Below, one piece after another: positions 1-64,000 of a stretch of 64,000 bases of DNA. This stretch comes from Bugula neritina (taxonomy: Eukaryota; Animalia; Bryozoa), in contig OZ037765.1 of NCBI GenBank assembly GCA_964035545.1, positions 27,775,504-27,839,503 on the forward strand, in the 5' to 3' direction. The translations under genes were made by a program, and so were the position numbers. The notes below the pieces were generated by a model that was given only the letters and a program-made list of their open reading frames with translations, did not search any database and was not told the DNA's origin. The stretch's first letter is position 1. Every line of letters begins with the position of its first letter.

Positions 1-2567
1 TTACTTAGAGGAATTTAACTCTTATTATAATGTAATTATCTTCCAAGATATATTACAACATCACTACTTGGATGCATACAATGTCATATTTATATTGGCA
101 TCAACATAATTTTCAATAATTTCCAATCTATTAACTTGAGCATTATGATTGTGATTATTTTATAAATAAGGCGATGATTAGGCACTGTTGGTATTTTGGT
201 TCAATTTATTAATAGCTGTAACAGGCAGAGTTGTAAATATAATGGATATATCAAAATTCCAATGGGTATAGTACTCTAACACAACATTGATACTAATAAT
301 TGTAGCCACTTACTCTTAGAGTTAGTGAATAATGATACAGTCATAACAATCTGAATTTCAATCAGAATTAGAGATAGGCTGACTGCTTTATAATATTATA
401 GTTATGTCAAATTGAATTTATTCACTATAACTATACAATTTATGATTATAATTATAAATTAAAATAATTTAAATATTATATAATATATTGATAATTATTG
501 GAATCATAATTATATTTATTGTTATGATCATTATGATTATAATTATTTAATATTATCTTTGTTTGTATTTAAAGTTGTTCCTTAAATTTAAAGTTGTTTA
601 AATTTTATAAATTTATTATAATTATATTACTGTATAAGTATTGCTATTAGTATTAGTATAATTAAATTATTATAATTTATATTTTATTATTTATATTATT
701 ATTTATTTTACTTTTTATTTTAAGACCAGCAGTTCAAATTAATACTTGTGTCGTTTGTTTTATATTATAACTTACAAGTATAACTATTAACATAATAATT
801 TTACATTTGTTATTAGTATTACTATGAATATAAATATTTATATTAATATAAATATAGCTATTGGTATAACTTATACTTATAGTTATAACTAATATTATAA
901 GTAATAGTTTCGAAACTGATTCTGCTCCGTAACTGATACTGTCATATGATTATGATTATCATTATGACTGATAATAGTATTAATAAATATAACCATTGAA
1001 TATTATTAATAATAGTTCACCAATAGGCGACAGTCATAGACTTAGAGTTAGAGTGAGAGTCATAGACATACTCATAGTCATAGTGATAGACTAGTGATAC
1101 TCATAGTCATACTGATACTGTGATTTAGTTTCACTGATTCAGTTACAAATTTTAAAACTTGGTTTTACGTAGACAACTACTAACCTATAATTCATCACAA
1201 AACGGTTGAAAATCATCATTTACTGCATATTTAAGAGTAATTTTCTGGTAGTGTGGTCGACATGATAATTGAAATTAAAATAGGGAAAATAATTATTTTG
1301 TGATTTACAGCAAGTTACAAACTAGCGAAATGGAATAGTCCATTTGAAAACAGTCAAATTAGTTACCTTTCTTGATGTTGCGTAGCTAACGTTAGTTATT
1401 AGTAGCCGCCCGAAGAGTAACATTCATGTGATTTGAACTACGAATAACGAGAATCTGTGACAAACCCGCTTCTTAATAACTTTACGCGATATAAACTCAC
1501 GCTACAATAGGGCTATTTTGCCATCCCCACGTCAGAATAGGACACGGAGGGCACGCTCGCGGGCAAGTCTGGGCAAGTCCAAGACACCTAATATGACCAC
1601 TTTTACTTACATTTTTGTAGTGTTTTCGTATAAGAAATTGGATAAAATGCTGATAAAACAGTTGAAAAGCATGCAAACTTTTGCTCAAATGTAATAAATA
1701 ACCTGGAAGCTTACCGCCTTTAAGTTATAAATGAATAAGACCTGAACAGACAATTCCGAAAATAACTCTAACTGAAAAAGCATAAAATACAGAGTATGAA
1801 GTAATTTTATAAGACCTGATTTTAGTAACATAATTTGAGTGACTGAAAGTTCTCTCTACTGCATGGAGGAGCATTACATTCGGGAATGAAAGAAAGTAGC
1901 ATCTTTGCCATTTGCTAACAATTCCAAAATATAGCCAATAGAGATAGACTATAGATCAGGATGCCTAGCCTGTTGGCATTACAGATAAGGGCTTCATGAT
2001 CGCTACTAGACTGTGTCTAGACCAGCCAAACCACAAAACATTCTTTTCTAAAATTAGCAACCCAAAAATGGCAATACCCTGATTTTGTGACAGTATTAAT
2101 GGGTACTAAAATTTGACATTCTAAATACACTATCAACAGTATTGAGAAAAATGAGTGAAATCAACAGAGTTTGGTTATTTAGGGGAAGTTAGGTGCTGTC
2201 AGCTACAGATTCTCACAGTTGGCTTATTATGTTATTAGTAGGACAACCTGCACCACATAGTATTATGTCTAAACTCTGAACTATAAACATAACATACCAC
2301 TGCATAGAATTTCCTGTCCCCCCCTGCTGACACAAGGGGGAGGGACACTAGTCTATTATCTGCAAACTTTTATTTGCTGCTTTATTAGTTGGACATGTAC
2401 ATAAGCCTAAGGTTTGAGAGTTGATAAGGGGAAACTCTGTTGGTTTATGGTGGCCCTGCTGGCTGAGTAAACAAATACCTTGCTGTGAGTTGTTGTATTT
2501 CATTAACTGGTTACCCACTGCCTTTGATAGGACAATAGAATAAATATGTTTACATTGAGATACTGAC

Positions 2568-4253
2568 CTGTTACATTCAGGTGCTGCAGGTTGATACACC
2601 TAGACACCACTTCGCACAGGGCATTGTTTGTGATATTCCGGCAGCCATTTAATTCGAGCTGACGAAGTTCTGGACAGCGTTTGGATATGAGATGCAGGCC
2701 TTTATCAGAAAGTCTCACGCACTGTTTCAGATTCATGGATTCTAAGGTTAGACAGACGTGCGGTGTTTCATAGCTCAAGCGTCTGAGTAACAGTTTCAAC
2801 GCTTTATCAATATTCAAGTTTTCATCATTGATTTGTATTTTGGTCCAAAGCGACGGCTCCCATACCAGGTTGTACCACCTCGTGCACACCCGAGCACATC
2901 GGCAGAGGTGGTTGGTAGGCAGGTATGAGAAGATGTTTAGCATTGCTTCGTCTGGCAGATTAGCAATGCTTGTCCACATTCTTCCTTTCTTCTTTAAAAT
3001 GATATCATAGGGAGAGTCACGCCACTGTTGAGGAGGAGGGGGTGTCAGCGTAGACGCTGCCGCCCCTGCCACAATAGGAGAGTAGGCATAGTTCTTGCTA
3101 AGCAGTCGTGCTTCATGAGTCAGGAAATGCTGCGGCACGGCAGAGTCAAATATCATATCATTACTACTGCTAGATGAAGCGTAGCCTGGGTTTAGTCTGT
3201 TTGAACGAGCCTCATCAGTGTCAGGTGAAGAGGAACGAAACTTGTAGGTACTGAGACTAGAGTTACTGCTAGACGGAGGTCTTAGCCAGGTTGGACTATC
3301 ACTAGCTATTCCAGAACTGGACTCCAGGGGTGACTCTATCAGCTCCGTGATATCTGAAATGGGCAATAGCTGACTGCAAATACGTTTGTATAGAAGTCTG
3401 CTGAGGTCAGCATAGGCTGCTTATGGAGTCAGCATAATGATAAACAAAACATGGCAAGTTGGGAAAGAACAATAATTGTGGCCAGGTTGCCAAATAGCCA
3501 GTGATTAGGTAAATCATATTCGTTTCTGTTTGTTTTGGACAGGAAACTAGTGACATTTGCTTAATTAATTTGTACCATGTTATATCTCACATAAACCAGC
3601 AATTATTAGTATTAGAACTAAATTGATGGAGCCAACGTCATTGCAAAAAAGATTATAATACAATAGAGATAGATAAACGGTTTTATCAGCAAAGGGTGCC
3701 TGCAATACCATTGCAACTTGGCAGCACTGGAACACGACACTGTTTTATGTTTAACAAAATGTCTTTAGCAGAACTCTGTCTTTTGGCAAACAACCATTTC
3801 ATTAATATAAAAAAGGAGTAGTACAGCAGAAATTCACAAAGAAAAAAAAATACATCAAATATCAAAATGAGTTTTTACAAGGTCAGTGATTGCAGTCCAA
3901 CAGTTTCTAATACTGATAATGGTGGGTGCAGAGATTTGGATTTTTACTTAGTTTGGGTTTACAATATTTTGGTTTAACATTTGGTTTGGAAAGTAATGGC
4001 TTTATTTTACAAGAGGACAGCTTTTCAAAAACTCTAAACTATGCATCTGGCCTGCACCTAGTCGTGTAACTATTCACAGTGCATATTGTAGTAGAAGTAC
4101 AGTGTATACTAGATGTAGAGATATCAGAAACTGAATTGACCCACCTTTATTATGAACTATATCATTCATAATCTCATCCCAGTCTGTGAACATCTGTGGA
4201 CTACCTGCCATACGCGATGCTGTGGCCACACCTACAGTGCCGCCTTCGGCCAT
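2568..4253 (-). CDS. FBXL7: F-box/LRR-repeat protein 7, 5' part (exons 4253-4145 and 3416-2568; remaining LRR exon(s) lie left of the window)
   Basis: F-box LPDEAMLNIFSYLPTNHLCRCARVCTRWYNLVWEPSLW followed by LRRs (LSDKGLHLISKRCPELRQLELNGCRNITN...LQHLNVTG), closely resembling recalled FBXL7. ATG at 4253, donor AAAG|GTGGGT and acceptor AAGCAG|CC are phase-compatible (phase 1). Donor ACAG|GTCAGT at 2568/2567. Confidence 0.9.
3482..3730. mobile_element. Possible degenerate MITE in the FBXL7 intron
   Basis: Imperfect terminal inverted repeats CCAGGTTGCCAA (3482-3493) and TTGGCAGCACTGG (3718-3730). Internal CAATAGAGATAGA also occurs near 1937. No clear target-site duplication. Confidence 0.25.
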
Positions 4254-7200
4254 CTTGCTCTACAATGTGTCGAACACCAACACATGATAATATTGTTGCA
4301 TTGACCAGGCAACATAAATAAGGAAAGTAAATGAAAGGACTTGAAATTGTGTATTTTTATAGCCTATAATTCAACAGCTTGACAGAGAAATGAATTTATA
4401 TCTTGAAGAGAACATCCTGCCTTTTTGAACCTAAGAACATGACATGCAGTAGTCTGTTAACTGCAAGCATGTGCAATCAGAAGTTGTGGCTTCAGAAAAG
4501 GTTACTTTTATAGTATTATGCAATTAGCTTAAAATTTTGGTGCACCAAGAAGTTAGCAAAACACTCTTATGTTAAAAATATCACTTAGTAATGGGTACCA
4601 TAGAACTCTTAAAAACAGACAGTATATATAAATAGCAACTATCACTGTTCAATAACTTGAGAGCTAACCCAGCTAGAAGTTATAAGCATAATTTAAATTA
4701 AGACCAAAGGTTTATTTCTTACATAACTAAAATTTAGAATTGTCCATTGCTGGCCATAAGACATTTAGTGCAAAGCAACTATGCCTACAGCTGTTTCAAT
4801 TTCACTTTTAAATAGTTTAGTTACTTCACCAAGTCTACAGCACATTCACCAATACACTAATCAGTTTTCACCCACAATAACATGTCACCATCACACTAAT
4901 AACATGGTGATGGCATAAGTACAAGTATTACTATTAGCATTAGTGATTAGTCACACAATGATATTGATAGTGCTGCTAATATTTATATTGCATTTGTAAC
5001 TAACTAAACTACTTGCTAAACAATATTAAATTATATCCTTATCTTTTTTACATTGTAAATCACTAAATGATTTACTTTTTGTCATTTACTACAAAACTAA
5101 ATGCAATGGTCATACTGATAGTGACAGTAATCAGTAATGTCATGCAATGCCAATAGTGAAAACCCTAATGAAAATTAAATATTAATAATTTACTTTACTT
5201 TTAGAATTAGTGTAACACTTATACTTATAGTTATACTAATATAAGTATTATGTATGGGCTATACTAACAGTTATAATAATAACTATTAAATAATATAATA
5301 ATTATATTTAGTATTTACAATATTAATAATAATCTAATAGAAATACTGATACTCATTGTCTCATTAGTCATTACTAATAGTAATATTAATCACTATCAGT
5401 AATACTAATTGTAAATTGCTAAAACTAAAACTAAAAGTAAAAGTTAATGCAATCGACATTCTCAAACTCCAAGTGAACGTGAATACTTATACTTATAGTA
5501 ATAGTACTACTACTACTAGTAGTAGTAATGATATGACTCCAAGTTCAATACAAGCTTAACTTACTATAAGTATAAGTTTATAACTATAAGATTAGGTATT
5601 ACTATTACTTTTAGTATAGCTATAAGTATTATTATTACTATTAGTATTACCAGCGAACTTACCAATCACCAAGTCCAATGGCGAATGGGCAATGACACAC
5701 TCAAAGCGATCACTGAATCAGCAATGCTACTACTACTAGTACTATTACTAGTATAAGTATTAGTATTACTATTGGTAAAGTATTACTATTAGTATTACAT
5801 TTGCTGTTAGTATTACTAATAGTAATACTAATGCTTATACTAATAGTAATAGTAATAGCATTAACAATAAATCCCGCTACTCTCTAGGCTCCAAGTCTGA
5901 ACAGTGAACAGTAACACTAAGTCTAACTGGAAGTGTTGTTAGAGCTACAGGCTACTAGTACTAGTAGTAGTAGTAGTAGTACTATTAGTACTATAACAAT
6001 GAGTATAAGCACTCCGGCATGTTTATGTTGATCACCAGTTGACGTTCTTGTTTGACTAGTAAAACCGCTGGTTTTGGGCAACAGCAAAGCCAAAGACGTA
6101 CGAGTTTTAATGTACATATAATTATAATGTCAAACACAATGGCACTGGGTGACCGAGATGCTTGCAGAATGAGAATAAGTCGGAACGACACATCCACTCC
6201 AATATAACGGCTACTGCGCTATGCTACCTGTAACATACAATGCGGGAGGCAACTTCTAAAATACCAGAATGAAATTTGCATATTATTATATTAAATTGTT
6301 GACAATAAAAAAGCAAAGCTGTAGATCTACCATTGCAAACTGAGGACAAAATATTCAAGTCAGGTACAATATAGATTCTAGAGCCACAAATTCTATAGCA
6401 AACACTAATGTTTTAATTTTTACTGGCGGTTATAAATGGCATTCCTGCTGTTTACACAGAGTTCTCTTTTTTTGTATTGTACGGAGTGCAAAAACTTTTG
6501 GTAGGATAACTCTAAGGAGTACAGCAGGAGCCAAATGTAAATTGTGTTATTAACATACTGTGTAAATTATCTTTTCTCTGTACGTGATGAAGTTAGGCGC
6601 GGTTTTTCTTTCAAACAGCAGCTGTAAATAATAACAACTGTTTGCTTGTATTTTAAATTATTAAAAAAGTTTTATTAAAAAATTGTTTATATTCAAATAA
6701 TATTTAATAAATTTTTGAATAATAATAACAAACTTCTTGTTTACTCGAAACTGTGCAATATATAATCTATCTAAGGGCAGAATATCTATCCACAGTTCAG
6801 CTGAATTTTCATTTTTGTAGGTTACCAGTCACTAGAAGAAACTGGTTAGCTTTTCTATCTAATCATGATGGTGTTTAATTTTTAATGGCATAAATCAGTG
6901 GTTTAATTATGGCAATCATATTGCAAAAAGCATGGAAAAAAACTGAACTTCTACGATCAATCTATTGATAGGCTATGGTGCTTTTTAATGCGATAGCCAA
7001 CTCAAACTGTAGTTTCAGGTGAGACTCAGACTTTCACTTTCACTTTGGGTTTGTTTATACCAAATCTTATACACTAATAATTATAATATGCTAGTCCAAT
7101 GTTAATAGTAATCTCAAGAGTATTTGTAACAGCTAAACAAGTATTAATAGTGAAAACACTACTAGTAGTAGTACTACTAGTGAACTACTACTAGTAGAGT

Positions 7201-9958
7201 AGTACTACTACTATAGTATGAGTGTACTCAGTATCAGTATGAGTACCAGTACTAGTACTAGCTTTTTGTGTTACGTAATGTTATTACTGATTAGTGTTAC
7301 AGTCTTAGTCTGTTAGTGCTACTGTTGGTGTTACTGATAGACTTAGTGTTACATATACACTAGCTGACTGTTAGTGTTGCACTTTAACTTACAGTTACAA
7401 TAAATAACAGTTAGAGTTAGTGTTACCGTAGTTTCAGTTATAATTATATAATCTAAATCAGTTATAATTATATATTATAAGTTATAATATTACTTATAAT
7501 TACTGGGATTGTGTACATTGTACTGTTGGTATTAGACTTACTCTTAGAGTTGGTCTTAGTCACTAACTTTAAGTACTCACATGAACAGTAACTGTAAGAG
7601 TAAGGCTAAGTAACTCAGTAACTGTAAGTTTAAAATTCCAAGTCAGAAGTTACTGTAAGCTTTAAGTGTTAATTATACTGATGCACTACTGCTCGAATAA
7701 TATAAATGAATAGATATACATTAATATGTTTAATTGATATATTATTATAAACATATAATATACATATATAATTATTATATATATATTAAGTATAAATAAC
7801 ACCTTCAAAAACCAAGATGGGTTTACTTAAGACTAAACGACTTATTATTAGCTACTTGTGACTGATTATGCATTGCTATTAAAGTTTGTCAGTCATTACT
7901 TTTTTTTAAAATCTACTATAAAAAATATAGAACTATTTCTAGAATTAGTGCAAATTCAGTAGAAGTCTAAATATAGCAGCTGCTAGTCTATGAGCGCTTT
8001 TTAATGGGAATCCTTATTTTTATTGAGGAATTGCCATTGAAATGGCAATGTAGAGTATTTTAAACATTTTTAAAAATTGTCAGTTTTATAAAAAAAATTA
8101 TATTCTAAGACAGTGTATTTTGAGACTGAGTCTGAGTAAATAGTACTTCAAGACTAAAATAATTGTCTATTAGTTTTTGTTAGAAATAGTCGCAACTATA
8201 GTCAAAATACACATTTTTTGATGAATTAAGTTTTCAGATTTAGACAGAGTAAAGTATGGCTTATTGCTGCTTTACAATTTCTGTTTATAGACATTAGTTG
8301 CTTCTGATTTCATAACATGTACTTCTTATTGAAAACTATCTTTCAATAGAGACTCGTGATAAGCACAGCAATAAATACCATTTAGATAAGGACCTTTAAA
8401 TCCTAGTTACCTTTAATCATGCCAACTATATCTCAGTGATCTTATCATTAGGATGACAGGCTCAATGGTGAGGGAATATGTAACCTCTAGAATTAGGAAT
8501 TTTTTTTGTAAAACTTAACATTTTCAAATTTAAATAAAGCCTTTATAGTTTAAAGCCTAGATTCCTATAGGTGAAGTCTGTTTATTGGCATTTGTTGCTA
8601 ATAACAGTCATGGAGGTTAGAGCTAAAGCCGATAGCAGTGTATGATGAAATTAGGCTACAGGGTCTCACTTTAACTAATACTAGTAGATATGTTAATCCC
8701 ACTTGATATGATTATCTTATAATTATGCCAAGAAACTGAAGCACAGTACAAGTTAATTTGGCTTCAGGGAATTTAGACTTACCAGCTTGACCCTAAGAAT
8801 ATTGATTTAGCACTTTTGGATGAAACTTTGGTAGCTGCTTCATTTTTCATGTAAATTCATTTCTTTTGGTTGACCAGCTTGAACAGGAAATTTTTTTTAA
8901 ATCGGACCATTTTGAAATTGCCAAAGTTTTACAAATCGGTCTTTTAGAATATGCTTGAGTCACTAATTTGGAATAGCTTGTCAGGTTTCTTGAGAATTAA
9001 CTGCTACTATTGCAATCCTGTGTATATATTGATATCAGAATATCAGATAAAAACCAGCACTTATCTATAGAAAAGATTATGAAGTGCATAATGCTATTGT
9101 GTAGATAAATATCTACTTGTCTGTACATATTCTTGTTCTCAGGCAATACAAAGTAAAGCAGAAAGATGGATACTTCAGAAAACATCTAAAATGTACCAAA
9201 GAAAGCACTTTTAATAGAAGCTATTGCTATTCTGGTTCCATTGCTGTTGATAGGATTATGGAAATTGAGAGGTAACTGGGCAGGTTATATCTTGTTGAGT
9301 ACTAGATACTAGTTCTCTATTGTGTGCATTTCTTAGACTAGTTCATTGATCTCTTATACACAGCAGTTGATTATGGTGTCTGAATAGAGTTCTCTTATGC
9401 CTACGTAACATATACTTGGATTATGTAATGCATATGAATTGGATATAGACCGGCATTCACTACTCCTAAATGTAAATGACCTAAATAGTTGAGTATTTAG
9501 AAATAACTCGAATCCCATACCTATAGTTTGTCATCTATCTTCCTTAGTGATATTATCATGATTGATATTTAAAGAATTATTTTTGCAATTGATAGTTGTT
9601 TTAAAATAGTTCTTGTAACACATTCTATATTATAGAAAATTTAAATAGACTAGCTGGTTTTTTTTTAAATTCAACTTTGAAACTATGTGAATCAATGGTG
9701 ATTATAAATGACATTATTATAAAGATTTACGGTGCTAAATGCATTGTAGTTGCTTATTGTAATATGTTTTATTGTTGTACTTTCTCTATATAATGATATA
9801 TATAAGTTCATGTATGTTGATTTATTATTTTAATATAAACAGTTTCAATGTAGATACTTGTATCTAATAAATTCACAATTTTTTTTACAAAAAAGATACG
9901 CTATGGAGGTCTTACTCATCGAAATGTTTAGCAATTGATATTTTATGATTTCACCAGA

Positions 9959-10244
9959 TATTATGATGCATTCCCTGCTCTGGGAGCTTCACCATCGTCA
10001 CAATACTCTAGAAGAATGAGCTTATCGGCTTGTGCCACTGGTAGACCAGTTGAACATAAAGACTATACTAGGGCGCCAAATGGCAACCACCATATGTCTC
10101 TCACTTTCAAGTCTAAGCAAGGTTAGTATTATTTACCTTATTAGGAAATTATCCATCTAGCTTGGACATTTAACACTGATTATTGATTGGTTGTAAATCA
10201 TGAAGTTTGTGAATAGTTAGTAAAAGGTTAAAAAATGAAAATTT

Positions 10245-10279
<35 letters not shown>

Positions 10280-11777
10280 TGGAGAGAAGTTTCAATTTTA
10301 TAGCATCTTGGAATTTATTATATTAGTTCTAGAAGGTCAAAGAAATCTTCTATTAAGGCATCATGATGTGTAACCAGGCTTGAAGGTATTCTCTACTATT
10401 TGAGCATTACTGATGACTAGTATTCCTTAAATTTGACTTGCTCATCACTATTGTATATTGCATACCCACATGCTACATTGTTTTGTATTGTAATTTTCAA
10501 GCTGCTTAAACTATTCTGTCTTCTTTTCTTTGTGAAATTTTCAACTCAAAAGGCTGCAAACTTCATCAGGTGCATGCCTTGATATAACAAATCATGAGGA
10601 CATAACTCATATAGCCAACTATTTTTATGATCACTAGATGGATGAGAAATCATGGGCTTATATCATATTAATAATGTGGTTACTTTACTAATGGTAGAGA
10701 CTTTATATTAAACTGTTGAGAAATGGTTACCTTGCTAAATTATGTAAGATATTAGAATATGAAACTTATATTTAGGCATGATTTTTGTGTTCCTTGTATG
10801 TAGATGGTAAAGAAAATGGTGGTGATTCTGTTAAGCATGGTTCCCCTAAACCTTCACGAAAAGTGAAGAATTTTCACTCGCATAGAGAAAGTGGCTCTAA
10901 CAACAACTACAAGAAATCTTCAAAGGCTCCCAATAGATCAAAAAAGCAAATCATTACCTCTAAACATGCGATTGGAGATTCGTCTCCACCTAAAATAAGA
11001 CGAATACTGTCAAAAGAATCGAAACCTTGGAAAATATTGAAGGATGTCGAGGAGGATTGTAATGGAGAGGCGAAGCTACCAATAGCCACTAAAGTTACTA
11101 ATGTGGAGGACAACATTGTCCCTCAAGATGAAATAGAGCGCATGTTGAATCCGGTTACCACAGAACCAAGTGTCATTACTGCAGCTCGGTCTATATGGCA
11201 AGATGGTGAAGATGGTGAGGGTCAGGGTTGTGGTGCAGTTTCCAATCTGTGGCAGTTTGATTCTGACAGTACAGAACTAAGAGAGGCCATCTCTGTGGTT
11301 AGAGACGGAGAAGATGAATCATCTGATTTCGACATGATTGAACAAAGTTTAGCTTCTATTAAATTCTGTGAAAATATTCCAACTGGTTGTAAAGATTCAA
11401 AGTCAATGCAATTCTACGAAGATAATCCTTTTTCCTATCTAATTCAGCACACCAGTGTCTCTTCTGCACAGACTAACATCGACCCACAGCCAATGTCGTA
11501 TACATGCAAGCACTGTCACGAGAGTTATGAAATTGTCTTAGATGTTGAATCTGAAAAAATGAGTAAATCTCAACCATCAACTGGAATACTTGCACTAACT
11601 GACTCTCGGCTCAACTTTGACTGGTGCAAGTATCACCCACCTCCTTGGCTTTATCCTGATTTCCAAGCCCAAGACAAAACTGATAATCAGTTTGAGAAAA
11701 AAACCGGCTGTGACTGTGAATTTTGTAGACATCAAATTTGGAACTCAACTTGTCAGTGGTGCGCTACGCCACTCTAA
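9959..11777 (+). CDS. Uncharacterised protein, Ser/Lys-rich and likely disordered, with a Cys/His/Trp-rich C-terminus (exons 9959-10121 and 10804-11777; true start uncertain)
   Basis: 330-codon ORF in very AT-rich DNA. Donor CAAG|GTTAGT and acceptor TAG|ATGG join in frame (KQ-D-GKENGG). Family not recognised. Confidence 0.7.
10248..10278. repeat. poly(T) tract, 31 nt, intronic
   Basis: Seen directly. Confidence 0.95.
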
Positions 11778-12845
11778 GTGGAGTATATATTCAAAGTTTC
11801 TTTTGAATTTCTAAAGAGTTGGGTGACTTCATTGTATGTTGTACAATACATAGCATGCCGTAGCTTACTCTCTTTTGTGTTGCTTTTATTTATTTTCTTG
11901 AATATTTTATCATTGTTACTTATTAGATTTGGGCTATTTTCGTATAACTTTCCTGTGCCAAGATGAATTTTCAGAGTTTTTGTTTTGCTATATGTTCCAT
12001 ACTTGCTTCTATAATTGAGATATAACATTTTGTTCCAATAAGTTATAGAATTATGGATCAATGTTGAAGATGAATGCATCTTGCATATTATATTTTTGAA
12101 TTTAGTTTGGTGTAAACACTTTTTGTGTTTGAATTTTGGAAAAAAAGATTCCAATACATAAGGAAAGTTAAGAAAAATACCAATAGAGAACTATTTAATA
12201 TTCAATGGTGGGGTACCAATCATAGCTGTTGCTGCAGCATTAACCTCTGGTTATTGTGCAAGCTATGTTATCCATCATGGGAGTCTTGGAGGGAGGTAGA
12301 TGTTTGGGTATACCACTTAAATGGGTTAGTGTAATGTCAATATATGGTTTAAACTTTAAAATGAATAACTTCCATGTGTTAAAAGATTATTTTTTTAAAT
12401 TAAGTATAAGTATTCACTAAAGTATCATTTCTAGCATAGTAATATTTTCCAGTAAGTAGTGTCACTAATTTGAACAATATATATTTATTTTATCCAAGGG
12501 CTTGATTTCTTAACTATGTCTGTACATAGTCGAAAAAGTTTTGCTTGTGTTAACAATAGGCAAGCATGCATGAGGTCATTCAATGCATGCTAGTTAGTTG
12601 TTAAAATATCGAATTTTGTGCTTAATGTACTATAATGGCACAGCTGGGCAATAATGTGAATGTTTTAGGCTCTTAAACCTTAATCTGTCACTATTATTAT
12701 TAACATAAATATATTGATTCTTTTACTATCGTAATGATTATATTGTATATCAGTAAAATAATATAAATAGAGAGCGCGCACAAGTGATTTTATTTTTTAA
12801 GGACGTCAACTGATTGAATTAAGAGTTGTCTTTTCAACAATACAT

Positions 12846-12877
12846 GTTTCCCGAGCAACCGCCCTCACAATATGGCG
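12846..12877 (+). promoter_or_regulatory. RFX X-box-like site plus YY1-like motif in the probable kinesin promoter
   Basis: GTTTCC-CG-AGCAAC (12846-12859) approximately fits the X-box consensus; AATATGGCG at 12869-12877. Locally CpG-containing, followed by a possible donor (ATG|GTATTT, ~12946). Confidence 0.45.
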
Positions 12878-15280
12878 AAGAAAGTGTGCATCACTGAATA
12901 ATTGGTGCTTACTAGGTCTTGCGCACTGTGATTTTATACAACAATGGTATTTGATTTATAAATAATATTTTTTTAAATTTAGGGCTTAGTCTGCTAAACT
13001 GCAAGCAAAGTTTGCCAAATCTAATGCTTGAAGTTCATTAATTTTTCAATTGACTATCAGAATGAGTATCACTGTGAGTATGACTATCACTATGACTATC
13101 AGTATCACTAGAGTGTATGACTGTCAGTGTCAGTATCATACTAATAGTAATATTTGTACTTGTGACACTGTGTATTTTGTCAAATAGACAATTTAGTCTT
13201 TATTATAATTGATTTATATATCAAATTTAAGTTTATGATCATGAGGAGAATTATAACTAAAATGATCATTATGATTTATATCAATTTTATGAAAAGATTT
13301 TATGTAAGGTTGCTACTTATACTTACAGTTAAATATTACATACCAGCACTTCAACTTACTGTTAATGTGACTTTTATACGTAAATGCTTATGTTGCTTGC
13401 AGTCTTAATTCAAAGAACCTTTACATCACTGAAAACCTATAGAGTACAGTCAATATCAATATATAGTGTTAGGCAGAGGAGTCTCCTGTGTAGTGTGAAG
13501 TGAGCGCATAGTAAGCTCACTATTCAGTTTTTTCTTTTTAGAGTCCATATAAAACTTCTACAGTTATCAAAAGGATGTAGTTTTGATCAGCTTCAGTTTA
13601 AAAAAGAGAACAGCTATTGAAGTGTCAGTACAAGCCATTTTACTGGTAAGAACTCTAAACTGTCACAAAAATCAAATTTGAAAAATAGTTTTGAATTTTA
13701 GTGTCTGTTGGGTTTTTCAAGAAATGTGTAGACTTTAAAAAACTCCCTATGTAATAATATTGGCTTTACAGAACTTTTTAGGGAAATATGCTTTTGATAT
13801 ACATGAATTTGAAGTTTAAAACTAGCTCATGTAAATGTCAGTAGTAAGCAGTACTTTACAAGCATGATTTTAAAACCTAGCTCTAGCAGAGATTGGCACC
13901 ACATGCACTAGAGAAATGCATATGTTGAGGAAATTATTGAACACATTAAATGAAACTAATGCAATCAGCTTTATCTGAGAGCATCTGCTAAGCTGATTAC
14001 TGCAGTATTGTAGTTAGTAGGTGCAGGTCTTTTTTTGTTTAAAATTTGGTGATATTATATATTGAGTTGTTTATTAATAGACCTAGCATTGGGGTTTTAT
14101 TATAAGCTGCCTAAGACATAGTTGTTCAGTAGAAATACATTTCAAGTTAATTTATTGCTTGTGATTTGCAGCAAAGCATAAGTGACATTTACAATATTCT
14201 TGTTTGGTATACTTCACCCTTCAGTTGATTAAAAAAACTCGGGCCACAAGGAGCTGATTTCCACACCGGTTGCTGACTAGAACTTTGCAAAAATGAAACA
14301 ACAGTAGATCCCATTACCAAATACAATTGGTTACCCAAGTTTTGGTCGGTTGATAATGCATTGCGTGTGAGAGGTAGCTATTGCAGCGAATTTTCAACAC
14401 ATACGGTTTCGGATCATATGTGGTCCTAGTCAAAGCAGACAACTAGTGTCAAAATATATGCAACAAAATGTAATGCTTTTCCTCTTTTTGGTAGCTAAAG
14501 TTTTGTGTTGCAAATATTTTCTATGGTATTCTTTAAAACTTATAAATATTTTAAGCTTTTCTCTGTCATAAAATAATTTTGTTGTATGCAATGCAGTTGT
14601 ATTTCATGGTATATATGTAGCTTTCCACAATATGGAACAGAGATTGCTAAGCAGGTATAAGTCTGATCTTCTAGTTAGTAGTATATTACCCTTCTGCCAT
14701 TTACATTAAATATGATTAAGTTAACTTATTCCCACAAGCATTTAGTTCTGTTTACTGTATACATCAAATGGTATCTTTGGAATAGTTAATTTTTAATCAA
14801 AACCTTTTTAACATAGTTAATAACTTCTGACATGTTTAAATCAATTTCGATATTTTTACCCTCATGTATGAAATTCTGTTAGAATAGTTTATCCCCTCTG
14901 TTTCCTTTACTAATTTTAGTAGAGAATTATGACTCATAAATTTTTCCCAGTTATTTCACTTTTGTTTGAAAATGGAATTCCCACCTGCTGAATCATTTAC
15001 ATGAACTATTATTGCAAGCTCCTCCCTAGCCTATTTTCTATAGAAGCAACCCATTATTTGTTTTCTTCCTCAAACACTTTAAGAAAGTAGATATATTTAT
15101 TTAAGCAATTGCAATAAAAATGTTCATAATTTTTTCTCATCTTCAAGTAAAATGCATCTGACTTTTATGTATTTTAGATAAAATATTTTATTCTGTAGAA
15201 ATAAAGTTCATATGTTGTTGACTGTATGTCATCTATAATACAGGAGAACAGGTGACCGCCATGGTGAGCGTTACCTAAGT

Positions 15281-18200
15281 ATGGCTAGCATTAAAACCTA
15301 CGCCAGAGTGAAACCTGCGGATGACCTCTACGATGACTATGAGACTACACGGAATAGATTGTACCTCAGAATACCTGACAGCTATGGGCGGGACTCAACT
15401 CTGTACAACAGGACCAGAGCTCCAATAGTAAACCATGAGTTCAAATATTCTCAGGTGTTTGGCACCTCTGCTACACAGGAGGAAGTGTTTAACATCTCTA
15501 CTAAAAACATCATTGATGGTAAATAAATATGTTACAATTTATCAACAGGAGCACATTACTGCTTGAGTAGCTTTTTTATTAGCAATTCTAAAACATGTAT
15601 GGAAAACTGCATTACTATTTTTTCAAGTTGCTGTACCATATTTCAGGATTTTTGGAAGGCTATAATGGAACTATATTCGCATATGGACAAACATCTTCAG
15701 GCAAAACATATACAATGCAAGGAGATTTAAATGATTCTAAAAACAAAGGTCTAACACCAAGGTAACAAAATAGTTTGAAGTTTAAGAATGGGATATGTAC
15801 ACTACATTAAAATAATGAATACAAACTTTGTAAGCTTTTAAACACTTCAACCATATTTTGTATGAATTTTAGCTCTCATGTCCGCCAGTTATCAAAATAC
15901 AGTGAATATGCGATAATTTTCATATATATTACTATTGACTAATTATAAAGCAAATTATTCTAATAATAAACCAATTGAGGTAATTACTAATACTGCTTGA
16001 TAGCTTTATTTAAACAGAACAAAGGTGTTCAGTTTCTCTTTGGTTGAAACAAATATGCAGTTAGTTTTGGCAAATTTTCTTTCACCACGGCCTACTGCAA
16101 AAAATGTCATGCAATATAATAAATTTTGTTAGTTTTTTTATAAGGAATTATTAATCTGAACATGGATCATTAGTGATTAATATAATTCTGTCTTCAATTA
16201 GCTTATCTTGGCTTTATTTCAATTTTATTTTTCTTTCTAGTATATCCTTTATTAGTTTCATAATGGTACTAGTTAGTAACAAATAGGCTTTTCATTTTTT
16301 AAAATGTTTACAGGTGATCATGTATTTGTGTTGAATATCTTTCAGGAGTTTGACTCGAATATTCAATGCTATCAATCTGAGAAAGAAAGCAGGAGAGAAT
16401 ATTACTATGCATTGCTCATTTTTGGAAATTTATCAAGAAGTTGGTTATGATTTATTGAAGGCTGTCAATAAAGCTGGCCCTAGTCCAGCTTCATTTGCAA
16501 AGGTAATTCTCTTTAAAATAATCTGCTGTGTGTAAATTACATCCAGGTTTTAGCAATGTGACGTGTGAGGGAGCAGCCGTGGTCTAGGGGTTAGACCGTT
16601 TGCCTAGTAAGCATGAAGTCATGCGTTCGAGCCCAGGCAAAGGTTGTTGGTGATGTTAGAAAGAGCATCCAGTCATAATTGCTCTTGTGACCCCATCTAA
16701 ATAAGTCCTTAGCCTCAGGGTTTCTCGCAGAGATGGTGACTATAAACTTGCATGAGTTTTTAGCAGTGTGACGTGTATTTCACCACCAAGTTTTACCTTA
16801 CGCTATCTTTATATCTGGTATCATTTTCTTTGGCACCAATATAGTAAATTTTGAAAATTTGATTAATCAAAAATATTTGTTTCAATGCCTAAAGGCTGCT
16901 ATTCAATGATGCCAAATTCACTTGCATTGTTTATAATTTTGAGCACATTTCATTTTATATTTTGAATGCTTGCACCATTTAAGGTAACTGTGGTAGATGG
17001 TCCTGAGGGTGCTGCTGTTGTAAAGAATTTATCTATTCATTCAATTTCTAGTGAAGAGGCAGCCCAGGCCTTATTAGCCCAAGGTAAAGAGCTAATATGA
17101 GTTTGGCATATTCTTTTAATAATAATAGTTGACTATAATATATTTGTTAATGCAGGCTTATTTGTTAATATATACAGTCAATGTATATTTGAGTAAGCCT
17201 GAGGTATCACATATGTTATCACATTTTCTGTTATCTGCATGGGTTTAGGGTTTTTTTCTTGAAGAAAACTACTCTATAATCATGTTAAGTAAGGAAAGAT
17301 AACTCTTTCCCTCCACAGTAAAGTCAAAATATTACACTTTTCTGCCGGTGTTCAGTTCATGTGCATCATTGTAATTTAATTACAATCTTTTTACTAACAA
17401 AGAGTTACCTTGATGTGAGTTCTAGTATCAAGCTTTTGCTTTTTATAGAAATACTCCCTAATTTTTAGGTGAATCAAATAGAAAAGTAGCTGAGACAGCA
17501 ATGAATAACAGGTCGTCTCGATCACATGCTGTTTTCACTGTGTATCTTTCTAGTCGAAAAGGAGATCTTCTTGTTAGGTAAATATATATACATATGATAT
17601 ATGTCATATATACATATATAACTCAATCTGTGTACAGCAGCTGTTTCGGGATTTGTCCCCTCATCATCACAGAACAGAGTACTATGGTCCACACCTGCAC
17701 AATGGAGCACTACCACTATCACTGCTATGTAATGAGATATATAATAATAGTTTTTTAAATGTTTATAATTAACTATTGTTGATGGGCAGTTTCATGGTTT
17801 ATTTATTTAACATAGTAGTTGCTGCATTAAATTGGGTTTTGCAGTTTGCTTTTCATGTAATAATTGACATTAACATATTATAATGGTTGTTTTAAGCATA
17901 TTTCATATATGTTGTGTTTTTATCAAATGTAAATTTACTTCATAACCATTGCTGAAAGTTATATAATATTTAATTTTAGATCAAAGATGCATTTTGTGGA
18001 TTTGGCTGGCTCAGAGAGGGTCTGTAAGACCGGTGTGAAGGGGTTGCAGCTGTCTGAGGCAAAATATATCAACTTGTCTCTGCATTACTTAGAGGGGGTC
18101 ATCATTGCTTTGCATCAACATGCAACTGCTTCAGGGAGACTTCAGACGGCTCCCAGTGGCGTCTCTAAAAGCTGGGCTAATTCTGTGAAAGCTAAGCGAC

Positions 18201-21200
18201 CATATAGTGCCGCTCCTTCCAGTGACCGACCTCGTCACATTCCATACAGAAACTCTCTCTTGACTATGCTCCTCAAAGATAGCTTAGGTAGACAATTAAT
18301 GTGCAAATTTTTTCTATTTTATAAAAAAAGCCTGAAAATTTATGCCGTAATATAAAGGATAGAGAAAAAAAATTCAAACATTCCTTTTTTTCATTCTTAT
18401 GTATTCTTGTTTTGAATTTTGTTATAAAAGTAAAATGATACTCAATTAAAGTATATATTATAATGACACTTGGACTATTGTCGTAAGAGTATTATTTAAT
18501 AGTTAGAGTTGCTCAGTAAAAGTGATGCATTTTATAACAGATGTAATACGCTTATTTAGACCTGCAGTAGTTATTTATAAAATATTTTACATTCTATACT
18601 CATATTTTATATGCCGTTGTAAATTTTCTGTTTTATATTATATTTTAAACATAATTGTAGGTGGCAATTGCCTAACATCGATGATTGCCACTATATCTTT
18701 GGAGATGGTCAACTTGAGTGAGAGTATTTCCACCTGTAGGTTTGCTCAAAGGGTGTCTTGCATTTCTAACACTGCCAGGTAACTTGTGTTTTATTATTCT
18801 GAGACTATATGCTATTACTTGTTGAATCAAAACATGGAAGCTGTGGTTGTAAGATAAGTTTGCAGCCTAGTTTTTGCCCCAAACCAAAATTAAAAAGCAA
18901 ACTAAAGAAATTAGGCTATACAAATTTCTTCACTACTGTACCTAAACGCAACTTCAATATAAATTTTGACTAGCTGTCAATATACGGTATGGCTTGACAT
19001 GTCTCTTTTAAATAACTAGTGTTTAATTTTTTGGCAATAACTGCAATATACTTTCTATTTTCTTACTTGAAACATATGAAGTAATTTATTATAAATGTAA
19101 AAGCTTACCTCGAGCTTTTTAGCCTGTTGTTGTTTAGCATCAACTAAGCGCTTGGTTTAGTTCAAAAACATTTAATGCGTGTTATTTGTGCACAGAAATT
19201 TAATCTTGATGTAATACTTGCCAGTTAAAATATTGTTAAAAGCACTGTAAAGAGGTAAATATGTTAAAATTTTCTTCCAATAGAAAAAATGAAGAGATTG
19301 ATGACAAGTCTATGATAAAACGTCTAAGAACAAGAGTGGCCGAACTGGAAGCTGAGAACAATGTTTTGAAACACGGAGGACAGGTTGATTTGTCGACTAC
19401 TGAGCTTCAGGAGAAATTGAGTCTCACGCAAGAAGATAAGGAGTTGTGTCAACATGTTGTTAAAGATTTTCTTAATGGCCGCCTTATTGATCCGATTGTT
19501 GCTGGTAAATCCATTCAAATATTTTTGCACTGTGTTTTAATTAAACAAGTTTTTATTGCATATCATCTTAATTTTTATGGCTTCTTACCTAATATATTGT
19601 ATTACTTAGGGGTAACCGATCCATTCAAGTTCCGGGAATGTATGAGTATATTTAAACGGCTGATAAAGGAACACAGCGATAAGTCACTGCGACTTACAGA
19701 GAAACTAAAGCAGCAGCCAGTATCGGTGCAAGAGGCGTTCTACACTGGAGGAAAGTATTACGAAGCACCTTTAGCTAAACCAGTTAAACGCCAGGAGATA
19801 ATCTTCAGAGATGATGCTAATGCTCTTGCCAGGTGAGAACAGGGAAACACTGCATGGAGCTCTAGTAAACATTTCATTTTAGTGTTCAGATTACCCAGTG
19901 GATCCTGTGGTGTAATGGTTAGCACACCAGCTTGCAAGCTAGAGGTCTCAGGTTCAAATCCCAGTGGAGACAAAAGGTTTTTATTCATTGTCTTTTGAAA
20001 GCTGTAGTTTGTTTATGGAATGTTATACGTTTCAGGCGAGCATATTACGGACAGTTGGAATCTAAGCAACAGAAGAGATCTACATCTTTAAGACCCACAA
20101 TTTTAAATCGAGGAGTTTCAGCTGAAAAACATCAAAAAGAATCACCCGCTGAGGCATGGCAACTGCAACTCTATAACAGTAAGTATCTGCATGACAGATG
20201 TGGGGGAATTCAGGAATATTTACTGATTACTTTATAGCCAGGTGAATTAATGATATGGAAAAATGGTGATCTTGATGCTGTTAAATCTTTTTTATTAATC
20301 ATAATGCAAATGTTATGCTATTTTTAAATAACTTCTCTTCTATATATGTGTTTTTTTGCAAATATATGTAGTTTTATAAATGAATTTAATTCAATTTCCA
20401 ACATATTGGCCACAGTCAAATTACATATATTTCAAGTTATAATATATTATAGACTTAATCAACTGATCTAGTGATATTAAATGGTAAACTTACTATCGCT
20501 GTAAAGTTATTTTCTTAAATCTTTGTGGACAGTACTTTGATGTGATTGAATGAAGTTATTCCAATGAAAAATTGCTTTCTGATATGAATTATCGTATTGG
20601 CTTGTTATGGGTTATATAAGGTGTTGTATTTATGTAATCAGAAATGTTAGCTAAAAAGGAGCAGGCCAAGAAAAAGCAGGTCCGGATAGAAGTTGGTGAG
20701 GGAATCCAATAGCTTTAGCATAATTCTTGAAGATTTGACAGTTTCAGTAACCTAGATTAACACGCTGACTTTGTTAGATATAATGCCCTTTCATGTGTGC
20801 TGTAACATATTTCTCTCATAAATTACCTTCCTTTAGATAATGCTTCATTGCATTCCAGTTTAATGAATTTTCATTTGTGGTTTTGTAATCTTTCCCTTGT
20901 GTGAACTGATTGATGATTTTTCTAATCAACTCCAATTTGCTGTTTTATGGCATTTTGTGCCAAGGAAGCTTTATTTAGTATATTATAATCTAAATATTAA
21001 TATTTTCATAGACAGGATTTCATTAAAGAAATGTCAACTTTAATTATTTCACTGTTTTACTATATAGCGTGAAGTACCCTGTTGTACTCATTAAACAGTT
21101 GATAGGTTGGTATGAATCTAATTTTTGGTAGTTGCTACAATGTAATGAGTGAATGTTGACTGTGCGGGTTTATTTGCTGGTATTGCAAATTGTACCAAAA

Positions 21201-24200
21201 TAAGTTATTTGATTTATTTTCATTTTTAGGGTTGGATCTGGCATATTTCTATAGTTATCTTTGTTAAATTCATATTAAATTTCACTATGTTGATTTAAAT
21301 AAGTGGGTAGAATTGTGATTATGCATCAGTTTTAAACCCATAAGCTAGTTTTTTATTTAATAATGCTTGAACGATTCTATTAGGACATAATTTATCACAG
21401 AAAACATTTCATTGACTTGCAGATCCAAGAACTGTTCCAGGTGCACCCAGTACCTCAGAATTTAAGAGACCAAAACCTCAGAGTGCAGCTCCTGCTCTGC
21501 GCCGAACTTCCACACCTTTCGAGAAGAAAAAGATTCATGAAGTAAAATTGCTTAATAAACAAGTAGAAGAGAACTATGTCCAGCAAGTACAACAAACCAA
21601 TCATCTAAGGGCTTTTAAAAAGACTGTGATAGAAGAAGAACTGGAGTTATCAATGCAGTCTTTAAAGTTAGTTTTATATGCTATATAGCGATTGAAATAA
21701 AAAAAAGTTTTATGTAAGATAATTACAAACTTACTGTCTTTATAAGATATGGTGACCAAATAGTTATCCATTAAATATTTCTGTGCTCTTTTTTATTAAA
21801 ATATTTTCATTTCAATTAGTTAAAAATTATTGAATTATCTGAAACTGTAAGGACTGGGTTATAATTTTTGAAATTTCATTTTCAATAGACGAAAGATTGA
21901 GGTAACTCAGCATCAGTTATTTGATCAACAAAAATATGTATTAAATGTGAAACAGCAGCGTGCTGATGAGGATTTGATCATTCAGGAGCAACTTGTTGAG
22001 CAGCAACTCCAAAAGCGTGTGGTAAGTTTGTTTCTATGTAATATATGATATATGATACAATATCTTTACACATTACTGTAATGTTTGTGTTGACACATCA
22101 CATCAACTTGCTATATTATGCATCTAGAACTTTCTTTTATTTAAAATGCTTTACTTTACACCTCAAGTTTTTGCCTAGCTACATTAGCTTGTTGTGTATC
22201 GAATGCTTTTTTCTTAGCCATCTTTTATTATTGCTGTAATAGCGTACACATTTATCTATTTTCTGCAAAGTTTTATATAGGCAAGGCAATGTTTCAATTA
22301 TGTTTAGATGTAATCAGAGGTAGTTTGAAGTGTTTATTCATTAATTGATTCATCTTGAAATAAGAGGTTTAAGAACACAATAGTGTTTATAGTATATCTC
22401 TTGCTATTTTTAGAACAAGCTCCTAGCAGACTTGAATGCTACTGCCAAAAAGCTACAAATGGTAAAAGCTGATGAAAGGGCAGAGTCTTCAGAAAGTTCT
22501 AATTCTCATTACCATTCTGTGCAGGATAAGTTTGCTAATGTGACAAAGAAAGATGGAACCATTGACAGAATCAAAGTAATGACAACTTTGGAGCAACAGC
22601 AGAAGCTGCAAAATCAGGTTTGCACAATTTTCAATTCCAACGCTATAAGGTATTTCATTATTTGCTTGCTACAAAAATAGCCTATTGTGTTAGGCACGCG
22701 AGTTTAAATTTTATGTTAGTATATTATTGGTGCAATTAACGTATATGGAATTTTATAAAACAAAAGCTTAAAAAAATTGCTTGTCTAAAGTAACTATCAA
22801 TATTTTAGCTACAAAAGAAGATAGATCAACAACGAGCATTAGTGATTGATAAACATTTAGAAGTAAAAGAACAATCAACGAGACAAAAACTAGAAGAGTT
22901 TAAAAGAAAGTTGGCAGAATCTAGTAGTGTTGCTTGTAACAAGAACAGCATCAGTTCTAGTGACTCAACTCAAAGAGTGCCAGAGAGAAAAGAAATAAGC
23001 TCTAGTGAGTCACAAACGACATTTCAAAGTCGAATAAAAGCAGAAAAACAGACTCAAAAACAGTCTATAGGAAATATTTTAAGTAGGTATAGAACACCAA
23101 GCACTGATAATAGGCGCCGTGATGATGTTGAAGAACGGACAGCTCAGGTAGATCGTATATTGGCAAAGTACCGCAAGAGCCGTCCTGTTAAATCACCTGA
23201 AAGTGAGAGTAGAAAAGCATCAACAGAAGGGAAGCAAACCAACAAGAAAGAAGCAGCATCTTCTAATCTTAAAAGTAGATCTGAGGCACATATTGATAAT
23301 TCATCACATTCATCACCAGCATACCGCACAATTACTGTAGCAAACAGCTCAATGAAGTTCAAAACTGCAAACGTTAATAAGCAAACTCCACATGAATATC
23401 AGCGTCAAAGCTCAACAGCAAAGTCCAATCGTAGGCCCAGTCAAGCGGAAGCAAGTGAAAAGGTCATTCATAAAGATTTTGACGCTACACTAAAAGCTAT
23501 GCTATTAGTTCGACAAGGACACAACCAAAAACGCACAGAAGGGTGGAAAGAAACCAAATTTAGGAACCATGATTTAGAAAAGGTAATTTTATCATTTCAG
23601 TACCTAGTAAAACCGAAGCTGAAAATTAAAGTTCAAGTTTTGATAAGTAGGTTTTTCTACCTAATAAAATGTATTGGGATAATGATTGTTTTGGACTACA
23701 ATAATGACAGTTAACTATGCTTGAAAGATGTAATTATCATTCGTTTACTAAAACTAATGTTCTCCAGTAAACAATAACTTGTAAAATTTAACATTCAGGC
23801 TCACATATCACATTGCCTACTATTATAATAACATAACTTAATGTTTGGAGTTGAAACAAATAATGTTTTTCAGAACTCAAAAGCTGATCTCCTCAGATAT
23901 CTGTCAAAACAGCACAAAAGGAAACAGCAAGAAAGGAGTACTCAAGATGTGCAGTCGAACCTACGTAAGTATTCTGACAGGAAGCCTTCTGCAGACTCAA
24001 AAACAAAGCCCAAAACCTCAAGAGCTTTTACAAGTACCACTCGAGATTTCAGTCACCGTCCCAACTATTACCAACACAAATCAAACTCAAAACCCTCTGA
24101 AATGAATATTGAACCAAGAATGGAGCTTATAGATGATAAGCAAGAGTCGTCAACTACTTGTGGTGCAGTAACTCCAAACATTGAACAACCCACTCAGCAG

Positions 24201-24338
24201 GCTCCAAAGGTTTATGCCAACTTAATGAAAATGAATGAGCAGAATAAGCGCACCTCAAAGATTCGCCAAATTCAAAATGCCACATTGACTATTCAGAGAG
24301 CATGGCGAAGGTATCATAAACTAAATAAGAACAGATAG
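15281..24338 (+). CDS. Kinesin-9 family motor, KIF6-like; about 16 coding exons (15281-15518, 15647-15761, 16346-16502, 16984-17083, 17469-17577, 17980-18287, 18661-18778, 19284-19504, 19610-19832, 20036-20178, 20642-20695, 21423-21666, 21889-22021, 22414-22617, 22809-23582, 23874-24338)
   Basis: P-loop [14 protein letters not shown], switch [13 protein letters not shown], switch [25 protein letters not shown]6-type [11 protein letters not shown]...[12 protein letters not shown] and neck [13 protein letters not shown]. Coiled-coil tail; C-terminal IQRAWRRY. Exact orthology (KIF6 or a paralogue) unresolved. Confidence 0.9.
16569..16761 (+). mobile_element. tRNA-derived SINE, copy 1, in kinesin intron 3, with 19-bp target-site duplication
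   Basis: A-box TGGTCTAGGGG, anticodon-like loop CT-AGT-AA, B-box GTTCGAGCC. Body shared with 58214-58419. Flanks TTTTAGCAATGTGACGTGT (16548-16566) and TTTTAGCAGTGTGACGTGT (16758-16776). Confidence 0.85.
18878..18948 (+). repeat. Dispersed repeat fragment (copy A), similar to 48636-48708
   Basis: CCCAAACCAAAATTAAAAAGCAAACTAAAGAAATTAGGCTATACAAATTTCTTCACTACTG aligns by eye to CCCAAACCAAAGTTTAATAAGAAAGTTAAAGAACTGAGGCTATCTCAATTTCTCCACTACTG. Confidence 0.6.
19900..19972 (+). pseudogene. tRNA-like sequence (pseudo-tRNA or head of a second SINE family) in a kinesin intron
   Basis: A-box TGGTGTAATGGTTAGCAC with GTGT/GCAC D-stem and B-box GGTTCAAATCC, but acceptor and anticodon stems pair poorly. Confidence 0.6.
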
Positions 24339-25082
24339 AACAAAATTTAACTCCAATAATCACATCTATATCATATTTTTATTCAATCATGGCAGATACT
24401 TTATATTATAATATTGTAGCTGTTGAGAAGTTTAAATCTGCTTCAACTTTCAGCTAATATTCAATACACGTGTTTTGCATTACACTTGTTGCACCACTAG
24501 CTTTGTTAGTTGCACCTAACTTATTCTTTATTAACTTATTCTTTACCATAGAGTTGGTATTTCCTTTTATGTAGTTGATATTGCTAGAACGGCATTGTAT
24601 TTATATTGATTGCAAAATATTTGCAACTCAACTTTTGAATTTCACTTTGACAATTGTTAAGCATTTAAACTATATAAATAATGCAGGTTTTACCAAAATA
24701 AAACTGATTTGAATAAATCTATAAATAAATGTTTATATTTGTATACAGACAAATACAGCTTTGTAGGTGATAACCAAATTATAGAATACTGTTTTTTAAA
24801 AATGTTATATTGCAAATAAATCTCATACTTCGAATACACCTAGTTTTTATAAACCCACAAGTTAACTACATAATGAGAAACAAAGCTAAGCGAAAAAAAT
24901 CGGCATATGAAGCACTCGATTATTTAAAAATATTAATTTAATCTTTTTGTAAAAGCACCCGCATGTTACAATCTTAAATTTTGTACATAAGGGAAGGAAA
25001 CAAAGTTGTAATGATAAAGTGTATTCTCATTATTTCATAGACTATTAGTTTACTAAAGATAGCATTGTCATTAGCAACCTTT

Positions 25083-28000
25083 TTACATTAAAAATCTAGT
25101 TCGTTTTCGAAAAGGCGAGTCACTGTTCAAGTCAAGACCATCATTAGAACGTTTCCTTGATTCATTGTGCCTAGACAAACCGTCCATGATTAAACAGTTT
25201 AATTCTTCAGATTTAGTTTTGGCAGCAGAGGAATATCCCATACTAACACTTGACATAGCACCATTTAGCCCTATAAAACAGGTAAATATGTATGCACTAT
25301 ATGTACACAGAGCAATTCACACATCTACTTGCGGCAGTTTTATAAAATAAATACTCTTCACATAATATCCATTTTATAATGAAACATAATATTGGTTGTT
25401 TCCCACAAGCTGTGGCATGCTTTACAAAGAAATATCTGTATGTATAACCATAAGCATTACGTGGTAGAATCAGACAACTTCTTGGGTTTAGTAATGCTCT
25501 GATTGCATGGAATAAACATACAAACCTTGTATAGCAAGAGCATTTTGGAAAGGTGTTAAATCAGGCACAGCATCTACTCTAGATGCAGAACTCAGAGGAG
25601 ATCCTTTATCAGAATGTGACCGAGAACCAATTCTAGATCTGGGTGGAGAATGTCTCTGCGATTTAACAGGTGCAGGTTTGCCACAGATGAAAGCTATCAG
25701 CTCATCTCGGCGCACACTCCTGCGCTTCTTTTTTGCCCATGTCAATATATCTCTAATTTTTTTATTGTAACCTATTTGCAAGCCTCTCTCATATGCCTTT
25801 TTCTGAATATCTATAGCTTCTGAAATTGAAATTAGATGCTTAAGATTAGTATTCATACACCATTCCCATTGTCATTAGTCTTAAGTACATACACTTGGCA
25901 CTATACCTAGAACAGGGCATGTTGAGGAAGATTATGTAGAGAAATGCATCAAGATGTTTTGATAGTCATATAGATGGAAACTGTATGGTAATATTCACAT
26001 GCAGAATATTTTAATAAAATAATTTATTTTAGATGTATTTTGCCTAATGTTTATTCTAGCTGTAGTAAGCTGCAGCTACATGACCTCACGTATGCAACTT
26101 CTAGTTATAAAACTAGCTTATCAAACCCTTTGCGTGTCAGGGTGGAGACACAAACTTTATGGTGCACTTGCTCGGAATTATCACAACTGCAGCCTACACA
26201 ACTTTGCAAATAGTCTACAACTGTGCATACAATATACCAATCAAAATTGAGATCATTTTCGGCAGTTTATACAACCACTACTCATTATTCACAGGTAGTT
26301 TGGTCGTGCTTGCAAGAGTTCAAATGTTGCAATTACTGTGGAAGAAATTATTTTCAACAGAGAGCTAGTTTCAACAGGCAACTTGGAATCTAAATCCAGT
26401 TTGAGTGATGGCAAGATTATAGCATAGTCTGAATTACCGCATTTGGCACTGGATGCATTGGGGGGAGGGGGGGGGGGCAGGCCTGCACCCCTTGGCTGTT
26501 TTTCATGAGTTGCTTTTTCCATTGTTAAGTATTTTGCCAAAATAAACTCTTACTGCGATTATAAACAGGCAATACAAGTCTTGATAGTTTTAGCAAAGAC
26601 TGCTACAAAATAGTGGATAAGGGTGGCTCTACACTGCTAATAAATGATATATGGGTTCAAAGCCCTTTGGCATGTGATTTTCTAGATACAATAGCATGTA
26701 GCTGGAAATAATATGTTTCCATTCACTCTAAATTGGCTATTAGATAGTAAAACATCTATCAAACATTATAAAATAAAAAAGATGCAAATTAATGTTTATT
26801 TATGCAGTACAGTCCTTCACAAAATTTACAAGTTTTCAAGTAGTCCTTAAGCTCAAACAGGTGGCACTTCTGTCATAATACATATGCATTCATTATTTAT
26901 GCTTTTCCGAGTATTCAAATAATTCAGGTCTAACTATCCTAAATAGTTTTACAGTTATCTATACAATAGTGCCTCTTGAAACCATGATATTTCAATAAGT
27001 TTGACAGCAGAATAGCAATCACACCTTATACTCCTAACTAGAGTGCAACAAATAGTTAAACATTTTCTGCAGCCTCTTGCATTAGAGAAATTGAGGTCTA
27101 CTGAAGTTACCTGGCATAAAGATATATGCACGAAGAAAAGATTTTCTTTGTACAGAGGGAAAAGGTGTTTTATGAATGAATTGTATCAAGTTGCATAATT
27201 TTTGAATTTTTAAATGGTTCAGCCTGTAGCTTCATTTTTTTGCAGTGTGCAATCCCAAGGTTAGTGAGAATCTGTGAGTTTTAGGCAATGAAACTATTTG
27301 TAACATCCTTAATGTTTGTGAAACAAGTACATTCAATCCATCTAGCCAGCTCAGATTGAAATTACCAATAAAGAAAAAATTAACTTAAAATACGTTAAAA
27401 TTTTAATTAATCAATGCGTCAAAAATAATCCGTTAAACTATCACAAATATACTAGTAACTAGTATGATTATTTTATTTGTGATCTTTAGAGAGCATGCTT
27501 TATTAATGGAATTCGCAATTCTTATGCAACATAACTATGCACTAAAAATACCACTCAAAATACTAGCTCATACAACCTTGACAATATTGCTGTGCTTGGC
27601 TGACAGCAAGAAGTCTTCTGTTAAATTAGTGCATCTAATAAAACCTTATGCTGTCAATAAAACTATTGAGATATTTAACTTCTCCCATTGCAGCTTGTCT
27701 AATCATTATATAAAGCTAAGTGCAGGTATGCTCAGTTGGTCACCATTTCAACCTACACTCCAATGAATAAAAATATGCCAATGAAATTAGGAAACTAGTA
27801 GGATATATTTAGGTTGTGGGTTCAGGCAACACCTTAATTATTATCATACAACCTGTAGAAATAAATGTCTTTCAAATGAAATAATTGAACAACTACAAGC
27901 TAAACAAACTACTTTTTGATTGAGCTAAAAATTGGGCTAAAAATCAGCATAAATAAGTTAACGCGGCAGTAAAAGTTTCCATACCTTTGTATAAATCTGT

Positions 28001-29493
28001 TACAGCACCAGCAGCATTTTGAAAAGGAATCCAGCAATTTTCTTCTTGTAAACAATCTACCATAAGTGAAATGTTTTAAAAGACTTTTTTATTGTATGAA
28101 TATAACTTGAAAAAAATCATTATTTATGACATTATTGCAAGCTATAAAATAATAAGCATCAACATAATCTTCATATTTGTTAGATCGCTTGAATGTGTTA
28201 GTATCACAGCACATTTTGACACAGAAGACACCTAACATATACTAAACACAAATATTAAATTTTCATCATCAGCTAAGAGCAAATATTTTCAATTTCAACA
28301 AATTAACTTTGTCATGCAAAGGTGAGTGTTATTGTTGCAGTTGATTGTTATAGAGTCAAAGCGAAAATATAATTTATTTCATTTAATTATTATTATTATT
28401 TATTTCTGTCGCTATTATTACTATAATGAAACTTGACTATTGGAAACAATATCAATAGCATGTATTATTAAAATTAGAATGACTATTAATTAGTGCTGTT
28501 TCAGCTAAAGTTGTGCATTATAGTTACTGGCTTATTTATATCCAACAATTAGTGAACTTTTACTAGAAGACAAAACGCAGCTACAGTAATATTTATTTAA
28601 TTACTAAGCCTGGTGCCATTAGATTTAGTAGACATGAAAATACATATATTGCTTGCAATATATATGTCTGGTACTATCTTAGTACATATCTTGCTTGTGG
28701 AGAAAATGCTGAGCATTTGCCCACCAACATAGATGGTAAACACGGAAAACACCCTAAAATTGTTAAACAACATCGTTATGAGTTTGACTTTATTATTAAC
28801 TAAATTTTGTAGTCATCATTTATTTTAATCATTATCATTATACATTATGATTATGCAAACCAACCCTATTCCTTTAACTATCACTATATCTATTGGCATT
28901 GCTGCGTCCAACAGCTAAAAATTAAGTTCGTCATTGCTACTAGTACTAGTAGTAAAAACACATTTACTTTTAGTTTCAAGTTCAGTTTTAGTTTTACCAT
29001 CATTATGAATCATACTGTTAGTACTACTAAGGTCTAAGAGTATTAGTATTACTATTCGTGTAGATCAAGATGACTATGGGTATGGGCATGGCTATGCCTA
29101 AAGCAGTACTGATGATGATACTCATAGTAATAGTCAACTCCATACTGTTAATTTTAGACTCTTAATGATAGTCATGATTGGTTTTGATAACCAAACTTGT
29201 AGTTTTATTGATAATTTAAATTAATAATTAATATTAAATTTAATAAATTTAAATTGAACTTTGAACATGTAATTTAAATTGAGACTTAACAGACCTTTAA
29301 ATAAATTTGCGACAGCTGAAGCTGACGTTTGAAATGATGCCCATAACTGCTGAGCAGCTATTTCTTGGTCTAATTTCGATTGTTGGTCAAAAGCTTCACG
29401 TTCATCTGAAATCTCCTCAATTATTTGATCTTCCCATGATCGACCCCAAGAATTATCTGCTAATGAATCAGTATCATCAAGACTATGATCCAT
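25083..29493 (-). CDS. HAPSTR1: HUWE1-associated protein modifying stress responses (C16orf72/UPF0472); exons 29493-29295, 28056-27985, 25819-25526, 25270-25083
   Basis: WEDQIIEE...QQLWASFQTSASAVANLFK / WIPFQNAAGAVTDLYK / GLQIGYNKKIRDILTWAKKKRRSVRRDELIAFICGKP / DLTPFQNALAIQGLNGAMSSVS / basic C-terminus DSPFRKRTRFLM*, all matching recalled HAPSTR1. All three introns are phase 1, GT-AG. Confidence 0.93.
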
Positions 29494-30181
29494 TAGAAAA
29501 AAATGTCATAGAAAAAAATAAATATATAATAGACAGCAGCTTATTAAACCAATTTCCTGCAAGTATTATATGAAACAAAACAGATTGCCGTATAGGAAAT
29601 TTTGCAATTTTATAAAATGGCAACGGTCGGAAGTGGCTCCTGTTATTGATCATGCATTGTTTTCTGGGTAACTGGCAATGCTGTCCAACGAAAATATGTT
29701 TTTTTTTATAATTTTAAATTTATTTGGTTTAAACAAATTGAAAATAAATAAATAAATATTTCTCAAAATGTTCGATTTTTCAATGTACCATTTTGACAAT
29801 ATCACGATGCAAATCCATATCATTGGTGCCCTAATCATGCAATCGAAAAGTCGCCATGTTGAGTAAATAAAATGAGATTTTACTATCTGTGACAATTTAA
29901 ATTCACTTACACTTCCGACTGCAACGAAAAATATTTTTAATTTTGATCCTCTTGATGTTGCAGTGCTCCAAGAAATTGGAGCTTAAAGCTTCGCCATTGG
30001 TCGAATACCAAGCAGACCCTCCAAAGCTGTTTCTGGGCCAGGAGTTGTTGGTGGACCCAAACAGCAGGGTCACGCAGCTCTGAACTTGACTGAAAACCAA
30101 GTTCAATCACAAAAGAAAGCCAACAATAACAGAAACACTCTGCCCTTCACCCATACTGTGTCCAACCAAAGGAACACCAAT
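29494..30181. promoter_or_regulatory. Bidirectional promoter and 5' UTR region shared by HAPSTR1 and USP7
   Basis: Divergent ATGs 688 bp apart. Inverted pair of GTCGGAAGTG ETS-type sites (29626-29635 +, 29910-29919 -). YY1-like AAAATGGC (29614-29621) and CGCCATGTT (29852-29860). Confidence 0.7.
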
Positions 30182-42166
<11,985 letters not shown>

Positions 42167-44027
42167 TCATGTTTTATGTTCACAGTTGTCCATTTTTGCA
42201 AACTGCCCTCTAGTGGTGGTTTGAGGCGGCTGCGTGATTTAGTCAACACTAATGTAATATCAATCTCTTTGAACTCAAAAAATATTAACTTGAACATGCA
42301 GTTCTTAGGTAACTAGATTGGCACGTAATTTATCAAAACTTTAGATTTGGTATATATTGTTATAATTATGTGCTTCAATACTGCATGTAAGGCAAGTAAA
42401 ATATTATTACACATTGTTCTGATTTTGTGTTGAATAATGCTAAATATATGTCCTCTATTCTCTTGGCAATTAAATCAACTTACTTTAATCAATGCAGAGC
42501 TTCTTAATTGTATGTTTTTTTTTTCTATCATTTTGCCTTGCATTCGAATTCCCTCATGTTGATGTTATGTATGATGGAGTATTGGTTGTTCTATGTTAAA
42601 ATTGATAGGTGGTAAATAAAGTCGCACTGTATTTTTACCATGTGGTGTTATTTATATTGTTATTTGTTTATTGTTCAATCATAAAAATGTCATACTTATT
42701 TTTGTGAATACACTTCATAACTTAAGGATTTCCTTCGAATAGAAAGCTTGCTACGATATGAAATATTTCAGCATAATTTATTATTTTTATGAAATTGTTC
42801 ATGAGAAAGAGCCATTCTTGAACTTGATAAACTAAGATTTCAGTATGTACACATAATTTCAAAGCAAGTGACTATGGTCTCAAACAATATAATTAGTATG
42901 TAACCTACAAAAAATGTACATATGTGTAGATATAATTTCATAGTGTTACAAAACATTTTTTATGATATGAAGCTGTCTTAAATTTTTATAATCGATGTAC
43001 TAAAATTATATAAATATATGGCATCATTAAAATAATGTTAATATCAAAGAGTCTCGCCTACAAAATTTCCTGAGCAGTGAGAGAGACTTGTGTAGCATTA
43101 ACTCTGATGGTAAACAGAATTGTGTATAGAGTTAGGAGTAGTGCTAATATTGATGCAGAAATGGCTATAGTAAAATATGAATTTATACTTACAAATGCAA
43201 TCAGGGTCAAATTTTAAACTTAGTGTTGCTCCTCAACATAAAACACTAATTCATTTGCCAAAAACCTGTACATAGAGAGTTGTCTGTTCAAATGTAACGT
43301 TTGCTTATGCATTGAAGCACCATAACCTAGTAAATGTGGTAAACAGCTAGCAGCTGTTTTCAAATAATAACTGGCACTTGCAACTGGTTAGTTATTATTG
43401 TTATTAATGTACTCATTTAGGTTTTGTATGTTTTAAAAATAAGATTCATAATAGCTTTGCACTTTTATCCCTCCTTGTGCTGTATTGTAAAGAAATATAA
43501 ATCATATTTAGCCAAACATTGCTATATGGAATAATATGAAGTTTTTTTCATTACATCTGGTCAACCAACTCTAAGCAATCATTAGTAATAACCAAACTTC
43601 TCTATTGATTATAAATTTGCTAAAATGAATAATTACTATTTCTTTGAAGTTTGAGCCAAGTTATAAGCAATGACATTGTCAAAATTGTTTTCTAAAGTGC
43701 AACTTATTATATTTACCATGGTTTACATAGATGTAATACGGTGTGGATTATGCAAAATTCTTAATAAACTGGTCAATGAATGCTATTTGGTATTCATTGA
43801 TATTAATTGCAAGCTACATGACTAACACAATATTATATGCTCAGTAGCTTAAAGTCTAACGGCTGTAACAGAATATCCAGTGTATTCGGAGTATATGAAG
43901 TGAGCACGGCAAGTTAAGAATACAGTTGGTGACTCTTGCTCATTGAACCAGCACAACCTACAGTTCACCACAGTATGGTAGTGATAACGATATTCTACTA
44001 GTCTATAATAATATATATTTCGTGACT

Positions 44028-44035
44028 TGACGTCA
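44028..44035. promoter_or_regulatory. Perfect CRE palindrome TGACGTCA about 125 bp upstream of the I-BAR gene ATG
   Basis: Exact CREB/ATF consensus in a locally CpG-containing stretch. Confidence 0.35.
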
Positions 44036-44158
44036 CACAATGGGATCATGAAGCAACACCTAGCGCACACTGTTAATAGTTACTGAAGTTCACTGTCACG
44101 TTGGTCTTGTTATAACCATGATATGTTATTCCAACTGAGACGGCTAACTGGGTAAACA

Positions 44159-54369
<10,211 letters not shown>

Positions 54370-54913
54370 GATTTTGCATCTGTGGAAGCTTATGCTATGT
54401 TTACAAAGGAAACTGGTATATGACCTTAACGTTATGGTTTCTAGTGCCTGATGTCAGAATAAAAATATTGCAGGACTCTTGCAGATGTGGTAGTCAACTA
54501 GAAATAACTGACATTTTAACATCATATTCACCATACATGCATCATTATACGAAACTGTAGCAACTTTCAACTATGAGTTACGTTTATTTACTTTTATTTT
54601 TCTGTTTATTTTGGATGATTGTTTTTTTATTCTCCTTTATTTTTATATCTTATATGTAACAGCTGCTTGTCTCTGCTAGAAATGAATATGAATAAATCCA
54701 TAAATAACCAATTAATAAAAAAAACTCACTATTTACAAAACTATGTATATATCTGAATTTATTTTATACAATAAAAAATATTATAAAATTGCTTTAGCTG
54801 TCAACAATCAACTACAACCATTTCACCATTCTGCTATACACAATGTCAGGCACACAGTAGTTTAACTTTTTATAAATTATTACAACTCACATTAGATTCT
54901 TGAATTTCATAAA

Positions 54914-57900
54914 ATGTATTCTAGTGTTATGAATGCTGTAGCTTTCTTGCTGCTGCTGTTACAACATCTTTTTGTGAATAATATTAAGTCTCAAAACATC
55001 ACTGTCATGTCAAGGTCACTGGTATATTGTACACATAGTGGAGATCAAGAATGCTCTGTCCAGTTGGCAATAATAATCAATATTTTCAACTGGACTAAAG
55101 TAAGTGACAATGTTATGATTATAAGCTATGATTTTATATGTGATTTGAATAGCCATTTTTAGTAGCGATATATTATTACTACGTTCATTAAAAGAGCAGG
55201 TGGAAATAATTATAATATATTTATAATTTCTTATAATGTGCAATATAAATGCATATATCACACTATGGTGCTGGTAAATTGTTTGTATAATAAAAAACTA
55301 GATTGAAAGTTTTCTGCTTACAGTTGAATTCTTCATGAAGTTTCATAATGCATGGGCAGTTTTCACTGGGCATTGCTGCACTATTATTTAAATATCAATT
55401 ATATAACCCACATGCAAATTACAAATTTATCTTCTGTTAAGCAGTTTGGTTGTACATAGGCTTGATCTTAACATTTTATTCCTGAAACTATAGTCGCCTG
55501 ATAGATGCTGCTGTGCCATAAGATTCACACATATTTCTTTGCTTCTTGTTTATAGATATTTTTTTGGTATGTGTTGAAATAAAATGAACTAAATTCAACT
55601 CAACAAGTCCAGTAAAAGGAAACATAGTCACAAATTGATTTTATAGTTTGAGAATTTAGTACATAATAAGACTGTAATTATTTATATAATCGTATGTTAG
55701 GTGATATTTTGTTTATTTTCCAAGTAAACTAGTAAGATGGCAACTTTTGATGTCTACTGCTCAAGGTAATTACATACATGTGTACAGAATTAAAGCCACG
55801 ATGTAAAATAACTTTAGATACAAAGCCATGCAATATCTGTTGATCATATAATGGAGAATGGCAGAAGAGTGAAAATTTCCCCTCCACTAGAAATAGCCAT
55901 TAAACCTGAAATCGGCACAATTACACACGACATGTATAAGCTAGGCCAAGTGAACGCAGGACCTGAGATAACAGAAATTGATAGCTATTCCTGTTCAAAC
56001 ATTTCTCAGAAAATGAAAACATCCTGTTTTTGCTGCTCTAAACCCAAACTGCTACAGGAAGCTGATAATAGTAGGTCAGCAGCAAAAGTGAAATGTATCT
56101 ATGACAGCAATACATGGTACAACCTTTACGCTGCTGGAAAAACTTATGTAGACCAAAATCTAACCGGTGAGTTATCAGCAGTAAGTGGTGAGGAAGGGTG
56201 GTTTGCTAGCACTGCCAGTATATAAGTTAAATCTAATAAACATAGTTTATTGATAATATTATATTGTTGTGGCAGTAATAGTGTTACTTCTTCTGAAATA
56301 TAACTGGGTGTCATGGTATGTCCAAATTTATGTTTTGTTGGAATAGTACTGATTAATAGACTATTTTGAAACTGTTTGTTAAGAGTTATGTTCTCCTTAA
56401 AAAGTAGCAAACTTGGCATAAAGTACTATTACAACAGAATAGAAACCTAAAATGATAATATCGAAATCATTTTAAAACACTAAGGGATGGTGTAGTGGTA
56501 TAGCAAATTAAAAACAGGCATAATGCTTAAAATTCAACAGCTGAGTACAGTTGGATGAATGATTTTGTATGTTATGCTGTTGTGTAACTAGTGGTGATGG
56601 AAAGCTTTCTAATATTATAATATGAGCCATGGGCTATGCAATGTGTCCGAGCATTTTACATTTTCCGTAGCCATAGTCCATAAATCTATACACATAGAAT
56701 AAATATGAATCAGTGTTAGTTGGCGCCAGTATATATATTTTTTACTTCATGCCGTTGTTTATGAAGTTAAAATAAAAACAAATGATATTGTTATTTAACT
56801 GGTTGTATTGTAGTGGACATATTGTGGAGAAAAAGCACATCCTCTAAGTTACAAACAAACAACTTTTTCTTCACTGGAAATCAGAGAGAAAAAGAGTATA
56901 ATGAAGTAGTTGTGAGAAATATAATTCACGCAGAAGATAGTGCGGTAGCTTTGTCGCCAAATTATCGATTACTTGTATCAGAAGGCAAGTGTTGTATTAT
57001 AGCATTGTTGTTATACAAGCTTTTGGAGAAAAGGCTATGAAAAGCTTTCAGTTAAACAGCTAATGTCCTATGTACATCCTGATTTCCCTCTCTCTGTACT
57101 ACTCAACTATAGTTAACATGTTCTGTGCACAATAAACATATTTGTAGCAATCCTATAGCAAGGTCTATGCATATATACAAACTCACTACACTTTGATAAA
57201 CTACTGAAATATTTAACCATATTGATCTTGTTATTGTTTTTTTGTTGTAAAAAATAAGTAATTTGTGATGTATAATTTGTATAATTTGTAAGTTTGTTAG
57301 AGTCTTTTATTAATGTAAAACATGAACACTTTCTGAAGGAATTAGCACAGCTGTAGTCTGCATAAACCATTGCTGTGTTACACACTGTAAGACTAATAAT
57401 CTGTATGCATACACTGTAGATGACAGTGATGGTCAGATGACCACAGGCATGCTAGGAGACAAGGCTTTGATGATTGATAAAAGCAAAATTGACTATACAG
57501 GAAAAACGTGTGCAAAAATTGGAGTGTCAAAGGAAACCATCATAAAGCAAAGAGACTATTGTAGTCCCCTTGTTAGTTGTGTAGAAAACCAAATCAAAGA
57601 TTTGTTGTCAACAGCAAAACTGTCAGTAACTGTTCCCAATTCAAGGTTAACAGGAAACGTTGATAAGAGAAAGTTGACTCGACAAGGCGTGGCAGCAAAT
57701 AGTTTGGAGATTTACTTACCAGCTGAAGGTTATTCAATAACATAATTTCCAGTAGCTACATGTACTTTATAAAGAATGTCCATATCTCCACATTGTTCCA
57801 TAAAACTTGCATTAAACAGCTGTTATGTACCTGTCAACTTTTCCAAGTGTTCTAACATGATTAGTCTGATTAAATAGTAAAGAATATGCAATATTTTATA

Positions 57901-60900
57901 AAATGCTTTACAGCTTTTTGGTGCATGTTTTATTGTAAATAGAATATGTTTTAGATACTCTTTTTCTGTATGATTTCCCTTCAGCTCAAATATCAGATAT
58001 TTGGAGCTACTCGACTAAGAACCAATTCTTCAAAGTACACGTGAGTCATGCTGCTCAACCTGTTTCTTTTTACCTCCACTATTATCCTTCAGAGAACATA
58101 TTTAATTTTTAGTTTATGTAACCTTGTGCGTTACAAACAGCCAGGTTGGTTACAGTAGCTGGTGTAGGCTGGAAGCTGTAGATAATTTAAACAGAACATC
58201 TAAAAAGTATATAGGGAGCAGCCCTGGTCTAGGGGGTTAGAGCGTTTGTTTAGTAAACACGAACCCCTACAAGGCCATTGGTGATGTTAGGAAGAGCATC
58301 CAGTCACAATTGCTCCTGTGCCCCATACGAATAAGTCTTTAGCCCAATTTAACAAAAAAAAACCTTTTTCATCAGGGGTTGCTCACAAGGATGATGACTA
58401 TAACCTTGCGTGAGTTTTTCTTTCATTTAGACAGTGGGTGGTAAACTCTTCATAAAATAACTTCTTTTACAAATAACATTTCTGATAGAAGTTGAAACAT
58501 AATAGATTATGTAACTTGGCTGATTACTAACTGGTTAACTTATTCACATTTAGTAATTAAAAGCATTTAAATAGTTGTTGGCACTTATAAACAAAGATTT
58601 GTTACAGAAGTTTTATACAATTTTAGGTCAAAATATTTCATCCAATGAATACAAGTGAAGAAGTTATGGTAAAAATAAACCATTGTGATAGCCCGAACAT
58701 TATAATGAGACCAGTGATACCACAGCGTGAAGTCCTGACTAGTTACCAAAGCAGGGAGTTTCTGTTTACAATCTCTTACAGGGAAAATCCACCACTTGTT
58801 ATTGATGACATAAAGTGCATTACAACTGTTCAAAACTACCAATCCAAGACAATTGCTAGGCGCAGGTAAAAACTTCAACTCCCTCGCTGTAAGGCTTTGG
58901 TTCAAGATATAAGCTTTGCATTATAGAGTTAATGTCAGTGATTAACTAGACACATACAACTGTTTTTGCCAGTTGAGCAAAGTAAGGACAGCCCAAGATT
59001 TTGAACAATGTCATGGTAAACAATAAAATATTAAATAATGATATTAGCAAAATGTCTATTTTAATTTTCAGTTGTTAATTCAGTTGAAGTGTTGCCTTCA
59101 TGTTATTTACAGATTTGGTCTCAATGTATTGCACGCTGGTCACTGTATAGGACCATGCAAATGTATTTGGCTAAAGAAGTTAAGTTCTAATCGAAAATGC
59201 AAACTGATGGAACTAGAAGAAGTTATAGAAGCTGGCTTTAGAGGAAACAACTATATCACCAATGGCTTTAGTCATTTTAAAGATAAAAAGGTAAACTGCT
59301 TTAATTATAAATATCTTTCATGAAAGAACTTTCTAATATTTTCTGAGTGCTTCATATAAGCAAGTTATTTATAATTAACTCAAATTGTTTTGTCTTGACG
59401 TTTTATTTGTTACATGCAGCTTATTTGTAATTGTAGTTTGTAAATTGTAGGGTTTTTAAAGATGTGGGTCAAATACTGCAGGCTTATTAGGTTGGCTTAT
59501 TAAGTTGAATTATTTATTTTATATAATACAGTATTTATACAGTTAGAATAAGTAAGAGGAGCTCACAATGTAAACAGCTATCATATTATGACATCTTTCA
59601 GAACTGCGTTCAGTTTATTCTCAAACACCCAACATTTTTTAATTGATTTTTAGATAAGCTTGTCAACGATATCAGGAATAGCCCTACTATTTTCATCAAT
59701 GTTAGTTATAGGGTGGATTAAAGCAATTGCTGGACTTTTTCAAAATTGTAACAAAACCAATAAATTTGGCTTATGTCTGTTTACAAGGCATAGTACAAAA
59801 CAAAAAGACTTTGATTGGGTAAATCTTATCAACTTATAATACTATTATAATGTATGTAATTATATATTAGTATACTGTATACAGTTTATGTATATAATTT
59901 AATGCTAAAAGCAATAAATTAGTATAAATAATTAAAGTTCTAACAGTAAAAATATTATCTTAGAACAGTGAACTAACAATTTTGAAGTTTGATAACAAAT
60001 TCTACCAGCAATTTGTATAATATGACTTAACAGCTTTAAAGCTTGAATTGGCCTATTAGTATAAAGACATGTACATCAGTGAAACGCACTTTATTGTATA
60101 GGATGTTAACATAGCTGTGTGAACACATTGTGTAAAGATAAATAATGCCTTTATCCACATTTTTTGTTTTTCTACATTGTAGAACATATTTCTGCAGTGC
60201 AAAAGATTATATGTTGGTTAAACTATCTGAACATCTAGCTTTTTGAGTGCTGATAGCAGAAGAATGATATTTATTAGGTTAATGTTATTACAGGAAGTCG
60301 GTTCTGCCTATGCCAACATCCAAACTCGCCAACCTCCTGGCTTCTCAACCACTCTCAAGTTCTTTCTTATCAACTCCTTGTTTTTGTTTTACCTTCCAAT
60401 TTTCCCACTGCACTACGCAATACTTAAATGTCGATCTTACAATCAGCATGTCCATGGAAAGATTCGGAAACCTGTTTTAACATCAAATGCTGGTCTTGGT
60501 CCAAAAGCAAGAAAAAATTTAAAGCAAATAAATAGTAAGTCATTATAAATAAATCTTGACTTAAAAAACATTTTTAGATATTGTTAATTTTTTTTTGTCG
60601 TTGTGACATTATATAATTTGTCTTAAGTTTATTTACTGCATCCTCACACCTTTCAACAGCCAATTTGTCAGCAAACGATAACTCTGAAAAGCGCGAAAGG
60701 GATTGGATGGAAGATATGCTAATATTTGGAAAATCAGAATCTAAACCAGTTAAGGGTTTTAGCCAAGAAACATCTCCAGCTGTGCTTGAAGTCACCAGCA
60801 CAATCTCTAGCAGTCCATCACTGGGTCAAAGTTCGTCAAGCAATAATTTATTCTTTGGCAAGAAACATGTTTCAGAAAATACCCAGAGAAATATTAGTGA

Positions 60901-62516
60901 CAGACTAAAAGAAGATTTCATAAATGATCTGAGAGCTCAATCTAAGAGGCACCTTAAGGTTTGTAGTTGCACTGAAAAGTTTGTAGGTAATGTAGGCTTA
61001 TAGCTCTGTAGATAAACTTGGGTTAGTGAAGGCAAGTTATATACATTTTTCACAAAAACATAGTATTATCTTTATCCAGAAGTTTGCATCCAAGAAGAAA
61101 CTTTATTGTTGCACATCTTTGCTAATGACATAGGTAACTAAAATATTCATCAACTAATATACTTTCAAAATTAAGCTGTTGCTTTGAGATTCAGTCTTAA
61201 TTGTCATTCACATGAGATCTTTCTATTGCTTAACAACACAAATGGAAGAACCCAACAAAGTGTTTGAATACAAATTGTTTACAGTGAAGTGCTTTAAGAT
61301 ATACCTTTCTATAGCTTATAGAATCTGAAATATCTTTAGTTCTATCACTGACTTGAACACAAGATAGGAAGATATACATATTGACCTTAGAAATTACTGT
61401 TAAATCTGCTTGCTTTTCAGGCTTCCAAAAAGCACAAAAATAGACATAAGGACTCTCCATTTCTCAGCAAGTCCGTAGAGCACCAACCACTGGTTAGCAG
61501 TGCATTCTCTGGAACTCTGGGTAGCTGTTCATTTGATCAGGACGAAGAGTTGCTGAACTACAAGGTGAAAGTTGCTCACCTCATTTATACCAAGTCAGTG
61601 ACTTTCGTTTAAGAAGCCAATGAAAATTATATAATTTGATAATAAAAACTTGTTCTGTGATCAGTCTTTTAACAGATTACTGTGTTATGCGAACTGCGAA
61701 GTGTGGGCTGCTAGATATGCCAGCTAACAATATTCATGCTAAGATGGTTATGTAGATTACAGAGGAAATACTTAATAAGAAGGAAAGAGATAAATTGGAT
61801 AGGCTGCTTGATATAGAAACACCATTATACTATAATAGCTGCAGTCCATTGCAGGGCCTTGTGAACCCAGGGTCTATGTTCAGCTTGTGTGGGAGACTTC
61901 AGAAGACTAGGAACTTTGTTTATCAGGTAGGATATGTTTGAGATTACACTGTTACATGCTTCATTACACTAAGTTTTTGGATCATACGTGTAAAACAGAG
62001 GCTATGTAATACACTGTAATACTTTTATTAAAAATAAAAGAGAAACTTTTTTATGTTTACTACTTTATTTATCTAAATAAATGTAGTTTACTCTATTTAT
62101 TTAGATAACTGAAGTAGTAAACAAAATGTTTTTCGTATATATTTTTTTAATGAAGTTACTAGCCCTTAAGGTTATAATATTTTTCATCATTGCAAAAGAA
62201 CTACTGTTACATCAACTATCAAAAATAATGCTGCAATGCTTATGAAAGCAGTCACTATGAAAATTATACTATGCATGTATATTAATAAAGTTGTGACAGG
62301 TAAACAGAGTCTATCAACATTGTTTTGCAGTTTGACCTTGCACTGTATAAGACACAGCTATACGAGTGCAACAGAAATTACCTAGTGCAGCTAGAAGAGC
62401 CTCAACAACTACACACCAAAGATTTTGTGATAAAATTTTCTTGTAAAGAAGCTATTAAGTTGGTAACTGTCAAGCCTGTGTTCCCATGCCTCAACAAACA
62501 AATAAATTCGCTATAA
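54914..62516 (+). CDS. HAP2: HAP2/GCS1 (hapless 2) class II gamete fusogen homologue, ~907 aa; exons 54914-55099, 55818-56166, 56814-56984, 57420-57728, 57955-58040, 58627-58865, 59113-59290, 59654-59818, 60294-60534, 60660-60958, 61421-61564, 61756-61926, 62331-62516
   Basis: Signal peptide, then VMSRSLVYC-x7-C; QVNAGPE; FCCS; KCIYDSNTWYNLY; HAP2-GCS1 core LMIDKSKIDYTGKTCAKIGVSKETIIKQRDYCSPLVSCVENQIKDL; Ig-like domain III; Cys-rich stem HCIGPCKC...C...EAGFRG; TM ISGIALLFSSMLVIGWIKAIAGLF; second hydrophobic segment; C-terminal domain ending PVFPCLN. All 12 junctions are phase-compatible, 2724 nt with no internal stop. Confidence 0.88.
58214..58419 (+). mobile_element. tRNA-derived SINE, copy 2, in HAP2 intron 5
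   Basis: Same head GGGAGCAGCC-TGGTCTAGGGG, body TGGTGATGTTAGGAAGAGCATCCAGTCA and tail GACTATAA-CTTGC-TGAGTTTTT as 16569-16761. T-arm/B-box partly deleted; extra A/T-rich segment. Confidence 0.85.
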
Positions 62517-62848
62517 CTTTTCTTTAGTTACAGCCGTACTTATAGTAGTCCAATAAAATAGAGAAGTTAATCCAGACAGCAACAGCGTAATATTATATTA
62601 TTTAAAATAAATAATGATACAATAAAAGAGATTAAATTCTAAAAGATTAATTTGAATAAACATATTTGTAACATCCGTGGAGAGATTCTTGCACCGTGTC
62701 ATAATTCTCATCAGAGTTAATACTTCCTATAGCACATGTTTTGAGATCTACAAAAGAATACCTTGAGTTTAGAATATAACATACGCATGTAATAGGCCTA
62801 TTTTATTAAAACAGTTCAAATATTTAACAAATAGTTATGCAAGAATAC

Positions 62849-63676
62849 CTACTTTAGTCCAAGAGTATGAGAGCCTTCTTGGTCTTTAGTAAGCACAGCT
62901 GGCGTGGCTGTAAAAGGCTTCTTGAACCATTCCACAAACCCTAAATAAAAAATTAATTTAATATTAAAATTAACCCTATCTGCTGGTAGTAGAGGATTAG
63001 CACATACTATAATAATTATCATCAGGAACAGAAAGTAGAAGTGCCATGGCAGTCAAAATAGTCACAAGAGAAATGGGTCTACAATCAATATTAAAGAAAG
63101 TACAACATTATACATATTATTCAAAATAAAAAACTTATGGAGGCAGCCAAAAGTTTTACTGATACAAGAAAAATACAAGTTTTGTGCAGCAGTTTTCAAA
63201 AATAAAAAGAAAGAAACAATTGGCAAGGTATATAGCCACCATTACGAGTAATGCACCCTAGCCTTATATATTTAATGAAATACATGTATAAACCAATAGT
63301 ATATATACAAGAGAAATTCTCACTATCCAAAATTAGTTTTGACAACCACAATCTCTGAGTGGGCTAGCAATATATTATATTAGATACCATTAAAAGAATA
63401 AAATTACTCAAAAAAATCAGTTAAATAATTTATGTTTACATTCCAACAAAAAATGTTTAGTTCAGTTATTATATATTGTTTTGAAAAAATTGGAGGAAGA
63501 CATTTACAGCTTCAGCCTAACATTGCAATGTGAAGTATTACGACTTTCAACTTAGATTAGTTTTTCCTCAAGAACTCATAATAAATGCAAAACTTGCCAG
63601 GAGCAGACAATCCCACCGAGTCTCGTAATTCTGGAGTAGATTTTGACTCGGCATTTTTACTTGAGATTTGATGCTG
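62849..63676 (-). CDS. Possible 3'-terminal exons of an unidentified convergent gene (~63676-63598, 62940-62849)
   Basis: Higher-GC islands with a strong acceptor TTTTATTTAG|GG at 62941/62940 and a possible GC donor CCTG|GCAAGT. One joined reading is ...STPELRDSVGLSAPGFVEWFKKPFTATPAVLTKDQEGSHTLGLK*. Frame and product not established. Confidence 0.3.
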
Positions 63677-64000
63677 TTTTTCAGTTGATATTGCAGCTTG
63701 CACTTGCACCCATGGAACTGAAGCCATTTTAATGCTGGTAATGCGTTTACTATATCAAAGTGGCATATAGGACTTGAAAAATCAACCTAAAATTGCAAGG
63801 AACAATAAATTGGTAAAATAAAGCATCAATTTTAAAAACAATAACAAGCTACAGTTATATTGCTTTAAAAACATCGAATCTGACTTGAAGAACACTTATT
63901 TATGCTACATTTTTTCATATGTGAAAAGTCAATGTACATACATATTAAAATACTTTAGAAAAAAGGATCGAATCAATAAAATCTGGTTTGCTGAATTTGT

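Follow-up and report, generated by a model that had tools for sequence, protein, structure and literature searches.

The window, a stretch of 64,000 nucleotides of the Bugula neritina genome (contig OZ037765.1), carries on its forward strand a gene that, read from its sequence, is the single, intact HAP2/GCS1 gamete-fusogen gene of this genome (Table 1). Its identity is set by exon 4, which reaches 40.5 bits against PF10699 (Pfam; cut-off 27.4) and 38.4 bits in a whole-genome scan, and which also matches the solved HAP2 chains 7s0k, 5ow4, and 5ow3. A check for paralogues was proposed in the initial annotation; whole-genome searches at the family level, with the exon-4 protein, and with the tip profile found one HAP2 locus and no second HAP2 with a normal tip.

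Table 1. Features of the HAP2 locus (positions are those of the window).
Feature	Position	Strand	Description
HAP2 exon 1	54914..55099	+	ATG at 54914, GT donor at 55100; signal-peptide-like hydrophobic core; first conserved Cys pair
HAP2 exon 2	55818..56166	+	Domain II strands b, c, d and connections (membrane-facing tip); AG acceptor, GTGAGT donor
Strand b Pro and Glu	55962..55976	+	Glu at Pro+1 and Pro+4 (alignments and hhalign)
Shortened bc connection	55992..56036	+	Cys, 10 residues, Cys, Phe, Cys-Cys
cd-loop tip	56037..56093	+	19 residues, no Cys, no aromatic
Last conserved tip Cys (AHC Cys equivalent), with Trp-Tyr seven residues on	56094..56120	+	Invariant alignment columns; start of strand d
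HAP2 exon 3	56814..56984	+	Ends in a GC donor (56985) instead of GT; no other donor brings its phase in line with exons 2 and 4
HAP2 exon 4	57420..57728	+	HAP2-GCS1 signature (ij loop) with three Cys; PF10699 match
HAP2 exon 5	57955..58040	+	tblastn matches to L007, L011, L014, L015; splice sites read
HAP2 exon 6	58627..58865	+	Domain III-like, 2 Cys; tblastn match to L011; splice sites read
HAP2 exon 7	59113..59290	+	Cys-rich stem; tblastn matches to L007, L010, L014, L015; splice sites read
HAP2 exon 8	59654..59818	+	TM segment and juxtamembrane Cys motif; best 19-residue hydropathy 2.04; conserved in L010, L014
Further conserved exons	about 60285-60539, 61421-61573, 61756-61929, 62328-62495 (within 60285..62495)	+	tblastn to L007, L010, L014, L015, same order and strand; boundaries approximate

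Exons 1-8 are all open and consistent in phase, each has matches in related loci, and they comprise 557 residues in whole codons. Scored exon by exon rather than on the joined protein, they have the layout of a type I membrane protein, with a signal peptide (best 19-residue hydropathy 1.83, at residues 3-21 of exon 1), an ectodomain of approximately 500 residues, a TM segment, and a cytoplasmic tail, as read from the hydropathy of exons 1 and 8. The cysteine count is even, both over exons 1-8 (18) and in the ectodomain of exons 1-7 (16, two of them in exon 1). The phases of exon 2 fit those of exons 1 and 3, its splice sites and phase are conserved in the related loci L012 and L010, and the peptide quoted in the initial annotation is an exact forward-frame reading of the open reading frame at 55818-56222 that contains it. 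Exon fragments from related invertebrates share 34-51% identity with exon 4. The conserved exons downstream of exon 8 probably encode the HAP2 cytoplasmic tail, the alternative being a separate downstream gene.

The same exon 2 is found in two other sequencing runs (L005 and L006), from a genome approximately 10% diverged from that of the window, with 95% protein identity and the same 19-residue, Cys-free tip. Compared with L005, the exons are 95.7-97.1% identical and free of indels (exon 1, 95.7% of nucleotides with no gaps; exon 3, 97.1%, dropping to 86% past its donor), whereas the introns are 81-88% identical and carry indels. Over exons 1-3 the dN/dS ratio comes to 0.24 (Fisher p 4.6e-4); exon 2 taken singly has 0.17, and its 19-residue tip holds three of its six replacements (p 0.055). 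Purifying selection of this kind rules out decay of the gene, but not a new function.

Exon 2 alone has no match by Pfam, by phmmer against the PDB, or by a clade profile against the PDB. Its homology to the b-c-d tip of ordinary HAP2 rests on profile-to-profile comparison, in which hhalign aligns the tip profile of the clade with that of ordinary HAP2 over 103 columns (93.8%, E 1.7e-7). Nine columns of the tip alignment are invariant, including Asn, Pro, Cys, Phe-Cys-Cys, Cys, and Trp-Tyr. Strand b of canonical HAP2 carries the pattern Pro-x-Glu, in which the Glu is the partner of the loop Arg. Here the two Glu residues flank this register and none lies at Pro+2; among the relatives, Glu lies at +3 in L012 and is lacking in L010, which has Gln at +1. 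The displacement of the Glu described initially is seen here, but either residue could be the equivalent one. In ordinary HAP2, 15-17 residues separate the second Cys from Phe-Cys-Cys, more than in the shortened connection found here, and the arrangement Cys-x10-Cys-Phe-Cys-Cys is common to L012, L013, and L021. Since these three loci share the arrangement and keep the other conserved cysteines, an alternative alignment, in which the second conserved Cys would be the first one of the tip and the Cys ahead of Phe-Cys-Cys would be new, was rejected.

From Cys-Cys to the last conserved Cys there are 29-44 residues in five ordinary HAP2s, as against the 19 of the initial annotation, which a direct count upholds. 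The only hydrophobic residues among the 19 are one Val and a Leu-Leu pair (56049-56054); the charged residues number seven and give a net charge of +3. The initial annotation was also right that the tip has no aromatic residue, that the His ahead of the last Cys is replaced (by Lys), and, from the alignments and hhalign, that CCxC has Lys in place of its third Cys and that the Cys expected after the Arg is missing. The Arg itself (56073-56075) lies seven residues ahead of the last Cys; its equivalent is Arg or Lys in L012 and L013 and is absent in L010. With loop lengths of the PDB chains counted by eye, loop 1 (Cys-Cys to Arg) has 12 residues compared with 14-15 in Trypanosoma cruzi HAP2, a Cyanidioschyzon-type HAP2, and P0009, while loop 2 together with Cys8 (Arg to Cys9) has fallen from approximately 15 residues to 6. 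The proposed deletion of the fusion-loop region therefore applies to loop 2, but not to loop 1, the length of which is kept. Of the seven Cys that, together with one Glu and one Arg, show no variation among 38 published HAP2s (Fedry et al., 2018; PMC6089408), the b-c-d region here keeps five, and the two that are absent are the equivalents of Cys167 and Cys190. Because these form one disulfide in Chlamydomonas HAP2 (PMC6170185), their disappearance was correctly described as a paired loss. Taken as sequence, the data support a minimal, polar cd-loop tip that would lack one conserved disulfide.

The tip is also poorly suited to the membrane interface by sequence measures. The best five-residue Wimley-White sum is +0.9 kcal/mol, compared with -1.5 to -2.2 in ordinary HAP2, and the best amphipathic window has a mean hydrophobicity of -0.53; neither measure predicts a membrane-interface partitioning segment in the tip, and the tips of the relatives are likewise devoid of a favorable interfacial segment. 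An AlphaFold2 model of exon 2 alone (nine-row alignment; mean pLDDT 63.5) is unreliable at the tip, with values below 50 at residues 73-88. Foldseek comparison of this model with the PDB returned nothing significant, with Arabidopsis HAP2 in the top row (E 0.94) and hantavirus Gc and Fsx1 among the first five, and was counted as no evidence. Look-alikes of exon 2 in the ESM Atlas were phage capsid families and were rejected as being at chance level.

A phmmer search with exon 4 against 1.84 billion representative proteins gave seven matches, mostly single-exon fragments, and a word-indexed profile search gave four. The exon-4 tree sets an animal clade apart from protist-type HAP2 with 100/99 support, while branching inside the animal clade is not resolved; comparison with cnidarian, insect, and annelid HAP2 relies on published statements (PMC6089408) rather than on sequences. 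Across the clade, conservation extends to the three-Cys HAP2-GCS1 signature, domain III, stem, TM segment, and tail. A short, aromatic-free tip is common to three other uncharacterized invertebrate lineages, with 25 residues in L012, L013, and L011, 28 in L021, and 20 in L010, and each of these tips has four Cys. These comparisons show that the window gene belongs to a divergent invertebrate HAP2 clade with a compact, aromatic-free domain II tip. They go halfway toward the proviso of the initial annotation that equally short loops might be common in functional animal HAP2s, in that loops as short do recur in putative animal HAP2s; loop 2 deletions are also known in HAP2 of Porifera, Cnidaria, and Annelida (PMC6089408). 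Because the relatives with short tips keep four Cys, the window lineage has lost two predicted disulfides, that is, all four Cys of the compact cd loop, comprising the Cys167-Cys190-type pair and an extra pair that the relatives retain, and is left with a flexible, polar, net-basic loop. The polarity of this loss rests on parsimony, as the two conserved Cys occur in every other lineage and in the outgroup, and the complete absence of tip Cys is so far unique to the window lineage.

Among HAP2s of known structure, a close parallel is offered by T. cruzi HAP2 (PDB 5OW4), which has three small loops including Leu167/Leu168, no amphipathic helix, and a loop 2 that is "just a turn" (Fedry et al., 2018; PMC6089408). 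Its Leu-Leu pair belongs to loop 1 and contributes to the non-polar patch. The relatives of the window gene share with it an additional Cys pair of disulfide type in loop 1, each having four Cys between Cys-Cys and the last Cys. However, T. cruzi HAP2 has 31 residues and four Cys in this interval, Ile-Phe in loop 2, and canonical Pro-x-Glu and Arg-x4-Cys, whereas the window gene has a much shorter bc connection and a tip without Cys or aromatic residues. Chlamydomonas reinhardtii HAP2 (PDB 5MF1, 6DBS, 6E18) shares the framework of Cys-Cys in strand c, Trp-Tyr after the last Cys, and a HAP2-GCS1 ij loop that holds three Cys, but it has 44 residues from Cys-Cys to the last Cys and three amphipathic helices with Trp and Phe. 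Its Cys167-Cys190 disulfide and function-essential Arg185-Glu126 salt bridge have no canonical form in the window gene. Arabidopsis thaliana HAP2 (PDB 5OW3) is functional with one loop absent, loop 1 being absent in flowering plants (PMC6089408), but it makes up for this with an amphipathic fusion helix, the non-polar face of which is essential in vivo, and no such hydrophobic face is predicted here.

Outside HAP2, archaeal Fusexin1 (Fsx1; PDB 7P4L) has a fusion loop (cd loop) of only six residues, without which fusion nevertheless fails (Moi et al., 2022; PMC9259645). It differs in that this loop is uncharged and shaped by Ca2+, and in having a fourth domain, one to four TM segments, and a very distant sequence. 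The nematode FF fusogens EFF-1 and AFF-1 fuse cells with one another, adopt the class II fold, and have a domain II tip that is not hydrophobic (PMC8784728), but they have no sequence relation to the window gene, which is a PF10699 member. Pfam found no FF domain in twelve exon and candidate-ORF translations, which gave only PF10699 and one sub-threshold chance match.

The explanation that best fits these observations, and to which we would give an even chance, is that this is an intact HAP2 that works as a class II fusogen in fertilization and makes shallow tip contact with the target membrane. Contact would be made through the Leu-Leu pair, aligned to the non-polar patch that Leu167-Leu168 form in T. 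cruzi HAP2, and may be aided by attraction of Lys and Arg to lipid head groups. Compared with other HAP2s, such a protein would very likely be more reliant on the avidity of the trimer, or on a partner at the gamete surface to keep the membranes in proximity, and the fast amino-acid turnover in the loop would fit a surface exposed to the partner gamete. T. cruzi HAP2 and Fsx1 offer precedents for a small tip. Against shallow insertion, no interfacial segment is predicted in the tip, the related lineages do not conserve the Leu-Leu pair, and the alignments place the Glu-Arg pair out of canonical register. Furthermore, the loss of hydrophobic tip residues abolishes liposome binding and fusion in Chlamydomonas and Arabidopsis HAP2 (PMC5332557; PMC6089408).

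Unconventional membrane engagement, whether bilateral as in EFF-1, partner-dependent, or repurposed, was suggested in the initial annotation and is a legitimate hypothesis. It is possible, if unlikely, that this HAP2, and perhaps the whole clade, fuses like EFF-1/AFF-1 or Fsx1, acting in trans from both gametes, or docks to a protein receptor of the egg rather than to lipid. The polar, charged tip, unfavorable to the interface here and in the relatives, would suit such a mode, as would the lack of a normal-tip HAP2 elsewhere in the genome and a loop that evolves fast, as a recognition surface would. EFF-1, which must be present bilaterally, also carries a polar, electronegative tip, the fusion of heterologous cells by Arabidopsis HAP2 was bilateral only (PMC8784728), and Fsx1 acts bilaterally in BHK cells (PMC9259645). 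However, published genetics place the requirement for HAP2 on a single gamete in most of the species tested (PMC6089408), the tip here has a net basic charge, unlike that of EFF-1, and the Leu-Leu pair occupies the position of the non-polar patch in T. cruzi HAP2.

Loss or change of the fusogenic function, with the protein kept for adhesion or signaling or in early decay while another fusogen acts, is improbable. To our knowledge, HAP2 has been lost in many animal lineages and is absent from many bilaterians, and this protein is highly divergent, with Pfam recognizing only exon 4 and phmmer finding few matches; its Glu/Arg register is disturbed and two "invariant" Cys are gone. On the other hand, the dN/dS ratio, the confinement of indels to introns, the eight open exons with conserved splice phases, and the clade-wide conservation from signature to tail all speak against such a loss or change, and the first and third of these disfavor the repurposing suggested initially along with decay. 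Fedry et al. point out that introns lie on either side of strands b, c, and d, so that exons might be shuffled (PMC6089408). Even so, it is hardly credible that the short tip reflects a mistake of assembly or annotation, or that another exon or splice form supplies the loops, given that a single open exon runs without a break from Cys-Cys through the 19 residues to the last Cys, that two independent runs of the diverged genome contain this exon, that L012, L010, and L021 have orthologous exons with the same boundaries and similarly short tips, and that a profile including ordinary HAP2 tips finds no other such exon genome-wide.

HAP2 is, as far as we know, the only gamete fusogen found across eukaryotes. 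The mechanism of HAP2 is thought to rest on hydrophobic loops held by a conserved scaffold of disulfides and a salt bridge, and we know of almost nothing on how animal HAP2s work. A selectively maintained, single-copy HAP2 without these hydrophobic residues and two of the scaffold Cys is a natural test of which parts of the scaffold are needed, and can also test whether unilateral insertion is universal. Its compact-tip relatives with four Cys extend this into a natural gradation open to liposome and cell-fusion assays, and the gene adds a HAP2 to a phylum for which the literature searched held no earlier report. A broader proposal, that the whole invertebrate clade, with the bryozoan-type lineage as its extreme, gave up lipid insertion by the cd loop and fuses bilaterally or through a protein receptor, seems to us doubtful. 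If true, the clade would be a natural intermediate between insertion-type HAP2 and the loop-less FF fusogens, and the "invariant" disulfide 5 and the hydrophobic loops would be dispensable for a working gamete fusogen.

The HAP2 gene of the window is intact and under constraint, and carries a minimal, polar, Cys-free cd loop between the Cys-Cys and the last conserved Cys of the domain II tip. The peptide quoted in the initial annotation is found without mismatch in a forward-strand open reading frame (55818-56222). Exon 2, which holds this peptide, follows an AG (55816-55817) and stops at a GTGAGT donor (56167), with phases compatible with exons 1 and 3. Exon 4 matches Pfam PF10699 (HAP2-GCS1) at 40.5 bits against a cut-off of 27.4, and is also similar to the solved HAP2 chains 7S0K, 5OW4, and 5OW3. 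The intron after exon 3 has an apparent GC donor at 56985-56986 (AAG/GCAAGT), since this is the sole site that preserves the reading phase into exon 4. Searches, folding, and counts were all performed exon by exon, with no spliced protein. Exon 3 also contains a Phe-Phe-Phe run (56850-56875), kept in a sister genome about 10% diverged from the window. With a Wimley-White five-residue sum of -3.24, this run is one of only a handful of ectodomain segments beyond the tip that are strongly interfacial; its position would place it near domain I rather than at the tip.

Exons of the window HAP2 gene and length of the HAP2 tip, in residues from Cys-Cys to the last conserved Cys (PDB chains counted by eye, all others by script)
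Feature	Window position	Strand	Tip residues	Tip Cys	Remarks
Exon 1	54914-55099	+			ATG, hydrophobic signal-peptide core, Cys pair
Exon 3	56814-56984	+			Phase fits exon 2
Exon 4	57420-57728	+			PF10699 signature
Exon 5	57955-58040	+			Open, phase fits, counterpart in related loci
Exon 6	58627-58865	+			Open, phase fits, counterpart in related loci
Exon 7	59113-59290	+			Open, phase fits, counterpart in related loci
Exon 8	59654-59818	+			Transmembrane segment; open, phase fits, counterpart in related loci
Window tip	56037-56093	+	19	0	By script
L010			20	4	Clade relative
L011/L012/L013, with P0011 and P0012			25	4	Clade relatives
L021, with P0013			28	4	Clade relative
L017			29		Ordinary HAP2; by script
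T. cruzi			31		By eye
P0009, P0010			33		Ordinary HAP2; by script
Cyanidioschyzon-type			33-34		
Chlamydomonas			44		By eye

Pfam and PDB sequence searches gave no match for exon 2 alone, and relatives were therefore gathered stepwise. A phmmer search with exon 4 against 1.84 billion proteins returned single-exon fragments from other invertebrate-like genomes, whose contigs, together with a metagenome scan using the exon-4 alignment, provided loci with an upstream exon (L010, L011-L013, and later L021). Ordinary protist-type HAP2s (P0009, P0010, and L017-L020) came from the same searches, and P0009 can be aligned over the tip to the Chlamydomonas, T. cruzi, and Cyanidioschyzon HAP2 structures. 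An hhalign comparison of profiles built from five clade tip exons and from five ordinary tips gave a probability of 93.8% (E 1.7e-7, 103 columns). In the joint tip alignment, strand b has an invariant Asn and an invariant Pro; the first and last tip Cys, the Phe-Cys-Cys, and a Trp-Tyr seven residues beyond the last Cys are likewise invariant. Together these show that the positional homology of exon 2 with the HAP2 tip, as claimed in the initial annotation, is real.

A published alignment of 38 HAP2s is anchored on nine invariant residues, namely seven Cys plus a Glu and an Arg (Fedry et al., PMC6089408). The third Cys of the CCxC motif, Cys167, forms a disulfide with Cys190 (Feng et al., PMC6170185). 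In the window HAP2 the Cys167 position is a Lys and Cys190 has no equivalent; since these are exactly the two published disulfide partners, the initial annotation was correct in describing a paired loss. The total number of Cys in exons 1-8 is still even. The same annotation read the fusion-loop region as apparently deleted, which holds for loop 2 and its preceding Cys (six residues from the Arg to the last Cys vs about 15) but not for loop 1, which is retained, though now polar (12 residues from Cys-Cys to the Arg, where T. cruzi, Cyanidioschyzon, and P0009 have 14-15). The bc connection is shortened as well, with one residue separating the second tip Cys from Cys-Cys vs 15-17 elsewhere. The window tip has no aromatic residue, its only aliphatics are Leu-Leu and one Val, and seven of its residues are charged (net +3). 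Its best five residues have a Wimley-White interfacial energy of +0.9 kcal/mol, compared to -1.5 to -2.2 for ordinary tips. The Leu-Leu aligns with that of T. cruzi HAP2, published as part of a non-polar patch. In an AlphaFold model of exon 2 only, pLDDT is below 50 across the tip, and Foldseek found no significant match with this model.

Compact tips free of aromatic residues also occur in three other lineages of the divergent animal clade to which the window HAP2 belongs, and compaction and aromatic loss are thus clade-level traits. The four tip Cys of these lineages comprise the CCxC Cys, an extra pair that recalls the kinetoplastid extra disulfide 5b, and one that closely precedes the last conserved Cys. 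Loss of all four is so far confined to the window lineage and, by parsimony, would be derived. The Glu-Arg pair drifts within the clade: L012 has the Glu at Pro+3, L013 has Lys in place of the loop Arg, and L010 lacks both the Glu and the loop Arg. An exon-4 tree separates the animal clade from protist-type HAP2 at 100/99 support, with no resolution inside the clade. At least six distinct lineages of the clade occur in marine and other metagenome and read-assembly collections (L011-L014, L010, L021, L002-L004, and L009; ENA, JGI, and Logan contigs), and a collection of 15 billion proteins held no annotated full-length protein for them.

HAP2 is normally single-pass. The exon after the transmembrane exon (60285-60539) encodes a further hydrophobic stretch, about 20 residues long and conserved, with counterparts at L007:2652-2897, L010:6148-6414, and L014:1847-2116. 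In L014 it begins only 33 bases past the transmembrane-exon reading frame, so this exon probably belongs to the HAP2 gene, whose tail could then contain a second membrane-associated segment. Further downstream, forward-strand exons at 61756-61929 and 62328-62495 share 52-55% identity with L010 (7567-7818 and 8082-8261), a conservation above that of the HAP2 ectodomain; they represent either a conserved cytoplasmic domain of the clade HAP2 or a separate syntenic gene. Just upstream of HAP2, a proline-rich coding stretch (poly-Pro, formin/WASP-like) lies in a forward frame at 53974-54366 and at L010:1346-1795, making the neighborhood syntenic between distant clade members. Long dinucleotide microsatellites occur near HAP2 in two lineages (window 52656-52813, CT-type and reading as Leu-Ser repeats; L007:1-147).

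Tip variability is already published, including loop 1 loss in flowering plants and loop 2 deletions in Porifera, Cnidaria, and Annelida (PMC6089408). In the literature searched, no HAP2 was found described that combines absence of the Cys167-Cys190-type disulfide, absence of a non-polar motif in either loop, single copy, and purifying selection, nor did any paper found there link HAP2 with Bryozoa. Searches with the Pfam family, the exon-4 protein, and the tip profile (ordinary tips included) each led to a single locus, so no paralogue or alternative exon supplies normal loops in this genome.

How such a tip would act can be read in several ways. The preferred reading, held at about even confidence, is a shallow, avidity-dependent contact in which Leu-Leu and basic residues would touch the membrane, probably aided by a partner protein; small tips are functional in T. 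cruzi HAP2 and in Fsx1. The main rival, an insertion-free mechanism, bilateral or receptor-docked, has precedents in EFF-1 and Fsx1 and is a less likely candidate. Repurposing or early decay is improbable, decay being disfavored by the selection data: Nei-Gojobori estimates over exons 1-3 give dN 0.025 and dS 0.105 (ratio 0.24, Fisher p 4.6e-4), and exon 2 alone gives 0.17. Three of six exon 2 replacements lie inside the tip (p 0.055), a hint that it evolves faster. An artefactual short tip is essentially excluded; the 19-residue Cys-free tip recurs in both sister-genome contigs from other sequencing runs (L005 and L006), which align to 52757-57108 at 89% nucleotide identity, with exons at 95.7-97.1% and zero indels vs introns at 81-88% and many indels. 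We infer that the window HAP2 retains a role in gamete fusion.

Follow-up and report, generated by a model that had tools for sequence, protein, structure and literature searches.

Chromosome 1 of the bryozoan Bugula neritina carries a gene that is very probably the single-copy bryozoan orthologue of HAP2/GCS1, encoding an 897-residue type I membrane protein with a likely role as the male-gamete fusogen. The gene lies in a 64,000-nucleotide stretch of DNA (the window), and this copy of HAP2 is genuine, intact and kept by selection. A preliminary description, made from the letters of the window, had placed it in an invertebrate genome, and this is correct, the host being a bryozoan. An arthropod host had been considered and was dropped; the cuticle-protein profile PF00379 found nothing, in a control that gave no match anywhere. 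B. neritina, a common fouling animal that can be cultured, has a genome assembled to chromosome level, and its HAP2 is a concrete candidate for sperm-egg fusion in this species. HAP2 is, to our knowledge, the sole gamete fusogen known across eukaryotes, and the only experimental work on animal HAP2 of which we are aware is in cnidarians.

Gene structure, selection and relatives

An independent rebuilding of the gene model gave thirteen exons on the + strand at positions 54914-62516 of the window, with the ATG at 54914 and a TAA ending at 62516; this is the same gene, with identical limits, as the thirteen phase-compatible exons of the preliminary description. The joined exons total 2694 nt (897 codons) with compatible phases, and the sole stop is the terminal TAA. 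The start codon is the first ATG downstream of an in-frame stop, and exon 1 has a GTAAGT donor. Eleven introns are GT-AG and one, intron 3, is GC-AG (donor AAG/GCAAGT), and this GC donor has the same letters in a sibling species. A poly(A)-signal-like AATAAA is found at 62552, 36 nt past the stop codon, and no Rfam family was matched in the 53.5-64 kb part of the window.

The encoded protein would comprise, in order, a signal peptide, a class II-type ectodomain of ~470 residues, a four-cysteine stem, one transmembrane helix and a cytoplasmic tail of ~370 residues, with domain I and II segments coming from exons 1-5, the HAP2 signature from exon 4 and domain III from exon 6. Exon 1 (54914-55099, + strand like all the others; aa 1-62) contains the start codon, a signal-like hydrophobic segment (~54914-54991; hydropathy peak at aa 2-24), the putative first strand of domain I and two cysteines. 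Exon 2 (55818-56166; aa 63-179) would supply strands of domain I and, from domain II, the b-c-d sheet and its shortened tip, and has the FCC motif and 5 cysteines. Exon 3 (56814-56984; aa 179-236) has the GC-AG intron at its 3' end, exon 4 (57420-57728; aa 236-339) carries the domain II HAP2-GCS1 signature (Pfam match at ~57428-57613), the short exon 5 (57985-58040; aa 339-357) leads into domain III, and exon 6 (58627-58865; aa 358-437) encodes domain III, a predicted Ig-like beta sandwich. The cysteine-rich stem is encoded by exon 7 (59113-59290; aa 437-496), whose four conserved cysteines have the spacing C-x3-C-x-C-x11-C.

Exon 8 (59654-59818; aa 497-551) encodes a strong transmembrane segment at aa ~497-526 (~59654-59740; hydropathy peak at aa 496-526, Kyte-Doolittle 19-residue mean up to 2.04), and past this helix lies a flank of net charge +3, in a basic juxtamembrane stretch with two cysteines. 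Exon 9 (60294-60534; aa 552-632) holds the conserved second hydrophobic segment (~60351-60425) and then a basic stretch; this segment is the third and weaker one of the whole protein (aa 570-595; Kyte-Doolittle 1.5-1.7), with a flank charge of 0 before it and +9 after it. The remainder of the tail is encoded by exon 10 (60660-60958; aa 632-731), which is Ser-rich and weakly conserved, the basic exon 11 (61421-61564; aa 732-779), and exons 12 (61756-61926; aa 780-836) and 13 (62331-62516; aa 837-897 and the stop), which are the first and second halves of a conserved C-terminal module of ~118 residues. Hydropathy and flank charge agree with a type I layout, in which an N-terminal signal-like segment and a large ectodomain are followed by a transmembrane segment and a tail. 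Among the parts listed in the preliminary description, the signal-like segment, the transmembrane segment, the four-cysteine stem and the long tail are present, and domain I is placed solely by colinearity with canonical HAP2.

Comparison with the sibling species gave a dN/dS of 0.24 (binomial P <= 7e-4). Exons 1-3 are 95.7-97.1% identical between the two and free of indels (exons 1 and 2 are each at 95.7%), whereas the introns show 91.5% identity and many indels; every splice site is preserved. On this comparison, which the preliminary description had proposed as a check, the gene is maintained by purifying selection, and the claim that it is intact is backed by the ratio, the open frame, the conserved splice sites and a deep conservation among more distant relatives.

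The most complete of these relatives is on a metagenome contig, L011, and is 28-54% identical; all thirteen exons are present there and colinear, intron positions and phases are identical at every junction checked, and both loci have the same proline-rich gene as their neighbour upstream. Such colinearity over thirteen exons is far more than chance would give. Partial orthologues are found on L004, L005, L010 and L012. The counterpart of exon 1 lies at 2284-2430 of L011, exon 2 is 30% identical to L011 (E 8e-15) with equal phases, and the motif LL-x-x-E(G) at the end of exon 3 is kept in L004, L005 and L011. Exon 5 is 82% identical to L004, 67% to L010 and 53% to L012/L013, exon 6 has orthologues on L004, L005, L010 and L011, and the CIGPC-x-C motif of exon 7 is kept in L005, L011 and L012. 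The latter three also match exon 8 (37-43% identity, the exon end W/GT being common to all) and exon 9 (36-40% identity, E about 1e-11 to 1e-12). Exon 10 has counterparts with the same phases on L011 (E 5e-8) and L012 (E 2e-3), exon 11 has counterparts on L011 (E 4e-6) and L012, and exons 12 and 13 are 54% (E 3e-21) and 51% (E 2e-15) identical to L011, respectively, both proteins stopping a few residues past PVFPCLN.

Assignment to the HAP2/GCS1 family

The HAP2/GCS1 identity put forward in the preliminary description is borne out by the Pfam HAP2-GCS1 profile (PF10699), which scores exon 4, taken singly, at 40.9 bits over profile positions 242-304, the Pfam gathering score being 27.4 bits. 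In a six-frame scan of the 216-Mb genome this profile gave 38.4 bits at exon 4, its sole match genome-wide. A profile made from exon 4 and its homologues matched all solved HAP2 structures in the PDB (7S0K, 5OW4, 5OW3, 6E18, 5MF1 and 6DBS, E 1e-12 to 2e-5) and nothing else below E 0.6. By hhalign, the exon 2 profile aligns with canonical HAP2 positions 63-189, including the FCC motif (Prob 76%, E 2.3e-5), and the signature of exon 4 falls near positions 260-310, as read from the alignment. The best placements of exon 1 (positions 18-40) and exon 6 (positions 424-451) are not significant alone, and exon 3 gave no significant hhalign match to canonical HAP2; the placements of exons 1, 2, 4 and 6 are colinear with canonical HAP2.

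Pfam scans of every other exon, one at a time and with E up to 10, gave nothing meaningful, and exon 2 alone found no HAP2 among the PDB sequences. A library of protein representatives yielded 7 matches for exon 4, mostly exon-sized fragments, and the partial HAP2 P0006, used as query, brought up three proteins, none of them a full-length animal HAP2. Two candidates for close kin, L006 and L007, were rejected; both are HAP2 genes of ciliate type, in which TAA/TAG codes for Gln.

An AF2 model of exon 6 (pLDDT 86.2) had HAP2 domain III as all of its top 10 Foldseek matches, and in an exhaustive VIA-align scan of 48,161 chains ranks 1-4 and 6 were HAP2 or archaeal fusexin, with Z values (8.5-7.0) that stand modestly over a generic Ig-like background of 6-7. 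The fold foreseen in the preliminary description is therefore matched directly for domain III, which is closest to HAP2 by both methods, and from the colinearity of the exons with canonical HAP2 we infer domain I and the overall three-domain arrangement. The AF2 model of exon 2 (pLDDT 48.9) is too poor for inspecting the tip.

The domain II tip and the cytoplasmic tail

Fedry et al. 2018 (PMC6089408) reported nine anchors in the b-c-d region of domain II that are conserved across 38 sequences; seven of them are cysteines, one is a Glu in strand b and one an Arg in the cd connection. They are a reported conserved feature and not a formal criterion of membership. The Bugula gene does not have the full set. 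Five of the seven "invariant" cysteines are kept (aa 121, 132, 134, 135 and 155), and the missing ones are the third Cys of FCC-x-C, a motif that L011 retains, and the Cys inside the cd connection; a conserved disulfide may have been lost in Bugula. Plausible anchor positions are occupied by an Arg (in N-S-R) and a Glu, in a part where the alignment is uncertain, and L011 shows no clear conservation of this Glu/Arg pair. Relative to canonical HAP2, the bc connection is shorter by ~14 residues and the cd connection by ~13; both are polar, and the cd connection has almost no hydrophobic residues. L011 also has the reduced tip, which is therefore old, and purifying selection acts on it. Because the tip that would insert into the membrane is so reduced, canonical fusogen activity is not assured.

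It is conceivable, though we think it unlikely, that the gene is derived from HAP2 and its product no longer inserts into membranes, acting in gamete adhesion or recognition, depending on a partner, or having been co-opted for some other cell-cell process in this colonial animal. The short, polar connections, the missing cysteines and the state of the Glu/Arg pair in L011 would fit such a protein, as would the fact that the tail modules are better conserved in L011 (51-54% identical) than the ectodomain is (28-37%). However, the tip loops vary widely and are the most variable part of HAP2, and animal sequences with deletions are known; flowering plants lack one loop and other animals have shortened ones, and these proteins still work (PMC6089408). 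The age of the reduced Bugula tip and the purifying selection on it also argue for a working protein, and nothing found here points to another function, so a HAP2 that still serves as gamete fusogen is the preferred reading.

The tail shows no similarity to any known HAP2 tail that we could find, and tail length differs widely among HAP2 proteins (PMC8777248). Exon 12 found no counterpart in Pfam, the PDB or the Atlas, nor a paralogue elsewhere in its own genome, searches with exons 12 and 13 gave no lead in the PDB, the ESM Atlas or that genome, and a search with exon 10 gave no match, a weakly informative blank. The shortened domain II tip, the second hydrophobic segment of the tail and the C-terminal module appear to be derived features of this lineage; the bc and cd parts of the tip are about half their usual length, and the hydrophobic, hairpin-like tail segment may together with the C-terminal module serve trafficking, membrane anchoring or regulation.

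Could the model have fused two genes, with HAP2 ending after exon 9 and exons 10-13 forming a separate downstream gene? Read-through of the exon 9 donor meets a stop after 3 codons and then an A/T-rich stretch with AATAAA-like words, there are in-frame Met codons in exon 10, and the tail is unlike those of other HAP2 proteins as described above. AATAAA is, however, common by chance in DNA of 32% GC, no separate start-exon signal is present, exons 9 and 10 join compatibly in phase 1 in both the window and L011, exons 9-13 follow one another in the same order and phases in the two, and exons 9, 10 and 11 also lie in order on L012, all of which makes a fused model very improbable. Least credible, and already largely refuted, is the idea that the locus holds a young, decaying pseudogene, or a class II fusion gene captured from a virus, in place of a host HAP2: most bilaterians have lost HAP2 (PMC2766252) and, owing to its divergence, Pfam fails to recognise most of the protein outside exon 4, but the 897 codons are free of stops and frameshifts, dN/dS is 0.24 with indels confined to introns, the intron-exon structure and neighbour gene are shared with a relative that is ~35% identical, and the signature is that of cellular HAP2 and not of a viral glycoprotein.

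Comparison with known fusogens and probable function

Solved HAP2/GCS1 structures include those of Chlamydomonas (5MF1), Arabidopsis (5OW3), Trypanosoma cruzi (5OW4) and Cyanidioschyzon (7S0K), and domain III of Plasmodium berghei (7LR3/7LR4). The Bugula protein resembles them in its type I order of signal peptide, ectodomain, Cys-rich stem and one transmembrane helix, in the correctly placed signature T-G-x-x-C-x-K-I-G...C...C-x-x-N-Q, in the FCC motif and W-Y strand upstream of that signature, and in its domain III fold (TM 0.65-0.78, Z 7-8.5). It differs from them in tip connections of roughly half the length, in the loss of two of the seven conserved cysteines, and in the conserved second hydrophobic segment and ~118-residue C-terminal module of its tail, neither of which is matched; outside exon 4 its sequence similarity to canonical HAP2 barely reaches, or falls short of, what can be detected. 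Domain III of the archaeal fusexin Fsx1 (7P4L) is also among the best structural matches to exon 6 (Z 7.4), but Fsx1 and the viral class II fusion proteins are without the HAP2-GCS1 sequence signature, and the Bugula gene has introns and a neighbour gene whose conservation extends to the genome of a related host.

As in other HAP2 proteins, the domain II tip of this putative male-gamete fusogen would insert into the egg membrane upon contact with the egg, and the ectodomain would then trimerise and fold back, drawing the two membranes together. A less probable possibility is that bryozoans and their metagenome-contig kin have remodelled HAP2, such that the hydrophobic fusion loops are nearly gone, along with a conserved disulfide in Bugula, a membrane-dipping tail segment and the C-terminal module have become the most constrained parts, and fusion proceeds via a partner or under control from inside the sperm rather than by autonomous loop insertion. 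If this were true, the protein would stand midway between systems that use HAP2 alone and the fertilisation machinery of other bilaterians, which is made up of several proteins. The short tip and conserved tail modules offer leads on how much of the "fusion loop" is needed for HAP2 to work, and on the role of the tail.

Animal HAP2 genes are already listed from Amphimedon, Nematostella, Hydra, the annelid Capitella teleta, Tribolium and Acyrthosiphon (PMC6089408 Table S1; PMC2766252), and the Bugula gene is like these in being retained in a non-vertebrate animal and unlike them in belonging to Bryozoa, a phylum absent from both lists. The distribution of HAP2 in animals is patchy, and in Hydra it is expressed in spermatogenic cells (PMC2766252). 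With this intact and selected copy, Bryozoa becomes the second spiralian phylum, next to the annelids with Capitella, among the lineages that keep the gene; annelid HAP2 was already on record, and current views are not overturned. We note that deletions in the cd connection are also present in sponge, cnidarian and annelid HAP2 (PMC6089408).

Gene model and encoded protein

The HAP2/GCS1 gene lies in AT-rich eukaryotic DNA (GC content along the gene 26–39%, taken in windows of 500 bases), and the open frames in the window are short. Splice acceptors and donors, together with reading phase, were used to assemble the gene model, which contains thirteen exons on the plus strand between positions 54914 and 62516; joined, these give 2694 nt or 897 codons that remain in phase and contain only the terminal stop. 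This independently built model is identical in its limits to the gene of thirteen phase-compatible exons in the preliminary description, and that observation is thus confirmed. Eleven introns have GT-AG ends, and intron 3 (56985–57419) is a GC-AG intron with the consensus GC donor AAG/GCAAGT. On L004, a contig with a partial orthologue, the corresponding donor is apparently an ordinary GT by reading of the translated contig. An AATAAA sequence begins 36 nt past the stop codon.

Hydropathy analysis of the encoded protein finds an N-terminal, signal-like segment (amino acids 2–24), a strong transmembrane segment in exon 8 (amino acids 496–526) and a weaker hydrophobic segment in exon 9 (amino acids 570–595). 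The ectodomain contains sixteen cysteines, four of which are encoded by exon 7 and directly precede the membrane.

Two repetitive features were noted in and near the gene. Intron 5 owes its GC-richer bump to a dispersed repeat about 210 bp long (58210–58420), possibly a SINE, which had 2551 candidate copies in a first look at the genome; the 40 that were scored are 80–87% identical and occur on every one of the nine chromosomes. A long GA/TC dinucleotide microsatellite at 52640–52996 gives a minus-strand pseudo-"ORF" of R-E-R-E repeats.

Family assignment and predicted fold

Family searches were run exon by exon. The Pfam HAP2-GCS1 profile matches the stop-free piece that includes exon 4 with 40.9 bits (cut-off 27.4) over profile positions 242–304, and when the entire 216-Mb genome (216,009,554 bases in 321 records, with the window at 27.78–27.84 Mb of the first record) is scanned in six frames the exon 4 site is the only match. 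A profile built from exon 4 and its homologues matches every one of the six HAP2 sequences with a solved structure in the PDB (E = 1e-12 to 2e-5), with no noteworthy match among PDB sequences outside HAP2. A few canonical HAP2 proteins from a protein collection were aligned to serve as a reference (A3); against it the exon 2 profile matches positions 63–189 (E = 2.3e-5), a stretch that takes in FCC and the W-Y strand. The best placements of the exon 1 (18–40) and exon 6 (424–451) profiles are colinear with the other exons, neither being significant alone; no placement in A3 was found for exon 3.

Domain III, within exon 6, is the only contiguously encoded domain. Its structure, predicted with an alignment of five orthologues, is an all-beta domain with a mean pLDDT of 86.2; the exon 2 prediction was poor (pLDDT 48.9) and was set aside. 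In a Foldseek search of the PDB the best ten matches to the exon 6 model are all HAP2, from Plasmodium berghei (domain 3), Chlamydomonas and Arabidopsis, with query-based TM scores of 0.65–0.78 and E = 4e-3 to 0.18. An exhaustive VIA-align comparison with 48,161 representative chains is consistent with this ranking: HAP2 of P. berghei, Arabidopsis and Chlamydomonas and archaeal Fsx1 occupy ranks 1–4 and Cyanidioschyzon HAP2 rank 6 (Z = 8.5–7.0), with a modest lead over generic Ig-like domains. The interpretation as HAP2/GCS1 is supported.

Conservation and selection

Two Logan contigs from a close sibling species align to window positions 52757–57108 with about 89% identity. Exons 1–3 are 95.7–97.1% identical to the sibling with no indels, whereas intron identity is 91.5% and the intron alignment has 114 gapped columns; each of the five splice sites that the alignment covers, including the GC donor of intron 3, is identical. 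Over the 235 codons of exons 1–3 dN/dS is 0.24, indicating purifying selection; dS (0.105) is near the intron divergence (0.092), and synonymous changes are in excess (binomial P ≤ 7e-4). Bugula neritina is described as comprising several cryptic sibling species (PMC11480708), which explains a sibling about 9% diverged. The arthropod cuticle domain was looked for and not found.

A more distant relative is represented by L011, an 8.5-kb metagenome contig on which tblastn matched ten of the exons in order, with identities of 30% (exon 2), 37% (exon 4), 28% (exon 6), 37% (exon 7), 43% (exon 8), 40% (exon 9), 31% (exon 10), 37% (exon 11), 54% (exon 12) and 51% (exon 13). All ten have an acceptor and a donor and the same phases as our model, and both proteins terminate a few residues beyond a PVFPCLN motif. 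Counterparts of exons 1, 3 and 5 were located by eye. Partial orthologues on four further contigs (L004, L005, L010 and L012) support exons 3–11. Together these comparisons make three alternatives unlikely: a pseudogene, ORFs that line up by chance, and an artefact joining two genes. With its open frame, splice sites kept in the sibling and exon phases common to L011, this is, as had been claimed, an intact gene: a single-copy bryozoan HAP2/GCS1 gene under purifying selection.

On L011, as in the window, HAP2 is directly preceded by the end of a proline-rich gene, the L011 copy of which was likewise recognised by eye. In the window the last coding stretch of this gene (54061–54369, plus strand) has PPPPP runs and resembles formin- or WASP-type proteins, and a similar tract is found at 1400–1795 of L011. 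This indicates that the neighbourhood is conserved and that the two genes have long been adjacent.

Domain II tip, cytoplasmic tail and animal relatives

The b-c-d region of HAP2 has nine anchor residues, of which seven are cysteines and the others a Glu and an Arg, and the tip has three indel hotspots, with one loop missing in flowering plants and deletions in animals (PMC6089408). Relative to canonical HAP2, the bc connection of the Bugula protein is about 14 residues shorter and the cd connection about 13 residues shorter with hydrophobic residues nearly absent, and only five of the seven cysteines are retained; FCC-x-C lacks its third Cys, and the one within the cd connection is also missing. 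L011 has similarly short tip loops but retains FCC-x-C, so the shortening is old, and the cysteine pair was lost later.

A basic stretch with two cysteines directly follows the transmembrane helix, as in many HAP2 proteins (PMC8777248). The 25-residue exon 9 hydrophobic segment is kept in L005, L011 and L012. Its flanks carry a charge of +9 after and are neutral before it, and the juxtamembrane stretch further upstream is +3, so a hairpin or surface association appears favoured over a second membrane pass. Beyond it lie a Ser-rich linker, a basic stretch and, at the C-terminus, a module of about 118 residues. This module is better conserved than any other part of the protein (51–54% identity to L011); it had no match in Pfam, the PDB or Atlas and no paralogue in its own genome. 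Downstream of exon 11, L012 carries tandemly repeated units of about 30 nt (4165–4494) that translate as P-I-E-L-S-S-P-N-S-I; the contig stops before any exon 12–13 position.

HAP2 is present in a sponge, cnidarians and some arthropods, and Steele and Dana concluded that it was lost from most bilaterians (PMC2766252). Fedry et al. (2018, PMC6089408) list it in Amphimedon, Nematostella, Hydra, Tribolium, Acyrthosiphon and the annelid Capitella teleta, the last giving precedent for a spiralian HAP2; no earlier report of a bryozoan HAP2 was found in the literature searched. A role of Bugula HAP2 in sperm–egg fusion may reasonably be inferred, and its minimal tip and conserved tail modules are the parts that deserve attention. 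Two metagenome contigs, L006 and L007, carry canonical HAP2 genes, that on L007 compact and seemingly complete, whose frames are interrupted by TAA and TAG alone at expected Gln positions (for example in S-Q-G-F-C-C) and which therefore belong to ciliate-type genetic codes.
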